From positions 3,680,001-3,744,000 of the forward strand of contig CBDBDQ010000005.1 in assembly GCA_965203905.1 (NCBI GenBank): a stretch of DNA of 64,000 nucleotides. The letters are read 5' to 3'. The stretch comes from Spirochaetia bacterium (GTDB lineage: Bacteria; Spirochaetota; Spirochaetia; SZUA-6; Bin103). This document shows, piece by piece, positions 1 through 64,000 of the stretch (positions within the stretch are counted from its first letter, which is position 1; each line of letters starts with the position of its first letter). The translations under genes were made by a program, and so were the position numbers. Below the pieces are notes generated by a model. That model saw nothing but the letters and a program-made list of their open reading frames with translations. It made no database searches and was not told the DNA's origin.

Positions 1-831
1 TTCGGCTCCGCCATCCCGCGCCTGCTGCCGTTTCCGGGGGAGGTGGACGGCGGCGAGATCGTCCTGGAGGGCGAGAATCTCCTCACCAAGAGCGAGGAGG
101 AGATGCGCGAAGTGCGGCGCCACAAGGTCGCGGTCATCTTTCAGGACGCCACCGCCTCGCTCAACCCGGTATTCAGAATCGGCCAGCAGCTCGCATCCAG
201 CATCCAGGCTGCCAGCCGGCTCGGTTCCCGGGAGACCAGGACGGAAGTGGTGCGCATGTTGTCCGAGGTGGGCATCGCCGATGCCGCCAAGGTGGCGCGC
301 CAGTACCCGCACGAGCTGAGCGGGGGCATGCGGCAGCGGGTGGTGATCGCGATCGCCCTGGCGCGCAGCCCGCGGCTGCTGATAGCCGACGAGCCCACGT
401 CCAACCTGGACGTCACGATCCAGGCGCAGATCGTGGACCTGATCATGGCGCTGCGCGAGCGCATGCGCATGTCGATCATCCTCATCGCCCACAGCATGGG
501 CCTGGTGGCCCAGACCTGCGACCGCGTCGGCGTCATGTACGCCGGCAACCTGGTGGAGGTCGGCAGCACGGTCGACGTGTTCAAGGAGCCGCAGCACCCC
601 TACACCCGCGGCCTGCTCGAAGTGGCCGCGCTCACCGAGGAAGAGGGGCAACTCCGCACCATCCCCGGGGTGGTGCAGATTGCGCATACCAGGGAGGAGC
701 GCTGCAGCTTCTCCGAACGCTGCGGTCTGGCCCGCAGCCGGCCGAGCGAAGCGCAGGTGTGCGTGGAGCAGCGGCCCGGCCTGCGGGAGACCGGGGACGG
801 GCATCGCGTCGCCTGCCACCTGTACGCCTGA
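1..831 (+). CDS. Oligopeptide/dipeptide ABC transporter ATP-binding subunit (OppD/DppD-like), 5' end outside window
   Basis: Q-loop IFQD, signature LSGGMRQR, Walker B LLIADEPT and C-terminal HPYT...C..RC...C...VACH; reading frame open from base 1. Confidence 0.93.
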
Positions 832-837
832 ATCGCC

Positions 838-1962
838 ATGCCGCGGCCAGCTTCCCAGGACCCCCGCCCCGACCACGACCCCGCGCGGCCGCGGCGCGGC
901 AGGCTCGACCCCGCTGACTCCAGCTCCTCGGCGAGCCAGCCCGGCAAGCTCCTGGAGGTGCGCAATCTCACGAAGCACTTCCCGATCAAGGAGGGAATCC
1001 TGCAGCGCGTGCGGTCACACGTCCGCGCCGTCGACGGGGTGAGCTTTGCCATCGAGCGGGGCCGCACGCTCGGACTGGTCGGCGAGAGCGGCTGCGGCAA
1101 GACCACCTGCGGCCGCTGTGTGACCGGCATCCACGAGCCGACCGGCGGCGAGATCGAGTTCGACGGACGACCCACCGCCGGGCTCACCCGCAGGCAGATG
1201 GGCGCCCGCATGCAGATCGTGTTCCAGGACCCGTATTCCTCGCTCAATCCGCGCAAGACCATCCACCAGATCCTGAGCGATCCGTTCAGGATCCACATGG
1301 AGCTCACGGAAGCCCAGATCCGCGAGCGGGTCGTGCACCTGCTGCAGCGCGTCGGGCTGGAGGAGGAGCACCTCGACCGGTATCCGTACGAGTTCAGCGG
1401 CGGGCAGCGGCAGCGTATCGCCATCGCGCGCGCCATCGCGGTGAACCCGGCGTTCCTGTTCCTTGATGAACCGACCTCGGCACTCGATGTCTCGGTGCAG
1501 GGGCAGATTCTCAACCTGCTGCGGGCGATCCAGGACGAGTTCGACCTCGCCTACCTGTTCGTGACCCATGACATCCAGGTGGTCAGGTACATGGCCGACG
1601 ACGTCGCGGTGATGTATCTCGGCAAGATCATGGAGACAGGTCCCAAGGAAACGATATTCGACGACCCGCGCCACCCCTATACCAAGGCGCTGTTCTCCGC
1701 GGTCCCGGTGCCGGATCCGGAGTCGAAGTCCGCCCGCATCGTGCTGCAGGGCGAGACGCCAACTCCCATCGACCCACCCGCCGGCTGTCGCTTCAACCAG
1801 CGCTGCTGGGCCGCGGAGCCCGGTCGCTGCGACGTAGACGAGCCCGCCCTGCTGGCGCCAGCCAACGCCTCCGCCGCGGCCGGCCGGCACCGGGTTGCCT
1901 GTCACTTCCGAGACCAGGACCTGCGACCCGCAAGCGGCTCGATCAGCCTCGGCAGCGCGTGA
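838..1962 (+). CDS. Oligopeptide/dipeptide ABC transporter ATP-binding subunit (OppF/DppF-like)
   Basis: [30 protein letters not shown] and a C-terminal Cys cluster. Confidence 0.94.
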
Positions 1963-1974
1963 TATGGTGCGTGC

Positions 1975-3096
1975 TTGGCCATGATCATCGACAGCCATGC
2001 GCATGCCGGGGTGCGCTCGGAGCTCGACTGGGACTTCGCATCCGTCGCGGAGCACCGGGCGTATGACCAGCGGCTGCTGTGGACCCGGCTGAACATCGGC
2101 CGCAAGCTGGAGGTGCGGCGCTGGGACGACGACAGCGTGGTCGAGGACGGATGGGCGACGCTCTGGGATCCCCGGTATCCGACCAGCTGGGAGGGCCGGC
2201 GCGACGTCAACCTGAGGATCGCGGTGGAGAAGGCCGACGAGTGGCACGCCAATCACCTGCCGCCCACGTTTGCGTGGGAGTACGACGGCCAGCAATACTA
2301 CGCCGCGGGACCGCTGGTCCTGTCGCACCTGAAGGCGGCCCCGCCGGAGTTCCTGGTGCAACTCATGGACCAGGTCGGGATCGACAAGGCGGTGCTGCAT
2401 TGCCTCGATCCGCTCAACAAGTACTTCGCGCGTCTGATGCTGGAGTATCCGCAGCGCTTCATCGGCCTGTGCCGAATCGAGGAATCGACCGCGTACACCG
2501 ACAAGGGGCTGGAAGCGCTGCGGGTCGCGGTGGAAGACCTGGGGCTGATGGGGATGTATCACGAGCCACTGCCCGGCTGGGAGGGCTACGAGGACTTCCA
2601 CACCGACAAGTACGACCCATTCTGGCGCGAGGTGGAGCGGCTGCGGTTCCCGCTGTACCTGTTCGGCTGCTTCTACCGCACCTTCGACCAGGCACTGCCG
2701 CGGCTGCAGGCGCTGCTGAAGAAGTTCCCCGGCCTGACCATCATCCTGGTCCACGGCCTGCCGCCGTGGTACATCAAGGACGGCATCCCCGCCGCCGCCC
2801 GCGACCTGGTGCAGGATCACGACATCTACCTGGAGCTGCTGCCCAAGATCCTCTACTACGGCGAGCAGGACGAGATCATTCGGCGGGTGTTCGACACCTT
2901 CGGACCGGAGAAGCTCGTCTGGGGCTCCGAGTTCGTGACCTACAATGTCACCGGCCCTCCCTTCACCGCGGAGCGCTACCGGGAGCATCTCCGCTACCTG
3001 GAACGCCGCTGCGACTACCTGTCGCAGGACGACCTGGACCTGATTCTGGGTGGCAACCTGGATGCGGTCTTCAGCGCATACGGCGCCAGCCGCTAG
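1975..3096 (+). CDS. Amidohydrolase family protein (Amidohydro_2-like)
   Basis: N-terminal IIDSHAH metal motif, MDQVGIDKAVL, YPQRFIGL, FGPEKLVWGSE and ILGGN. Confidence 0.8.
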   Translation: MAMIIDSHAHAGVRSELDWDFASVAEHRAYDQRLLWTRLNIGRKLEVRRWDDDSVVEDGWATLWDPRYPTSWEGRRDVNLRIAVEKADEWHANHLPPTFAWEYDGQQYYAAGPLVLSHLKAAPPEFLVQLMDQVGIDKAVLHCLDPLNKYFARLMLEYPQRFIGLCRIEESTAYTDKGLEALRVAVEDLGLMGMYHEPLPGWEGYEDFHTDKYDPFWREVERLRFPLYLFGCFYRTFDQALPRLQALLKKFPGLTIILVHGLPPWYIKDGIPAAARDLVQDHDIYLELLPKILYYGEQDEIIRRVFDTFGPEKLVWGSEFVTYNVTGPPFTAERYREHLRYLERRCDYLSQDDLDLILGGNLDAVFSAYGASR

Positions 3097-3112
3097 GAGA
3101 ATCTGGGAAACG

Positions 3113-4576
3113 ATGTCGGATACGAAGGCCCTGCCAGTTTTCTCGGACAAGCAGTTGTTTCTGGACGACTACATCATCGATCGCCTGGAGGGCGTGTCGA
3201 GAAAGCTGAACCAGCCGCTCAAGGATCCCGGCAATCCACTCGTGGTGCGCGACAGGCCGTGGGAAGGAATGCTGATCATGCACGGCACGGTGCTCTACGA
3301 CCACGACGAGCGCATCTACAAGATGTGGTACCAGGACATTCTCAAGGAATTCGTCAGTGCCTCGCTGCCGTCGAGCAACGTCGCGATATGCTATGCAACC
3401 TCGCCCGACGGCATCCGCTGGGAGAAACCGGAGCTGGGGGTGTACGACTACTGCGGAGAGCACGACAACAACATCGTGTGGATGCCGCCGGCCTCGTATC
3501 CCACGCCGTGGATGGAGCCCGGAAGCATCATCAAGGACGCTGCCGAACCGGACCCTGAAAAACGCTACAAGACGGCCAACTGGATCTACTTCTTCCGCGA
3601 GTACAACCACGACTACGGCCCCAACTTCTACGTTTCCACCTCGCCCGACGGCATTCACTGGCACGGTCTGACCAACATCGTCGACCTGCCGTCCGGCGAT
3701 GCCGGCTACATCAGCTACGACCGGAACACCGGCCGGTACGTCGGCATAACCCGCAGCTATCCCAACCTGCCCGGGTTCGACGCTACCTGGATGCGGGCCC
3801 GGACCATCTGCTGGAGCGACGACCTGAAGACGTGGACCAGGCCGCAGCTCATTCTGGCGCCGGACGAGCACGACTCCCCCGACACCCAGTACTACAAGCT
3901 GTCGATGCAGGCGTACGAGGGCGTGTACATCGGGGTGCTGGCAATCTTTCGGACCGAAGCGCAGACCATCGACCAGCAACTGGTGACCAGCCGCGACGGC
4001 CGCATCTGGAGCCACGTCGCGGAGCGCCAGACGTTCCTGCCGCTCGGTCCTGAGGGGAGTTGGGACAGCAAGTTGATCATGACCGTCGCCCAGCCGCCCT
4101 TCGTGATCAAGGACGAGACCATCGCCATTTACTTCGACGGCGACGACCTCCGTCACGATGTCGCGATGCGCAACGTCGCCACCACCGGCAGCGACCGCGC
4201 CATCGGCCGGGCTACGCTCAGGCGCGACGGCTTCTGCTCGCTTGACGCGGGCAGCCGCGAGGGGACCTTCACCAGCAAGCCGTTCCTGTTCACCGGCAAC
4301 GCATTGGTCATCAACGCCGAGACCAGCGGCGAGGGCTACGTGGCGGCCGAGATTCTCGACGCCGCCGGCAACGTGATCGAGGGGCTGTCGCGGCACTTCT
4401 GCTACGAGTTCCGCGGCGACGAGGTGCGCCACGTGGTGGCCTGGAAGGCGAATCCGGAGGGCCGGGTCGAGGGCAAGATCGCCTACCTGGCCCGTTCGGC
4501 GATGGCCTGGGGGCGCGAGATCAGGCTGCGCCTCCACCTCAAGCAGGCCAAGCTGTATTCATTCCAGTTCGTGTAG
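3113..4576 (+). CDS. Five-bladed beta-propeller glycoside hydrolase-like protein
   Basis: Repeated SxDGxxW boxes, KQLFLDDYII N-terminus, YKMWY and LRRDGF; ATG at 3113 preceded by a purine-rich stretch. Confidence 0.65.
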   Translation: MSDTKALPVFSDKQLFLDDYIIDRLEGVSRKLNQPLKDPGNPLVVRDRPWEGMLIMHGTVLYDHDERIYKMWYQDILKEFVSASLPSSNVAICYATSPDGIRWEKPELGVYDYCGEHDNNIVWMPPASYPTPWMEPGSIIKDAAEPDPEKRYKTANWIYFFREYNHDYGPNFYVSTSPDGIHWHGLTNIVDLPSGDAGYISYDRNTGRYVGITRSYPNLPGFDATWMRARTICWSDDLKTWTRPQLILAPDEHDSPDTQYYKLSMQAYEGVYIGVLAIFRTEAQTIDQQLVTSRDGRIWSHVAERQTFLPLGPEGSWDSKLIMTVAQPPFVIKDETIAIYFDGDDLRHDVAMRNVATTGSDRAIGRATLRRDGFCSLDAGSREGTFTSKPFLFTGNALVINAETSGEGYVAAEILDAAGNVIEGLSRHFCYEFRGDEVRHVVAWKANPEGRVEGKIAYLARSAMAWGREIRLRLHLKQAKLYSFQFV

Positions 4577-4591
4577 CGGAAGGGGGCGGCG

Positions 4592-4891
4592 GTGACCAAG
4601 GCTTACGTGTTGATTCGCACGTCGGTTCCCTACGAACCGACCCACTCGCAAAAGGTGGACGCCGAGCCGCAGGGCCCCGGCCTCTCTTCGTTGCGCGTCA
4701 TCGAGTCGCTGATGAAGGTCGGCGGGGTAGTGGACGCGACTCGCATCCTGCAGACCTCGGGCATCAAGGACCTGTTCGACGTGGTGGCGATCGTCGAGGC
4801 CGAGGATGCGGCCGAGATCCGGCGCATCGTGGCGGAACAGATCCAGCCGATCCACGGGGTGCGCTGGACCAACACCGCGATCCCGATCTAA
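4592..4891 (+). CDS. Stand-alone Lrp/AsnC ligand-binding-domain protein
   Basis: KAYVLI...FDVVAIVEAED...IQPIHGVRWTNT pattern; no HTH. Confidence 0.65.
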   Translation: MTKAYVLIRTSVPYEPTHSQKVDAEPQGPGLSSLRVIESLMKVGGVVDATRILQTSGIKDLFDVVAIVEAEDAAEIRRIVAEQIQPIHGVRWTNTAIPI

Positions 4892-5754
4892 ACGCGTCCC
4901 GGAAACGAGCGCCCGCACACCTGCTTGAACGGCGGCATCTCGGGGGCGCCCACCACCGCGGGGTTGCGCCAGGTGGTGGCGCGCATGTAGTGGACGGCAT
5001 AGCCGCGGCGGCGCCGGCCCGAGGTGTTGGCGGAGCTGCTGTGCAGGACAAGGCTGTGGTGGAAGCTGACGCTGCCGGGGTGCAGCGGCACGTGCACGAT
5101 CGGCCATGCCTCGCCGCCGAGGTCGGCGTCGAACGGTTCCACGTCGTCGGGACGGATGCCGGCGTGCGGCTCCTTGCCGACCAGCCGGCCCCAGCGGTGG
5201 GTGCCGGGGACGAAGCGCAGGCAGCCGTTCTCCTCGGTGGCATGGTCGATGGCGGTCCAGGCCGTCACCAGGTCCATCGGAAACATGTCGCACCAGGAGG
5301 CAGAGTCCTGGTGCCAGGGAATCGCCGAGCCCCGCTCCGGCGGCTTCATGAAAAGCTGGTCGCCGTACATCTTGATGTCGTCGGTAGCGAGCAGGTCCCT
5401 GACTACCTCCACGATCTTGACGTTGGTGGCGTGGCGCCACATGACGGCGTCGCGCACCGCCAGGTTGAACAGCTTGAAGATCGATAGCACGCGCTCCCGC
5501 TCGCGTTCAGATTCCGCCGCGGTCTCGTAGCCCTCCTCGAACCAGGTGCTGTCCTCCGGGATGTGGCCCGCCTTCCCGGCCGCGATCAGGTCGCTGTGGC
5601 GTCGCAGGCGCTCCACTTCCTCCATGCCGAGCAGGTCCTCGACCACGAGGAACCCATCGATCCTGAACCGGGCGACCTGGTCGGCGGTCAGCCGATTCAG
5701 TGCCACCGGCGGTGAACCCGGTAGTGCCGTCTGCGCGTTTCTACCATCGAACAT
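4888..5754 (-). CDS. Phytanoyl-CoA dioxygenase (PhyH) family Fe(II)/2OG dioxygenase
   Basis: PWHQD HxD motif, ENGCLRFVPGTH and LHSSSANTSGRRRR; start uncertain. Confidence 0.88.
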   Translation of the reverse strand: MFDGRNAQTALPGSPPVALNRLTADQVARFRIDGFLVVEDLLGMEEVERLRRHSDLIAAGKAGHIPEDSTWFEEGYETAAESERERERVLSIFKLFNLAVRDAVMWRHATNVKIVEVVRDLLATDDIKMYGDQLFMKPPERGSAIPWHQDSASWCDMFPMDLVTAWTAIDHATEENGCLRFVPGTHRWGRLVGKEPHAGIRPDDVEPFDADLGGEAWPIVHVPLHPGSVSFHHSLVLHSSSANTSGRRRRGYAVHYMRATTWRNPAVVGAPEMPPFKQVCGRSFPGRV

Positions 5755-5814
5755 TGGTTTACCACCGGTGCCGTGGTATAGCAACAGTCCGCCACGACAC
5801 CGATCAACTGGCGG

Positions 5815-5849
5815 TTGACGTGACTATCTGATGGCCATAATATGGTCAC
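5815..5849 (+). promoter_or_regulatory. Sigma70-like promoter with overlapping palindromic operator for the TA pair (leaderless)
   Basis: TTGACG-17bp-TAATAT-6bp-ATG; inverted repeat GTGACTAT...ATGGTCAC. Confidence 0.55.
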
Positions 5850-6092
5850 ATGCGTGGGATCACCATTGCCAGGCTCAAGGCAACGTTGAGCGCCGAGCTG
5901 CGGCGAGTCCGCGCGGGCGAGCGGGTCACGGTGCTCGATCGCACCACGCCGGTGGCGCTGCTGGTGCCGATTCCCGACGCGGTTCGGGTAGTGCGGGCCG
6001 CCGAGGGCCCCTATTCCTACCGGCAACTGCAGCCCCTAATGGCGCGCGATCCGTTGCGGCACCTTGACGAGGAGCGGGCCGAAGCGTGGTAG
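5850..6092 (+). CDS. Phd/YefM-type antitoxin
   Basis: ITIARLKATLSAELRRVRAGERVTVLDRTTPVALLVP; overlaps the PIN gene. Confidence 0.85.
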   Translation: MRGITIARLKATLSAELRRVRAGERVTVLDRTTPVALLVPIPDAVRVVRAAEGPYSYRQLQPLMARDPLRHLDEERAEAW

Positions 6093-6499
6093 CGTACCTT
6101 GACTCTTCAGTTTTGCTGCGTCACATCCTGCTGGGTGAGGAGCCGATCAGGCATGCCCTGGCGTTCCCGCGCGTGGTGTCGAGCGAGCTGATCGAGATCG
6201 AGTGCCGGCGGGTGCTGCACCGCTGCCGCCTCGCCGGCGAGTTCGACGACGAGGCCCTGGCGGTGGCGCGCGAGCGGCTGGACGCCGTGCTGGCCGGGAT
6301 CGATCTCCTGGAGCTGTCGGCGCAGATCAAGCAGCGGGCGATGGATCCGTTTCCCGTACACGTGCGCACCCTCGACGCGCTGCACATCGCGACTGTCCTC
6401 GCGGTGGCGGCGGACGGCGGTGGGACCGCACTGTTCTCACACGACAAGGGTATGAACGTGTGCGCCAGAAGTCTCGGCATCACGGCAGCCTTGGCCTGA
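6086..6499 (+). CDS. vapC: PIN-domain VapC toxin
   Basis: YLDSSVLL, E..E and RTLDALHIAT PIN motifs. Confidence 0.88.
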   Translation: MVAYLDSSVLLRHILLGEEPIRHALAFPRVVSSELIEIECRRVLHRCRLAGEFDDEALAVARERLDAVLAGIDLLELSAQIKQRAMDPFPVHVRTLDALHIATVLAVAADGGGTALFSHDKGMNVCARSLGITAALA

Positions 6500-6546
6500 T
6501 CAGCCCTGGCCGATGGCCGCGGTGGACGGCTTCGATCGAAGTTGGA

Positions 6547-6984
6547 TCACTCCGGCGAATCTGGCCCGGGCGGTCGCGGCGCAGCAGGTTCCATGACCGT
6601 CAGTTCGCTGAAGTAATCGCGCAGATAGCCACGATCACGGGCCAACAGGCGGTCGGCGTGGACCTGCGCGTGGGCACCGATGAGAAAGTCCGGCACGACC
6701 CGCCCCGTGGTTCCTCCGCGTTCCAGGTACCGCGCAAAGTGCTGGCCGGCCAACACCGCGGCTGCCTCGCTGCCGGGCACGAACTCGATGCCGAGATCGC
6801 GGAGCATCTCGGTCAACTCCGTGTCCGACTGCAGTGCAGGTCTGGTTTCCGCGACAACGCATTCGCAGACGATGAGGCGGCCCTCGCGTCGGGCACGCCG
6901 CAGGGCCTCCACGGAAGCAGTCGCGTGCAGCGCGTCGTCAGTGATGACGTCGAGCACCACCGAGGTATCTACTGCGGTGGTCAT
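6547..6984 (-). CDS. vapC: PIN-domain VapC toxin
   Basis: MTTAVDTSVVLD, VVAE, PDFLIGAHA and RDRG. Confidence 0.9.
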   Translation of the reverse strand: MTTAVDTSVVLDVITDDALHATASVEALRRARREGRLIVCECVVAETRPALQSDTELTEMLRDLGIEFVPGSEAAAVLAGQHFARYLERGGTTGRVVPDFLIGAHAQVHADRLLARDRGYLRDYFSELTVMEPAAPRPPGPDSPE

Positions 6985-6986
6985 TT

Positions 6987-7220
6987 CTATCGAATGCGCG
7001 CCAAGTAGGCGTCTACCGCTTCGCCGTGCGGCAACCGACCGCGGCCGCGCCACTTGAGCAGCGGGTCCTCGGAATCCCGCTTCTGCGCGATCAGATTCCC
7101 TTGCACTGCCGCGACTTCGAGCACGGTCCCGGGGCGGATGCCAAGCGACTCTCTAAGTGCCTTGGGAATCGTGATCTGGCCCTTCTCCGAAACGGTAGTG
7201 CGATGACGCCTCTCTTTCAT
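6987..7220 (-). CDS. AbrB/MazE-family antitoxin
   Basis: VSEKGQITIPKALRESLGIRPG; TTTACT-17-TACACT promoter 6 bp before the ATG. Confidence 0.88.
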   Translation of the reverse strand: MKERRHRTTVSEKGQITIPKALRESLGIRPGTVLEVAAVQGNLIAQKRDSEDPLLKWRGRGRLPHGEAVDAYLARIR

Positions 7221-7358
7221 ACGTGCAGTGTAGATATTCTTACCTGTGCAGTAAACCAGTAGGGTATAATCGCGATGACAGCCGGTTGTCGGCAAGGCTG
7301 CAGTACCGCCATCGCGGCCTTGACTATCGGATGGCAACCGTGTCTGCTCAGATCGCTG

Positions 7359-8198
7359 ATGTCGGACGCCGTAATGAATGCACGGGTGCTGAGCTTCTAT
7401 CCGCTCGGGGCACCTGCCCTGCGGGTACTGAGCGCGGCGCAGATCAGGCAATTCAACGAGATGGGCTATCTGTTCCCGCTGGAGGTGTTCGACTCGCAGG
7501 AAGTGAAGGCGATGCGTGCCTACTGCGACGACCTGTTCGCCAAGGCGGTGGCCGCCGGGCACGGCAGTTACGGCATCAACGGCTGGCACTGCCACTGCGC
7601 CGGCCTCTACGATCTGAGTACCGAGCCGCGCATTCTGGATCCGGTGCAGGACCTGCTGGGCGAGGACTTGGTGCTGTGGGGCACCCACTTCTTCCTCAAG
7701 GAGCCGGGCGACAGCAAGCGGGTGAGCTGGCACCAGGACGCCTCTTACTGGCCGCTGTCGCCGAGCAAGACCGTTACCGTGTGGCTGGCGATCGACGACG
7801 CCGACGCCGGCAACGGCGCCATGCAGGTGATCCCGCGCTCCCACGTCAACGCCCAGCTCGCCTACAAGCGCAGTTCTGCGGAGGAGAACAACGTGCTGTC
7901 GCAGACCACGCTGGACGCCGAGGAGCAGGGCGATCCTCCGGTAACGATCGCGCTGCGCGCCGGGCAGGTGTCGCTGCACACCGACTGGCTGATCCACGGC
8001 TCGGAGCCGAACCGCTCGTCGCGCCGGCGCTGCGGGTTGACCCTGCGTTTCACCGCCGCCGACGTGCGCGCCCTGAACCCGGACTGGGCAACGCGAAGCG
8101 TGATCTGCCGTGGTCGCGACACCTCCGGCCACTGGGCCGACATCCCACGCCCGACGGGCGAGCTCATTCCCCCACCGCGCCGCACCTCTGAGCGTTGA
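7359..8198 (+). CDS. Phytanoyl-CoA dioxygenase (PhyH) family protein
   Basis: SWHQDASYWPL, NGAMQVIPRSH and HGSEPNRSSRRR; start uncertain (7275-7377). Confidence 0.88.
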   Translation: MSDAVMNARVLSFYPLGAPALRVLSAAQIRQFNEMGYLFPLEVFDSQEVKAMRAYCDDLFAKAVAAGHGSYGINGWHCHCAGLYDLSTEPRILDPVQDLLGEDLVLWGTHFFLKEPGDSKRVSWHQDASYWPLSPSKTVTVWLAIDDADAGNGAMQVIPRSHVNAQLAYKRSSAEENNVLSQTTLDAEEQGDPPVTIALRAGQVSLHTDWLIHGSEPNRSSRRRCGLTLRFTAADVRALNPDWATRSVICRGRDTSGHWADIPRPTGELIPPPRRTSER

Positions 8199-8221
8199 CG
8201 TGCGCCCGAGTTCTCCCTTGG

Positions 8222-8584
8222 CTATGAAATGACCACGGCGCCGCCGGGCGCGACTTGAATGCTCAGGTGGTAGCCGTGTAGAAGAGACATGCCGACAAGA
8301 GGATCGCATTCGGCCTCGTCCACGGCAGTCCGTCTCCACATGTTGTCCCAGGAAACGGTTCCTTCGTAGATATCGAACAGGCTGTCACTCCCATCGGCCA
8401 GTACGGCGCGCCCCCGCCGACGCCAGACGAGGCCCAATTCATGAATGAGTGCTGCTGGGAGCGTCAGGAAGCCGTTGAATCCCGTGTCGACAACCGCGTC
8501 GATCTGTCGCGTCACGTTCGCGGGCCCTCGCACAACCAGAGAGACAGCGGCCTCACGGTAGGCGTTGACGCGTCCGGTCAGCAT
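8222..8584 (-). CDS. Clan AA (retropepsin-like) aspartic protease
   Basis: VVDTGFNGFL, LADGS and PLVGMSLL motifs. Confidence 0.85.
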   Translation of the reverse strand: MLTGRVNAYREAAVSLVVRGPANVTRQIDAVVDTGFNGFLTLPAALIHELGLVWRRRGRAVLADGSDSLFDIYEGTVSWDNMWRRTAVDEAECDPLVGMSLLHGYHLSIQVAPGGAVVIS

Positions 8585-8856
8585 CCTCCAGTCGCCCGAT
8601 AGTGAGGTCCGAGCCGCCGAGCGTAACGAGAGCCAACGCGAACTGTCCACATTTGTGCATTGAGGTTGCGGGCGAGAAGCCGGTCAGATGCAGCCAGCTC
8701 ATCCTGATCAATCTCGTAGGCTCCGGATTCAATGTCGATCACGACGAACTTTCCCTCATCCTCGGGACTGACCCGTGGCCCGACGACTTCGTGGTAGATT
8801 GCGTCGCCGCGCCGTGCGAATTCCTCTTTGCTGTACCGAGGTTCTGGTATACGCAT
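8578..8856 (-). CDS. Small protein paired with the aspartic protease (DUF5678-like)
   Basis: RGDAIY...GKFVVIDIESGAYEI...RVG; overlaps the protease start. Confidence 0.7.
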   Translation of the reverse strand: MRIPEPRYSKEEFARRGDAIYHEVVGPRVSPEDEGKFVVIDIESGAYEIDQDELAASDRLLARNLNAQMWTVRVGSRYARRLGPHYRATGGC

Positions 8857-9019
8857 CCTGCGTCCTCCTCACGTAACGCTGCGGGTAGCAATAACGGCTC
8901 ATGGTACCACGACGCGCCCGGTGGGCGCGGATTGCTGGGCCGCCGCAACCGGCCGCCCAGCGATCCGGCCGTGCCAGACCGGTAGCTGGGCAGATGCCGA
9001 ACGCGTACACTTTCGGGCC

Positions 9020-10171
9020 ATGCGTATCGAGCCGCGCCGCCTCACCTCGGGGCCGGCGCACCACTTCTTCGGCTACTACGGCATCAACGTCTGGGATCGC
9101 ACCCGCCGTTACCACCTGGCATTGGAAACCGACTTCCACCGCCGGCCGCCGACACCCGAGGACCGCGCCCGCGTCGGCCTGGTGGACGCGGAGAGCGGCT
9201 CCTTCACGGTGCTGGCCGAGACCGGCGCCTTCAACCTGCAGCAGGGCAGCATGTTGCACTGGATCGACGCCGGCCGCGGCGAGGAGCTGACCTACAACAC
9301 CTGGCAGGGCGAGAGGGTGGTGTCGCACGCGCGGGCGCTGCACGGCGGCGCCACGCGCACCCTGGAGGCCCCCGTGGCGGCAGTGACCGCGGACGGCCGC
9401 GCCGCGCTGGGCCTCAACTACGCGCGCATGTACCACTGCCGCTCGGTGGTGGGCTACGCCAACGACACCGACCCGGCCACGCTGGCGATCGCCCCCGAAG
9501 ACGACGGCCTGTACCGCATCGACCTGGCCAGCGGCCGTGCCGACCTCGTGGTCTCCCACGCCCAGGTGATCCGCGCCGCGGCGCTGCCGGAGCCACCGAC
9601 CGGCCTGGTGTGGTTCAACCACGTGATGTTCAACACCGACGGCTCGCGGGTGATGTTCCTGTGCCGGATGCGCCGCCGCGGTGAGAAGGGGCTGCGCACT
9701 TCGCTGTGGACGGTGCGTCCCGACGGCAGCGAGCTGTCGCTGCAGATCGGCTTCGACCACAGGATCTCCCACTTCGCCTGGCCTGACCCCGACCGCCTGC
9801 TGATCTCCACCGACCTGCTCGGCACCATGCAGTTCATCACCTTCACCGTGGACCAGGGCGACTTCACGCCGTTCGGCGGCGGCGTTCTGCCCGCGGACGG
9901 CCACGCCTGCTTCTCCCCCGACGGCCGCTGGCTGGTGTGCGACACCTACCCGCAAGGCAGCGAGCGGATATCACAACTGATGTTGTACGAGATGGCCACC
10001 GGCCGGCGCGTGGACCTCGGCGGCATGTACTCCGAGCCGGTGTTCACCGACGACGTACGCTGCGACCTGCACCCGCGCTGGCACCCCGACGGCCGCTCGC
10101 TGACCATCGATGCCGTCCCCGACGGCAACCGCCAGATCTACCAGTACGACGTCGCGTTCATCGTCGGCTGA
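9020..10171 (+). CDS. Beta-propeller protein (oligogalacturonate lyase/TolB-like)
   Basis: HHFFGYY, NLQQGSML, FNHVMFNTDG, GHACFSPDG and CDLHPRW. Confidence 0.7.
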   Translation: MRIEPRRLTSGPAHHFFGYYGINVWDRTRRYHLALETDFHRRPPTPEDRARVGLVDAESGSFTVLAETGAFNLQQGSMLHWIDAGRGEELTYNTWQGERVVSHARALHGGATRTLEAPVAAVTADGRAALGLNYARMYHCRSVVGYANDTDPATLAIAPEDDGLYRIDLASGRADLVVSHAQVIRAAALPEPPTGLVWFNHVMFNTDGSRVMFLCRMRRRGEKGLRTSLWTVRPDGSELSLQIGFDHRISHFAWPDPDRLLISTDLLGTMQFITFTVDQGDFTPFGGGVLPADGHACFSPDGRWLVCDTYPQGSERISQLMLYEMATGRRVDLGGMYSEPVFTDDVRCDLHPRWHPDGRSLTIDAVPDGNRQIYQYDVAFIVG

Positions 10172-10281
10172 CTTCCCCGGCGATCCGAAGCAGACTGGCC
10201 GACTGCGCTCATGGCCTTGCGCTCGGTCGCGTCAGGGCTGTCACCGCGGCTCGCCCCTTGGCCGTTGCCATGGTGATGCCA

Positions 10282-10441
10282 GATGCCCCGGCCCCAAGCC
10301 TCTATCATCCCGGCCCGCAAGAACGCATGGGCGATTCCCGGATTGTACGGTATCGAAGCGTGCTCCTCGGTCAGCCGCTCGACCGACCAGCTTGTAGCTG
10401 ATCGGGTTGGGGTAGGGATCGAACATTTGATTCTCGCTCAC
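10282..10441 (-). pseudogene. Remnant containing a C-terminal HATPase_c_4/RecG-C-like fragment of an AlbA ATP-binding protein
   Basis: Minus strand reads VERLTEEHASIPYNPGIAHAFLRAGMIEAWGRGI, joined out of frame to a short unrelated N-terminal stub (VSENQMFDPYPNPISYKL). Confidence 0.6.
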
Positions 10442-10448
10442 GAGATCC

Positions 10449-11444
10449 TCACGGTATGGGCGTCGGCACGGCACAGCGGCGCGCCACCTCGCGTGCGAGC
10501 GCTCTGAAGTCGCGGTAGCAGCCGCGCACCGCACTCACGTGGCCACCGATGGCGCCATCCGCCGGTTTCAGGGCGAACATAGGCTTGCGCGCTTCCTGAG
10601 CGAGCGGCATGAGGCTGCGGAAGTGCTTGAGGATGGCGAGGCAAAGCGGGTCCTCCTCCATGGGCGGGCAGGGCCCGTCGCTTTCCCCAATGACCGAATC
10701 GCGGTATGCGCGCGGAATGCGATCCATCCACCGTTCGTATGCCATGAACGGACGGTTCAGACGCACCGCATGTGGGAGCACCACGTAGCCGATCGGCCGC
10801 ATGTCGCCACCCGGCAGGTCGAGGGCCGCCAACGGATTGCGGTCCCGCCGTTCCGACCACTCCCTGCGCCATCGATTCAGCGTCGGACCGAGATTGCGCA
10901 GACCCTGGAGCGAATGCAGGTCGGGCGCCAGCGGCACTACCACGTGATCGGCCGCCACCAGCGCCGCCCGGTTGAGTGCGCCGATGTTGGGGCCGACATC
11001 CAGCAGAATGAGGTCGGCCGCGCTGTCCTCGGCGGCCATCTGCAGCACTCGCCAGATCGCTGAAAGCAAGCGAAAGGCTCGTGGCTTTCGGTCGAGGCAG
11101 TCTGGCCAGCTACTCCCCAGTTCGTCCTCCGCGCCGGACAGAAGCATGTCGCCGGGGACCAGGACCACTCCCATCTCCGGCCGCGCGACCGCAGGTTTCT
11201 TCACGTCACCCGTGCCCTCCAGGAGCGGGCGCAGGGCCGAATAGATCGTGCCGTCGGTGCGGTCGTCGGTCCACAGCTCTTCCAGCTCTTTATCTTCCAG
11301 AAACGTGCTGGTGAGGTTCGCCTGCGGGTCGAGGTCGGCCACAACCACGTCGTAGTCCAGGTTGGCGTACATCCAGGCGAGATGGTAGACGAGTGATGTC
11401 TTGCCAACCCCGCCCTTGTTGTTGAATACGGCGATGCTCGTCAC
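10449..11444 (-). CDS. Orphan ParA/Soj-family ATPase
   Basis: FNNKGGVGKTS deviant Walker A, DLDPQANLT and LDVGPN. Confidence 0.9.
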   Translation of the reverse strand: MTSIAVFNNKGGVGKTSLVYHLAWMYANLDYDVVVADLDPQANLTSTFLEDKELEELWTDDRTDGTIYSALRPLLEGTGDVKKPAVARPEMGVVLVPGDMLLSGAEDELGSSWPDCLDRKPRAFRLLSAIWRVLQMAAEDSAADLILLDVGPNIGALNRAALVAADHVVVPLAPDLHSLQGLRNLGPTLNRWRREWSERRDRNPLAALDLPGGDMRPIGYVVLPHAVRLNRPFMAYERWMDRIPRAYRDSVIGESDGPCPPMEEDPLCLAILKHFRSLMPLAQEARKPMFALKPADGAIGGHVSAVRGCYRDFRALAREVARRCAVPTPIP

Positions 11445-11632
11445 GGGACCGCCCTCACTTTGACCCCAACCAGCACCACGCTCGGCTTCCCGTGGCCCGA
11501 CAGGTCCTCCGCGAACGCACAGACGTTGCGCCGAATCTTCCTGCCATCGGCGGCCGTCTCCTTGCGTTCCACCAAGTCCGACTCCAGGTCGGACATCATC
11601 GCCTCGAGTTCGGCGTCGGAGTACGTCGCCAT
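11441..11632 (-). pseudogene. Internally deleted Schlafen/AlbA_2 ATP-binding protein
   Basis: ESDLVERKE...VCAFAEDL...VLVGV is an AlbA_2 N-terminus that ends after 63 aa, with its stop overlapping the ParA start. Confidence 0.7.
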
Positions 11633-11655
11633 CAGCTATACCGTTGGCAATGACA

Positions 11656-12051
11656 TCACGGTTTCTTCAGTTCCGGGAAGTAGGTGCCGTAGAATCCGCG
11701 GTCGCGCGTCAGGAAAACATCCGCGCTTTTCAGGGCATGGGCGGCGATCAGGAAGTCGGGGAGGATCCTCGTGCGTGGTCCACCGGCACGCCGGTATCCC
11801 ATCCAGCGCCGCCCCGCCTCCCATGCGACGGATGCATCGAGTGGTGAGAGTGTTACGTTGACCTGCTGCAGGGCGTTGTCCAGGGCGATCCGGTCGTCAA
11901 AGGCCGGCGCCAACTCCGCGTACACCACGTCACAGATGATCAGGGCGCCGCGGTCGTACGCGCTGCGCAGCCGCTGTTTCGACGATGGGCCGTGCTGTTT
12001 GTCCGCCAGGAACACGTCCAGCAACACACTGGTGTCGACCGCGGTAATCAC
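11656..12051 (-). CDS. vapC: PIN-domain VapC toxin
   Basis: MITAVDTSVLLD, VYAE, PDFLIAAHA and TRDRGFY; paralog of 6547-6984. Confidence 0.9.
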   Translation of the reverse strand: MITAVDTSVLLDVFLADKQHGPSSKQRLRSAYDRGALIICDVVYAELAPAFDDRIALDNALQQVNVTLSPLDASVAWEAGRRWMGYRRAGGPRTRILPDFLIAAHALKSADVFLTRDRGFYGTYFPELKKP

Positions 12052-12263
12052 CTGCCGCGAATCTCTTCAAGAAAGTCGTCGGTGCTCCCACCGTGGCCAA
12101 GCAGCCCGTAGACGCGTTCAACGGGATGCTCGGCGGTCGTACGCTTCCGTATGAGCAATCCGTCTTCGGTCGGCGTGATCTCGACCTCGACATTGTGATT
12201 CATCCCGTACCGTTCGCGCAGCGGTTTGGGTATGGTGATCTGACCCCGCTCGGAGATGTGCAT
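12048..12263 (-). CDS. AbrB/MazE-family antitoxin
   Basis: MHISERGQITIPKPLRERYGM; stop overlaps the toxin start. Confidence 0.88.
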   Translation of the reverse strand: MHISERGQITIPKPLRERYGMNHNVEVEITPTEDGLLIRKRTTAEHPVERVYGLLGHGGSTDDFLEEIRGR

Positions 12264-12351
12264 GTTTCTTCCAGTATGAATTGCCGACTCGCACAAACGT
12301 ACCCACTGTCGCGGAGTGTGGCAACCAGAGGAGTGCGGTGAAACAGGTCAG

Positions 12352-12456
12352 CGCCCCAAAACCGTCGCCTGTCGGCGCCGCTTTTGGCCCAGCCGCGCCG
12401 GTCCGTACGGAGTCCGTCGGACATGCCGCTAACGCGTCAATCCGACAGACTCCTAG
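12352..12456. repeat. ~105-bp dispersed repeat / MITE-like element, copy 1
   Basis: Similar to 53806-53908; internal inverted repeat GGAGTCCGTCGG...CCGACAGACTCC ending at CTAG. Confidence 0.75.
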
Positions 12457-13562
12457 CGGTAGGGGTCGGCGGCGTCGCGCAGGCCGTCGCCAAGGAAGTT
12501 GTAGGCCAGCACGGTGACGATCACGGCGAACACCGGCAGGATCAGCCACGGGTTGATGCCGACGGTCTGCACGTTCTGGGCCTCCTTGAGCAGCACGCCC
12601 CAACTGGTCACCGGCGCGCGCAGCCCCAGGCCCAGGAACGAGAGCGAGGTCTCGGCCAGGATCATGCCCGGCACCGACAGCGTCAAGGACACGATGATGT
12701 AGCTGAGCATGCTCGGCAGCATGTGGCGGCGCACGATGTCCGGCATGCTGCTGCCGGCGATCTTGGCGGCGGAGATGAAGTCCTGCTCGCGTACCGACAG
12801 CAGCCGGCTGCGCACCACCCGCGCCAGCCCGGTCCAGCCGATCAGCGACACGATTATGGTGATGGCGAAGTACACCGCCAGCGACGACCAGTCGGGCGGC
12901 AGCGCCGCGCTCAGCGCCATCCACAGCGGGATGGTGGGGAACGACATGATCACTTCGATGACGCGCTGCACCGCCATGTCGGCGGCGCCGCCGAAGTAGC
13001 CGGAGATGCCGCCCATGGTGAGGCCGATCACCAGCGAGAAGCACACTCCGAGCAGGCCGATGGTGAGCGAGATGCGCGCGCCGTACACGATGCGCGAGAA
13101 CAGGTCGCGGCCCATGCGGTCGGTGCCGAGCAGAAAAACCACCCCCCCGTCGGCAACTGCAAACAGGTGGCGGTCGGTCGGGAACAACCCCCAGAACCGG
13201 TATTCCGGTCCGCGCCCCAACAGCCGGACCGGGTAGCGCTCGCCGGTCGGCGTATACGTCCGCCGCAGCGTCTCCTGGTCGATGTTCTTCTGCAGCCCGA
13301 TCATGTAGGGCGCAACCAGGCGCCCCTGGTCGAGGATGCGGACGCGCTGCGGCGGCACGAAGATGTACGCGACGTGGCGCTGCTCCAGCGTGTAGGGCGC
13401 CACGAATTCCGCCAGGATTCCCACCGCGTAGAACACGGCCAGCACCACCGCGCCGGCCACGGCCAGGCGATGCCGCCGGAAGTTGCGCCACATGAGCTGC
13501 CACTGCGAGGCGAGGTAGTAGCTCTCCCGCTCCGCGCTCTCCTGCCGCTGCGTGACGGCCAC
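12453..13562 (-). CDS. Peptide/nickel ABC transporter permease (DppC/OppC-like)
   Basis: LGTDRMGRDLFSR, EAA-like loop and NFLGDGLRDAADP. Confidence 0.93.
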   Translation of the reverse strand: MAVTQRQESAERESYYLASQWQLMWRNFRRHRLAVAGAVVLAVFYAVGILAEFVAPYTLEQRHVAYIFVPPQRVRILDQGRLVAPYMIGLQKNIDQETLRRTYTPTGERYPVRLLGRGPEYRFWGLFPTDRHLFAVADGGVVFLLGTDRMGRDLFSRIVYGARISLTIGLLGVCFSLVIGLTMGGISGYFGGAADMAVQRVIEVIMSFPTIPLWMALSAALPPDWSSLAVYFAITIIVSLIGWTGLARVVRSRLLSVREQDFISAAKIAGSSMPDIVRRHMLPSMLSYIIVSLTLSVPGMILAETSLSFLGLGLRAPVTSWGVLLKEAQNVQTVGINPWLILPVFAVIVTVLAYNFLGDGLRDAADPYR

Positions 13563-13568
13563 GGGCTG

Positions 13569-14564
13569 CTAAGCCTCTGCCCGCTCGAAACGGATGCGCG
13601 GGTCGAGCACCACCAGCAGGATGTCCGATATCAGGGTGCCGATGACCGTCAGCAGGGCCAGGATGAACAGGAACGATCCGGCCAGGAACATGTCCTGGCT
13701 GAGCAGCGCCTGCAGCAGCAACGGGCCGGTGGTGGGCAGGCTCAGCACCACCGCCGTGATCGCCGAGCCGGAGATGATCTCCGGCAGCAGCCAGCCGATG
13801 GTGGACACGATCGGGAACAGCGAGATGCGCACCGGGTACTTGAACAGCAGGCGCACCTCGCCCACGCCCTTGGAACGCGCGGTGATCACGTACTGGCGGC
13901 GGATTTCGTCGAGCAGGCAGCCGCGCATCACCCGGATCAGGCCGGCGGTGCCGGCGGTGCCGATCACGATGACCGGGATCCACAGGTGGCTGATCAGGTC
14001 GAAGACGCGCGCCAGCGACCAGGGGGCGTCGATCATGTGCGGCGAGAACAGGCCGCCGATGCTGAGCCCGAACAGCCGGTAGAACACGAACATCAACACC
14101 AGCGCCAGCAGGAAGTTGGGGGTAGCCAGCCCGATGAAGCCGGTGAACGTGAAGCCGTAGTCGAACAGCGAATACTGGCGGGTGGCGGAGTAGATCCCGA
14201 TCGGGATCGCCACCGTGTAGGTGAAGATCAGGGTCGCCACGGTCACCAGCATGGTGAGCCCGAGCCGGCTCCAGATCAGCTCCGACACCGGCTTGTCCCA
14301 GCCGAACGACATGCCGAATTCGCCCCGCATCACGCCCCACAGCCAGATCAGGTACTGCTGCCAGAGCGGCTTGTCCAGGCCGTAACGGCGCCGCAGCGCA
14401 TCCAGCGTTTCGTCGTCGACCCAGTCGCCGGTTTCCGAGAACTCGGCTTGCAGGGCGCTTATGTAGTCACCCGGCGGAAGCTGGATCAGGACGAAGCTGA
14501 TGATCGAGATGATCAGCAGCGTCGGCACCATGTAGACCAGCCGCCGCCCGATGTAACGGAACAC
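13569..14564 (-). CDS. Peptide/nickel ABC transporter permease (DppB/OppB-like)
   Basis: YIGRRL, YGLDKPLWQQY, YVITARSKG and LDPRIR. Confidence 0.93.
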   Translation of the reverse strand: MFRYIGRRLVYMVPTLLIISIISFVLIQLPPGDYISALQAEFSETGDWVDDETLDALRRRYGLDKPLWQQYLIWLWGVMRGEFGMSFGWDKPVSELIWSRLGLTMLVTVATLIFTYTVAIPIGIYSATRQYSLFDYGFTFTGFIGLATPNFLLALVLMFVFYRLFGLSIGGLFSPHMIDAPWSLARVFDLISHLWIPVIVIGTAGTAGLIRVMRGCLLDEIRRQYVITARSKGVGEVRLLFKYPVRISLFPIVSTIGWLLPEIISGSAITAVVLSLPTTGPLLLQALLSQDMFLAGSFLFILALLTVIGTLISDILLVVLDPRIRFERAEA

Positions 14565-14697
14565 CCTACCGGCTCACCGCTTTCGCGGCGGTCTCTCAGC
14601 GTTCAGGCGTTCACTGACGGGGAGACCGCCACGTTGCCGCGGCGCCTCCCCCTCGACGCGTCTCGCGAGCGCCGCCGTTCCGTCGCCGGACGGTCCG

Positions 14698-16623
14698 TCA
14701 TTCGACGTAATAGAACTGCTCCGGCTGGAAGCTCCCGGGCGAACGCGCGATGGCGCTGTAGGGCGCCCGCTCCGGTACGTTGCGCATCTTTGCGTTGACC
14801 ACCCCGATGATCGGCGGCGGCGGGCTCAGCGTGCCGATGTCCCACAGGTGCTCCACCTTGAGGCGCAGAATGTCCTTGAACAGCTCGTACTGCTTCTCGG
14901 TATCGACGGTCAGCTTGATCTCCTCGTACAGCGCAATGGTCTGCTTGACGTAGTCGGGCGGCTCTTCGCCGCGCTCGCCGCCGCTCTCGTACCAGTGCTG
15001 CCACGCCGGCGCCCACAGCACCTGCCCGCCGGTGGGTACGTAATAGCGCGGCCAGGTCAGCGGCATCATGGCGCCGCTGCCGCCCCACATGCTCACGTCC
15101 ATGTCGTTGCTCGAGTAGCGCTCCTGCCACAGGGAGCGTTCGATCACCTTCATGTTGGTCTTGACGCCGACCGCCTCCCAGTATTCCCGGGTCAGCTCGG
15201 CGAGGTCCGCGAAGTTGTCGGTGATCTCCAGGGTGAGGCTGAACTCCTCGCCGCTGAGGCCGAGCCGGAAGCCCTTGCCGTCGCGGGCGCTCAGCCCCAT
15301 CTCGTCGAGCAGCGCGTTGGCCTTGTCGGGGGAGTACTCCACGTAAGCGGTGGCCAGCTCGGGCAGGTGGAACGGCGACTCGGGAAACGGTTGCGCCTGG
15401 GACGGAATGCCGGCCAGGCCGCCGTACACCAGCTCGTTGATGTCGTTGCGGTTGAGCGCGTAGGACATCGCCTTGCGGAAGCGCGCGTCACTCACCACGG
15501 CGCGCTTGTCGGGGTCCCTGTTGGACAGGTTGATGCTGATGATGCCGTCCTGCTCCCGGTCCTGGATGTAGGTCAGGGTGCGGTAGCCGCCGCGTTCCTC
15601 GTTCTCCTTGAACAGGGTGAAGTTGGTCGGGCTCAGATGGCGGAACTGGAAGTCCAGCTCGCCGGCCGACGCTTTCAGGTTGATCACCTCGCGGTCGGTC
15701 ACCAGCTCGAAGGTGACCCGGTCGATGTAGGGAAGCTGGCGCCCTTCGGTGTCCACCCACCAGAAGTAGGGGTTGCGCTCCATCACCAGGCGCGTGGAAG
15801 CGGGATCGTTGGTCGCTGTCCAGGCGCTCAGGGAGGGATCGCCGGGCCTGTAGATCCGGCCGCCGCCGAGGTGCGGCCCGATAAGGTTGAGCCAGGATTC
15901 GACGCCGGCTTCCTTGACCTTCCCGTCCAGCTCGTCGGCGTCGGCGAAGTCGGGGTGGAACTGCCGCAGGAAATGCGACGGCAGGATGAAGTTGAAGCCC
16001 TGCGAGGCGCCCAGGAATGCCGTGAACAGGCCGTACGGATTCTTGAAGCGGAACCGCACCGTGTAATCGTCCAGCTTGTCGATCGCCACCGCTTCGCCGC
16101 CGACCGTCAGCCACCCCCAGGGCCGCGGGGTGATCTCTGTGTTGGTGAAGATATTGTCGTACCACCAGGTGAGGTCCTCCGCCGTGAAATCGTCGCCGTC
16201 CGACCAGCGGGTGCCGGGGCGCAGGTGGAACACGAACTCGCGCCCGCCGTCACTCACGTCGAAGCTGGTCGCCAGGTTGGGGACGATCGCGCTGACGTCG
16301 GGGGTGAAGCGCACCAGGCGTTGCGACATCAGGCGCTTGACGTTGGAGCCGTCCGCCGGACCGCGCCAGGCGCGGCGCAGGGTGCCGCCGTAACGGCCCA
16401 GCTCGTCGCGCGGGGTGATCACCAGTGGCTCGTCCGGCAGCCGCTCGGCGAGAGGCGGCAGGTCGCCGGACGCGACCAGGGCCGCCAGTGCCGGCGCCTC
16501 CATCACGCTGGCGTCGGCGGCGGTGGGCTCCGCCGCGGCGGGCTGTTCCGACTCGCCGCCGGCCCAGGCGCCCGCCGCAGACAGCAGCGCCAGCGCGGCG
16601 ATCGATGAGAGTGTTTGGTACAC
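14698..16623 (-). CDS. ABC transporter substrate-binding protein, family 5
   Basis: Signal peptide, LPPLAERLPDEPLV, GTRWSDG and RNPYFWWVD..G.QLPYID; GTG start with GAGGAGG RBS. Confidence 0.92.
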   Translation of the reverse strand: MYQTLSSIAALALLSAAGAWAGGESEQPAAAEPTAADASVMEAPALAALVASGDLPPLAERLPDEPLVITPRDELGRYGGTLRRAWRGPADGSNVKRLMSQRLVRFTPDVSAIVPNLATSFDVSDGGREFVFHLRPGTRWSDGDDFTAEDLTWWYDNIFTNTEITPRPWGWLTVGGEAVAIDKLDDYTVRFRFKNPYGLFTAFLGASQGFNFILPSHFLRQFHPDFADADELDGKVKEAGVESWLNLIGPHLGGGRIYRPGDPSLSAWTATNDPASTRLVMERNPYFWWVDTEGRQLPYIDRVTFELVTDREVINLKASAGELDFQFRHLSPTNFTLFKENEERGGYRTLTYIQDREQDGIISINLSNRDPDKRAVVSDARFRKAMSYALNRNDINELVYGGLAGIPSQAQPFPESPFHLPELATAYVEYSPDKANALLDEMGLSARDGKGFRLGLSGEEFSLTLEITDNFADLAELTREYWEAVGVKTNMKVIERSLWQERYSSNDMDVSMWGGSGAMMPLTWPRYYVPTGGQVLWAPAWQHWYESGGERGEEPPDYVKQTIALYEEIKLTVDTEKQYELFKDILRLKVEHLWDIGTLSPPPPIIGVVNAKMRNVPERAPYSAIARSPGSFQPEQFYYVE

Positions 16624-16662
16624 GATAACCTCCTCGTGGGAGTGCGGATGATAGTAGCGCTC

Positions 16663-16691
16663 AGAATAGCAGACCTCTGGTGCCCTGTACA
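16663..16691 (-). promoter_or_regulatory. Putative sigma70 promoter of the SBP operon
   Basis: Minus strand TGTACA-17bp-TATTCT with extended -10 TGn. Confidence 0.45.
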
Positions 16692-16766
16692 CGATTCCGG
16701 TTGATCGGGGTGCATTCCGTCACTGTGGTAGCGGTCAGGCAGCCTCGAGCTGGGTCTGGGTGGATT

Positions 16767-16950
16767 GGCGACCACGTTTCTTGCAGGCCCCCTCGACTGC
16801 CCCGCTGCCGATCGGCAGACCGCACGACCGATACAGCGGGTAGTCCATGCGCTGCTGGTTGGCCGTGAAGTAGTTGATCTCGCCCTGGAGGTCGTAGCAC
16901 TGCTGCTTGCTGTAGCGCCCACTGGCGTGCGATTCCTGCAGTTCCTTGAT
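16767..16950 (-). pseudogene. ISKra4/UPF0236-type transposase C-terminal fragment
   Basis: Minus strand INYFTANQQRMDYPLYRSCGLPIGSGAVEGACK. Confidence 0.8.
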
Positions 16951-17003
16951 TTACGGCGGCCACGCACCCCTGGTGCAGCAGGCTGCGCCATCACAGCGCA
17001 TCG

Positions 17004-17400
17004 AAGGTCATCGTCACCGGCGCCTGCGGCGGTATCGGTGAGGCGATCGCGCGCGCCTTCGCCGGCGCCGGCGCGGCGACATCCGCGCCGCGGAGCTGGC
17101 ACACCTGGCCACGGTGCTCACTGGGCAGGGTGCGACGGTGTACCACGAAGTGGTCGACGTGACCGAAGACGCGGCGGTGCAGGCGTTCTGCCGGTCGGCC
17201 GCTGGCGCTCTCGACGTGGTCAATCAGTTCGTCAACACCGTGGGCGTCGTCGACAACATGGGCGACGTCGTGGACCTGGCGCCGGAGGTGTGGGTGTCGG
17301 CCGTCTCGTTGAAGACGTGGCGGGAGGTCTTTGCCGTGAACGTCGAGGCGGCTCTGACGGCATCGCAGCAGGCGGCGGTGCGGCAGATGTCCCGGCCGGT
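17004..17400 (+). pseudogene. Frameshifted, truncated SDR oxidoreductase
   Basis: KVIVTGACGGIGEAIARAF, then VDVTEDAAVQAF...WREVFAVNV in another frame; no catalytic YxxxK. Confidence 0.7.
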
Positions 17401-17633
17401 GCTGCCGGCTGACGATCCAAAAAATCCCAGAAATTCGCAAGAAAAACACTTGACGCATTCTGACGCGCTCATGACGGCCCTCTACGGGCCGTAGCGGCGC
17501 TTCCGACTTTCCAGAGAACACTTCGCGCCCGCTGGCTCGACAGCGCCCTGCTACGCCCGTCCTGAGCCATCTCCGACGCCTGTCCGAGACCTGGAAGTTC
17601 GTGGCATTTTCAATTCAGTGGTATATTTACGCC

Positions 17634-18932
17634 ATGACGAACGTGACCGAAGCAGCCTCCGAAGAGCTCCTCTCCACGGTCGCCGTGCTCCCCGACCAGG
17701 TGCTGCTGGAGCGGACCAGAATGCTCGCCCGCCACGAGCAGGCGCTGCAGCTCAGCGTCCTCGACCACCTGCGCGAAATCGAGGCCCGGCGCCTGTACCT
17801 GCGCCTCGGCTACTCCAGCTTGTTCGACTACACCGTGCGCGAGTTGCACTATACCGAGGCAGCCGCGTGGCGGCGTATCAAGGCCATGCGCCTGTGCCGC
17901 GAGACCCGCGGCGTCCGCGCGTGGCTGCAGGACGGCTCGCTGAACCTGAGCAACGCCGCCCTGTTGCAGAACTCGTTCGAGCGCTGGGACCGTAGCGCAG
18001 GCGGACGGACCGCCACCGGATCGCCGGGAGCCGGCACCAACGCCGCGCCGCGTGCCGGCTCGGCTCCATCCGCGACGCCGGGCGAGGCGCAGGGTGCGCC
18101 ATCGCCGGTGCTGGATGCGCACGCCCGGCAGCGGCTGGTGGAGCAGGCGGTGGGCAAGAGCACGCGGCAGGTGCAGCAGATGCTGGCGGAGGTGGATCCC
18201 GAGGCGGCGGCGCCGGCCGAGCGGCTGCGCGCGCTGGGGGACGGGCGCTGGGAGCTGAGGGCGGTGATCGACGCCGAGTGCCAGCGTGGACTGCAGCAGT
18301 TGCGGGAGCTGCTGTCGCACGTGGATCCGCACCTGACGGTCGGGCAACTCGTCGGGCGGCTGGTGCGGGAGGGAGTGGAGCGCTACGACCCGAGCCGGCC
18401 GCCGCGCCGGAAGCGGAAGTCAGACTCTGCGGGTGGCGAGCGTCCGTCCGGGACAGCGGGGCGGGAGACGGCAGATCGCGTCGCGGCGGCGGCGGTGTCC
18501 CCTTCGGCGGCGAAGCCGCGCGTGGCAGCCGGCGATTCGACTTCGGAGCGGAGCACGGGGGGCGCAGGATCGGCGGAGCCGACTTCGGCGGCGAAGTCCC
18601 GCGTGGCAACCGGTAGTTCGACACCGGAACGGAGGACCGGCGGCGCAGGGGAGCCGACTTCGGTGGAGAAGTCCGCCAGATCGTCGGGCAGATCGATTCC
18701 GGCTGCGGTGAAACGAGAGGTTTGGCGGCGCGACCAGGGCTGCTGCACCTTCGTCGACCGGGACAGCGGGCGGCGCTGCGGCTCACGCTTCTGCCTCGAG
18801 ATGGACCACATCGTTCCGGTCGCGGTGGGCGGCGGCGCGGAGCCGGGGAACCTGGTCTTGCGCTGCGCGGCTCACCACCTTTACCGCCACCAGCGCCGGC
18901 AGCGCTCCGCACCGCGAGACTCGGTGACGTGA
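17634..18932 (+). CDS. HNH endonuclease with a DUF222-like helical N-terminal region
   Basis: LGYSSLFDY...AAWRRI N-terminus; IPAAVKREVWRRDQGCC...C...LEMDHIVP...GG...NL...C..HH; TGnTATATT 6 bp before the ATG. Confidence 0.88.
   Translation: MTNVTEAASEELLSTVAVLPDQVLLERTRMLARHEQALQLSVLDHLREIEARRLYLRLGYSSLFDYTVRELHYTEAAAWRRIKAMRLCRETRGVRAWLQDGSLNLSNAALLQNSFERWDRSAGGRTATGSPGAGTNAAPRAGSAPSATPGEAQGAPSPVLDAHARQRLVEQAVGKSTRQVQQMLAEVDPEAAAPAERLRALGDGRWELRAVIDAECQRGLQQLRELLSHVDPHLTVGQLVGRLVREGVERYDPSRPPRRKRKSDSAGGERPSGTAGRETADRVAAAAVSPSAAKPRVAAGDSTSERSTGGAGSAEPTSAAKSRVATGSSTPERRTGGAGEPTSVEKSARSSGRSIPAAVKREVWRRDQGCCTFVDRDSGRRCGSRFCLEMDHIVPVAVGGGAEPGNLVLRCAAHHLYRHQRRQRSAPRDSVT
18504..18675 (+). repeat. 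Intragenic ~75-81-bp tandem repeats in the HNH linker
   Basis: Units begin TCGGCGGCGAAG at 18504 and 18585, with a partial third at 18660 (SAAKxRVAxGxSTxER..GGAG..EPT). Confidence 0.7.
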
Positions 18933-18947
18933 GGCAAGGTGCCGCTG

Positions 18948-19172
18948 GGGTGCATTCCGTCAGTGTGGTAGCGGTCAGGCCGCCTCGAGCTGGGTCTGGG
19001 TGGGTCTGGGTGGATTCTGGGGTGGGCGATGAGGGAAGCAGGCTTTCGTAGTCGTCCCAGAAGCGACGACTCATCACCGGGGTAGATGCTTACCACATCA
19101 TCGAATCTCTGGGAGGGGTCTCTATTTCCCGTACCACAGATGCCGCAGGTGCCACAGAGAAAGAATGCACCC
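18948..19172. mobile_element. Internally deleted IS copy (MITE) with both terminal inverted repeats
   Basis: 18947-19016 repeats 16707-16766 (2 mismatches plus a 10-bp duplication); ends in GAATGCACCC; minus strand carries the probable transposase tail VMSRRFWDDY...QLEAA*. Confidence 0.72.
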
Positions 19173-19228
19173 GGTTGATCGCAATGATCGTCGGTTGCGC
19201 TCATCGCGAAGTTGCGTGAGGATTCGTC

Positions 19229-19876
19229 ATGGTGAATATCCCGGTCGCAAAGCCCAAGAGCGGGGTCACGCTGGAAGACTACGGCATCGTCCTGCCTGCC
19301 AAGGTACGGGAGCTGATAGCGTGCGTGCTGCTCTCGGAAGAGGATATACAGCGCAGGGTTGAGGAGCTGGCGAAGGAGATCGGCAGGACCTATGCCGGAG
19401 AAGAAGAGCTGATCCTGCTGCCCATCCTGACCGGCGCGGTGTTCCTGGCCACCGATATCGGCAGGGCCTTGGCCAGAACCAGCTCACTGAACATCAAGTA
19501 CGACCTGACCAAGGCCTCCTCCTACGAGAGCAAGAAGCAACAGGCGGTACAGATTCAACTGGAGCCGGTCGGCGTCCAGGGCAAGAGCGTCCTGCTGCTG
19601 GATGACGTGCTAGACCGCGGCACCACCATGGCCACGCTGCGCGCCAAGCTGCAGGAGTGGGGTGCCAAGGACATCAGGGCGTGTGTGATGTTCAACAAGC
19701 TGCCGAGAGACCCCGATCAGGAGGTGCTGACGCAACGGCGGGCGGCCAGCCCCGAGTTCGTCGGCTTCGAGGTTCCGGTGATCGACGGCCAGAGTCCCTG
19801 GATCGGCGGCTACGGCCTGGACTCCACCAACACCTATCACCTGCGGCACCTGCCCTGCCTGGTCGCGATCAAGTAG
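19229..19876 (+). CDS. Hypoxanthine phosphoribosyltransferase-like type I PRTase
   Basis: LLSEEDIQRRVEELA, ILTGAVFL, VLLLDDVLDRGTT PRPP loop and GYGLD. Confidence 0.82.
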   Translation: MVNIPVAKPKSGVTLEDYGIVLPAKVRELIACVLLSEEDIQRRVEELAKEIGRTYAGEEELILLPILTGAVFLATDIGRALARTSSLNIKYDLTKASSYESKKQQAVQIQLEPVGVQGKSVLLLDDVLDRGTTMATLRAKLQEWGAKDIRACVMFNKLPRDPDQEVLTQRRAASPEFVGFEVPVIDGQSPWIGGYGLDSTNTYHLRHLPCLVAIK

Positions 19877-19883
19877 CGACGGG

Positions 19884-20810
19884 TCACGTCTCGGTGTCCA
19901 CGTACCAGGCGGGGTCGTGCGGCAGGAACTCCTGCGTCGTCCAGGTGAGGTCGCGCGGGATCACCTCGCGATAGATCGGATTGGCGACGCGTACCGGCGT
20001 GTCGCGCGCCACCAGCCCCAGGTCGCGCACGTACCGCAGGTCGTCGGGGCGGATGGTCGTGGTCGTCTCGGTGCCGCTCAGCAGCGGGCCGATCACCCGC
20101 CGCACGCGCTCCTCCTGCAGCTTGTCGGTGAGCTGGTCCAGATGGGTCTCCCGACGCAGGATGATCCGCTCGCGGGCGGAGTGGATCGCCTCGGCGGTGA
20201 TGACCCGGCCGCGGTCGTGCGCCGCCGCGTCGGCGAAGCACGCCTCCTGAGCCAAGGCGTTGACCAGCCACGGCTGGCCGGCGGTCAGCTCCCACACGGC
20301 TTGCAGCGCCACGTCAGCGAACCGCTGCCCGGTCTCCGCGGTGTGCTGCGCGAGCAGATCGCATACGTCCGCTTCCGAAAAGTCGCCGATGCGCAGCGAG
20401 GCGGCCTTGACGTTGAATGCGCTGCCGCCGGTGATCACCTCGCGCACGTCACGGACGCCGCACAGGATCACGCTCTGCGGGAAGCCGCCTGGCCGTTCGT
20501 CGTAGCCGGCGCGCAACTGGCGCAGGACGGCGATCAGCGTGTCGCCGACCAGCGTGTCGATCTCGTCGATCAGCAGCACCGCAGGTGCGGAGTCCGCCTC
20601 CGCCCAGCGCACCAGCACCTCCTGCAGCGCCCCCTCCGGGCCGAACGTCGTCAGGATGCCGGGCCAGAGGGGCGCCAGGGACTCGTCCCCCAGGGTCCTG
20701 CGCGCGCATGCCCCGCTCGACATGCTCGCGCGCGGTCTGGGCGGACTCGACGTTCACGTAGACGCAGCGGCAGGCGCCCTCGGTTCCGCCGTTCAGCAGG
20801 TCGCGCAGCG
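19884..20810 (-). pseudogene. Degraded AAA-like ATPase
   Basis: VYVNVESAQ, LLIDEIDTL, CGVRDVR, TAGQPWLVNAL and ANPIYREVIPR; Walker A missing, frameshift near 20705, C-terminus appears truncated. Confidence 0.75.
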
Positions 20811-20943
20811 CCGAACCGTAGACGTAGAGGCAGCGCTCCACGCGCTTCGGCTCGGAGACCGATGTCCGTCCAGCCCCCGTCGTCGACGTCGTCGGGTTGC
20901 CCCCGGCTTTCGGCCGTACGATGTACACTGCCAACCATGCAGG

Positions 20944-23900
20944 GTGGTTGCCGAAGCCAGGGATTTTCACGGGGATGGCCTCGTCGCCGGCGCGCTGGTC
21001 CGGTGGGTTCGGCGCGCAGGGTATGGAGTGATTACCGAGGTCGGAGCGACGAGCATCCGCGTCCGATGGGATGACCCGCACGCGCCTGTTCAGTTCAAGC
21101 TCCTCAACCCGCCCCTGCTGCGAGTCGAACTAGCTCCCGGTCACGTGGTCGAATTGAGATCCACGGGTGAAACCGGCGCCGTCCTGAGCCTGGCGTCGCC
21201 GTCGCCGCCGGTGTGGCAAGTGTTCGTTACTCCCTTGAACGGCCAGCCGCCGCGGACGCTCAACGTGCCGGAGACTGACCTGCGGCCGGTACCCGTCATC
21301 GATCCCGTCGAGCGGTTCAGGAGCGGCAACATCGGCTCGCTTCGGCAATACCGGCTCCGGGAAACCACCCTGTGGTACCAGGAGCGCCACCGGTACGACG
21401 ATCTCGTCTCGCTGGGACGGGTGGGGGTGGATCTGAAGGCGCATCAGGTAGCGGTCGTCCACCGGGTGATCTCCGAGTATCCGCACCGCTTCCTGTTGTG
21501 CGACGAGGTTGGCCTCGGCAAGACTATCGAAGCCGGCATGGTACTGAAGGAACTGCGCGCCAGGGGCGGCGCCGAGCGCGTGCTCGCGATTGTTCCCCCA
21601 AACCTGTTGCGTCAGTGGCAATTCGAGATGAAGACCAAGTTCAACGAGAGATTCTCGATATTGAACAGCGCTACCGTGTCCTTCCTGAAGAACCAGGGGT
21701 TCGATGACAATCCGTTCACGTATGGCGACAGCGTGCTGTGCTCGTCGAAGTGGGTTGCCCACCCCAAGTGGGCTGCGGCGTGCGCTGCGGTCGATTGGGA
21801 TCTGGTGATCGTGGATGAGGCTCATCACGTCCGCAGCCGCCGAGAGGGGACTCGCTTACGTAGAACCCGCCTTTACAATCTGGTTCGTGATCTTGCGCCG
21901 CCCGAACACCTGACGCGTGGCATGCTGTTCCTCACCGCCACGCCCATGCAACTCCATACCCACGAGCTCTACTCTCTCGTAGAGTTGCTCGACCCCACTC
22001 TGTTCTCTTCGGAACGTCATTTCGACAGCCATCGCAAGGCGATTCCGGGGCTCTCCCTGCTGGTCGAACGGCTGCTGCACCACGGTGAATTTCCATTGCC
22101 GCAGGAGGATCCGAAAGCGACGACCGGGCAGGTCGCCCGGTGGCTCGAGCAGGGGAGCGATGAAGCCGCCCGGCGACTAGGCGACCCGGCAGGGCGCGAG
22201 CAGCTCGCAGCCGATCTGTCCGCCCGTCATCTGTTGAGCCGGGTGATGATACGCAACCGCAAGGAGATCGTGGGCGGGTTCATGCCGCGCCAAGCGTATC
22301 GCTGGAAGGTCGAGCTGACTGACCGGGAGCATGTTGCGTTGCGTGCCGTGACAGCCTACGTCGAGTTCGGATTTCAGCTCGCGGAAAACCCGGAATTCAG
22401 GGCGATCGGTTTCGTGATGGCGACCTATCAGAAGTTGATGGCATCCAGCGTGGCCGCCGTCCGGCTGGCTCTCGAGAGGCGCCGGCAATAGATACTGAAG
22501 GACTTTGCCACACCGGAGCCGCCGGAGGATCTCGAGACGTGGCTGGACGAGGACGGCGCGGTGGTCGATGCGCTCGGACGGTACCCGGTGGTGAGCGATG
22601 CGGCCGCCGCTGAACTCTCTTTGCTCGACGACGCCGTGACAGCGCTCGGTCTCGTAGCGGACGACTCCAAGGCGCACGTGCTCGCCGATCGGCTCCACAC
22701 CTTGTTCGCCGAGCAGCCGCACGCCAAGGTGCTCGTATTCACCGAGTTTCGCGAAACCCAACGGTTTCTCCGGGAGCTATTGGGGGGCCGGGGTTGGGCC
22801 ATCAACCTGTTTCACGGGCAGCTTGCCGCCGACGAGAAGGACGCCGCCGTGGCCCGCTTCAGGAGTGGCGACGGGCCGCAGATTCTCATCAGTACCGAAG
22901 CCGGCGGCGAAGGCAGAAACCTGCAATTCTGCCACCTGCTGGTCAACTACGACCTGCCATGGAATCCGATGCGAATCGAGCAGAGGATCGGGCGGCTGGA
23001 TCGTATCGGCCAGGAGCGGGTGGTGAGCATCTTCAACTTCGAGGTGAAGGATACGATCGTAGAACGCATCCTTGATGTGCTGGAACACCGTATCGGGTTG
23101 TTCGAGGAGACGGTGGGCGGCCTCGATCCGATCCTCGGCAATACCGAGCAGGAGATCCGCAGGGTCATGCGCCTCGCGGAAGAGAAGAAGACCCAGGCAT
23201 TCGCGGAGTTGGGAAGGCGCCTGGAGCGCGACGTCGCCCGCGCGCGGCGGGCTAGCACGCAACTCGGTGACTTCATCATGGACACCAAGTCGTTCCGACG
23301 GGAGATTGCGGAGCGCGTCGCTGGACGACCGGCGACGGTCGACAATGCCCGTTTCGAGCGCTTCATCCAAGAACTCCTGGGCGCAGCAGGAACGCGCGTG
23401 AAGCGAACCGGCGATGGCTACGAGCTTACGTTCCGCGGCGAATTCCGGGAAACGCATGCGAAGCTGCTACCGGGTGGGGCGAGGATGGCTGCGGTGCTCC
23501 GTCCGGATCTGCGGCCGGACGCCGAGAGCGTGGAGTACATGGCATTCGGTCACCCGGTCATTGATGCGATCGTCGATCAGGTTCTCGAAGATGGCTACGC
23601 CGGTACGACCGGTACCCGCCGCATCCGTGCGGACCGGCAGCTTGCTCCCGTCAGCGGCTGGTTGTTTACGTTTCAGTTTACGGCGCCCGGCGTGCGGACA
23701 GGGAACATCTCGTGCCGGTGTTGGTGAGCGACATCGGCCGCGTCGATACGGAAGCCGGCCGCCTCATCATGGAGCGGGGAGGCTCGTTCGACCCCGAAGA
23801 GCGGGAGATCGATAGATCGCGCATCCCCGCCAACCTCGATAACGCGGTGCTCCTGGCAAACGATTTCGCCCATGCCGAGCAGCGGAAACTGCAACAAGAC

Positions 23901-24257
23901 GCCGAGCGCAAGGCAGGTCCCCGGGTCGATGAGGAAGTGGGCAGAATCGAGGCGTGGTTCGCCTATCGAGAACGAGTGGCCCGTGATCGTGTAGCCGCAA
24001 CCTGCGCCACGTTGCATCGCCTCCGTGGCAGTGACGACGATGCGACGCGGCGGATTCTTCGCGTGTGGGAGGCAAATCTGCGGCGCGACGAGGAACTTCC
24101 CAACCGGCTCGCAGCCGAGCGTCGGCGCCGCATCGCCGCTGCGGAGCAGTTCCGCCACCCGCAGGTTTCGTGGGCGTTGAAGTCCCTCGGCAGAATCGAG
24201 GTGGTAGCGCCGGTCGCTGCCGCTGGTACCCGGGCGCCTGGCACCCGTTTCCGCTGA
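20944..24257 (+). pseudogene. SNF2/RapA(HepA)-like helicase, disrupted
   Basis: DEVGLGKT, DEAHH, LTATP, STEAGGEGRNLQ and QRIGRLDRIGQ; in-frame TAG at 22489-22491 and a frameshift near 23700. Confidence 0.85.
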
Positions 24258-24288
24258 ATGCCTGAAACGTGCCGGGGCCGTGGCATTC

Positions 24289-25215
24289 CTACCGCTTTCG
24301 ACGCACCACCCCCGTGGGGCCGACCAGCAGGACGTCGCCGCGGCGCAACTCGTGCTCCGCATGGCGCAGTGCCCGTTCCGGCTCGATCGCCACGATCGTG
24401 GCGTTGTCGGTGAGCGCCTCGTGCGCGAGCCGTTTCCAGATCTCCTCGACGCTGTGCCGCGCGCTCCAACGCGGCTCGCCGTCCCCTTCCTCGAAGGCGG
24501 CGGCTCCCGCAGGCAGCACGGGGTCGTGGGCACCGTCCGAGGTCAGGACGTAGCGGCCGCCGCGCGGGGTGTGCAGGACGTGGCGCTCGGCCAGGATGCC
24601 GTCCGGCACGCCGATGACGTCGATCAGGCTGTTGTCCGGCCGCGTCGGCCGATAGGGTCCCGCCGGGCGGCCCGTGGCAAGGCGATCGAGCTCCGCGGCA
24701 TGTCCGGCCTCGGTATGATCGGAGGTTAGGCAGCGGAAGGGGCGCCCGGGCTCGACCAGATGCGCGCGGGTGTCGCCGATGTGCACCAGCATCCCGCCGC
24801 CCGGGTCCCAGACCGCGGCGGTGAGGGTGGTGCCGCCGCGGCCGCGAAGCGCTTCCAGCACTTCCCGCTGCGCCGCCTCCAGGGCACTGGCGAGCATGTC
24901 GCGCGGTGAATCGAGGCGGCCCGAGAGGCAGCGCTCGACCACGACGCGGACCGTGTGCCGGCTCGACCAGCCGCCGCCCTGCATGCCGCCCATGCCGTCA
25001 GCGATCACCGCCGCGCAGCGCGGCGAGAAGCCGAAGGCGGGGATCCACAGCAACGCGGCGCCACAGTCCTGCTGGTCGGCGCGCGGACCCTGCTGCATGG
25101 CTGTCGCCAACGTGTCGCCGGCGGCGGAGTGGATCGCCCCGTCCGTGTGGCCTGACAGGCTGATCGCGCCGTCGATCCACGCGCGCAACTCTTTGGAGTG
25201 CCTTCGTATAGCCAT
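24289..25215 (-). CDS. PP2C-family (PPM) Ser/Thr protein phosphatase, copy 2
   Basis: RADQQD, ADGMGG, GGTT, HIGDTR, LTSDHT, TSDG and DNAT. Confidence 0.88.
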   Translation of the reverse strand: MAIRRHSKELRAWIDGAISLSGHTDGAIHSAAGDTLATAMQQGPRADQQDCGAALLWIPAFGFSPRCAAVIADGMGGMQGGGWSSRHTVRVVVERCLSGRLDSPRDMLASALEAAQREVLEALRGRGGTTLTAAVWDPGGGMLVHIGDTRAHLVEPGRPFRCLTSDHTEAGHAAELDRLATGRPAGPYRPTRPDNSLIDVIGVPDGILAERHVLHTPRGGRYVLTSDGAHDPVLPAGAAAFEEGDGEPRWSARHSVEEIWKRLAHEALTDNATIVAIEPERALRHAEHELRRGDVLLVGPTGVVRRKR

Positions 25216-25366
25216 GCCGCAGCTTCGACAGCGTAGTGCGGCGGCGCCGAGCTGTACAGCACACAGTGTCACGGTGTTCGAACGCCTATCCCGCTTCGCT
25301 CACCGGCAGCGTGTCGATCATCCGTTCGTCGGCGCCACCGGCTTGCCGTCCGAGCCGGCAAGTGGG

Positions 25367-26293
25367 TCAGGTGAGCTTCTGACGCAGCACCCCCTTGGGG
25401 CCGACCAGCACTACGTCGCCGAATCGCATACCTTCTTCTTCCGCTCGTTGCAGAACCCGTCCGGGCTCGATCGCGACGACCGTCGCATTGTCGGTGAGCG
25501 TCTCATTGGCGAGCCGCGTCCAGATCGCCTCGATGCTCCGTCGAGCAGACCAGGGCTTCTCGTCTCGCCCTTCTTCGAAGGCCTCGGCAATCGCCCACCG
25601 AACCGGGTCGTGCGCACCGTCCGTGGTCATGACGTATCTGCCGTCGCGCGGGGTATGCAGGACGTGGCGTTCGGACAACACGCCGTGCCGCACGCCGATG
25701 GCGTCGATCAGGCTGCTGTCCGGTTCGGTCGGCCGGTACGGTTCGGTCGGCCGTGCGGCGGCCAGCCGGTCGAGCGCGTCGGAATCTCCCGCCCTGGTGT
25801 GATCGGCGGTCAGGCACCGGAGTGGGCGACCGGGTTCGATCAGGTACGCACGGGTGTCACCGGTGTGGACGAGCATCCCGCTGCGCCGCTTCCACACCGC
25901 GGCGGTCAGGGTCGTGCCGCCGCGGCCGCCGAGCGCGGCGAGCACCTCCCGCTGCGCGTCGGCCAGAGCGCTCGCGAGCCTGTCGCGCGGCGTGTCGTAA
26001 TCGCCGAAGAGGCACCGCTCCACGACGATCTCGACCGACCGCCGGCTTGCCCAGCCGCCGTCCTCCATGCCTCCCATGCCATCCGCGATCACCGCCGCAC
26101 AGTGCGGCGAGAGCACGCCGCCGCGTGGAATCCAGAGCACTGCCGCCACGCAGTCCTGCTGCTCCGGGCGCGGCCCTTGCTGCATGCCGATCGCCATCGC
26201 GTCGTCCACGGCGGCGTGGATCGCTCCGTCCGTATGGCCGACAAGGCCGACGGCTTCGCTGATCCACGCGCCGAGGTCATTGGACTTACCCAT
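25367..26293 (-). CDS. PP2C-family (PPM) Ser/Thr protein phosphatase, copy 1
   Basis: RPEQQD, ADGMGG, GGTT, HTGDTR, TTDG and DNAT; GAGGAGG RBS. Confidence 0.88.
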   Translation of the reverse strand: MGKSNDLGAWISEAVGLVGHTDGAIHAAVDDAMAIGMQQGPRPEQQDCVAAVLWIPRGGVLSPHCAAVIADGMGGMEDGGWASRRSVEIVVERCLFGDYDTPRDRLASALADAQREVLAALGGRGGTTLTAAVWKRRSGMLVHTGDTRAYLIEPGRPLRCLTADHTRAGDSDALDRLAAARPTEPYRPTEPDSSLIDAIGVRHGVLSERHVLHTPRDGRYVMTTDGAHDPVRWAIAEAFEEGRDEKPWSARRSIEAIWTRLANETLTDNATVVAIEPGRVLQRAEEEGMRFGDVVLVGPKGVLRQKLT

Positions 26294-26449
26294 GGTACGC
26301 AAGCCTCCTCGTATGCGCGGACTGACTGCGCCAGTATGCACCGGAGACTCCCACCATGGCGAGCACAACCGGATGACGATCGACCTGATTGCGGGCGATG
26401 AGCCCTGACCGTGCGAGTCGCGAAAGCGCCGCTCCGCGGGTCGTAATGT

Positions 26450-27421
26450 CTATCTTGCGCGCAGCAGGGTGGGGTCGGTGAAGTGGAAGCGGCAGGTGGC
26501 GGTGCCGGCCACCTCGCCGCGGAGGGCGCGCTTCAGCACGCCGGCCAGGCTGAGGATGGCCAGCGCCTGGTGGGGGTCGCAGCGGAACGCGCCGTCGCGC
26601 TGCCACAGGGCGCCGAGGCGGGCGGCCACCCGGCGCAGGGCGGCATGGGCGTCGGCGTGCCGGTAGCCGTGACGCCCGGCGACATGGGCGAGCAGGAAGG
26701 CGGCGTCCATGTCGTGGTAGCCGAGGGCCTCGTGATCGGTGAATGAGCCGTCGGGGCGCTGATTCTCGAGCAGCGCGTCGAACATCTCCTGCGCGCGCGG
26801 CAGATCGCGGCCTGCGTTCAACAGGATCTTGGAGAACATGAAGGTAGCGCTGATGTCGGGGCGCCCCGCGGCATTGGGGAACAGGCCGCTCGCCGGATCC
26901 TGCAGGCCGCGGATGGCGACGAGGAAGGCGTCCGTCCAGCCGGGAGGCGGCGGCGGGATGCTGTGCATCAGCACGGCGCCGAGCCCGTAGCGGTGGTGGG
27001 GGACCGCGGTGTGCGGGTCGGCGTGCGCCGCCACCCAGCGCCGGCAGGTGACGACGTCGCGCAGCGGTTCCAGGACGGCCAGCGGGCGGGCCGGCCGGGC
27101 TCCGAGCATGTTGAGCGCGATCACCGTGTTCATGGTCGCGTGCTGCCAGCTCTGCCGTGCGAACGGGGGATAGCAGTAGGCGCCGCCTTCCGGGCACTGG
27201 AACCGGTTCAGCGTCGCCGCCCAGCGGGCGCGCAGGCCGGGATCGGCGGGCAACTCGTCGATCACCCACCGCAGCATTACCACGTCGTTCAGGTACAGCA
27301 GGTTGGGCAGCGGCTGGTCCCGCCAACGGAAGCAGCCGTACGGCTCGGAGCCGCGCAGCAGGCCCTCGCACAGATCGCGCGCGGCGGCCACCACCGTGTC
27401 GATATCGAAGAGTCGGCTCAC
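26450..27421 (-). CDS. Prenyltransferase/squalene-oxidase-repeat (alpha/alpha toroid) protein
   Basis: Repeats FQCPEGG, LQDPASGLF, NQRPDGSF and WQRDGAF; GTG overlaps the region just after the permease. Confidence 0.55.
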   Translation of the reverse strand: MSRLFDIDTVVAAARDLCEGLLRGSEPYGCFRWRDQPLPNLLYLNDVVMLRWVIDELPADPGLRARWAATLNRFQCPEGGAYCYPPFARQSWQHATMNTVIALNMLGARPARPLAVLEPLRDVVTCRRWVAAHADPHTAVPHHRYGLGAVLMHSIPPPPPGWTDAFLVAIRGLQDPASGLFPNAAGRPDISATFMFSKILLNAGRDLPRAQEMFDALLENQRPDGSFTDHEALGYHDMDAAFLLAHVAGRHGYRHADAHAALRRVAARLGALWQRDGAFRCDPHQALAILSLAGVLKRALRGEVAGTATCRFHFTDPTLLRAR

Positions 27422-27428
27422 ACGGGAA

Positions 27429-28544
27429 TCAATAGGGGTCGGCGGCGTCGCGCATGCCGTCGCCGATAAAGTTGAACGCCAGCACGGTGACGATCACGAA
27501 CAGCGCCGGGATCATCAGCCACAGGTTGAGGTACACGGTCTTGACGTTCTGGGCGGCGCTCAGCAGCACGCCCCAACTCACTACCGGCGGGCGCAGCCCC
27601 AGGCCCAGGAACGACAGCGCGGTCTCGGCCAGGATCATGCTCGGCACCGCCAGGGTCAGGTGCACGATCAGGTAGCTCAGGAACGCCGGCAGCAGGTGGC
27701 GGTACAGGATCGGCCCGGTGCGCGCCCCCGAGACCCGCGCGGCGACCACCATGTCCGAATCGCGCAGCGCGATGATGTAGCCGCGCACCACGCGCGCCAG
27801 CCCGGTCCAGCCGATGATCGACAGGATCAGGATGATCACGAAGTAGACGCGCAGCGCCGGCCAGCTCGGCGGGATGGCGGCGGCCAGCGCCATCCACAGC
27901 GGGATCTGCGGAATCGAGCTGAGGAACTCGATCATGCGCTGGATCGCCATGTCGGCGGTGCCGCCGAAGTAGCCGGAAACGCCGCCCAGGATGCAGCCGA
28001 GCACGAAGCTGATCACCACCCCGACGAAGCCGATCGACAGCGAGATGCGCGCCGCGTAGAACACGCGCGAGAACAGGTCGCGCCCCAGGTTGTCGGTGCC
28101 GAACAGGTAGAACGCGCCCTCGTCCCTGATGCCGAGCAGGTGCAGCCGGCCCGGGAACAGCCCCCACAGCTTGTACTCGTCGCCGCGCACCAGCAGGTGG
28201 ATCGGATAGCGCACCGCCGTGTCCTCCGTGCACTCCAGGGCGAAGGTGTCCATGTTGCGCTCGGTCGTCAGGCGGTACACGAAGGGGCGCAGGTGAAAGC
28301 GGCCGTCGGCATCCACGAAGTGGATCTTCTGCGGCGGGCACAGGATGTAGTCGGAGTCGCGCTCGTAGATGTCGTGGGTGGCGAAGAACTCGCAGAACAG
28401 GGTGCCGGTGACGATGAAGAAGCCGACGATGGCGGTGCCCACCATCGCCAGCCGGTGCGACTTGAACTTGCGCCACATCAGCCGCCACTGCGACGCGATG
28501 TAGTAGGACTCCTGTTCGTAGCGGGCGGCCTTGCGGGTAGTCAT
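27429..28544 (-). CDS. Peptide/nickel ABC transporter permease (DppC-like)
   Basis: FGTDNLGRDLFSR and NFIGDGMRDAADPY; paralog of 12453-13562. Confidence 0.93.
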   Translation of the reverse strand: MTTRKAARYEQESYYIASQWRLMWRKFKSHRLAMVGTAIVGFFIVTGTLFCEFFATHDIYERDSDYILCPPQKIHFVDADGRFHLRPFVYRLTTERNMDTFALECTEDTAVRYPIHLLVRGDEYKLWGLFPGRLHLLGIRDEGAFYLFGTDNLGRDLFSRVFYAARISLSIGFVGVVISFVLGCILGGVSGYFGGTADMAIQRMIEFLSSIPQIPLWMALAAAIPPSWPALRVYFVIILILSIIGWTGLARVVRGYIIALRDSDMVVAARVSGARTGPILYRHLLPAFLSYLIVHLTLAVPSMILAETALSFLGLGLRPPVVSWGVLLSAAQNVKTVYLNLWLMIPALFVIVTVLAFNFIGDGMRDAADPY

Positions 28545-28601
28545 GGGAGTGAGGACGGGTGCCGGCCGGAGCAGGCACCCGCCGCCGTGGAGGTCAGCCG
28601 A

Positions 28602-30560
28602 TCAGTTCTTCCAGAACCACTGTTCGCCGGCTTCGCCCACCACCACCGAGTAGTAGCCGCGCTCCTCCGCGACCCCGACGTTGCCCAGGTTCACGTCGTA
28701 GACGAACGGCCCCGGTGCCTCGGCCACCACGCCGATCACCCACAGGTTCTCGGCCTGGTTCTCCCACATCTCGGTGAGCACCGCGCGGCGTTCGTCGGCA
28801 TCGCCGGTGGAGTAGAGTATTTCGCGCAACTCGTACAGCCGCTTGGCTTCCGGGGGCGGCTCCATGCCGCTCTCGCCGCCGGAGTTGTACCAGGCGTTCC
28901 ACGCCCGTCCCGCCACGTTGAACTTCATCGGCCCGAAGGTGAAGTTCATGGTGGGGTTCCACCAGTTGGAGAAGCGCGCCTCACTGTCCGAAGCCCACCA
29001 CAGCCGTCCGTCCACCTGCTTGATCTGGGTATCGATCCCGATCGGTCCCATGTACTCGGCGAACAGCTCGGCGCCCGGAGTCGCGGTCGGGGTGACTTCG
29101 TAGTACATGAACGGGATGCTCAGCCGGCGCCCGTCGGGCAGCAGCCGGTACTGGCGCCTGTCGTCCCACTCCAGCCCCATCTCGTCGAGCAGCGCGTTGG
29201 CGGCGTCGACGTCGTATTCCACGAAGGCGGTATCCATGTGCGGCTTCCAGAAGTCGACGCCGCGCGGCGGCGATACCTGCGCGATGCGCCCGAAGTCGAG
29301 AAAGATCGACCTGCGGATCTCCTTGCGGTCGATGGCCAGCGAGATCGCCTGCCGGAACCGCTTGTCCTGGGTCACCGCGGCGTACACCGGGTCGGCCGGC
29401 GTGAGGTTGGGGAAGTACACCAGTACCTGTTGCTGCCACGCCGGCAGCAGCATGGTGCGGTAGCCCGCCTTTTCTTCGTTGGACTTGAACACCGGGACGT
29501 CGCCGAGGCGAATGAACTGGAACTGCACGTCGGTCTCGCCCGCCACCACCTTGGCGTTCATCACCTCTAGGTTGTTCACGAACACGCGGTGGGCGCGATC
29601 GATGTAGGGCAGTTGCTGGCCGATCGGGTCGATCTTGAAGAAGTAGGGGTTGCGCTCCAGGAGGAACTCGCCGGGGTTGGGCTCCTCGATCACGTGCCAC
29701 GGATGCAGCGACGGCGCCTCGATAGCGTTCGGGTAGCGGGTCGGTATGTGGTTGGCCGCGTCGGTGCCGCCGACTGCGAACGAGGTGTAGAACGTGCCCC
29801 ACTCGGCGGTGTCGTAGCCCTGTTCCTTCATCACCGGCAGGATCTTCTCCATGTCGGTGTAGTCCTTGTGGTACTGCTTCATGTAGTGGCCCGGTCGCAT
29901 GAAGCGCCCGGCGGGCTGCTGGCTCACCTGTCCGAGAAACAGGCCGTAGGGCTTGGCGAACTTGAGCGAGAAGGAATAGTCGTCGACGATCGACACCTGC
30001 ACCGGCTCGCCGCCCCAGTTCGCCCAGCGCGGCAGCGTGGGCGTGATTTCCTCGTTGAAATACACGTCCTCGAACGCGTAGCGCACGTCGTCGGTGGTCA
30101 CGGGAGCCCCGTCCGACCACTTCAGCCCCTCCCGGATGCGGAACGTGAACTCGGTGGCATCGCCACTCTGCTCCCAGGTCTCCAGGATCGAGGGCTGGAT
30201 GGTGGCGCCCAGGTAGTCGTAGCGGTGGTTGGATGCCGACGGCGCGATCTCCAGCAACTTCACGGCATTCAGGTGGCGCAGGTAGACGTCGTGGTCGATG
30301 GTGTACTCGGTCCAGGTCAGGGTTCCGCCGTACTTCCCGTTCTCCTCCCAGGTCTGCATCACCAGCGGGTTCTTCGGCAGCCGCTCCTCCACCGGCGGCA
30401 GCCCGCGGCCGGCCAGGTAGGGCGAGTCGGTGAACGTGATGCTGGCGCCGGTCTGGCGCACGTAGTCATCCAGATTGTATTGCCCCGGCGGCAATTGCGC
30501 CGCCAGCCACAGCGGCGCGAGCAGCACTCCGGCCGCTGCCAACAACGTCATTCTCTTCAC
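28602..30560 (-). CDS. ABC transporter substrate-binding protein, family 5
   Basis: Signal peptide, LPPVEERLPKNPLV, GLKWSDG and RNPYFFKID..GQQLPYID. Confidence 0.92.
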   Translation of the reverse strand: MKRMTLLAAAGVLLAPLWLAAQLPPGQYNLDDYVRQTGASITFTDSPYLAGRGLPPVEERLPKNPLVMQTWEENGKYGGTLTWTEYTIDHDVYLRHLNAVKLLEIAPSASNHRYDYLGATIQPSILETWEQSGDATEFTFRIREGLKWSDGAPVTTDDVRYAFEDVYFNEEITPTLPRWANWGGEPVQVSIVDDYSFSLKFAKPYGLFLGQVSQQPAGRFMRPGHYMKQYHKDYTDMEKILPVMKEQGYDTAEWGTFYTSFAVGGTDAANHIPTRYPNAIEAPSLHPWHVIEEPNPGEFLLERNPYFFKIDPIGQQLPYIDRAHRVFVNNLEVMNAKVVAGETDVQFQFIRLGDVPVFKSNEEKAGYRTMLLPAWQQQVLVYFPNLTPADPVYAAVTQDKRFRQAISLAIDRKEIRRSIFLDFGRIAQVSPPRGVDFWKPHMDTAFVEYDVDAANALLDEMGLEWDDRRQYRLLPDGRRLSIPFMYYEVTPTATPGAELFAEYMGPIGIDTQIKQVDGRLWWASDSEARFSNWWNPTMNFTFGPMKFNVAGRAWNAWYNSGGESGMEPPPEAKRLYELREILYSTGDADERRAVLTEMWENQAENLWVIGVVAEAPGPFVYDVNLGNVGVAEERGYYSVVVGEAGEQWFWKN

Positions 30561-30804
30561 TGTGAACCTCCGCGCCGCACCCTATCCCAGCACCCGGCAG
30601 GTGTCAAAGCACTTGCCGGTACACGGTGAGTCGGGGGAGTCGTCCAATCCAAGAACCGATCACGTGTTCGGTCGGACCCGGGAACCTGCCGCCCAACGCT
30701 AGCAGGAGGCTCTTGGAGGATTCTGGTCGAGAAGAAGCTCTTCCCGTGACGGGAGGCGAGCCGGCGTTCCCGTGCCGCGGCGAACTAGGCCGAGTTCCGG
30801 CGCG

Positions 30805-32697
30805 TCACTCGTTGCCCGAAGTGGAGGCAAGGGCGGCTTCGGCGCTGCCGTCGAAGTAGGTGAGGGCGCGGGCGAAGGCGTCGCGGCCGATCAGGGAGCC
30901 GATGCGGCGTCCCGGCAGGTCGTCCATGCGCGGGTGGATGCCGCCGTAGAGGCGCGAGATGCCGGCCTCGTCGGAGGCGTCGTAGTAGGTCGCCCACTGC
31001 AGCGTCAGAGTCTCGGTGGGGCCGGTCTCGAACACCAGGAACTCGTTGGCCTTGGCCTCGAACTCGCCCAGGCCGCCGGGGAAGTACTCGCTGCCGGTGA
31101 ACAGCGCCATCACCTCGGCCGCGGAGCGGCTGAAGGTGCTGTGCCCCGAGATGTAGCCGGCGAACGGCGGGGTGACGAAGGTGTCGCGCTGGTAGGGGAC
31201 CCAGTCGATGCCCAGGATCCAGTCCACGCCGGTATAGTCGGTGCCCTCCTCCGGCTTGCCGAGCCAGGAGTAGACGGCGATCTCTCCGACGTGCTCAGCG
31301 AGGTGGCCATGGCGCTCGCCTGGAGCGGCGCTCTGCTCGGTGATCAGCTCCGCAACTCCCGGCTGCAGCGGCAGGCCGTGCGGGTCGTAGGAGGGCAGCT
31401 CCGGATCTGAGGACTGCCCCAGCCCCGCCATGTGGCGGATGGCGGTGATCGGCCGCACGTAGTCGTAGTGGCCCTTCAGCCCCCAGGCGCAGACCGCGGC
31501 GTCGTGCACCGCGCCGTTCAAGGCCAGGTACAGTTTCACGTCCCACTCCAGCGGGTCGAGCACCGGCCCGTCGCCGCCGATGCGCCGCTCCAGCAGCGGG
31601 TGGTCGGTCACGTAGTTGGCGAGGGTGTTCCAGTGCCCCGGCGGCGTCTCCGAGTCGGGGCCGTCGGCCCAGAACTCGGCTATCACCCGCGCCCAGTCGC
31701 CGCGCTTGACGAGGTTGGGCTCGTAGGGTTTTCCAGTAACCGGGTTCACCGGGTAGCCGGTGCCGTCGTTGGCTCCCAGGCTGTTGCCGCCAAAGGAGAG
31801 TGGCGAGATGTCCATCATCACCCCGTCGTCGGGGTCGAGCGTCGCGGCGTAGCGCAGCACCTCGGCGAACCCGTGGCGGTACTCGTCGCTGCCGTCGCCG
31901 CCGAGGTAGGGCGGCGGGCCCGGGTCGTGGAACACCCCGTCGCCGGGTGCCATGCCGGCGCCGGGCAGGGAGAAGGATGTCACCGAGCCCCAGTGGGAGC
32001 CGATGAAGCGCTGCACCCGGCCCGGCTGCACGCGGCCGGCCTGGTCCACGAACAGGCGCAGCGACAGCGGCTGCCAGCGGTTGGGGTCCGCCAGCTCGCC
32101 GACGCCGGAGTTGGCCACCACCAGCGGCGGGTTCACCGGCCGGTAGTCGAACTCGAAGGCGTAGGAGCCCAGCTCGTCGGCGCCGTCGTCATAGCCCTGG
32201 TCGAGGATCAGCTTGGCGATGCGGTTGCCCACCGCGGCGGGACTGTTGCCCTCGCGCTCGGTGACCCGGTAGTCGTAGCCGAGCTCGATCAGCAGGTCGT
32301 CGAAGCTGGGCAGGGAGACGTAGGCGCCGGGCGAGATCTGGTAGCGGCGGTAGAGCACGCGGTAGGCGGCGTAGCTGATCGCCTCGTGGCGCGCCGCGGC
32401 CACGTCGTCGGCCTGGATCCGTTCCTTGAGGAAGATCGGCTCGGCGGTGTCGTCGTAGACCGCCCATGCGTCCCACATCGCCGCCGCCACGTGGTACAGG
32501 TTGCGCGCGTGGATCGGCGGGCGCGCGAAGTCGTTGCGAATCGCCTTCAGCATCAGCTCGTTCCACTGCCGGGCCACCGAGTGCGGCTGCGGCTCGGCGC
32601 AGACGCCCGCCGCCACCAGCGCCAGCACTGCGCAAACAGCCAGCCGCCGCAGCCCGCTCCGGCCGCCGCAGCGTCCCCTCTCGTGCGCGATCATCAT
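30805..32697 (-). CDS. Secreted vanadium-dependent haloperoxidase (PAP2 superfamily)
   Basis: KGHYDYVRP (Kx6RP), PPFAGYISGH and SRLYGGIH...D; N-terminal signal peptide and SVARQWNE. Confidence 0.85.
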   Translation of the reverse strand: MMIAHERGRCGGRSGLRRLAVCAVLALVAAGVCAEPQPHSVARQWNELMLKAIRNDFARPPIHARNLYHVAAAMWDAWAVYDDTAEPIFLKERIQADDVAAARHEAISYAAYRVLYRRYQISPGAYVSLPSFDDLLIELGYDYRVTEREGNSPAAVGNRIAKLILDQGYDDGADELGSYAFEFDYRPVNPPLVVANSGVGELADPNRWQPLSLRLFVDQAGRVQPGRVQRFIGSHWGSVTSFSLPGAGMAPGDGVFHDPGPPPYLGGDGSDEYRHGFAEVLRYAATLDPDDGVMMDISPLSFGGNSLGANDGTGYPVNPVTGKPYEPNLVKRGDWARVIAEFWADGPDSETPPGHWNTLANYVTDHPLLERRIGGDGPVLDPLEWDVKLYLALNGAVHDAAVCAWGLKGHYDYVRPITAIRHMAGLGQSSDPELPSYDPHGLPLQPGVAELITEQSAAPGERHGHLAEHVGEIAVYSWLGKPEEGTDYTGVDWILGIDWVPYQRDTFVTPPFAGYISGHSTFSRSAAEVMALFTGSEYFPGGLGEFEAKANEFLVFETGPTETLTLQWATYYDASDEAGISRLYGGIHPRMDDLPGRRIGSLIGRDAFARALTYFDGSAEAALASTSGNE

Positions 32698-32758
32698 TTC
32701 CGTTGCCCCTGCACGCTTCAGTCGCGAAGCGCAAGAGTGGCGCAGTCGCTCCCCGCTG

Positions 32759-34243
32759 TCAATCCGAGGCGGCGCGGGGGCGCGGGGCGCGGCCGCCACG
32801 GCCGGCCCGGCTGCCCCAGTGCGCCGGCAAAGAGAGACGTACGGTGGTCCCCTGGCCGAGTCCGGCGCTGTGCGCCTCGACCGTGCCGGCGTGCGCGGTG
32901 ACTATGGCGTGCGCGATGGCCAGTCCCAGCCCTGCGCCGCCGGTGCGGCGGCTGCGCGACTCGTCGGCGCGGTACAGGCGGTCGAACAGGTGGGGCAGGT
33001 CGGCCGCGGCGATTCCGGCGCCGTCGTCGGACACCGCAATCGCCACCCTCTCACCGGCTTCCAGGTCAGCCGTCACCGTAATCCGGCCGCCCGTGCCGGT
33101 ATGCTGCAGCGCGTTGTGCAGCACGTTGCCGAGCGCCTGGCTGATCCGCATGCGGTCGAGCTCGACGTCCGGCAGTCCGGGCCGCATCTGCAGCGACAGG
33201 CCGATCCGGCGCATCCGCGCCTGCGGCTGCCAGCGCCGCACCTCGGCGCCGAGCAGGTCGGACACCGAGCACGACTCCCGGCTGAGCCGCAGCTCGCCGG
33301 AATCGGTCTCCGCCAGCCAGTTCAGGTCGCGCACCAGGTTGCGCAGCATCGTCACTTCCTCGATGATCCGCTCCGCCGCTTGCTCCGGCTCCTGCAACCC
33401 GTCGCGCAGTCCTTGTGCTTCCAGTCGGATGACGCTCAGCGGGGTGTTCAGCTCGTGCGCCAGGTCGTCGATCAGGCGCCGGCGCAGATCGCGCTGGGTC
33501 TGCAGGGCATTCGTCATGCGATTGAACGCCGTGCTCATCTTTCCCAATTCGTCGTCAGAGGTGACCGGAAGGAGGGCGCTGTCGCCGCGCTGCGCGATGC
33601 TGCCGGCGGCTTCGGTCAGACGCCTGACCGGGGCGGTGATGCGGCGCGAGAGCCAGGCCGCCACGGCCAGCGCCGCCGCGGCGACCAGTACCCCGCCCAG
33701 CGCCGTCGTGGTCAGAATGCGGCGCAGGAGTCCGTGCGATTCGGTCCCAAGGAACGCCCGTTCCACGTCCACGTAGACGTCACCGACCCGGCGGCCGGTC
33801 TCCCCGTCGGTCACGGCGACGCGCTCTCCGCCGAGCTCCGGCGCGGGAGCCCCCGGTCTCAGCTCGGACAGGTTGTCATGGATGGTCCGGCCGGCGCCGT
33901 CGACCACGACGATCCTGACGCGCTCGACGTGGAACGTCTCGGAGCCACCGTGCTCTTCCCGCTCCCCCCGACCCTCGTGTTCCTCCCCCTCGTCGGCGTA
34001 GCGATAGCCCGCGTCGGCGAGTACCTGTTCGACACTCCGCCAACCGCCTGCATTGCCGTAGGCGCGGCTCAGGCTGTACGCCACATTGTCCGCCTCGACG
34101 GCGATGAGCTGCGCGACGAACCCGTCCATCTGCCGCTCGGTGACGTAGTACCCGACTCCCACGGCCAGCACCACGGCGAGGACCACGATCAGCGCGAACG
34201 CTTGCAGGACGCGGCCGTGCAACGACGGGACGAGAACGCTCAC
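32759..34243 (-). CDS. HAMP-domain sensor histidine kinase (BaeS-like)
   Basis: Two TM helices, HAMP, LAHELNTPL H-box, NALQH, DDGAGI and GAGLGL. Confidence 0.92.
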   Translation of the reverse strand: MSVLVPSLHGRVLQAFALIVVLAVVLAVGVGYYVTERQMDGFVAQLIAVEADNVAYSLSRAYGNAGGWRSVEQVLADAGYRYADEGEEHEGRGEREEHGGSETFHVERVRIVVVDGAGRTIHDNLSELRPGAPAPELGGERVAVTDGETGRRVGDVYVDVERAFLGTESHGLLRRILTTTALGGVLVAAAALAVAAWLSRRITAPVRRLTEAAGSIAQRGDSALLPVTSDDELGKMSTAFNRMTNALQTQRDLRRRLIDDLAHELNTPLSVIRLEAQGLRDGLQEPEQAAERIIEEVTMLRNLVRDLNWLAETDSGELRLSRESCSVSDLLGAEVRRWQPQARMRRIGLSLQMRPGLPDVELDRMRISQALGNVLHNALQHTGTGGRITVTADLEAGERVAIAVSDDGAGIAAADLPHLFDRLYRADESRSRRTGGAGLGLAIAHAIVTAHAGTVEAHSAGLGQGTTVRLSLPAHWGSRAGRGGRAPRPRAASD

Positions 34244-34920
34244 GAGTCCTCCGGGACGAACCGATAGCCGAGGCCGTACACCGTCCGGATCGGCTGCTTG
34301 CCGCCGCTGCCGATCAGCCTGCGCAGCCGCAGCACGTGGTTGTCGATCGCGCGCTCGTACGCGTCGAAATCGTCGTCGAAGGCCAGCGCGATGAGTTGCT
34401 CGCGGGTGAGCACCTGGTTCGGATGGCGCATGAACGCGGAGAGCAGCGCGAACTGCGCCCGGCTCAGGTGAACCGGACGCTCATCGACGGTCACCTGCCG
34501 CGTCGCGGCGTCGAGCGTGATGGCGCCGCACGTCACGACCTGCGGCACCTCTTCCTCGACCCGCCGCAGCACCGCCCTGGCGCGCGCTACCACCTCCTCG
34601 GGGTCGAACGGCTTGACCACGTAGTCGTCGGCCCCTCGGTCCAGCCCCGCGATACGGTCGGCATGGGATTCCTTGGCCGTGAGCATGATGATCGGCACGG
34701 TCGATTCGCGGCGCAGGATGCGGCACACCTGCATCCCGTCGAGCCCCGGGAGCATAAGGTCGAGCACGACCAGGTGAGGCCGGCGCGAGCGGGCGAGGGC
34801 GAGACCGGTGCGGCCGTCACCGGCGACTGCGGTGCCGAACCCCGCGCGCTCGAAGTGGACCTTCAGCCAATGCGCGATCCGCGGCTCGTCCTCGACGATC
34901 AGGATCGTGCGACTCGTCAT
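34240..34920 (-). CDS. OmpR-family response regulator
   Basis: ILIVEDE, VLDLMLPG, GADDYVVKPF and IRTVYGLGYRF. Confidence 0.94.
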   Translation of the reverse strand: MTSRTILIVEDEPRIAHWLKVHFERAGFGTAVAGDGRTGLALARSRRPHLVVLDLMLPGLDGMQVCRILRRESTVPIIMLTAKESHADRIAGLDRGADDYVVKPFDPEEVVARARAVLRRVEEEVPQVVTCGAITLDAATRQVTVDERPVHLSRAQFALLSAFMRHPNQVLTREQLIALAFDDDFDAYERAIDNHVLRLRRLIGSGGKQPIRTVYGLGYRFVPEDS

Positions 34921-35002
34921 CACGCCTCCCCGGAGCAAGATACCGGCGCGGCGCCACGATGAGCATGGCCACCGCGCACCGGCGCGGTTACCTCAAGCGG
35001 GC

Positions 35003-35530
35003 TCAGCCGCCGTGCTCGCCACGGCTTTCGCGGCCCGAGCCGTGCTCGCCGCCTGCGCCGCCTGCGCCGCCCGAACCGTGTTCGCCGCCGCCTTCACCGC
35101 GTGCGCCGTGTCCGGGACCCACTTCCGCGTGGGCGGTCCAGCCGGTGAACGCCGTGGCGGTCGCAGCCAGCCTCACCTCGAGCGTGTCCCCGGGTGCCAG
35201 GTCGACCGGCGTCGTGGGACCGAGTTCCGTGCCGTTGGACAGGTGCACCTCCACCCGCACCAGCCGCAGGGTGCCGCCGGTGGCATTTCGCACCGTGCCG
35301 ACGAAGGCGTTGGCCTCCGCGTCGTAGCGCAGGATGAGATGCGCACCGTTGCGCACCACGTCGTAGGTCCGGTCCAGTGCAAGGACGGTGCCGGACTCTT
35401 CACCTTCGGCTCCGTGCTCGCCCCCTCTCTCATCCGTGATGCCGGCACAGCCGCCGGCCACGGCCGCCCCCATGAAGCCGATCAGCAGCGCCGGCAGGAG
35501 CCTATTCCTCATGGAACGATTGTTGATCAT
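35003..35530 (-). CDS. Putative lipoprotein with Gly/Glu/His-rich tails
   Basis: GAGGAGG RBS, signal peptide ending AGGC, beta-rich core and repeated GEHG motifs. Confidence 0.7.
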   Translation of the reverse strand: MINNRSMRNRLLPALLIGFMGAAVAGGCAGITDERGGEHGAEGEESGTVLALDRTYDVVRNGAHLILRYDAEANAFVGTVRNATGGTLRLVRVEVHLSNGTELGPTTPVDLAPGDTLEVRLAATATAFTGWTAHAEVGPGHGARGEGGGEHGSGGAGGAGGEHGSGRESRGEHGG

Positions 35531-35699
35531 CGTTTCCTCCTCGTCACGGAGGGTAGTGGAGCAATGTCTCAGGAATGTCGCATTCGTCCCGACGTCTTGG
35601 GACCGAACCGGCATCTCCGGCGTTCTCGCCCCCGGCACCGGGCGCACCGTCATGACTCCTGCTCTACGGCAGGATCCTGGTGTATGTTTGTTGACGGTC

Positions 35700-36131
35700 G
35701 TGGAAGGTAGCAAATTGGACACCGCCTATCTGACCCGCTGTGTCGCCACTCTGGAGCATGCGTTTGGAGAACTCGGGCGCCACGATCCCGAGGAGATCCT
35801 CTACGACATCTACCGCGCGGCCTGCGTCAAAGAGTTCGAGTTGGTGTTGGAGCAGAGCGGCAAGCTTCTCAGGAAGCGCCTGCGTCCCTGGTTCGCCAGC
35901 AACCGGCAGGCCGACCGGCTCACGTTCAAGGACGTGTTCCGCCACGCAGCGAAGCACAGCTTGATTGCGGCCGACGCCTGCGAGCGCTGGCTGGAGTACC
36001 GCGACAATCGCAACGATACCGCTCACGACTACGGTGCCGGCTTTGCGGAAGCGACTCTGGAACTGCTGCCGTCCTTCATCGCCGACGCCAAGAGACTGGC
36101 CGCCGTGATCGGAGGGCCGACCGATGGCTGA
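35700..36131 (+). CDS. HEPN-domain nucleotidyltransferase substrate-binding protein (HI0074-like)
   Basis: ACVKEFELVLEQSGKLL and RNDTAHDY (Rx4H); start uncertain. Confidence 0.87.
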   Translation: MEGSKLDTAYLTRCVATLEHAFGELGRHDPEEILYDIYRAACVKEFELVLEQSGKLLRKRLRPWFASNRQADRLTFKDVFRHAAKHSLIAADACERWLEYRDNRNDTAHDYGAGFAEATLELLPSFIADAKRLAAVIGGPTDG

Positions 36132-36456
36132 CTCTCCCGCCAAGTCACAGCCGGCGCTCAGGTTGCACTTGGCGGCGCGCCATCGAGAGATCGTCAAGGC
36201 GTTGCTGAACCAACACTTGCCGGATGTCGCAGTGTGGGCCTACGGCAGCCGTGTCAACGGCCGCAGCCACGACGGCAGTGACCTGGATATCGTGCTGCGA
36301 AGCCCCGGCCTCAGCAAGATCGATGCGGTGCGGCTGGCGGACCTGGAGGAAGGGTTGCGCGACTCCAGGCTGCCGTTCCTGGTGGAAGTGCACGACTGGG
36401 CCAGGCTGCCGGAGAGCTTCCACCGGGAGATCGAGCGGGAATACTTCGTGTTGTGA
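36124..36456 (+). CDS. Minimal nucleotidyltransferase (MNT) antitoxin
   Basis: VWAYGSRVNG...SDLDIV and LPFLVEVHDW. Confidence 0.9.
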   Translation: MADSPAKSQPALRLHLAARHREIVKALLNQHLPDVAVWAYGSRVNGRSHDGSDLDIVLRSPGLSKIDAVRLADLEEGLRDSRLPFLVEVHDWARLPESFHREIEREYFVL

Positions 36457-36491
36457 CTCGAGTACCCGCGTGATGCGACGCGGCGGCCGGC

Positions 36492-38282
36492 ATGACGCAA
36501 CTTCGAGAGGGCGGCATGGTGCGCTTTTCGCGCGGGCTGGTGGGCTGCCGGCCGCTGCTGTTCCTGGCCAACCTGCTCGCCTGGAGCGCTTCGCACATGG
36601 TGCCGCTGCTGCCCGGCTACCTGACCAAGGTGTACTACGACGGGCTGGCCGGAGACGCGCCGATGACCATTACCCCGGTCTCGATCCTGGTGCTGCTGGC
36701 GGTGGTCGGAATCACGCACGGGCTGTTCGGCGTCGGCGCACAGTGGCTGTGGGGCGACCTGTGGACGCGCGTGACCGGGCTGGTGCGGCTCAATGTGCTG
36801 CGCCTGATCGCGGAGCGGCCGGCCGCCCTGGCTACGCCGCGCAGCTCCAGCGAGACGGTGAGCCGGGTACGCGACGACGTCGAGGAAGGGTGCGCACCAC
36901 TTGAAGAGCTGATCGACGGCGCGGGCGTGATCGGCTTCGCCGCCGGTGCGATCGTCATCATGGCGACCATCGACTGGGCGATCACCTGCGTCGTGACACT
37001 TCCGATCGTGCTGTCGGCTCTGGTCGTGGAGGCGGTCAGGACGCGCGTGATGGCGCTGCGCCGCGCCTCCCGCGGCGCCGGTGCCGACGTGGCGGAGTTC
37101 ATCGGCGAGGTGTTCAGCTCGTTCGTGACCTTCAAGCTGGCGCCGGACGTCGACGGCTGGGCGCGGCGCCTGGAGCGGCTGAACCACCGGCGGCGGCGCG
37201 CGGCGCTGCGGGAGAAGGTCCTGGCGCAGGTGCTGGAAGGCGTGTCGGACGGTACCGCGGTGGTGTGCATCTCCCTGCTGCTGTTCCACCTCAGTTTCAC
37301 GGGAGACCGTGGCCTGACGGTGGGCGAATTCGTGCTGTTCGTGACCTACCTGGACCGGGTGGCGGACTACGCCCAGTGGATGATCGGCATACTGGTCAAC
37401 GTACGCCGCGCCAAGGTCTCGGTGGGGCGCCTGCAGCAGGTCGTGCCGGACAGTGCGGGGGCTGCCGAGCTGACCCGCCGCGATGCCGTGGGCGCGGCCG
37501 AGCGTGCCACCGACCCCGGCCGCACTGCTCCGCTGGAGCGGCTGGAGCTGCGCGCGGGCACCTACCTGTATCCGACCGGCGAGGGCGGCATACGGGACCT
37601 CGATCTGGTTCTTGAGCGTGGCTCGTTCACCGTGATCACCGGTCGCATCGGCGCCGGCAAGACCACGCTGCTCAAGGTGCTGCTGGGGTCGCTTCCCCTG
37701 CAGGACGGCGAGCTGCTGTGGAACGGCGTCCCGATCGCGCGGCCGGACCGCTTCATGACGCCGCCGCGGGTGGCCTACACCCCGCAGATTCCCCGGCTGT
37801 TCAGCGATACGATCGCCGGCAACGTCTCGCTGGGGGCGCCGCTGGCGCGCGACTCGCTGGCCGCTGCAGTCCATGATGCGGTGCTGGAGTCCGACCTGGA
37901 GACCATGGGCGCGGGGTTGCAGACCCGGGTCGGCCCACGCGGGCTGCGCCTCTCGGGCGGCCAGGTGCAGCGGGTAGCCATCGCGCGCATGCTGGTTCGG
38001 GGAGCGCAGCTCCTGGTGATTGACGATCTGTCGAGCGCCCTGGACCTGAAGACCGAGCGGCTGCTGTGGGACCGGGTGCTGGGCCGGATGCGCGGTGTCC
38101 GTCCCACCTGCCTGGTGGTGTCGCATCGCCGCCGCGTGCTGCGCCACGCCGACCGCATCGTGCTGCTGCAGCGGGGCCGGGTGGCAGCGGCCGGGAGCCT
38201 GGAGGCGCTGCTGGCCACCAGCGCGGAAATGCGCCACGTGTGGCAAGCCGGTGATGACGACCGGGAGGCGGGACCGGCGTGA
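36492..38282 (+). CDS. Heterodimeric ABC exporter subunit (degenerate Walker B)
   Basis: TM domain plus [14 protein letters not shown] and IDDLSSALD. Confidence 0.9.
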
Positions 38283-40021
38283 AGCCTTCGTTCACGCTCT
38301 ACCGGCGCTTTATCACCCGCTACCTTGCCCACTGCCGGGGGCAGGTCGCGCTGCTCGCGGCCATGCTGCTGGCGCACACCGTGGCCAGTGTGTATGCCCC
38401 GCAACTGCTGCGCGGCTTCATCGACGGCGTGATGGCGCACCGTGCCACGGAGCAGTTGGCGGCGGTCGCGGCCCTGTTCCTGGCGGTAGCGGCGGGACGG
38501 CAGGTCAGCCGCGGCCTCGCCGCGTATCTCAGTGAGAGCGTGGCCTGGAGCGCCACCAACCGGCTGCGCAGCGACCTGCTGCGCCACACCGTGGGGCTCG
38601 ATTTGAGCTTCGTCAACCGCCATGCGCCGGGGGTCATGCTGGAGCGGATCGACGGCGACAGCAATCAGCTTGCCACCTTTTTCTCGCAGTTTTCGCTGCG
38701 CCTGCTGCGCGGCGTCCTGCTGCTGGCGGGGATCCTGGTGGCGCTCCTGATAGAAGACTGGCGGCTGTGCCTGGCGCTGCTGGGATTCGTGGCGGCGGTC
38801 ACCTTCATCCTGGTGAAGCTGCGCAGCTTCGGCGTGCCCTACCACGAACGCCTGCGCGAGGCGGCGGCCAATCTGCACGGCTTCGTGGAGGAGCGCCTGG
38901 CCGGAATCGAGGACCTCAAGGCTCTCGGCGGCCTGGTGCACGCGCTGCGGCGGATGGCGTCGCTGATCGCCGTCCAGGTGCGGCGCGCCCGGCGCGCTTA
39001 CAGCCTGGGCACCCTGGTGTGGCCGGTGGTGAACGTGGTGATGGGCATCGGCAGCGGGCTGATTCTCGCCTGGGGCGGCGTGCTGGTGCTGCGCGGGGAG
39101 ATGACCATCGGCACCGTGTACTTGCTGTTCAGCTACCTCAGCCTGATGTTCTGGCCGTTCGAGGACCTGGCGGACCAGATGGAAGAGCTGCAGAAGGCGG
39201 GCGGCAGCCTGGTGCGCATCCAGCGGCTGTTCGATACCCGCGGCTCGCTGCGCGACGGCACCCACCGCATGCTCCCACCGCGCCCGGTCAGCATCGCATT
39301 CGAGAACGTAGGCTTCCGCTATCCCCACGCCGACGCCACGGATGAAGTGCTCCGCGAACTCTCGTTCCGCATCGAGGGAGGACGGTCCCTGGGAATTCTC
39401 GGCCGCACCGGGAGCGGCAAGACCACGGTGACGCGGCTGTTGGCACGGCTGTACGATCCGAGCATCGGCCGTATCACGCTGAACGGCATGGACCTGCGGC
39501 AATACCGGCTGTCGGCCCTGCGCGCCGAGATCTCCGTGGTGACCCAGGAGGTGCAGTTCTTCCGCGGCTCCATCCGCGACAACCTGTGCCTGTTCGATCC
39601 CACGATCGACGATCGACGCCTGGAGGCTGCCTTCGAGCGGCTCGGTCTGCTGCCGTGGCTCGCGCAACAGCAGGCCGGGCTGGACACCGTCATCAGCAGT
39701 ACGCAGCTCGCCCTGTCCGCGGGCGAGGCGCAGCGTCTGGCACTGGCGCGGGCGTTCCTGCGCGATCCCGCCGTCGTGGTCCTGGACGAGGCGGCCGCGC
39801 GGCTCGATCCCGTGACCGAGCGCGACGTGGAACGCGCCCTCGCGGCTCTGCTTGAGGGCCGCACCGGGGTGGTGATCGCGCACCGTCTGCGCTCGGTGGA
39901 GAAGGTCGATGACATCCTGATCCTGGAGGGCGGCAGGATCGCGGAGCACGGGCCACGCCAGGCGCTACTGGACGATCCCCGCTCGCGGCTCACCGGGCTG
40001 CTCGCAACGGGAGCCGCCTGA
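38279..40021 (+). CDS. Heterodimeric ABC exporter subunit (degenerate signature)
   Basis: TM domain plus [16 protein letters not shown] and LDEAAARLD. Confidence 0.9.
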
Positions 40022-40042
40022 CGCCGGCCACGTAGACCGGCC

Positions 40043-40185
40043 CTAACCCGGAAGCAACTGGACGATACGCTGCGCGGCGGCCTGCGGGCTGAGCCCGGTG
40101 GTATCGAGCACCAGATCGGGAACCAAGGCGTCCGGCCTGCGGAAGTGACCGCCGGGCAGGCCGCACAGCACCAGCAGGGTCACGT
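40043..40185 (-). pseudogene. Remnant of a small P-loop kinase-like gene
   Basis: TLLVLCGLPG joined to PDLVLDTTGLSPQAAAQRIVQLL, resembling kinase N- and C-termini with the middle lost. Confidence 0.35.
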
Positions 40186-40247
40186 CAACGGCTCCCAAGC
40201 GGCTTCCAGCGTTGGACGATAGCGCCAGTTCCACTGCAAGGCGAGTC

Positions 40248-40532
40248 TTAGGCCTGCGTGTGACCGAGCCGGTATTTGAGCTCAAAGTCATCTCGACTCA
40301 TTGAACAGTCCACCAAAGACTTGAACTCCCGATTCGATAAACCGCACTGGCGAGCCATCGTGCTTTGCATCGCAGGTTTCAGGTCCTTCGGTCTCGACCC
40401 TCGACTGAGCTTGGTCCGGATGCTAGTCTTTCGGTCGTCGGAATCGTGATAGATCAGAAACACATGGTCACCACCATGCTTCTCCCGAAATCCTTTGTTC
40501 GTGAGAGAGGCTTTGACCCTCCTCACTGGCAC
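40248..40532 (-). CDS. HicA-like toxin
   Basis: LTNKGF...GDHVFL...IRTKLSRG...MARQCGLSNREF. Confidence 0.65.
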   Translation of the reverse strand: MPVRRVKASLTNKGFREKHGGDHVFLIYHDSDDRKTSIRTKLSRGSRPKDLKPAMQSTMARQCGLSNREFKSLVDCSMSRDDFELKYRLGHTQA

Positions 40533-41035
40533 TCAATCACCTCGAAGTCTCGGAGCATTCGTTGCTTGATCTGGCGTGCATCCTCGGTCAGGTTTGCGTC
40601 GTTTGCCAATGCATACTCTTGCCATAAGAGTACGCACATTGCGTTGGCCGTGCTGATGAGTTCTTGATAATTTTCGGCCAGGTCAACGAAGCTGATGTCT
40701 GGTGCAGACCAGTGCAAACCGTCGGTGTCCCACTCTACTTTCGCAAGCAGAGGTCTCTTGCGGCGCAGACAACTACCGTCTCCGAGGTTTATCGAGTCCT
40801 GCAACTCAATCTCGAACCGCAATACTTCTGGAGGTTTCTTCAGCTGATAGAGTCGTTCGATATACCTGAGGATCGCGTCCCTGAATTTGGCCTCCGATGG
40901 ATGCTCTGTAGGAGACATAATCTGGACCTCAACATTTCCCCACCGTACTACATGGTGCCACCTGTGGCCGTCTCTGTCAGCCTTTACGCTGCGTGGCTCG
41001 ATGGCCTCAGTCGGAAGGACTCCAAGAAGGTTCAT
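40523..41035 (-). CDS. Hypothetical protein with a HicB-like C-terminal domain
   Basis: C-terminal AENYQELI...LWQEYALANDANLTEDA; overlaps the HicA-like start; lower GC. Confidence 0.5.
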   Translation of the reverse strand: MNLLGVLPTEAIEPRSVKADRDGHRWHHVVRWGNVEVQIMSPTEHPSEAKFRDAILRYIERLYQLKKPPEVLRFEIELQDSINLGDGSCLRRKRPLLAKVEWDTDGLHWSAPDISFVDLAENYQELISTANAMCVLLWQEYALANDANLTEDARQIKQRMLRDFEVIECQ

Positions 41036-41409
41036 CCTTTCGTTTCATCCGAAACCATGCGACCCTCATAATCAAACTGAAACCCAATGTCCAGCAGGGC
41101 GTTCTGAGTCTCATCTATGTCAGAATCCGGCAAGTAGTATTGCTGCGGCCCCCCAGGTATTCCACTCACGTATCCTATCTGATCGGCCGCTGTTCGCAGC
41201 AGGGTGACGGGCGGTACGCTCAGCAGCGTAATGGTAACGGCTGACAGTCCAACATCGATGTTCGGTGTGAACGGCTTGAAACCACGGGACCTGAGCACAC
41301 GGTGAACGTCGCCGGGCGACCACGTGAATGGGGCATCGTAAGATCGGTGACTGTGACGGTCATCCAAATCTAACACAACGGTTAACGTCGGCTTGGGTGG
41401 GGAGCCCAT
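41032..41409 (-). CDS. Hypothetical protein, first gene of the lower-GC triplet
   Basis: GAGGA RBS; ATGA overlap with the downstream ORF. Confidence 0.5.
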   Translation of the reverse strand: MGSPPKPTLTVVLDLDDRHSHRSYDAPFTWSPGDVHRVLRSRGFKPFTPNIDVGLSAVTITLLSVPPVTLLRTAADQIGYVSGIPGGPQQYYLPDSDIDETQNALLDIGFQFDYEGRMVSDETKG

Positions 41410-41578
41410 CTCGGTCCTCCGGTCGGCCACCTGGTCATGGTGTGTGGTGGTTCCGCCGACCCACATCAGAGACTATACTTGATGTCGCCGAAGAACAACA
41501 ACATCAGGAATCCATCCATAGTGATGAGCTTCCTGACAGAGGTTGAGTACGGCTGGGTTTGGCGGCAGAGTACGCGCC

Positions 41579-42898
41579 ATGAGCCGCCCCAACATCGTCT
41601 ACCTGCACTCCCATGACACCGGCCGCTACGTGGAGCCCTACGGCTACGGCATCAGGACGCCGAACATTCAGCGCCTGGCCGAGCAGGGCATGCTGTTCCG
41701 CCAGGCGCACAACGCGGCGCCTACCTGCTCGCCGAGCCGCGCCGCCCTGCTCACCGGGATGTGTCCGCACAGCGCCGGCCAGTTCGGGCTGGTGAATCGC
41801 GGCTTCGAGCTGCCCGATCCACGCCACCACCTGGTGCACACGTTGCGCGCGGCGGGCTATCACACCACCCTGGCCGGGGTGCAGCACGTGCGCTGGGACC
41901 CGCGCACCATCGGCTACCATCAGATCCTGCAGACCGGCGGCCGCCTGGCGCGTGACGTGGCCCCGGCGGCGGTCGAGTTCCTCGCCGCGGCGCCGCAGCA
42001 GCCCTTCTTCCTGACCGTCGGCTTCAGCGAGACCCACCGCGTGTTCCCTCCCCCCGCACCGGCCGACGACGCCCGCTACCTGCGTCCCCCGGCGCCGATC
42101 CCCGACACCCCCGAGACGCGCGCCGACATGGCCGCCTACCAGGCCAGCGTCACCGCTCTGGATCAGGGCATCGGCATGGTGCTCGGTGCCCTGGAGGCCG
42201 CCGGGCTGGCGGACGACACCCTGGTGATCTGCACCACCGACCATGGGCCGGCGTTCCCGCGCATGAAGTGCAATCTGACCGACCACGGCACCGGGGTGAT
42301 GCTGATCCTGCGCGGCCCCGGCGGTTTCGACGGCGGCCGGGTGAGCGATGCGCTGGTGTCGCAGATCGACCTGTTTCCGACCCTCTGCGAGTTGCTGCAG
42401 GTCGAGCCGCCGGCGTGGCTGCAGGGGCGCTCGCTGCTGCCGCTGGCGCGCGGCGAGGCGGAGGAGATCAACGACGCGGTGTTCGCCGAGGTCAACTATC
42501 ACGGCCAGTACGAGCCGCAGCGGATGATCCGCACCCGGCGCTGGAAGTACATCCGCCGCTTCCTCGAACGCGGCGTTCCGTCGCTGGCCAACTGCGACAA
42601 CAGCCCGACCAAGGAGCTGCTGCTGGAGCACGGCTGGGGCAGCTTGCGGATGGCCGAGGAGCAGCTCTACGACCTGGTGTTCGATTCCAACGAGGCGGCC
42701 AACCTGGTGGGCGACCCGCGCCACGCCGACACCCTGGCAGAGCTGCGCACGCGGCTGGCGCGGTGGATGGAGGAGACCGATGACCCGATCCTGAAGGGGC
42801 CGATTCCCGAGCCGCCGGGCGCCACCATCAGCCCGCCCGACGACGTCGACCCGCAGGCGCTGTACGCCTACACCGAGCGGATTCCCACCTTCGGCTGA
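41579..42898 (+). CDS. Sulfatase (formylglycine-dependent, Cys type)
   Basis: PNIVYLHSHD, CSPSRAALLTG, TTDHG and EQLYDL..D.NE..NL. Confidence 0.93.
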   Translation: MSRPNIVYLHSHDTGRYVEPYGYGIRTPNIQRLAEQGMLFRQAHNAAPTCSPSRAALLTGMCPHSAGQFGLVNRGFELPDPRHHLVHTLRAAGYHTTLAGVQHVRWDPRTIGYHQILQTGGRLARDVAPAAVEFLAAAPQQPFFLTVGFSETHRVFPPPAPADDARYLRPPAPIPDTPETRADMAAYQASVTALDQGIGMVLGALEAAGLADDTLVICTTDHGPAFPRMKCNLTDHGTGVMLILRGPGGFDGGRVSDALVSQIDLFPTLCELLQVEPPAWLQGRSLLPLARGEAEEINDAVFAEVNYHGQYEPQRMIRTRRWKYIRRFLERGVPSLANCDNSPTKELLLEHGWGSLRMAEEQLYDLVFDSNEAANLVGDPRHADTLAELRTRLARWMEETDDPILKGPIPEPPGATISPPDDVDPQALYAYTERIPTFG

Positions 42899-42955
42899 CC
42901 GCAAGGCTGGGCGGTTGCCCGGACGGCGGGCCACCGTTACCTTGCGGCCACCCCC

Positions 42956-44869
42956 GTGAGCGCCGCCGCCTCAGCCGAAGCTCCATCCGCCTCCGCCGTC
43001 CCCGGCACCCTGTTCGGGATGCTGCGCCACTACCTGCACCGCCGGCGCGGGCGGGTGGCGCTGCTGGGGGTGCTGCTGCTGGCGAGCAGCGGGGCGCAGG
43101 CGCTCAACCCGCTCATCGTGCGCCACGTGCTGGACGCGGCGCTGGCGGGCGCGGCGCTCGACACCCTGGTGCTGTGGGCGCTGGCCTTCATCGGCGCAGC
43201 CACCGCGGCCCAGGGGATCTCGGTGCTCGCCACCTACCTGAGCGTGCGCATCGGCTGGCAGGCCACCAACGCCCTGCGGGTCGACCTGCTGCGCCACACC
43301 GTGGCGCTGGACCAGCGCTTTCACAACGCCCATACGCCGGGCGAGATGATCGAGCGCGTGGACGGCGACGTCACCCTGTTGAGCAACTACTTCTCCGAGT
43401 TCGTGGTGCAGATTCTCGGCAGCGTGCTGGTGATCGCCCTGGTGATGGTGGTGATCCTGCTGCAGGACTGGCGTGTCGCCGCCGTCTTCGGAGGCTTCGT
43501 GGTGGTGTCATGGGGTTTGCTGCTGAGCCTGCGCCGCATCGGCGTGGAACCGTGGCAGCAGACCCGGCAGGCGAGCGGCGAGCTGTTCGGGTTCCTGGAG
43601 GAGGCGCTGACCGGGATCGAGGACATCCACACCAGCAACGGCAAGCCGTATGTGATCCGCCGCTTCTACCGCCTCACGCGGCGCTACCTGCGGTACCAGA
43701 TCAAGGCCGGGATGCGCACCAACGTGATGGTCAACGCCTGGCTGCTGGTGGACACCGCGGGCTACGCGGTGGGGCTGGGGCTCGGAGCGCTGCTGTATCT
43801 GAACGGTCTGGCCAGCATCGGCATGGCCTACCTGGTGTTTCACTACGCCGGCATGATCTCGCGCCCGCTGCGCATGGTGGTGTTCCAGATGGAGGATTTT
43901 CAGCGTGCCGCCGCAGCGGCACAGCGCGCCGTGCGCCTGCTGGGAGAGCGCTCCGCGCTGGCGCCACGCCGCCCGCGAGCTGCCGGCTCCGAGCCTCGAG
44001 CAGCCGGCTCCGAGCTTCGGGCAGCCGGCGGTGCAGCGGCACTGCCAGGAACGGCGGAGCCGGCGGCGCCCCGTCCCGCGCCCGCGATCGCGACAGCGGG
44101 GCAACCTCCCGTGCTGCCGCCGGGCGCGTTGGCGGTGCGCTTCGACGGCGTCAGCTTCGGCTACGATCCCGCCCTGCCGGTCCTGGACGATGTCTCGCTG
44201 GAGCTGCCCGCCGGCCAAATCCTCGGTCTGATCGGCCGTACCGGCAGCGGCAAGACCACCCTGTCGCGGCTGCTGTTCCGCTTCTACGACGTGGATCGCG
44301 GCAGCGTGCGGCTCGGCGGCCACGACGTGCGCGCGCTGGACCTGGCCGCGCTACGCGGGCGGCTGGCGATGGTGAACCAGCGCGTCGACCTGGTCCACGG
44401 CTCGGTGCGCGACAACCTGACCCTGTTCGACACCTCGCTGCCCGACGCACGGATCGTCTCCGTGCTGGACGACCTGGGGCTCGGGCGCTGGTGGCGCGCC
44501 CTGCCGCGCGGGGTGCACACCGAGCTGGCCGGCCAGAACGCCGAGCTGTCGGCGGGCCAGGCGCAGCTCCTGGCCTTCGGCCGCGTGTTCCTGCTCAGCG
44601 ATCCCGGCGTGGTGGTGCTCGACGAGGCATCGTCACGGCTGGACCCCGGCACCGAGCGCTCCATCGAGCACGCCGTCGACCGGCTGGTCGCGGGCCGCAC
44701 CGCCATCATCATCGCGCACCGCCTGAGCACCGTGCTGCGCGCGGACTGGATCGCGTTGCTGGAGAACGGCCGGCTGGCCGAGTACGACCGCCGCGAGACG
44801 CTGCTGGCGGACCCGCGGTCGCGGCTGTCGCGGCTGCTGCGCCACGGTTCCACGGAGGTGCTGGAGTGA
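42956..44869 (+). CDS. Heterodimeric ABC exporter subunit (degenerate signature)
   Basis: [16 protein letters not shown] and LDEASSRLD; paralog of 38279-40021. Confidence 0.9.
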
Positions 44870-44915
44870 CCGGGTGTGGCACGCGGCGGTGCGCGACCCC
44901 GCGCGAGGCCGGCCC

Positions 44916-46727
44916 ATGAAGACCGTCAGGGCGCTGCTGCGGCTGGTGTGGTTCCGCAAGTGGAACTACCTGTTCCTCAGCATCGCCCATCTGCTGATCT
45001 TCGGGCTCTCGTTCCAGATGGTGGGACAGGTGGCGCGGGTGCTGCTGGACGAGCTGAGCGGCGACCGGCCGATGGTGTTCGGGCCCTGGCTGCTGTGCGG
45101 CGGGCTGGTCGCCATCGCCCTGGCACGCGCGGTGATCGTGTTCATCGACGTCCCGATCTACTTCCGCACCGAGTTCGCGCTCTCCTCGCTGCTGCGCAAG
45201 AACGTGATCGAGCGCACCCTGGGGCAGGCGGCCGGCCACGCCCTGCCGCACACGCCGGGGGAGGCGATCAGCCGGCTGCGCGGCGACGTGGAAGGCGTGG
45301 TGCGGCTGCTGATGGACCTCAACTTCCAGCTCGGGACGGTGGCCTTCGCGGTCGTGGGCGGGGTGACGATGCTGCGCATCGATGCCCCGTTGACCGCCCT
45401 GGTGTTCGCGCCGCTGGTGGTGATCGTGATCGCGGTGCGCGTGCTGCGGCAGCGCATCGCCCGCTACCACGAGCGGTTTCGCCGCGACACCGGCGCCGTT
45501 ACCAGCTTCATCGCCGAGCTGTACGCGGCCATTCCGGCGCTGCAGGCGCTGTCCGCCGAGCAGCGCGCGGTGCGCCGCTTCGAGCAACTCAACGCCGCCC
45601 GCCTGCAGGGCGCGATCCGCGACCAGCTCCTGACCAAGATCCTCACCTCCGGCTTCGACAACGTGGCGCAGATCGGCGCCGGCGTGATCCTGGTGGTGGC
45701 CGCCGGCGCTATCGTCGACGGCAGCTTCACGGTCGGCGACTTCTCGCTGTTCGTATACAACCTGACCTTCCTGTCGCAGCAGGCGGCCGGTGGCTTCGGC
45801 AACTTCCTGACCCGCCTGCGCCAGGTCGAGGTATCGCTGCAGCGGCTGCTGGGGATGATGGGGGGAGCGTCGGCCGATGCCCTCACCGCACCGAGCAGCA
45901 TGCACCTGCGCGGTCCGCTGCCGGAGATCCCCTACCGCCCCAAGAGCGCGGCCGACCGCTTCGAGAGCCTCACCCTCGACGCGGTCTCGTTCACCTACTC
46001 CGGGTCACCGAACGGCATCAGGGAGATCGACCTGAACATACGGCGCGGCCAGTGCGTGGCGGTGGTGGGCCGCATCGGGTCCGGCAAGTCGACGCTGCTG
46101 CGCGTGTTGCTGGGGCTGCTGGCCGCCGACTCCGGGCGCCTGCTGTGGAACGGCGCCCCGGTCACCGAGCCGGGTGCGGTGCTGGTGCCGCCGCGGGTCG
46201 CCTACACGCCGCAGGTGCCGGCCCTGCTCAGCACCCCGCTGATCGACAACGTGCTGATGGGCCTGCCGGAACGCCAGGTGGACCTGCCGGCCGCGGTGCG
46301 CGCCGCGATGCTGGAGACGGACGTGGCCACCCTGGAGCGGGGCCTGCAGACCATCGTCGGGCCGCGCGGGGTGCGGGTGTCGGGGGGCCAGGCGCAGCGC
46401 ATCGCGGCGGCGCGCATGTTCGTGCGCAACGCCGAGCTGCTGGTGGTGGACGACCTGTCGAGCGCCCTGGACGTGGAGACCGAGGCGCTGCTGTGGCACA
46501 ATCTGTTCACCCACCGCCCGGAGGTGTCCGTGATCGCGGTGTCCCACAGCCGCGCCCTGCTGCAGCGTGCGGACAGCATCGTGGTGCTGGAGGAGGGCCG
46601 GGTCGGCGCCCGCGGCAGCCTGGACGAGCTGCTAGCCGGCAGCGCCGAGATGCGGCACCTGTGGCGCGGCGCGGCGCAGCGCTCCGAGGCGCCGGCGAGT
46701 ACGGAAGATTCGACCGCGGGCCGGTAG
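44916..46727 (+). CDS. Heterodimeric ABC exporter subunit (degenerate Walker B)
   Basis: [14 protein letters not shown] and VDDLSSALD; paralog of 36492-38282. Confidence 0.9.
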
Positions 46728-46815
46728 GCGGGACGCGGCGGCGCCGGGGGGGGCGTCGGCGGCGCCGCCGCCACGATTGGGCGGCACGGCGAAGTGTGCG
46801 ACAATCGGAGCTGCG

Positions 46816-47631
46816 ATGGTCGAGCAGGTATCGGTGCTGGATTCGTTCCGGCTGGACGGGCAGGTGAGCGTGGTCACGGGCGGCAGCGAGTGGCTCGGGT
46901 TCGACGTGGCCTGCGCCCTGGCGGAGGCCGGCAGCGCGCTGGTGATCACCTCGCGTACCCAGGCCCGCGCCGAGGCGGCGGCGGCAGAGCTGGCCGACCG
47001 CTACGGCGTGGACACGCTGGGGGTGGCCGCCGACCAGGGCCGGCACGCCGAGGTGGCCGCGGCGGCGGCGCGCATCCACGGCTGGAAGGGACGCATGGAC
47101 GTGCTGGTCAACAACGCCGGCGGCGGCTCGGGGCGCAGCGAAGGCGCCCTGCTGGAACGCGATCCGGCGGTGGCGGCCGAGCTGATCAGCATCAACCTCA
47201 CCGGCGTGCTGCACTGGTGCCGGGAGGCGGCGCGCCACATGCTGCCCGCGGGCCGCGGCCGGATCATCAACATCGCCTCGATCGCCGGGATGGTGGGGCG
47301 CGACCGCTCCATGTACCACCGCAACCGGAGGACCGAGCAGCCGGTGGACTACGCCGCCGCCAAGGGGGGCGTCATCGGGCTCACCCTGGACCTGGCGGGC
47401 TCGCTGTCGCCGCGCGGGATACGGGTCAACGCAATTTCCCCCGGCGGCTTCGACAAGGGCGACCTGCCCGAGAAATTCGTCACCGATTACGCCGCCATCA
47501 CCATGCTCGGCCGGATGGGGCGCTTCGGCGCCGACCTCAAGGGGGCGGCGCTGTTCCTGGCCTCGGCGGCCTCCGACTACGTCACCGGTCACAACCTGGT
47601 GGTGGACGGCGGTTTCTCGGTGTGGAAGTAG
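46816..47631 (+). CDS. SDR family oxidoreductase
   Basis: TGGSEWLG, NNAG, YAAAK and VNAISPGG. Confidence 0.92.
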   Translation: MVEQVSVLDSFRLDGQVSVVTGGSEWLGFDVACALAEAGSALVITSRTQARAEAAAAELADRYGVDTLGVAADQGRHAEVAAAAARIHGWKGRMDVLVNNAGGGSGRSEGALLERDPAVAAELISINLTGVLHWCREAARHMLPAGRGRIINIASIAGMVGRDRSMYHRNRRTEQPVDYAAAKGGVIGLTLDLAGSLSPRGIRVNAISPGGFDKGDLPEKFVTDYAAITMLGRMGRFGADLKGAALFLASAASDYVTGHNLVVDGGFSVWK

Positions 47632-47648
47632 AGGCCTGACCCGAGGCT

Positions 47649-48707
47649 TCAGGAACCGCCCGCGGCACCGGCGGCCAGCAGGTCGCTCTCGCCCTTGAGC
47701 TGCAGCTCCCCGGCGAAGTGGCATGCGGCCTGGTGCTCGGCGCCGGCATCCGCCACCGTGTCCAGCTCCGGGCGCTCGCTCCCGCAACGGTCCTGGGCGT
47801 AGGCGCAGCGCGGGTGGAACGGGCACCCCGGCGGAATGGCGACGATCTCGGGAATGTCCCCCTCCAGCTCGATGCGCTGCAGGCGGCGGTGCGGGTCGGG
47901 CTGCGGGATCGAGGAGAACAGCGCCTCGGTATAGGGATGGCGCGGGCGGCCGAAGATCTCCTGCCGCGTCCCCATCTCCACGATGTTGCCCAGGTACATC
48001 ACCGCCACCCGCGAGGCCATGTGGCGCACCACGCTCAGGTCGTGGGTCACGAAGATGATCGCCAGGTGCATCTCGCGCTGCAGCTCCATCAGCAGGTTGA
48101 GGATCTGCGCCTGCACCGAGACGTCGAGCGCGGAGGTGGGCTCGTCGGCGAGCAGCAACTCCGGCTCCAGCGCCAGGGCGCGGGCGACGCCGATGCGCTG
48201 CCGCTGGCCGCCGGAGAAGGCGTATGGGTAGCGGTTGAGATGCTCCGGCTTGAGGCCGACGCGGACCAGCAACTCCCGCGTGCGGCGCTCGACCTCCGCC
48301 TTCGAGGACACCGCGCGGTTGATCACCAGCGGCTCGGCGACGATGCGGCGCACCGTCATGCGCGGGTTGAGCGAGGACTCGGGGTCCTGGAACACCATGC
48401 GGATCGCCTGCCGCGCGCGCTTGAGCTCGTCCCCTTCCGCCTGCGCCACGTCGGTACGTTCGCCACCGCGGTGGAAGTGGACCGTGCCGCCGGTGGGATC
48501 GACGGCGCGCACCAGGCTGCGCAGCAGGGTGGTCTTGCCGCAGCCGCTCTCGCCCACCAGGCCCACGGTCTCGCCGCGCCGCACCTGGAAGCTGACGCCG
48601 TCCACCGCCCGTACCCAGCCCACGGTCCGCCGCAGCACGCCGCGCCGGATCGGGAAGTATTTTTTCAGGTCCCGGACCTCGAGGACCAGGTCATCCGGAG
48701 CGGGCAT
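47649..48707 (-). CDS. Oligopeptide/dipeptide ABC ATP-binding subunit (OppF-like)
   Basis: [26 protein letters not shown] and HPYT. Confidence 0.94.
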   Translation of the reverse strand: MPAPDDLVLEVRDLKKYFPIRRGVLRRTVGWVRAVDGVSFQVRRGETVGLVGESGCGKTTLLRSLVRAVDPTGGTVHFHRGGERTDVAQAEGDELKRARQAIRMVFQDPESSLNPRMTVRRIVAEPLVINRAVSSKAEVERRTRELLVRVGLKPEHLNRYPYAFSGGQRQRIGVARALALEPELLLADEPTSALDVSVQAQILNLLMELQREMHLAIIFVTHDLSVVRHMASRVAVMYLGNIVEMGTRQEIFGRPRHPYTEALFSSIPQPDPHRRLQRIELEGDIPEIVAIPPGCPFHPRCAYAQDRCGSERPELDTVADAGAEHQAACHFAGELQLKGESDLLAAGAAGGS

Positions 48708-49785
48708 CCGCCTGTTCCTTCGCTGCGCCTGCGCCGGCCGCGGGACGGTCGTAGAGGTAGCAGCGCGCGTGGTGCCCGCTGCCCACCGCGACCAGCTCCG
48801 GCTCCGCGCCGTCACACACGCCCGCCATGAACTCGCCGCAGCGCTCGGCGAAGCGGCAGCCGCGCAGGCGCAGGTAGGGGTCGGGCAGCGATCCCTCGAT
48901 GGTCTGCAGCTCCGAGCCGGGCTCCACGGCGATGCTCGGTATCGACTGCAGCAGCTTCTGCGAGTAGGGGTGGCGGGGATCGTCGAACAGGTCGTACACC
49001 GAGCCGCTCTCCACGATCCGCCCCAGGTACATCACGTTCACCCGGTCCGCCAGCTCCGCGATCACCCCGAGGTTGTGGGTGATGAACAGGATCGCCATGC
49101 CGGTCTGCCCCTGCAGTTCCTTGAGCAGCCCCAGCACCTTGGCCTGGATGGTGACGTCGATGGCGGTGGTGGGCTCGTCGGCGATCAGCAACTGCGGCTC
49201 GCCGGAGATCGCGATGGCGATCAGGGCGCGCTGGCGCATGCCCCCGCTGAGCTCGAACACGTAGGCGTCGATCAGCTTCTCGGGACTCGGAATGCCCACC
49301 TGCCGCAGCAGCTCGATGCCGCGCTCCCGCGCCTCGTCGTCGCCGAGGCCGGCGTGGTACAGCTTGAGCGCCTCGATGAGCTGGTCGCCCACCGTGTGCA
49401 CGGGGCTGAGCGCGCTCATCGGCTCCTGGAAGATCATGGCGATCTCCTGGCCGCGGAAGCGGCGCAGCTCCGCGCTCTTGGGGCTGAGCCGCGCCAGGTC
49501 GACCGGCTGCTCCGCCGCAACGCCGGAGTAGAGGATGCTGCCCCCGACTACGGCCCCCGGCGGCGGCACGATGCCGAGGATGGAGCGCGCGGTGATCGAC
49601 TTGCCGCAGCCGCTCTCGCCCACCAGACCCACCACCTCGCCGCGGTGGATGTCGAACGACACGTCGTCCACCGCGTGCACCGTTCCCAGCGTGGTGCGGA
49701 AGTGAGTCCTGAGATTGCGTACGCTCAGCAGCGGCGGTCCCATACCTCGGTGCGCCAGTATGGGAGCACCGCCGTGAGCTGTCAA
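48691..49785 (-). CDS. Oligopeptide/dipeptide ABC ATP-binding subunit (OppD-like)
   Basis: [16 protein letters not shown] and ADEPTTAID. Confidence 0.94.
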
Positions 49786-49843
49786 ACCGGCGCGCCTCCC
49801 GGCCTTCCCGGCCTCGCCGGCCTCGCCGGCAGCCGGCGCCGGG

Positions 49844-50995
49844 TCAGTCGCTGCCGGCTTCGGCCTCCGGCCGGTACAGTTCGGCGCTGGCGCGGATCGC
49901 CTGCTCGTGGTAGAGCGCCTCCTGGTACTTCGAGGAGTCGATCTGCGGGATGCCGCCCTCGGGAGCGAGGATCCAGTCGTCGCGGCTGATGCGGTAGCTG
50001 CGGATGAACGCCATGGGGGCGTCGTCGACGATGTACTGCACCACGTACAGGTCGCCGTCCGGAAGCTGCACCCAGCCGGAGTAGGCGCCGTCGGGATGAA
50101 TGCTGCGGTCGTGCTCCACGAAAAAGCGCCGGAAGTCGGGCGAGAGATGCGACCTGGTGGCGTTCTCCACGCAGTCCGGGTCGGCGGCGCTGGCCTGGCT
50201 CTCGGCGTGCAGCACCAGCAGGCGCGGGGCGTTGCTGAAGCCGTAGAACACGATCACTTCGCCGCTGCGCAGCAGGCCGGCCTCGGGACGCCCGATGCAG
50301 GACAGCAGGTGGGTGGGGTGGGGACCCTGCCAGGTGGCGCCGTCGTCGTGCGAGATCGCCTTGTAGCCCCGCAGCCGCTCCTCGTCCTCGCGGATGTAGC
50401 ACACCAGGGTGTCGTCCTGGAGCTGCACGAAGGTGGCCTCGTTGAGCCACAGCTCGCTGGAGGCGGAGACGACGGTCGGTCCCTGCCACGAGGCGCCCTC
50501 GTCCTCGGATACCCACAGGTCGACGCTCCAGGTGGTGCCGTCCCAGCCGTCGGCGGCGAGGAAGATCTTGCCGGAACGGGTGCGGAACAGGCAGGGGCAG
50601 ATGTGGCCGGTGATGCCGGTCTCCGCCTTCTCGCTCCAGGTCACGCCGCCGTCCTCGGAGTGCCAGGAGTAGATCTTGCTATTGGGGGTGTACTCCTGCT
50701 CGTACGGGGGCCCCCAGTCGCAGATCATCAGCAGGCGGCCGCCGCCGAGGTGCAGCAGGCGCGGCGTGTTCCAGCCGCCGCCGGTGGCGTGGTCGGGAAT
50801 CTCCTCCACCACCGCCTTGCGGCCCCAGTTGCGGCCACCGTCGCGGCTGATGTGCATGGCGATGCGGGTCCAGGGCCAGCGGCCGTGGACCAGGCTCTCG
50901 CGATAGCAGCACACCAGGGAACCGTCCTCGCAGCGGGCGAGGTCGGGCAGCATCTTGTAGATGTCGGGCTCGGCCGACACGACTGACTTGGTCAT
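49844..50995 (-). CDS. Sialidase-like BNR/Asp-box protein
   Basis: Asp boxes SRDGGRNW, SEDGGVTW, SEDEGASW and SHDDGATW. Confidence 0.82.
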   Translation of the reverse strand: MTKSVVSAEPDIYKMLPDLARCEDGSLVCCYRESLVHGRWPWTRIAMHISRDGGRNWGRKAVVEEIPDHATGGGWNTPRLLHLGGGRLLMICDWGPPYEQEYTPNSKIYSWHSEDGGVTWSEKAETGITGHICPCLFRTRSGKIFLAADGWDGTTWSVDLWVSEDEGASWQGPTVVSASSELWLNEATFVQLQDDTLVCYIREDEERLRGYKAISHDDGATWQGPHPTHLLSCIGRPEAGLLRSGEVIVFYGFSNAPRLLVLHAESQASAADPDCVENATRSHLSPDFRRFFVEHDRSIHPDGAYSGWVQLPDGDLYVVQYIVDDAPMAFIRSYRISRDDWILAPEGGIPQIDSSKYQEALYHEQAIRASAELYRPEAEAGSD

Positions 50996-51031
50996 AACGT
51001 CGTATCATAGCCGGTACCGGCAGGAGAGGCG

Positions 51032-52036
51032 ATGAAGTACAACCCGACCGCGCGCACCTTCAACTGTGCCCCTGCGCTGAACGACAGCGAGGTGCTGGCG
51101 TTCTGCCGCGACGGCCACCTGTTGCTGCCCGGGGTGGTCCCCGCGGAGATCAACCGGCGCGTCTGCGACTGGCTCGACCGCAAGGTGCCGGCCACTCCGA
51201 GCTATCTTCCGGAGGGGCTCACGCACGCCGACCTGGAACGGATCCGCGGCACCCACGAGCCGAGCGGCATCCTGCTGGAGGAGTGGTTCCTGGAGCACGT
51301 CCTGCTCAACCCGCGGCTCGGCGGTGTGATGCGGTCGCTGCTCGGCCCCGACATCGGCCTGCCGGTGCTGGTCAGCCACCACTTCATGCAGTGTCCCGCC
51401 GCGGCGCAACGCTGGCACCACGACGCCGACAGCGTGTTCGGCCCGGAGCTGCGCTTCGTCGAGGTGTTCTACTTCCCCCAGGACACGCCGGCGGAGCTAG
51501 GCCCCACCGAGCTGGTGCCGGGCAGCCATCTGGGCCGTACGCAGGCCGATGAGGGCACCGTGGGGGTTCTGAGCGCGGGGCCTGCCGGCACCATCGGCGT
51601 GCATCACCAGAGCATCCTGCACCGGCGCGCCGCCTCCACCGCCAGCGGTCCGCGGCGCATGCTCAAGTACAGCTACTGGCGCACCGCACCGCCGCGGCGC
51701 GACTGGCCCGCCGACGCGAGCTTCGACCCGCGCAGCGCCGATTACGGCGGCCACGGCAGGGCGCGCTTCGCGGCGCACCTGTTCGCCTGGCTGTGCGGCA
51801 GCGCCGACCAGTTCCGCGTGATCGGCGGGCAGGGCTGGCCGTGGCGCACCGAGAACCAGATCGGTCCCTCCTACGGCTACGCCAGCCCGGAGGGCTACCT
51901 CCCCGACTGGCGCAGCAACAACGATGGCTATGCCCTGCCGCCCGCGCCCCGCGAGGCGGTCGCCGCTGCCGCCAACAACGGACCCGCGGCACTGCCGTCC
52001 CGTAACGTCGCATCCGGAGCCCGCGATGCAGGTTGA
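51032..52036 (+). CDS. Phytanoyl-CoA dioxygenase (PhyH) family protein
   Basis: FCRDGHLLL, WHHD, GPTELVPGSH and ILHRR. Confidence 0.8.
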   Translation: MKYNPTARTFNCAPALNDSEVLAFCRDGHLLLPGVVPAEINRRVCDWLDRKVPATPSYLPEGLTHADLERIRGTHEPSGILLEEWFLEHVLLNPRLGGVMRSLLGPDIGLPVLVSHHFMQCPAAAQRWHHDADSVFGPELRFVEVFYFPQDTPAELGPTELVPGSHLGRTQADEGTVGVLSAGPAGTIGVHHQSILHRRAASTASGPRRMLKYSYWRTAPPRRDWPADASFDPRSADYGGHGRARFAAHLFAWLCGSADQFRVIGGQGWPWRTENQIGPSYGYASPEGYLPDWRSNNDGYALPPAPREAVAAAANNGPAALPSRNVASGARDAG

Positions 52037-52805
52037 CCTCGCGGGGCAGGTGGCCCTGGTGACCGGCGGCGGGCAGGGGATCGGGCACGCCATCGTCGGC
52101 GCGCTGGCCGCCAACGGCGCCCGCATCGCCATAGTCGACGTGGACGGCGCCGCCGGCGAACGGGCCGCGCGCGAGGTGGGCGGCCGCTGCTGGGAGGCGG
52201 ACGTCACCGACCACCGGGCGATCGCCACCGTCATGGACGAAGTCGGCGCGCACTTCGGCGGGCTGCAGATCCTGGTCAACAACGCCGGCATCAACAGCGG
52301 CGGCGAACGGGTGCCGATCGACCGCTTCTCGCTGGAGGACTGGCAACGCATCCTGCAGGTCGACCTGAGCGGCGTGTTCGTGGTCAGCCGCGCCGCGGTG
52401 CCGCTGCTGGAGGCCGGCGGCGGCGGGCGGGTGGTGAACATCAGCTCCGTGGCCGGACTGGTGCCGCTGCGCCTGCAGTCGCCCTTCGTGGCCGCCAAGG
52501 CGGGGGTGATCAACCTGACCCGCTCCATGGCGCTGGAGCTGGGGCCGCGCGGGATCCTGGTCAACGCGGTGGCTCCGGGGTCGACGCTGACGCGCGGCAC
52601 CGAGCGCCTGTTCTACGGCGCCGACGGCGCATTTACCGAGCAGGCCGCGGACCTGCTCTCGCACATCCCGCTGGGACGTCCGGCGCGGGTCGAGGAGATC
52701 GCCGCCGCGGTGCTGTTCCTGGTGGCCCCCGAGGCGAGCTACGTGAACGGCAGCGTCATCACGGTGGACGGCGGCTGGACCGCCGGCTACACGCGCAATT
52801 TTTAG
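52026..52805 (+). CDS. SDR family oxidoreductase
   Basis: TGGGQGIG, NNAG, FVAAK (Tyr replaced by Phe) and VNAVAPG. Confidence 0.9.
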   Translation: MQVDLAGQVALVTGGGQGIGHAIVGALAANGARIAIVDVDGAAGERAAREVGGRCWEADVTDHRAIATVMDEVGAHFGGLQILVNNAGINSGGERVPIDRFSLEDWQRILQVDLSGVFVVSRAAVPLLEAGGGGRVVNISSVAGLVPLRLQSPFVAAKAGVINLTRSMALELGPRGILVNAVAPGSTLTRGTERLFYGADGAFTEQAADLLSHIPLGRPARVEEIAAAVLFLVAPEASYVNGSVITVDGGWTAGYTRNF

Positions 52806-52816
52806 GAGGACCAAGA

Positions 52817-53233
52817 ATGGCAAAGATCACCATGTTCAAGGGCTACGAGGGCGAGCCGCCGGTCGCCCGGCCGGCGACGCCGCCGGATGCGAACGTCGTG
52901 ACCGCGGCCGACGGGAAGCCGGTGAAGTATCCCGGCTGCGAGGGGATCGGGGTGCGCGTGGTGCACCCCTCCAATCCGCGCGCCCCGGCGCAGAGCCTGG
53001 GTCTGGTGATGTTCTACGTGCCGCCGCACGTGGTGCTGGAGCCGGGCAGCCATCACACCGAGGAGTGCTACGTGATCGTGCGCGGTCGCGGCACCATGAC
53101 CCTCAACGGGGAGCGGCGCGAGGTGTCCGCCGGCACCTTCATCCACCTGCCGCCCTGGTGCGAGCACGGGGTGGAGAACACCGGCGACGAGACGCTGGAG
53201 ATCCTGATCTGCACCTCCCCGCCCAACCCCTAG
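52817..53233 (+). CDS. Cupin-domain protein
   Basis: H.TEECYVIVRGRG...IHLPPWCEHGVENTG; AGGAGG RBS. Confidence 0.88.
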   Translation: MAKITMFKGYEGEPPVARPATPPDANVVTAADGKPVKYPGCEGIGVRVVHPSNPRAPAQSLGLVMFYVPPHVVLEPGSHHTEECYVIVRGRGTMTLNGERREVSAGTFIHLPPWCEHGVENTGDETLEILICTSPPNP

Positions 53234-53235
53234 CG

Positions 53236-53805
53236 TTGTCACTCACGCGGGAGGTGGTGGCGCGCACCCTCGGGCGGGTGCTGGAAGCGTGACAGCCGGC
53301 GCTCCCCTATCGGTTGGTGGGTACCGCCGCGGCGCTGCTCCAGAGGGTGGAGCTGCCGGCTCGGGCAATCGACATCCTGTGCCGCGAGCGGGCGGCGGTC
53401 GACCGGTTCGCGGTCGCTCTCGCGCCGTACCCGGCGCTGCAGGAGCCGGTATGGCTGGCGGGCGATCACCAGTACTTCTGCAACTACGACGTGGGCGGCG
53501 TGGAGGTCGGCGCCAGCACGGTGGAGATCGACGCCGATCACGACACCACCGAGACCTTCGGGACCGGTCCGTGGCGCCACTTCGTGGAGGTGCCGCTCGG
53601 GGCACATCGGGTGCCGGCGGTAAGGCTGGAGCTTCGCCTGGCGACCGAGCTGCTGCGCCGGCGCCGCGACCGCGCCGAGCCGCTCATCGCCTTCCTGGGC
53701 GCCCACGGCTGCGACACGCGCCTCGCCGCCCGCGCACTGGAGAACGCCGGCGTCGCCCCGCGCACCCGCACCCGCGTGCTCGCCAGGCTCAGCCCGAGCC
53801 AGTAA
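53236..53805 (+). pseudogene. Nucleotidyltransferase-fold hypothetical with an in-frame TGA
   Basis: LSLTREVVARTLGRVLEA*QPALPYRLVGTAAALLQ...AIDIL; stop at 53290-53292. Confidence 0.5.
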
Positions 53806-53908
53806 CGCCCCGAACCGTCGCCTACCGGCGCCGCTTTCGGCCCAGCCCCTCCTACCGTACGGAGTCCTGTCGGCCTGCCGCTGACGCGCCAATCCGACAG
53901 ACTCCTAG
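53806..53908. repeat. ~105-bp dispersed repeat / MITE-like element, copy 2
   Basis: Similar to 12352-12456; GGAGTCCTGTCGG...CCGACAGACTCCTAG. Confidence 0.75.
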
Positions 53909-53964
53909 CGCCCGAGATCGGTGGCGGCGTTGGCCGCGCGCCGCGACACCGCGGGACACGGACT

Positions 53965-54375
53965 TCAGGGCGACCGCGGGGCGAGTGACAGGATCAGTGA
54001 CCCGACACGACCGATGTGGGCAAAGTGGCCGTCGGTGGTAACCACGGTGGCGCCCTCGCGCGCCGCCAGGGCCGCTATCCAGATGTCGTTCGTGGGAAGT
54101 GGCGTTCCGCTCCGGCGCAGCTCCACCACGATATCGGCGTAGTGCGATGCCGCTTCGTCATCCACGTTCAGGACCGCCACCACGGGCTCCTGAATGAACT
54201 GCCGGAGTCGCTCTTCGTTCTCGACCCGGCGCGTGCCGAGGCGGAACCCCACTCGGAGTTCGCCCAGGACAATGGCCGGCACCAGTACCGACCTGGCGCG
54301 GGTCACGATCCGTACCGCCTCCGGTACGCCGCGCCTGAAGTTGCTGTACCCCGAGGTGTCGAGGCAGATGCGCAT
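53965..54375 (-). CDS. vapC: PIN-domain VapC toxin
   Basis: CLDTSGYS, VLGEL, PTNDIWIAA and TTDGHF. Confidence 0.92.
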   Translation of the reverse strand: MRICLDTSGYSNFRRGVPEAVRIVTRARSVLVPAIVLGELRVGFRLGTRRVENEERLRQFIQEPVVAVLNVDDEAASHYADIVVELRRSGTPLPTNDIWIAALAAREGATVVTTDGHFAHIGRVGSLILSLAPRSP

Positions 54376-54626
54376 CAGTGCCAGAGCTCCTCGTCGATCT
54401 GCCGGAACATCCTGGTGTTGTCCTCGAACTCCTGCAGCTCCGCCTGGCTCCAGTCACCTGCATGGCGGCTCAGCCCGTTCTCGTACGCTGCGTCGGGCGC
54501 AAGGCCCAGTGCGCGCCGCAACAGATCGAGCACCGTCTGGTTGAGGGACGCGCCACGGCGCGACTTCTCCGCCAACAGGGCGTCGGCGACTTCACCGGGA
54601 ACGTTACGAACCGTGAGATGTTTCAT
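54375..54626 (-). CDS. Ribbon-helix-helix (FitA-like) antitoxin
   Basis: MKHLTVRNVP...SLNQTVLDLL...IDEELWH; TGATG overlap with the toxin. Confidence 0.85.
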   Translation of the reverse strand: MKHLTVRNVPGEVADALLAEKSRRGASLNQTVLDLLRRALGLAPDAAYENGLSRHAGDWSQAELQEFEDNTRMFRQIDEELWH

Positions 54627-54637
54627 GCTTCGATTCC

Positions 54638-54682
54638 TGCATTCATTTGATGCAGTCTATGAATTGCTTCTGAATGTGTCAA
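54638..54682 (-). promoter_or_regulatory. Sigma70 promoter plus palindromic operator of the TA pair
   Basis: Minus strand TTGACA-17bp-TAGACT; palindrome TGCAT...ATGCA just downstream. Confidence 0.65.
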
Positions 54683-54790
54683 CCGAAGAAGCAGTAGGGA
54701 TGGGCACCGTTCGCCAACGCCAATGGCGAATTTCATGATAATCGCCATGTCTGATGGCGTTTGGATCTGGAACGCCTGCTCGCGGTGCTA

Positions 54791-55696
54791 CTAGCAGTTC
54801 GAAGTAGAGGGACGGAAGCCGGCGGCGCGCTCGTCGCGGGTGGTGGGTGCCAGTTCGGTCGCGGGATCGCCTGCAATGCGGGTGGCCTGCAGCACGCGCG
54901 GCTCGGTTCGGTCGTAGGGCCGCGCCCGGTGCAGCACGCAGCGGTTGTCCCACAGCAGCAGGTCGCCCGCCTGCCACCGATGGGTGTACACCCGCGGTGG
55001 CCGGCACGCACGTTGCAACAGGTCGTCGACCAGCGCCTGGGCGTCGGCATCCTCCATGCCGGGGATGCGATAGATGTGGCGCGCGAGCTGCAGCGCCTTG
55101 CGGCCGGTGACGGGATGGGTCTTGACCAGCGGGCGGATCGGCGCGCCCTTGTCGTGATACCCGTATCCGGAGCCGGTATCGACGAAGTGGCCGACCTTCG
55201 CCTGGGACGCGTACAGGGAGTGACACGCCGCCAGCCCCGCGATCCGGTCCCTGGTTTCGGCGTCGAGCGCGTCGTAGGCGGCACGCATGTCGGCGAACTC
55301 GGTCTCGCCGCCGCTGGCCGGCACCTCGATGGCGGACAACAGCCCCGCCTTCGCGGAGAGCGGCATGTAGGTGCTGTCCATGTGCCAGCCCTCGTTGCCG
55401 CGTAGCGCCTTGAAGCGGAATTCGTCCGGTTGCAGCAGGGTGCCGTCCAGCTTCTTGTTGCTGAACTGGACCGCCTCACGGCCGTCCTCCCGCAGGATCT
55501 CGATCTCGCCGAAGCGTCTGCCGAAGGCGACCTGATCGTCCGCTCCGAGGTGCTGCCCCGGGAACACCAGCACGGCGTACTCCAGAAACGCTTCCTCGAC
55601 CGCACGCCAAGCCTGGCCGCTGAGGCGGGTCAGGTCTACGTCAGTGATTACCGCGCCGAGGGTCGCCCCCGCGACCGGAGCAACGCGCGCCGTCAC
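54791..55696 (-). CDS. TauD/TfdA-family Fe(II)/2OG dioxygenase
   Basis: WHMDSTY, GGETEFADM, HPVTGRKAL and WDNRCVLHR. Confidence 0.92.
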   Translation of the reverse strand: MTARVAPVAGATLGAVITDVDLTRLSGQAWRAVEEAFLEYAVLVFPGQHLGADDQVAFGRRFGEIEILREDGREAVQFSNKKLDGTLLQPDEFRFKALRGNEGWHMDSTYMPLSAKAGLLSAIEVPASGGETEFADMRAAYDALDAETRDRIAGLAACHSLYASQAKVGHFVDTGSGYGYHDKGAPIRPLVKTHPVTGRKALQLARHIYRIPGMEDADAQALVDDLLQRACRPPRVYTHRWQAGDLLLWDNRCVLHRARPYDRTEPRVLQATRIAGDPATELAPTTRDERAAGFRPSTSNC

Positions 55697-56118
55697 TCCG
55701 CCGCCTCCGGGGTCGGGACCAGTGCACGCCGCTGCTTCCCTTCCATCAGGCCTGCAAGGAATGATACCCGCTGTTCTACTCCGGCGATCCGATCCGCGAG
55801 CCGCTGATCTACGGCCGCGATCTGTTCGGTCAGCCGATGATCGACACTCGCAATCTGTTCGGTCAACCGATGATCGACACTCGCAATCTGTTCGGTCAAG
55901 CGCTGATCGACACCCGCAATCTGTTCGGTCAGCCGTTGGTCGACACCCGCGATCTGGTCCTTGAGCCGCTGATCGACACCCGCGATCTGGTCCGCGAGCC
56001 GGTGATCTACGGTGACGATCTGGTCCGCCAGCCGGCGAAACCCGGAAACGGCCAGGCCGGTGCTGGTTATCCCGGCGGCAACAACCGCCACGAGCACGGC
56101 CACCCATTCAACGGACAC
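55693..56118 (-). CDS. Membrane-anchored coiled-coil protein with 11-aa repeats
   Basis: N-terminal TM helix followed by 8 x RL(T/A)(E/D)QIA.VD(Q/H). Confidence 0.75.
   Translation of the reverse strand: MSVEWVAVLVAVVAAGITSTGLAVSGFRRLADQIVTVDHRLADQIAGVDQRLKDQIAGVDQRLTEQIAGVDQRLTEQIASVDHRLTEQIASVDHRLTEQIAAVDQRLADRIAGVEQRVSFLAGLMEGKQRRALVPTPEAAE
55771..56034 (-). repeat. 33-bp coding tandem repeat, about 8 units
   Basis: Contiguous units such as CCGATGATCGACACTCGCAATCTGTTCGGTCAA. Confidence 0.9.
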
Positions 56119-56312
56119 TCGGATCTACCTCCATGAGCCTGCTCGCTGGCAGGCTCGTAGACTAACAACGGCGCGCCGTCGCTGACGCTTTGCAGTTGCG
56201 GCCCAGGAACTGTAATCAGCCGTAGTCCCCGGGTTCAAGCCCTGCGCGGCAACGTCCCATCGCGTGACAAGGCGGAAGCACCTGGATCCGCCCGCCACCG
56301 GCCGACCGGTGC

Positions 56313-56346
56313 CCGGAGGCCGCCGTTACGGCTTGGCGGTCTCCGG
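56313..56346 (-). terminator. Conserved hairpin downstream of SBP copy 1
   Basis: CCGGAGGCCGCC...GGCGGTCTCCGG; homologous hairpins at 59081-59119 and 62573-62611; no U-tract. Confidence 0.5.
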
Positions 56347-56363
56347 CCAGGCGAGAGGCCTTG

Positions 56364-57926
56364 CTACATCTCCGCGTGCTGGGCGCGTGCCTCGGCGAGC
56401 ACTTCGTTGCCGCCGGCACGCATCCACTGTGCGACGTAGGTGTCCCAGTCGTCGTCGGTGTCGGCGTCGCCGGTGATCGCCTTCCACATGTACTCTTCGC
56501 GAATGCGCGCCATGTCGGCGCGGTACTGGTTCTGGGAGTCCAGCACCCAGCCGTGTCCGAGCACCGGGTTGATGATGTTGTAGCCCTTCTGGCGCTCCGC
56601 CATCGCCAAGGCGTCGCTGCCGAACGAGGCGGTGAACATCCAGCCGTAGCGGATGTTGGTCAGGAAGAACTTCACCCCCAGGTCGCCCTGCGCCTCCATG
56701 CCCTGCGCAGCGGGCAGGAATTGGCGCATGCCTTCATCGTCGAATTCGAAATGCTCGCCCTCGATGCCGGACCAGATCAGGTTGTGGTAGAAGGGGTCGG
56801 CTATCTGCAGGTCGATCACCCCGAGGATCTTCTCCAGGGCCAGGTCGCTGGTGTCCTTGCCGATGACGTGGTAGGTCCACAGCGGAGCACGCAGCTCCCA
56901 GGTCGGCTCGTAACCGGCGGCGGTCAACTGGCCCACGTACTCCACCGTGGCGTTGGGATCCTTCTCGAACAGGTTCGGGAACCAGGTGCCCGGCCGGTAC
57001 TTGGGCAGCACCCAGGTCCAGGTGTCGCCGGCGAAGCCGACGTGACCGTCCTGGAACAGCGTGCCGACCGCTTGCTTGTCGGGCAGCGTGACATCGGGAT
57101 GGATCACCCCCGCCTCCCACATGCCGTTCATCCAGCGCAGGAAGTCGCGGAACCCCTCGGTGACCTCGAAGAACGTGACCTCGCCGCTGTCAGGGGCGAG
57201 GTAGGGCCGCTCGACGTGCTCGTAACCAAACGCCACCAGGAGGGTTGCCAGGCTGCTTCTCCAGCTCCCCGGAGACGTCGCCGACGTGGCGATGCCCCAA
57301 GTGTCCTTCTGGCCGTTGCCGTCGGGATCGTCGTAGGTGAACCGGCGCGCCACCTCGGCGAACTCTTCCACGGTGGTGGGTATCGAAGCGCCGAGCGCCT
57401 CCAGCCAGTCGCCGCGCACCACGATCTGGTGCTTGATCTCGCTACCGCCGTTGGGCACCGCCCACAGCGACTCGGTGTCCTTGTCCCAGGACGGGAAGTC
57501 GAACCAGACCCCCTCCGCTTCGCCGTTGGCGTAGTCGCGCCAGTAGGTGGGCGCGTGCTGCTTGACCATGTCGAGCGGTACCTCGCGCAGCAGCCCCTCG
57601 TCCTTGTAGCGCAGCATGTTGTTCTGGGTGGCCAGCATGTGGTCGGGAATCTCGCCGGCCGCGAACAGCAGGTTCATCTCCTCGGCACTGAAGGCGTCCG
57701 ACTTGACGACGCGCAGATCGATGTTCAACGCCTTGTTGAACTCCTGGATGATGCGGCTGTCCGGCTGCGGGTAGAGCGCTCCCCCCGGCGTCTTCAGGCG
57801 CAGCCCCACCCAGTTGATCACGACCGGCCCCTCGTCCGCGGTCGCGGTCTCCGCCTCGGAAGCGGCAAACACACCCGGCGTCGCCGCAACCAGGACTACG
57901 AATGCAAGTACGGTGAATCTCCTCAC
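56364..57926 (-). CDS. Extracellular solute-binding protein (carbohydrate-type, LplA-like), copy 1
   Basis: Signal peptide, RGDWLEALG..IPTTVEEF..V...F...DPDGNG and WDTYVAQW..AGG; AAGGAG RBS. Confidence 0.9.
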   Translation of the reverse strand: MRRFTVLAFVVLVAATPGVFAASEAETATADEGPVVINWVGLRLKTPGGALYPQPDSRIIQEFNKALNIDLRVVKSDAFSAEEMNLLFAAGEIPDHMLATQNNMLRYKDEGLLREVPLDMVKQHAPTYWRDYANGEAEGVWFDFPSWDKDTESLWAVPNGGSEIKHQIVVRGDWLEALGASIPTTVEEFAEVARRFTYDDPDGNGQKDTWGIATSATSPGSWRSSLATLLVAFGYEHVERPYLAPDSGEVTFFEVTEGFRDFLRWMNGMWEAGVIHPDVTLPDKQAVGTLFQDGHVGFAGDTWTWVLPKYRPGTWFPNLFEKDPNATVEYVGQLTAAGYEPTWELRAPLWTYHVIGKDTSDLALEKILGVIDLQIADPFYHNLIWSGIEGEHFEFDDEGMRQFLPAAQGMEAQGDLGVKFFLTNIRYGWMFTASFGSDALAMAERQKGYNIINPVLGHGWVLDSQNQYRADMARIREEYMWKAITGDADTDDDWDTYVAQWMRAGGNEVLAEARAQHAEM

Positions 57927-58020
57927 GTCGTATCTCCTTGTGTGGATCGATGATATGCGGACGGTCCTGCCGCCGCTGCCCCGCAACCCGGGGCTCGTCG
58001 TCGTTCCACTGAGCCTACCA
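57927..58020 (-). promoter_or_regulatory. Conserved promoter and 5' leader of SBP copy 1
   Basis: Shares TGnTAGGCTCA, GACGAGCCCCG..CGGGG and ATCCACACAAGGAGATACGACGTG with 60699-60795. Confidence 0.55.
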
Positions 58021-58087
58021 TACATAAGAATCTGACCGAACCAATGGGGCACTTGCCGGCCCGCGGGCAGCGAATTAATCTGAAGCG

Positions 58088-59056
58088 ATGCGGATCGCCA
58101 ACCCGATGTACGACGCCGCCTTCAAGTACCTGATGGACGACCAGGCGGCCGCGCGGCTGCTGGTCGGGGCCGTGCTGGGCGAGGAAGTGGTGAGCCTGGA
58201 GGCGCTGCCGCAGGAGCGCGCGGCGCGGCCGTCGCCGGCGCCGACGGAGGGCGAGCCGCCGTCGGGGGAGATCCTGACGGTGCGACGGGTGGACTTCGCG
58301 GCCACGGTGCGTACGTCATCGGGTGAGCGGCTGCGGGTGCTGGTGGAGGTGCAGAAGGCGCGCTTCACCGACGAGGTGATGCGGTTCCGCGAGTACCTGG
58401 GGCGCCACTACGCTGACCGCGACAACTACGACGAGGGCGCGGACGGACGGCGGCGGCATCGCCCATTGCGGGCGATCTACATCCTGGGAGAGTGCCTGCC
58501 GCGCACGGCGACGACGGTGCTGCGGGTGGCGCGGGAGTACGTGGACGGGGTGAGCGGGGAGCGGCTGAGCGAGCGGGAGGAGTTCGTGGAAGCGTCGAGC
58601 CACGACTGCTGGGTGGTGCAGGTGCCTTTGCTGGCGTCGCGGCGGCGGACGGACCTGGAGCGGCTGCTGAGCGTGTTCGACCAGGAGTTGCAAGTGCCGG
58701 GCGAGCGGCACGTTCTGGATGTGAACGTGCGCGAGATACCGGAGCGCTACGATCCGGTGCTGCGGCGGCTGGAGGGAGCCGTCGCGAGCGTGGAGGTGGC
58801 GGACTCGATGGCGCTGGAGGACGAGGTCGCGGAGACGTGGGGGCGGATGAAGCGGGAGAACGCGGCGAAGGACGTGGCACTTGCCGAGAAGGACGCGGCG
58901 CTGGAGCGAGGCCGCACGGCGCTCGCCGAGAAGGATGCGGCGCTGGAGCGAGACCGCGCGGCGCTCGCCGAAAAGGACGCGGCGCTCACCGTGGCTGAGC
59001 AGCGGACCGCGGAACTGGAGCGCCGGCTGGCGGAGTTGGGCGGCGACGGCGATTGA
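58088..59056 (+). CDS. Rpn-like PD-(D/E)XK nuclease with a C-terminal coiled-coil repeat
   Basis: ANPMYDAAFKYLM and RVDF...LVEVQK; TTGCCG-17-TAATCT-6-ATG promoter; ALAEKDAAL repeats at 58877-58987. Confidence 0.8.
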   Translation: MRIANPMYDAAFKYLMDDQAAARLLVGAVLGEEVVSLEALPQERAARPSPAPTEGEPPSGEILTVRRVDFAATVRTSSGERLRVLVEVQKARFTDEVMRFREYLGRHYADRDNYDEGADGRRRHRPLRAIYILGECLPRTATTVLRVAREYVDGVSGERLSEREEFVEASSHDCWVVQVPLLASRRRTDLERLLSVFDQELQVPGERHVLDVNVREIPERYDPVLRRLEGAVASVEVADSMALEDEVAETWGRMKRENAAKDVALAEKDAALERGRTALAEKDAALERDRAALAEKDAALTVAEQRTAELERRLAELGGDGD

Positions 59057-59080
59057 ACCGCCGCGATTCTCCGGCTCCTA

Positions 59081-59119
59081 CCCGGAGGCCGCTCGCCGCG
59101 CGGCGTCGCGGTCTCCGGG
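59081..59119 (-). terminator. Conserved hairpin downstream of SBP copy 2
   Basis: CCCGGAGGCCGC...GCGGTCTCCGGG. Confidence 0.5.
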
Positions 59120-59138
59120 CAGTGCGGCAGGGTCGGTG

Positions 59139-60698
59139 CTACATCTCGGCGTGCTTGGCGCGTGCCTCCGCCAGCACGGCTTCGCCACCGGCGCGCATCC
59201 ACTGCGCGACGTAGGTGTCCCAGTCGCCGTCGGTATCGGCGTCGCCGGTGATCGCCTTCCACAGGTACTCTTCGCGCACGCGCGCCATGTCGGCGCGGTG
59301 CTGGTTCTGGGTCTCCAGCACCCAGCCGTGGCCGAGCGCCGGGGTGATGATGTCGTAGCTCTCCTGGCGCGCCGCCATCTCCTCGGCCTCGCTGCCGAAC
59401 GAGGCGGTGAACATCCAGCCGTAGCGGATGTTGGTCAGGAAGAACTTCACCCCCAGGTCGCCCTGCGCCTCCAGATCCATGCCCGGCAGGAACTGGCGCA
59501 TGCCGCCGTCGTCGAACTCGAAGTGCTCGCCTTCGATGCCGGACCAGATCAGGTTGTGGTAGAAGGGATCGGCCATCTGCAGCTCGATCACGCCGAGGAT
59601 CTTCTCCAGCACCAGGTCGCTGGTGTCCTTGCCGACGGTGTGGTACATCCACAGTGCCGGGCGCAACTCCCAGGTCGGCTGGTGGCCGGCGGCGGTCAAC
59701 TGGCCCAGATATTCCACGCGGGCATCGGGATCCTTCTCGAACAGATTGGGGAACCAGGTGCCGGGCCGGTACGTGGGCAATACCCAGGTCCAGGAATCGC
59801 CGGCAAAGCCGACGCGACCGTCCTGGAACAGGGTGCCGACCGCTTGCTTGTTGGGCAGCGTGACATCGGGGTGGATCACCCCGGCCTCCCACATGCCGTT
59901 CATCCAGCGCAGGAAGTCGCGGAAGCCTTCGGTGACCTCGAAGAACATGATCTCGCCGGTCGCGGGGTCGAGGTAGGGCCGGTCGACGTGCTCGTAGCCG
60001 AACGCCGCCAGAAAGGTGCGCAGGCTGCTGGTCCAGCTCCCCGGGGAGGTAGCCGAGGTGGCGATGCCCCAGGTGTTCTTCTCGCCGTCGCCGTCGGGAT
60101 CGTCGTAGGTGAACTGGCGCGCCACCTCGGCGAACTCTGCCACGGTGGTCGGCACCGATGCGCCGACCGCGTCCAGCCAGTCGCCGCGCGCCACAAGCTG
60201 GTGCTTGATCTCGGTGCCGCCGTTGGGCAGCGCCCACAGCGTCTCGGTGTCCTTGTCCCAGGAGGGGAAGTCGAACCAGATCCCCTCCACCGAGCCGTTG
60301 GCGTAGTCGCGCCAGTAGGTGGGGGCGTGCTGCTTGACCATGTCGAGCGGGATCTCGCGCAGCAACCCCTCGTCCTGGTAGCGCAGCATGTTGTTCTGGC
60401 TGGCCAGGATGTGGTCGGGAATCTCGCCGGTCGCGAACAGCAGGTTCATCTCCTCGGCGCTTACGAAGTCTACCTTGACCGGGCGCAGGTCGATGTTCAG
60501 CGCCTTGTTGAACTCCTGGATGATGCGGCTGTCCGGCTGCGGGTAGATCTTTGCACCCGCCGTCACGAAGCGCGCCCCCAACCAGTTGACCACGACCGGC
60601 CCCTCGTCCGCGGTGGCGGTCTCTGCCTCCGATGCGGCGAACGCTACCGGTGTCGCCGCAACCAGGACTGCGATTGCTATTACGGTGAGTCTTCTCAC
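59139..60698 (-). CDS. Extracellular solute-binding protein, copy 2
   Basis: Collinear close paralog of 56364-57926. Confidence 0.9.
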   Translation of the reverse strand: MRRLTVIAIAVLVAATPVAFAASEAETATADEGPVVVNWLGARFVTAGAKIYPQPDSRIIQEFNKALNIDLRPVKVDFVSAEEMNLLFATGEIPDHILASQNNMLRYQDEGLLREIPLDMVKQHAPTYWRDYANGSVEGIWFDFPSWDKDTETLWALPNGGTEIKHQLVARGDWLDAVGASVPTTVAEFAEVARQFTYDDPDGDGEKNTWGIATSATSPGSWTSSLRTFLAAFGYEHVDRPYLDPATGEIMFFEVTEGFRDFLRWMNGMWEAGVIHPDVTLPNKQAVGTLFQDGRVGFAGDSWTWVLPTYRPGTWFPNLFEKDPDARVEYLGQLTAAGHQPTWELRPALWMYHTVGKDTSDLVLEKILGVIELQMADPFYHNLIWSGIEGEHFEFDDGGMRQFLPGMDLEAQGDLGVKFFLTNIRYGWMFTASFGSEAEEMAARQESYDIITPALGHGWVLETQNQHRADMARVREEYLWKAITGDADTDGDWDTYVAQWMRAGGEAVLAEARAKHAEM

Positions 60699-60795
60699 GT
60701 CGTATCTCCTTGTGTGGATAGATGATGTAGTTTGGCAGTCAAACCGCCCCTACCCCCGTAACACGGGGCTCGTCATCTTGTCTATGAGCCTATCA
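60699..60795 (-). promoter_or_regulatory. Conserved promoter and 5' leader of SBP copy 2
   Basis: Homologous to 57927-58020. Confidence 0.55.
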
Positions 60796-60864
60796 TGACA
60801 CACTGCACGATGTGTCGCTGCTTGTGCCGACACCTCGTCACACCCGGAAGTCAGCGCGCCCCGC

Positions 60865-61055
60865 CTACCGCACACGGCACAGATCGTTCCTTCGGAGCAG
60901 CCGCCTGTGGCTATCCTGAATCTGTCCCCCGGCATGCGTGGAATAGATCTTGCCGCGTGGTCTGTTGATAAGGTCTCGGTTTCCGAAATCCTGGTGCAGG
61001 GTCAAGTCGTTCGAATACAACAGGCGGGCGCCGCTTACCTGCGCCAAGGCGAGAC
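60865..61055 (-). pseudogene. C-terminal remnant of a PIN-like protein
   Basis: LALAQVSGARLLYSNDLTLHQDF...PRGKIYS, with no start of its own. Confidence 0.55.
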
Positions 61056-62377
61056 AGCCCCAACGATCTGCGAGTCTCGTCCATAAAAAACTGCCGGTAG
61101 CCGTCGGGCGCATCCAGGATGTTGCCTTCGCCGTCGATCCTGAGCGAGTGAATGCGCACATCCAGCCGTTGACGCTCGAAGAACAGGATGGAGACGTCCT
61201 CCGGCTGCAGCGTGGTGGCCCCGTCTCGTACGTCCATCCGCACGCGATCGAGCAGATGGTCACTGTGGGTCTCCACCACTAACTGGCGATCTCGCTGTGC
61301 GCTCTGGCAGAACAAGCTGCCGAGGGCGGCCTGGGCGCTCGGATGGAGATGCACTTCCGGCTGCTGCAACAGCAGCAGTGGAGCGGTCTCCTTCCGCAGG
61401 AGTTCGATAATGACCGGCAACACCTGACTGACGCCGTAGCCGACATCGATCAGGTTCCGGCGGGGGCCCTTCAGCTTGCCGCTGTACTTCCTGACCTGTA
61501 CTTGGAACGGCTCGCCCTCCCTACGTCCGAGCTGCCTGATGGAGACTTCGTCGAACAACCCCGACGATTGTCCGAATCTCTCAAGCATGACTTTGATACG
61601 TTCCCACTCCGGCCGGTCTCGAACGTAGACATCGGCGAGGTACATGGGGATGTAGTCTCCCTCCGCGTCGGCGGTGGAACGCGCAGGATCGTACGTGCGC
61701 CGTGGCTTGGACCGAACCGGGGCGCTTGCAAATGGATGCCATCTGGAAACATGATGGCGATCCATATCCCAGGAGGCGACAAACTCGTCGAGTTCGTCGT
61801 CGTCCTCTTGCGTGAATGGCAAGGAGCCCTCCGGCAAGGATGGTGCGTCCAGCGTTATTGCCGAGCGTTCGGCAGACAGCCAGAACGCAATGAGTGAGGC
61901 TGCGAAGCCATCGTCTATCGAAGTTCTGCGGTCCTGCGACAACGGGAGTTCCCATGCACCACGTCCAGTTCCCGCTCGTAGTGCGCACAGCCTGTTCCCT
62001 TCCCAAAGCTGCTCAATCCACAGATTCCCGCTCTTGATGACCTTGCGAACGGGAACCGGAGCCGTCCCCTGTTTGCCGAAGGTGACCGCGAAGTGATAGG
62101 CGTCGGCGTCAAACCCCGCTTCGAAGGTGTCGGGGTGGCCCGTCCGCCCGCCACGATGGTGGGCGATCTCCTCGAAGCTCCCCAGGTCGTAGGGAGCTTC
62201 CTTGAAGTCCGGTACCCGATTCCCGACGCCAACGTCCCACAGCGCCCGGATCAGGGCCAGGAAGGAAGTCTTGCCGGTGCTGTTGTCGCCGACGAGCAGG
62301 GTCAGCGGGGCGAGGCGCGCCGTCTGCCGTTCGTGGAAGCAGCGAAAGTTCTGCAGCGTAATGGTTTTCAGCTTCAT
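60911..62377 (-). CDS. AAA/ABC-type ATPase (AAA_21, DUF3696-like C-terminus), stop apparently lost by deletion
   Basis: LQNFRCF, VGDNSTGKTS, DVGYGVSQVLP, QQPEVHLHPSAQ and VETHSDHL. Confidence 0.85.
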   Translation of the reverse strand: MKLKTITLQNFRCFHERQTARLAPLTLLVGDNSTGKTSFLALIRALWDVGVGNRVPDFKEAPYDLGSFEEIAHHRGGRTGHPDTFEAGFDADAYHFAVTFGKQGTAPVPVRKVIKSGNLWIEQLWEGNRLCALRAGTGRGAWELPLSQDRRTSIDDGFAASLIAFWLSAERSAITLDAPSLPEGSLPFTQEDDDELDEFVASWDMDRHHVSRWHPFASAPVRSKPRRTYDPARSTADAEGDYIPMYLADVYVRDRPEWERIKVMLERFGQSSGLFDEVSIRQLGRREGEPFQVQVRKYSGKLKGPRRNLIDVGYGVSQVLPVIIELLRKETAPLLLLQQPEVHLHPSAQAALGSLFCQSAQRDRQLVVETHSDHLLDRVRMDVRDGATTLQPEDVSILFFERQRLDVRIHSLRIDGEGNILDAPDGYRQFFMDETRRSLGLSRLGAGKRRPPVVFERLDPAPGFRKPRPYQQTTRQDLFHACRGTDSG

Positions 62378-62572
62378 GTGCGGCGCCTCGATGGCCGCTC
62401 CAGCGTGGTCATCGCGTCGCATCATAGCCGCGGCAAGCGGGAGCGGCGACGACCTTACATCTTCACCGGGGCTATCGGGTCGCCGATCCGTTGCTCGCCG
62501 CCTACCTCCGCCGCTACCGGTAGCACGGGCACGTGGCCGCCGCGGCAGCGGGGCGCTACCGGCCAGCCACCA

Positions 62573-62611
62573 CCCGGAGGCCGCTCGCCGTGCGGCGTCG
62601 CGGTCTCCGGG
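62573..62611 (-). terminator. Conserved hairpin downstream of SBP copy 3
   Basis: CCCGGAGGCCGC...GCGGTCTCCGGG, near-identical to 59081-59119. Confidence 0.5.
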
Positions 62612-62630
62612 CAGTGTGGCAGGCGCGCTG

Positions 62631-64000
62631 CTACATTTCGGCGTGCTGGGCGCGTGCCTCCGCGAGCACGGTCTCGCCACCGGCGCGCATCCACTGCTCC
62701 ACGTAGGTGTCCCAGTCGCCCTCGGTGTCGGCGTCGCCGGTGATCGCCTTCCACAGGTACTCTTCGCGCACCCGAGCCATGTCGGCGCGGTGGTCGTTCT
62801 GGGTCTCCAGCACCCAGCCGTGGCCGAGCGCCGGCGCGATGATGTTGTAGCTCTCCTGGCGCTCCACCATCTCCTCGGCCTCGCGGCCGAACGAGGCGGT
62901 GAACATCCAGCCGTAGCGGATGTTGGTGAGGAAGAACAGCACTCCCAGGTCGCCCTGCGCCTCCATGCTCTGCATGTGCGGCAGGTAGTGGCGCATGCCG
63001 CCCTCGTCGAACTCGAAGTGCTCGCCCTCGACGCCGTGCCAGATCAGGTTGTGGTAGAAGGGATCGGCTATCTGCAGCTCGATCAACTCGATGATCTTCT
63101 GCAGTTGCAGGTCGCTGGTGTCCTTGCCGATGGTGTGGTAGGTCCACAGCGCCGGGCGCAGCTCCCAGACCGGTTCGTGGCCGGCTGCTCTCAGCTCGCC
63201 GAGGTACGCCACGCGGGCGTCGGGGTCCTTCTCGAACAGGTTGTAGAACCACATGCCGGGACGGTACTTGGGCAGCACCCAGGTCCAGGTGTCGCCGGCG
63301 AAGCCGACGTGGCCGTCCTGGAACAGCGTACCGACGGTCTGCTTGTCCGGCAGCGTGATGTCGGGATGGATCACGCCCGCCTCCCACACTTCGTTCATCC
63401 AGCGCAGGAAGTCGCGGAACCCCTCGGTGACCTCGAAGAAGGTGATCTCGCCGGTCGTGGGATCGAGGTAGGGCCGCTCGATGTGCTCATAGCCGAACGC
63501 CGCCAGGAAGGTGCGCAGGCTGCTGGTCCAGCTTCCCGGAGACGTGGCCGAGGTGGCGATGCCCCAGGTGTTCTTCTCGCCGTCGCCGTCGGGATCGTCG
63601 AAGGTGAACTGGCGCGCCACCTCGGCGAACTCCTCCACGGTGGTCGGCACCGACGCCCCTACCGCGTCCAGCCAGTCGGCGCGCGCCACGAGCTGGTGCT
63701 TGATCTCCAGGCCGCCGTTGGGCAGCGCCCACAGCGTCTCGGTGTCCTTGTCCCAGGAGGGGAACTCGAACCAGACCCCCTCCACCATGTCATTGGCATA
63801 GTCGCGCCAGTAGGTGGGGGCGTACTGCTTGACCATGTCGAGCGGGATCTCGCGCAGCAGCCCCTCGTCCTTGTAGCGCAGCATGTTGTTCTGGGTGGCC
63901 AGCATGTGGTCGGGAATCTCGCCGGTCGCGAACAGCAGGTTCATCTCCTCGGCGCTGAAGGCGTCGGACTTGACCGCGCGCAGGTCGACGTTCAGCGCCT
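62631..64000 (-). CDS. Extracellular solute-binding protein, copy 3 (5' end outside window)
   Basis: Collinear close paralog of copies 1 and 2; frame open to the window end. Confidence 0.9.
   Translation of the reverse strand, partial: ALNVDLRAVKSDAFSAEEMNLLFATGEIPDHMLATQNNMLRYKDEGLLREIPLDMVKQYAPTYWRDYANDMVEGVWFEFPSWDKDTETLWALPNGGLEIKHQLVARADWLDAVGASVPTTVEEFAEVARQFTFDDPDGDGEKNTWGIATSATSPGSWTSSLRTFLAAFGYEHIERPYLDPTTGEITFFEVTEGFRDFLRWMNEVWEAGVIHPDITLPDKQTVGTLFQDGHVGFAGDTWTWVLPKYRPGMWFYNLFEKDPDARVAYLGELRAAGHEPVWELRPALWTYHTIGKDTSDLQLQKIIELIELQIADPFYHNLIWHGVEGEHFEFDEGGMRHYLPHMQSMEAQGDLGVLFFLTNIRYGWMFTASFGREAEEMVERQESYNIIAPALGHGWVLETQNDHRADMARVREEYLWKAITGDADTEGDWDTYVEQWMRAGGETVLAEARAQHAEM

Follow-up and report, generated by a model that had tools for sequence, protein, structure and literature searches.

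The presence of a transposase-less element with a single intact gene

A 2,465 bp unit with the ends of an insertion sequence (IS) and one intact gene, encoding an HNH nuclease, is located in a 64,000 nt stretch of a Spirochaetia genome (G000; the stretch is referred to here as the window), which raises the questions of how such a unit moves, and whether its nuclease is a passenger or has a part in its spread. The element occupies positions 16708–19172 of the window, and is an ISKra4-family IS derivative without a transposase: transposase genes inside the unit are present as remnants only. The left end, GGGTGCATTCCGTCACTGTGGTA, begins at 16708 and its inverted copy finishes at 19172, with 19/23 positions in agreement, and the 9 bp sequence GGTTGATCG is found at both borders (Table 1). 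The terminal inverted repeats (TIRs), the 9 bp duplication, the intact 432 aa HNH gene and two IS derivatives had been listed in a first-pass annotation of the window, and all are present in the sequence.

The two IS arms are differently deleted internally and run in the same direction, with an inner copy of the left end, from 18948, displaying 96.5% identity to 16707–16763 over 57 bp. The left arm, initially placed at 16708–16950, actually reaches 16990, with a frameshift near 16950; it has an internal deletion and codes for the ~70 last residues of an ISKra4 transposase, with the remnant QQRMDYPLYRSCGLPIGSGAVEGACKKRGRQSTQTQLEAA (ending at a stop codon) forming the C-terminal part of the minus-strand translation of 16735–16992. 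A broken short-chain dehydrogenase (SDR) gene had also been noted, and an SDR remnant is indeed present (25 bits with the adh_short model, slightly below the cut-off of 26.6), but its two pieces (16991–17294 and ~17306–17395) derive from separate SDR genes.

Table 1. Features of the transposase-less element and its borders (positions in the window)
Feature	Position	Strand	Remarks
-35-like TGTACA (16686–16691) and -10-like TATTCT (16663–16668)	16663–16691	-	Belong to the neighbouring solute-binding-protein gene
Target-site duplication, left copy GGTTGATCG	16699–16707	.	Single copy in empty-site contigs
Outer TIR, transposase 3′ side	16708–16730	.	94.9% match to master IS 1–58
Left IS remnant, 283 bp	16708–16990	-	Master IS 1–58 fused to 190–413
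SDR#1 (short-chain dehydrogenase) 5′ fragment, frameshifted	16991–17294	+	91% identity to intact SDR at C5:~5009100-5009417
Second SDR-like gene, short mid-gene fragment	17306–17395	+	Shared with G003 and the G locus, there also adjoining the HNH cassette
HNH cassette leader, conserved; -35-like TTGACG (17450–17455)	17371–17633	+	Homology to other HNH copies begins here
HNH nuclease gene, intact, 432 aa	17634–18932	+	Helical N-domain, second domain, low-complexity linker, C-terminal HNH domain
15 bp spacer 3′ of HNH stop codon	18933–18947	.	Sequence common to the K copy, there running into non-IS DNA
MITE-like IS derivative, 225 bp, both ends	18948–19172	-	Master 1–119 fused to 1454–1558
Outer TIR, transposase 5′ side	19150–19172	.	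Inverted copy of left end
Target-site duplication, right copy GGTTGATCG	19173–19181	.	

An autonomous master IS with the same ends

The annotation had proposed a search for a full-length ISKra4 element with these ends, and one was found at G000:C5:2122481-2124038, 1.57 Mb from the unit on the same contig; this master IS is 1,558 bp long, is flanked by the perfect 9 bp duplication CCAGGATTG, and is the single full-length copy in the genome; tblastn with its transposase finds no other. The 468 aa transposase matches NCBIfam model NF033572 (E 6.5e-71, 239.6 bits with a cut-off of 205, model positions 26–421 of 422) and reaches only 43.9 bits with the ISLre2 model; from the original description as 'ISKra4/ISLre2-type', the ISKra4 assignment is thus retained and ISLre2 is dropped. 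The transposase remnant of the window shares 86.6% identity over 67 aa with the C-terminus of the master transposase, and the inverted repeats (23 bp) and duplications (9 bp) lie within the ranges given for the ISKra4 group (18–39 bp and 8–9 bp, respectively) in PMC3942029. A second ISKra4-like IS of G000, present in 5 copies, was considered as partner and rejected, having other ends (GGGTGCGGCTC...).

Movement of the complete unit

The HNH-bearing unit is found six times in G000, with identical outer ends and flanks that are all different. The 9 bp duplications are perfect in copies A (ggttgatcg), C (cattgcctc) and F (actgtagca), and imperfect in copies B (8/9), D (8/9) and E (7/9). An empty-site allele, which the annotation had named as something to look for, joins 16696 to 19171 and skips 2,474 nt (2,465 + 9), with 11 letters fitting both sides; the joint was present in a 1,566 bp contig (X1) and a 1,703 bp contig (X16) from two public metagenome runs, belonging to two studies. 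A clean empty site was found in metagenome contigs only, and not in other species of the genus, where left-flank homology ends exactly at 16698 and continues into different DNA (G001), or right-flank homology begins at 19192, the DNA upstream being unrelated (G004 and G006). For copy E, no clean empty site was found either.

The window unit hence transposes as one whole, and the earlier proposal of a composite unit mobilised in trans is supported by the master IS, the six sites with six duplications, and the empty site; on its own, the window element is a well-documented transposase-less IS derivative. We infer that the transposase acting in trans is that of the single master copy. Recombination among HNH copies clearly happens, and segmental duplication or recombination might in principle have produced the repeats without transposition, but identical ends abut six different duplications and the empty site is precise, with a single copy of the duplication, which has already refuted this explanation and leaves it with a negligible probability.

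The unit appears to favour sites where its transposase-3′-side end lies ~16 bp from a -35-like hexamer. In the window, the TGTACA hexamer of the solute-binding-protein gene lies at +17 to +22 outward of the element end, and the hexamers at +17 to +22 beyond the 3′-side end are TTGACA (copies E and F), TTGGCA (copy D) and TGTACA (copy A), with at least 4/6 matches to a -35 sequence in four of seven insertions. Copies B and C have no -35-like hexamer at this position, and a consensus σ70 scan of four insertion sites, that in the window among them, yielded no complete promoter. For some members of the ISKra4 group, insertion 13–17 bp from σA promoters is reported (PMC3942029), which the apparent target preference of the unit would resemble.

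Origin of the cargo

The combination of SDR and HNH sequences is also found without IS ends, at C5:5003677-5009417 (the G locus) and on contig C473 of the congener G003. Because the same SDR sequences adjoin HNH where IS ends are absent, the cargo is best read as a block, in which the HNH cassette was captured together with the SDR fragments and not inserted later. The annotation had left room for a later independent insertion, in which a self-mobile HNH element would have entered an existing pair of IS remnants. In its favour, 67 tblastn loci show the HNH family to be multicopy, and most copies have their own TIRs and duplications, but the window copy belongs to a subfamily without recognisable TIRs of its own, and the upstream SDR sequences that it shares with G003 and the G locus make a later insertion very unlikely. 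Copy F additionally carries a fragment of a group II intron reverse transcriptase (RT).

The HNH protein

The window ORF matches Pfam HNH (E 8e-5, 23.1 bits, cut-off 21.4), as do 20/20 members of the family, in which residues C371, C382, H392, N406, C411, H414 and H415 are invariant (20 sequences). The predicted structure has a mean pLDDT of 63.9 with three confident domains, and the modelled HNH-domain fold resembles those of McrA, the Gme HNH nickase and Cap5 (Foldseek against the PDB). The same search gave no match at E ≤ 0.001 for the N-terminal fold, with only HNH-domain and weak ParB/Noc-like hits, and a sequence-profile search of the PDB matched the HNH region, with three marginal hits elsewhere (E 0.12–0.92). 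ESM features of residues 1–260 point to a DUF222-labelled cluster (score 0.95), which serves as a lead only. Membership of the DUF222-HNH (REP13E12-type) proteins was rejected, with Pfam DUF222 matched by 0/20 family members at E ≤ 1, and only the HNH domain being aligned by hhalign with a true DUF222-HNH protein. IscB/TnpB membership was likewise rejected: the match to the IscB model is confined to the HNH part (19.5 bits, cut-off 175), there is no RuvC-like domain, an Rfam search for a guide RNA at E ≤ 1 gave no family over threshold and one chance-level ALIL match, and RNAalifold on 43 leaders predicted no conserved RNA structure (-3.11 kcal/mol, with shuffled columns averaging -4.57; z +0.63).

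G000 holds ~48 near-full-length copies of the family. Copies vary by a 322 bp deletion or by leader replacement, so recombination between them clearly occurs. The HNH protein is a member of a lineage-restricted family and is not the transposase of the unit. The opposite view, in which the HNH protein would itself mobilise the elements, could draw on the absence of any other ORF from the elements, and on the lack in G000 of an intact ISAs1-family transposase of the type found in G001, despite ~36 HNH elements with the corresponding ends (see below). It is highly improbable, as the ends in each genome are those of resident or related DDE IS, the length of the duplication tracks the family of the ends (9 bp with those of ISKra4 and ISAs1, 8 bp with those of ISL3), and the HNH nuclease is the only recognisable domain.

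HNH genes as sole cargo of three IS families

In related Spirochaetia metagenome-assembled genomes, the HNH gene stands alone between IS ends of the ISKra4 (twice, independently), ISL3 and ISAs1 families, giving four TIR systems from three IS families. In G010, 62 TIR matches were found (control 0), with 18 of these within nine ISKra4-family IS copies and 28 of the remaining 44 at most ~410 bp from an HNH match. In G031 and G032, 11/15 HNH loci are enclosed by TIRs that exactly match those of a 1,339 bp ISL3-family IS, with 8 bp duplications; the ISKra4 copies of these genomes were rejected as partners of the GGGTCTTC ends, which were present at 0/7 transposase loci. The main HNH family of G000 has TIRs corresponding to the ends of an ISAs1-family IS of G001. 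There, 60/72 ISAs1-type TIR matches are <700 bp from an HNH locus, and 22 of the 23 TIR pairs at <5 kb enclose an HNH gene, with a perfect 9 bp duplication in 11/23 (allowing a 1 bp shift of the end). A true DUF222-HNH gene is located between ISAs1-type ends in G004.

HNH units outnumber autonomous IS, by 6:1 in G000, at least 16:9 in G010 and 10:3 in G031 (counted there as TIR pairs). A tree of 117 HNH proteins has a single clade for each TIR type, pointing to about one capture per system, and therefore to only about four independent events. HNH-only, TIR-bounded IS derivatives were not described in the literature searched, which lay outside subscription journals and ISfinder.

Among the six composite copies, pairwise dN/dS ranged from 0.21 to 0.70. 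Of 45 singleton codon changes, 21 of them from copy D, 27 were synonymous and 18 non-synonymous, compared to a neutral expectation of 72.6% non-synonymous that ignores transition bias. The HNH ORFs remain open and look to be under purifying selection, a signal that rests on few changes and could also arise through gene conversion with other HNH copies as donors.

A possible role for the nuclease

Taken together, the unit is very probably a non-autonomous ISKra4 derivative of the mobile insertion cassette or composite type, mobilised in trans, with a captured SDR-HNH segment and with a helper role for HNH as its conjectural part. Two deleted IS copies bracket a captured chromosomal segment with two SDR fragments and a complete HNH cassette including its leader, and the transposase encoded by the master IS would use the outer inverted repeats in trans, resulting in the 9 bp duplications. 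The nuclease may then have been retained for aiding the spread or persistence of transposase-less elements: cutting of empty or donor sites by HNH could lead to repair that copies the element, following the logic of TnpB/IscB with protein-based recognition. The annotation had raised the idea of a transposon-associated nuclease, and the finding of the family as the lone gene in four TIR systems, together with the apparently constrained ORFs, lends circumstantial support to it; by analogy, HNH may be a protein-guided counterpart of TnpB/IscB.

The pattern extends beyond the window, with one nuclease family as the sole gene between three unrelated types of DDE IS ends, in dozens of intact copies. 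As a tentative generalisation, the DUF222-like HNH family, perhaps with DUF222-HNH and Rpn/YhgA-like proteins, may consist of transposon-associated nucleases or IS hyperparasites, which replace the transposase between DDE IS ends and out-multiply the autonomous IS, with the nuclease driving copying or retention. Alternatively, HNH may be a pure passenger, an abundant cassette of IS-rich genomes that was caught on a few occasions between the ends and carried along without benefit to the element. The approximately single capture per TIR system is in line with this, as is the junk aboard (SDR fragments, and the intron RT fragment in copy F), which is how accidental capture would look, and mobile insertion cassettes are already known to hold arbitrary cargo. 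Nevertheless, HNH dominates the cargo in all four TIR systems (28/44 in G010, 60/72 in G000, 11/15 in G031/G032), its units are more numerous than autonomous IS in three genomes, and its ORFs are open and apparently constrained, which renders a pure passenger doubtful. If the nuclease does aid spread, DDE transposons and protein-guided nucleases would come within the accessory-nuclease idea developed for TnpB/IscB (biased transposon inheritance), and an explanation would be offered for long-unexplained multicopy HNH genes such as those of the DUF222/REP13E12 type. The question is directly testable, with transposase, ends and nuclease all defined.

Comparison with known systems

Mobile insertion cassettes, such as MIC231 of IS231, consist of IS ends around passenger DNA. 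Like these cassettes and composite transposons, the window unit has no transposase, is moved in trans, and generates a duplication typical of its parent IS; unlike the cassettes, it has two arms, oriented alike, that carry different deletions, and its cargo is a nuclease gene found repeatedly as the lone gene within the ends of three IS families. HNH homing endonucleases of the free-standing kind share the DNA-binding region combined with an HNH nuclease and the nature of a selfish multicopy gene, but this identity was rejected, as the elements have IS-type TIRs and 8–9 bp duplications at many sites rather than at one.

The ISKra4 group/p-MULT 4 of Guerillot et al. 2014 (PMC3942029) resembles the unit in transposase family, inverted repeat length and 8–9 bp repeats, and apparently in insertion near -35 boxes; extra genes whose function is unknown are noted there in four ISKra4 elements, and a group II intron RT in one. 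By contrast, the window unit lacks a transposase, and HNH cargo is not mentioned in the portion of that article consulted. The TnpB/IscB (OMEGA) nucleases belong to IS200/IS605 and IS607 elements, with IscB-only, non-autonomous ISC elements also recorded (Kapitonov 2016, PMC4810608). They correspond to the HNH family in being non-transposase nucleases in IS of unrelated transposase families, with transposase-less copies often outnumbering autonomous ones. They differ in that the HNH family is without RuvC and without a detected guide-RNA-like structure, and has DDE families as its partner IS. The mycobacterial REP13E12/DUF222-HNH genes are similarly multicopy, and in their products a helical N-terminal part precedes HNH; the alignment with a true DUF222-HNH protein is restricted to the latter domain, and the Pfam DUF222 match is lacking from the family studied here.

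The exception among the 23 TIR pairs of the main G000 family is a 1,290 bp element with CAGG ends, encoding an Rpn/YhgA-like protein that is present together with HNH in 15/18 family genomes. This protein was considered as the transposase of the CAGG-ended elements and rejected, with the same ends later found on an ISAs1-family DDE IS; it is more likely another nuclease cargo.

Structure of the HNH-bearing element

The element at 16708-19172 lies in a 7.99-Mb assembly with 66% G+C, where the window occupies C5:3680001-3744000, and is a transposase-less derivative of an ISKra4-family insertion sequence (IS), i.e. a mobile insertion cassette or composite of a known kind, as listed in the table. 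The flanking duplication, the imperfectly inverted ends and the second copy of the left end reported in the first-pass annotation were all found in the sequence, the ORF of the intact HNH gene is open as described, and the transposase-type motif is borne out by the minus-strand translation of the left arm, which contains ...RMDYPLYRSCGLPIGSGAVEGACK.... The left IS derivative, previously drawn from 16708 to 16950, is of IS origin but IS-derived DNA extends to 16990, while the right arm is a 225-bp MITE possessing both ends. The SDR (short-chain dehydrogenase) gene is broken as stated, but the remnant is composed of pieces from two different SDR genes and not from one.

Positions of the element, its copies and related loci (plain numbers are window positions; C5 is the contig holding the window; the hexamer is that at +17..+22)
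Feature	Position	Length	Duplication or description	Hexamer
Duplication	16699-16707 and 19173-19181	9 bp	GGTTGATCG	
Element end	from 16708; inverted copy ends 19172		GGGTGCATTCCGTCACTGTGGTA; 19/23 identical positions	
Left arm	16708-16990		master positions 1-58 joined to 190-413	
Broken SDR	between left remnant and HNH gene			
HNH gene	17634-18932		432-aa ORF; Pfam HNH domain	
Inner copy of left end	from 18948		96.5% over 57 bp (BLAST)	
Right arm	18948-19172		master positions 1-119 joined to 1454-1558	
Copy A	window	2,465 bp	ggttgatcg, 9/9	TGTACA
Copy B	C5:2338993-2335206	3,788 bp	8/9	
Copy C	C5:6320055-6311917	8,139 bp	cattgcctc, 9/9	
Copy D	C5:4838013-4835789	2,225 bp	8/9	TTGGCA
Copy E	C5:5227230-5229446	2,217 bp	7/9	TTGACA
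Copy F	C5:6515721-6513240	2,482 bp	actgtagca, 9/9	TTGACA
Master IS	C5:2122481-2124038	1,558 bp	CCAGGATTG, 9 bp	TCGCTG
IS nested in copy B	C5:2335289-2336596			
Element nested in copy C	C5:6312230-6318185	~6 kb		
Intron fragment in copy F	C5:6514813-6515577 (locus L020:3114-3878)	765 bp		
Copy K	C5:3790337-3791961			
G locus	C5:5003677-5009417			
Five-copy IS	C5:1284367-1287000 and four sites, one inside the G locus (~C5:5005538-5008578)	2.9 kb	9-bp duplications	
Main-subfamily elements with insert	C5:4667874-4672278 and C5:7575718-7580434			
Rpn/YhgA-like element	C5:5515052-5516341 (locus L002), outside the window	1,290 bp		
DUF222-HNH element	G004:C4:674625-676854 (locus L132)	2,230 bp	aggggtagc, 9 bp, perfect	

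When the element was compared with its own genome by BLAST, one full-length IS with the same ends was found (the master IS), as had been sought, and tblastn with its 468-aa transposase detected no second full-length copy in this assembly. The master transposase scores 239.6 bits on the NCBIfam ISKra4 model (cut-off 205) against only 43.9 bits for the ISLre2 model, and remains under the Pfam UPF0236 cut-off; of the ISKra4/ISLre2-type assignment, the ISKra4 part thus stands and the ISLre2 part does not.

Mobility and target choice

The HNH-bearing unit is mobile. Six copies are present on contig C5 (A to F, with A in the window), with identical outer ends and flanks that are all different. Contigs from four public metagenome runs were aligned to window 15700-20200, and the empty-site allele proposed as a check was found, with 16696 joined to 19171; the 2,474 bases skipped equal the element together with one duplication, and at the joint 11 letters are compatible with either side. 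This joint was present in one contig in each of two runs from separate studies (X1, 1,566 bp with 16 differences in 1,160 aligned bases; X16, 1,703 bp with 33 differences in 1,343 aligned bases). A further run, X15, contained both occupied junctions with zero differences, and as possibly the source sample is not independent. The window element itself is firmly explained, and the unit was presumably mobilised in trans. Elsewhere in the genus the neighbourhood is rearranged, and for this reason no clean empty site was found in other species. In the congener G001, left-flank homology stops exactly at 16698 and restarts ~670 bp on at window ~24300, which indicates that the stretch from 16699 to ~24300 (the element, a phosphoribosyltransferase gene and ATPase/helicase genes) varies between species.

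The ISKra4 group is described in PMC3942029 as having 8–9-bp repeats and 18–39-bp IRs and as inserting 13–17 bp from sigmaA promoters. We read the hexamer at +17..+22 outward from the end adjoining the transposase 3′ terminus in seven insertions (A to F and the master IS). By our own estimate from base composition, an intact TTGACA is expected at any one given position with a probability of ~1e-4, so its presence in two of the seven is not attributable to chance; in the master IS there is, in addition, a good and correctly spaced -10-like TATTAT, and nothing -35-like was seen at these positions in copies B and C. The placement of the hexamer fits the published insertion behaviour, although a consensus scan of four insertion sites returned no complete promoter, which counts against it.

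Origin of the cargo and later changes

A chromosomal region outside any IS ends (the G locus) matches the interior of the unit. There, a cassette from the same HNH subfamily has an intact SDR gene upstream of it and, immediately upstream, the same short second-SDR-like fragment, with a five-copy ~3-kb IS separating intact SDR and cassette. In a contig of the congener G003, the intact SDR gene is followed directly by the second-SDR-like fragment and then, again with no IS ends, by the HNH cassette, and this shared order argues that the unit captured a block of chromosome, with the 3′ half of the SDR gene deleted. The first-pass annotation had considered the HNH gene as a possible later independent insertion, which is very unlikely, since the SDR-fragment-HNH block exists without IS ends in G003. 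The five-copy IS, with ends GGGTGCGGCTCTTTT..., has a DruA-like ORF as well as a transposase of distant Mutator-like type, which shares 31% identity with the ISKra4 master over 155 aa.

A 322-bp deletion has removed window 16918-17239 from copies C, D and E, and the same joint is present in X15. Copy F has kept a perfect 9-bp duplication, but its SDR pieces and HNH leader are replaced by a unique group II intron RT/maturase fragment (RVT_1, GIIM). An ISAzo13-family IS is nested in the MITE arm of copy B, and the element nested in copy C, which encodes an IS91-type Y2 transposase and four tyrosine recombinases, interrupts the HNH gene at codon 411. At a further locus (copy K), a truncated HNH cassette is preceded at a distance of 23 bp by a 124-bp ISKra4 mini-derivative that has no duplication, and the post-stop sequence matches the 15-bp spacer of the window unit.

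The HNH gene family and its protein

The HNH gene family itself constitutes a mobile-element family. The window genome has 67 HNH loci, 48 near full length (tblastn), and there are >1,587 unnamed database relatives; matches were found in 15 of the 18 other same-family genomes, against none of 12 genomes from other families of the order. All 80 loci retained from a scan of species-representative genomes were in records titled Spirochaetia or Spirochaetales MAGs, and the runs containing the window were mostly sponge and coral metagenomes. The main subfamily in the window genome forms sharp-bordered elements of ~2.0–2.2 kb with ends CAGGRCYATCCCAYGCTG, and 60 of the 72 hits to these ends (≤2 mismatches) were within 700 bp of an HNH locus. 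Perfect 9-bp duplications were present at 7/23 end pairs <5 kb apart with strict borders, and at 11/23 when a 1-bp shift was permitted (five more at 8/9); in a displaced control of 23 pairs, none matched at ≥7/9 positions. Two main-subfamily elements have the same ~2.6-kb six-copy IS inserted ~400 bp from the left end, with perfect outer 9-bp duplications, one needing a 1-bp border shift.

Sequence comparison recognises no domain other than the C-terminal HNH domain, with Pfam HNH in 20/20 family members, PDB profile hits to the HNH region, and invariant motif Cys, His and Asn residues in the 20-sequence alignment. The AlphaFold model (mean pLDDT 63.9) has confident domains at residues 20-122, 158-255 and 353-425 with disordered linkers between them, and Foldseek matched the HNH nucleases McrA, Gme nickase and Cap5, with only weak ParB/Noc-like matches for the N-terminal part. 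The architecture is shared with DUF222-HNH proteins, but Pfam detected DUF222 in 0/20 family members; the ESM features of residues 1-260, which point to clusters that include one labelled DUF222 (score 0.95), provide no more than a lead to such a relation.

HNH genes between the ends of three IS families

The related genome G010 contains an ISKra4-family IS in eight intact copies and one split copy, with a transposase 54% identical to the master (214.6 bits on NF033572) and ends GGGCGCACTTCCAATTTGT..., which are identical to those bordering the ~1.8-kb HNH elements of that genome. The end pattern gave 62 hits versus 0 in the control, with 18 within the nine IS copies and 28 of the remaining 44 within ~410 bp of an HNH match (our own cross-reading of the hit lists). 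The G010 HNH gene is oriented like the transposase it replaced, with only ~24–37 bp of each end retained, whereas in the window unit the HNH gene is opposite to the transposase and long IS remnants are retained, and the two ISKra4 associations are therefore independent.

In two other related genomes (G031 and G032), ends GGGTCTTCNGG..T.CGTGTGG bracket 11 of the 15 HNH loci, and perfect 8-bp duplications flank five of these 11. A three-copy 1,339-bp IS with the same ends and an 8-bp duplication encodes a transposase that scores 322 bits on the ISL3 model (cut-off 180). G001 has four copies of a 2,164-bp IS to which the CAGG-type ends of the main subfamily belong; this IS has a perfect 9-bp duplication, and its transposase, DruA-like at the N-terminus, is of the ISAs1 family (148 bits, cut-off 70). 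In the window genome, transposases of this type are present as fragments only. An element with ISAs1-type ends in the related genome G004 has as sole ORF a classical DUF222-HNH gene (Pfam DUF222, E 6.9e-18). Another element with CAGG-type ends, in the window genome, has as sole ORF an Rpn/YhgA-like PD-(D/E)XK protein (Pfam Transposase_31, 58.5 bits), and co-occurs with the HNH family in 15/18 same-family genomes; since these ends belong to an ISAs1-family DDE IS, the 'putative transposase' could likewise be a nuclease that hitch-hikes. Each end type groups as a single clade in a tree of 117 HNH proteins (393 columns), with 17 changes of end type versus a mean of 58 with shuffled labels, most of these changes being loci without a detected end, which suggests about four independent associations, each subsequently amplified.

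Possible role of the nuclease

The likeness of the window unit to TnpB/IscB-bearing or ISC elements is by analogy only, as TnpB and IscB are defined by a RuvC domain and guide RNA, and the HNH system has neither. The HNH leader matched no Rfam family and showed no conservation of RNA structure, and thus gives no support to an RNA-guided mode. In the literature searched, with ISfinder and subscription journals outside its scope, derivatives of DDE IS that carry only an HNH gene were not found described, and we regard the recurrent nuclease cargo between IS ends as a variation that merits experiment.

The cargo could be a mere passenger, as there were few independent captures, the window unit carries obvious junk, and the mechanism for any benefit is hypothetical. 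The nuclease may nevertheless do something for its element. The HNH matches listed for the window genome have no internal stops, and the six composite copies, compared in pairs, have dN/dS values of 0.21–0.70. Changes private to single copies comprise 27 synonymous and 18 non-synonymous, versus 72.6% non-synonymous expected (binomial p ~5e-6) under a simple neutral model without gene conversion or transition bias, with copy D dominating the counts. HNH-bearing units predominate among the cargo in every system and are more numerous than the autonomous IS.
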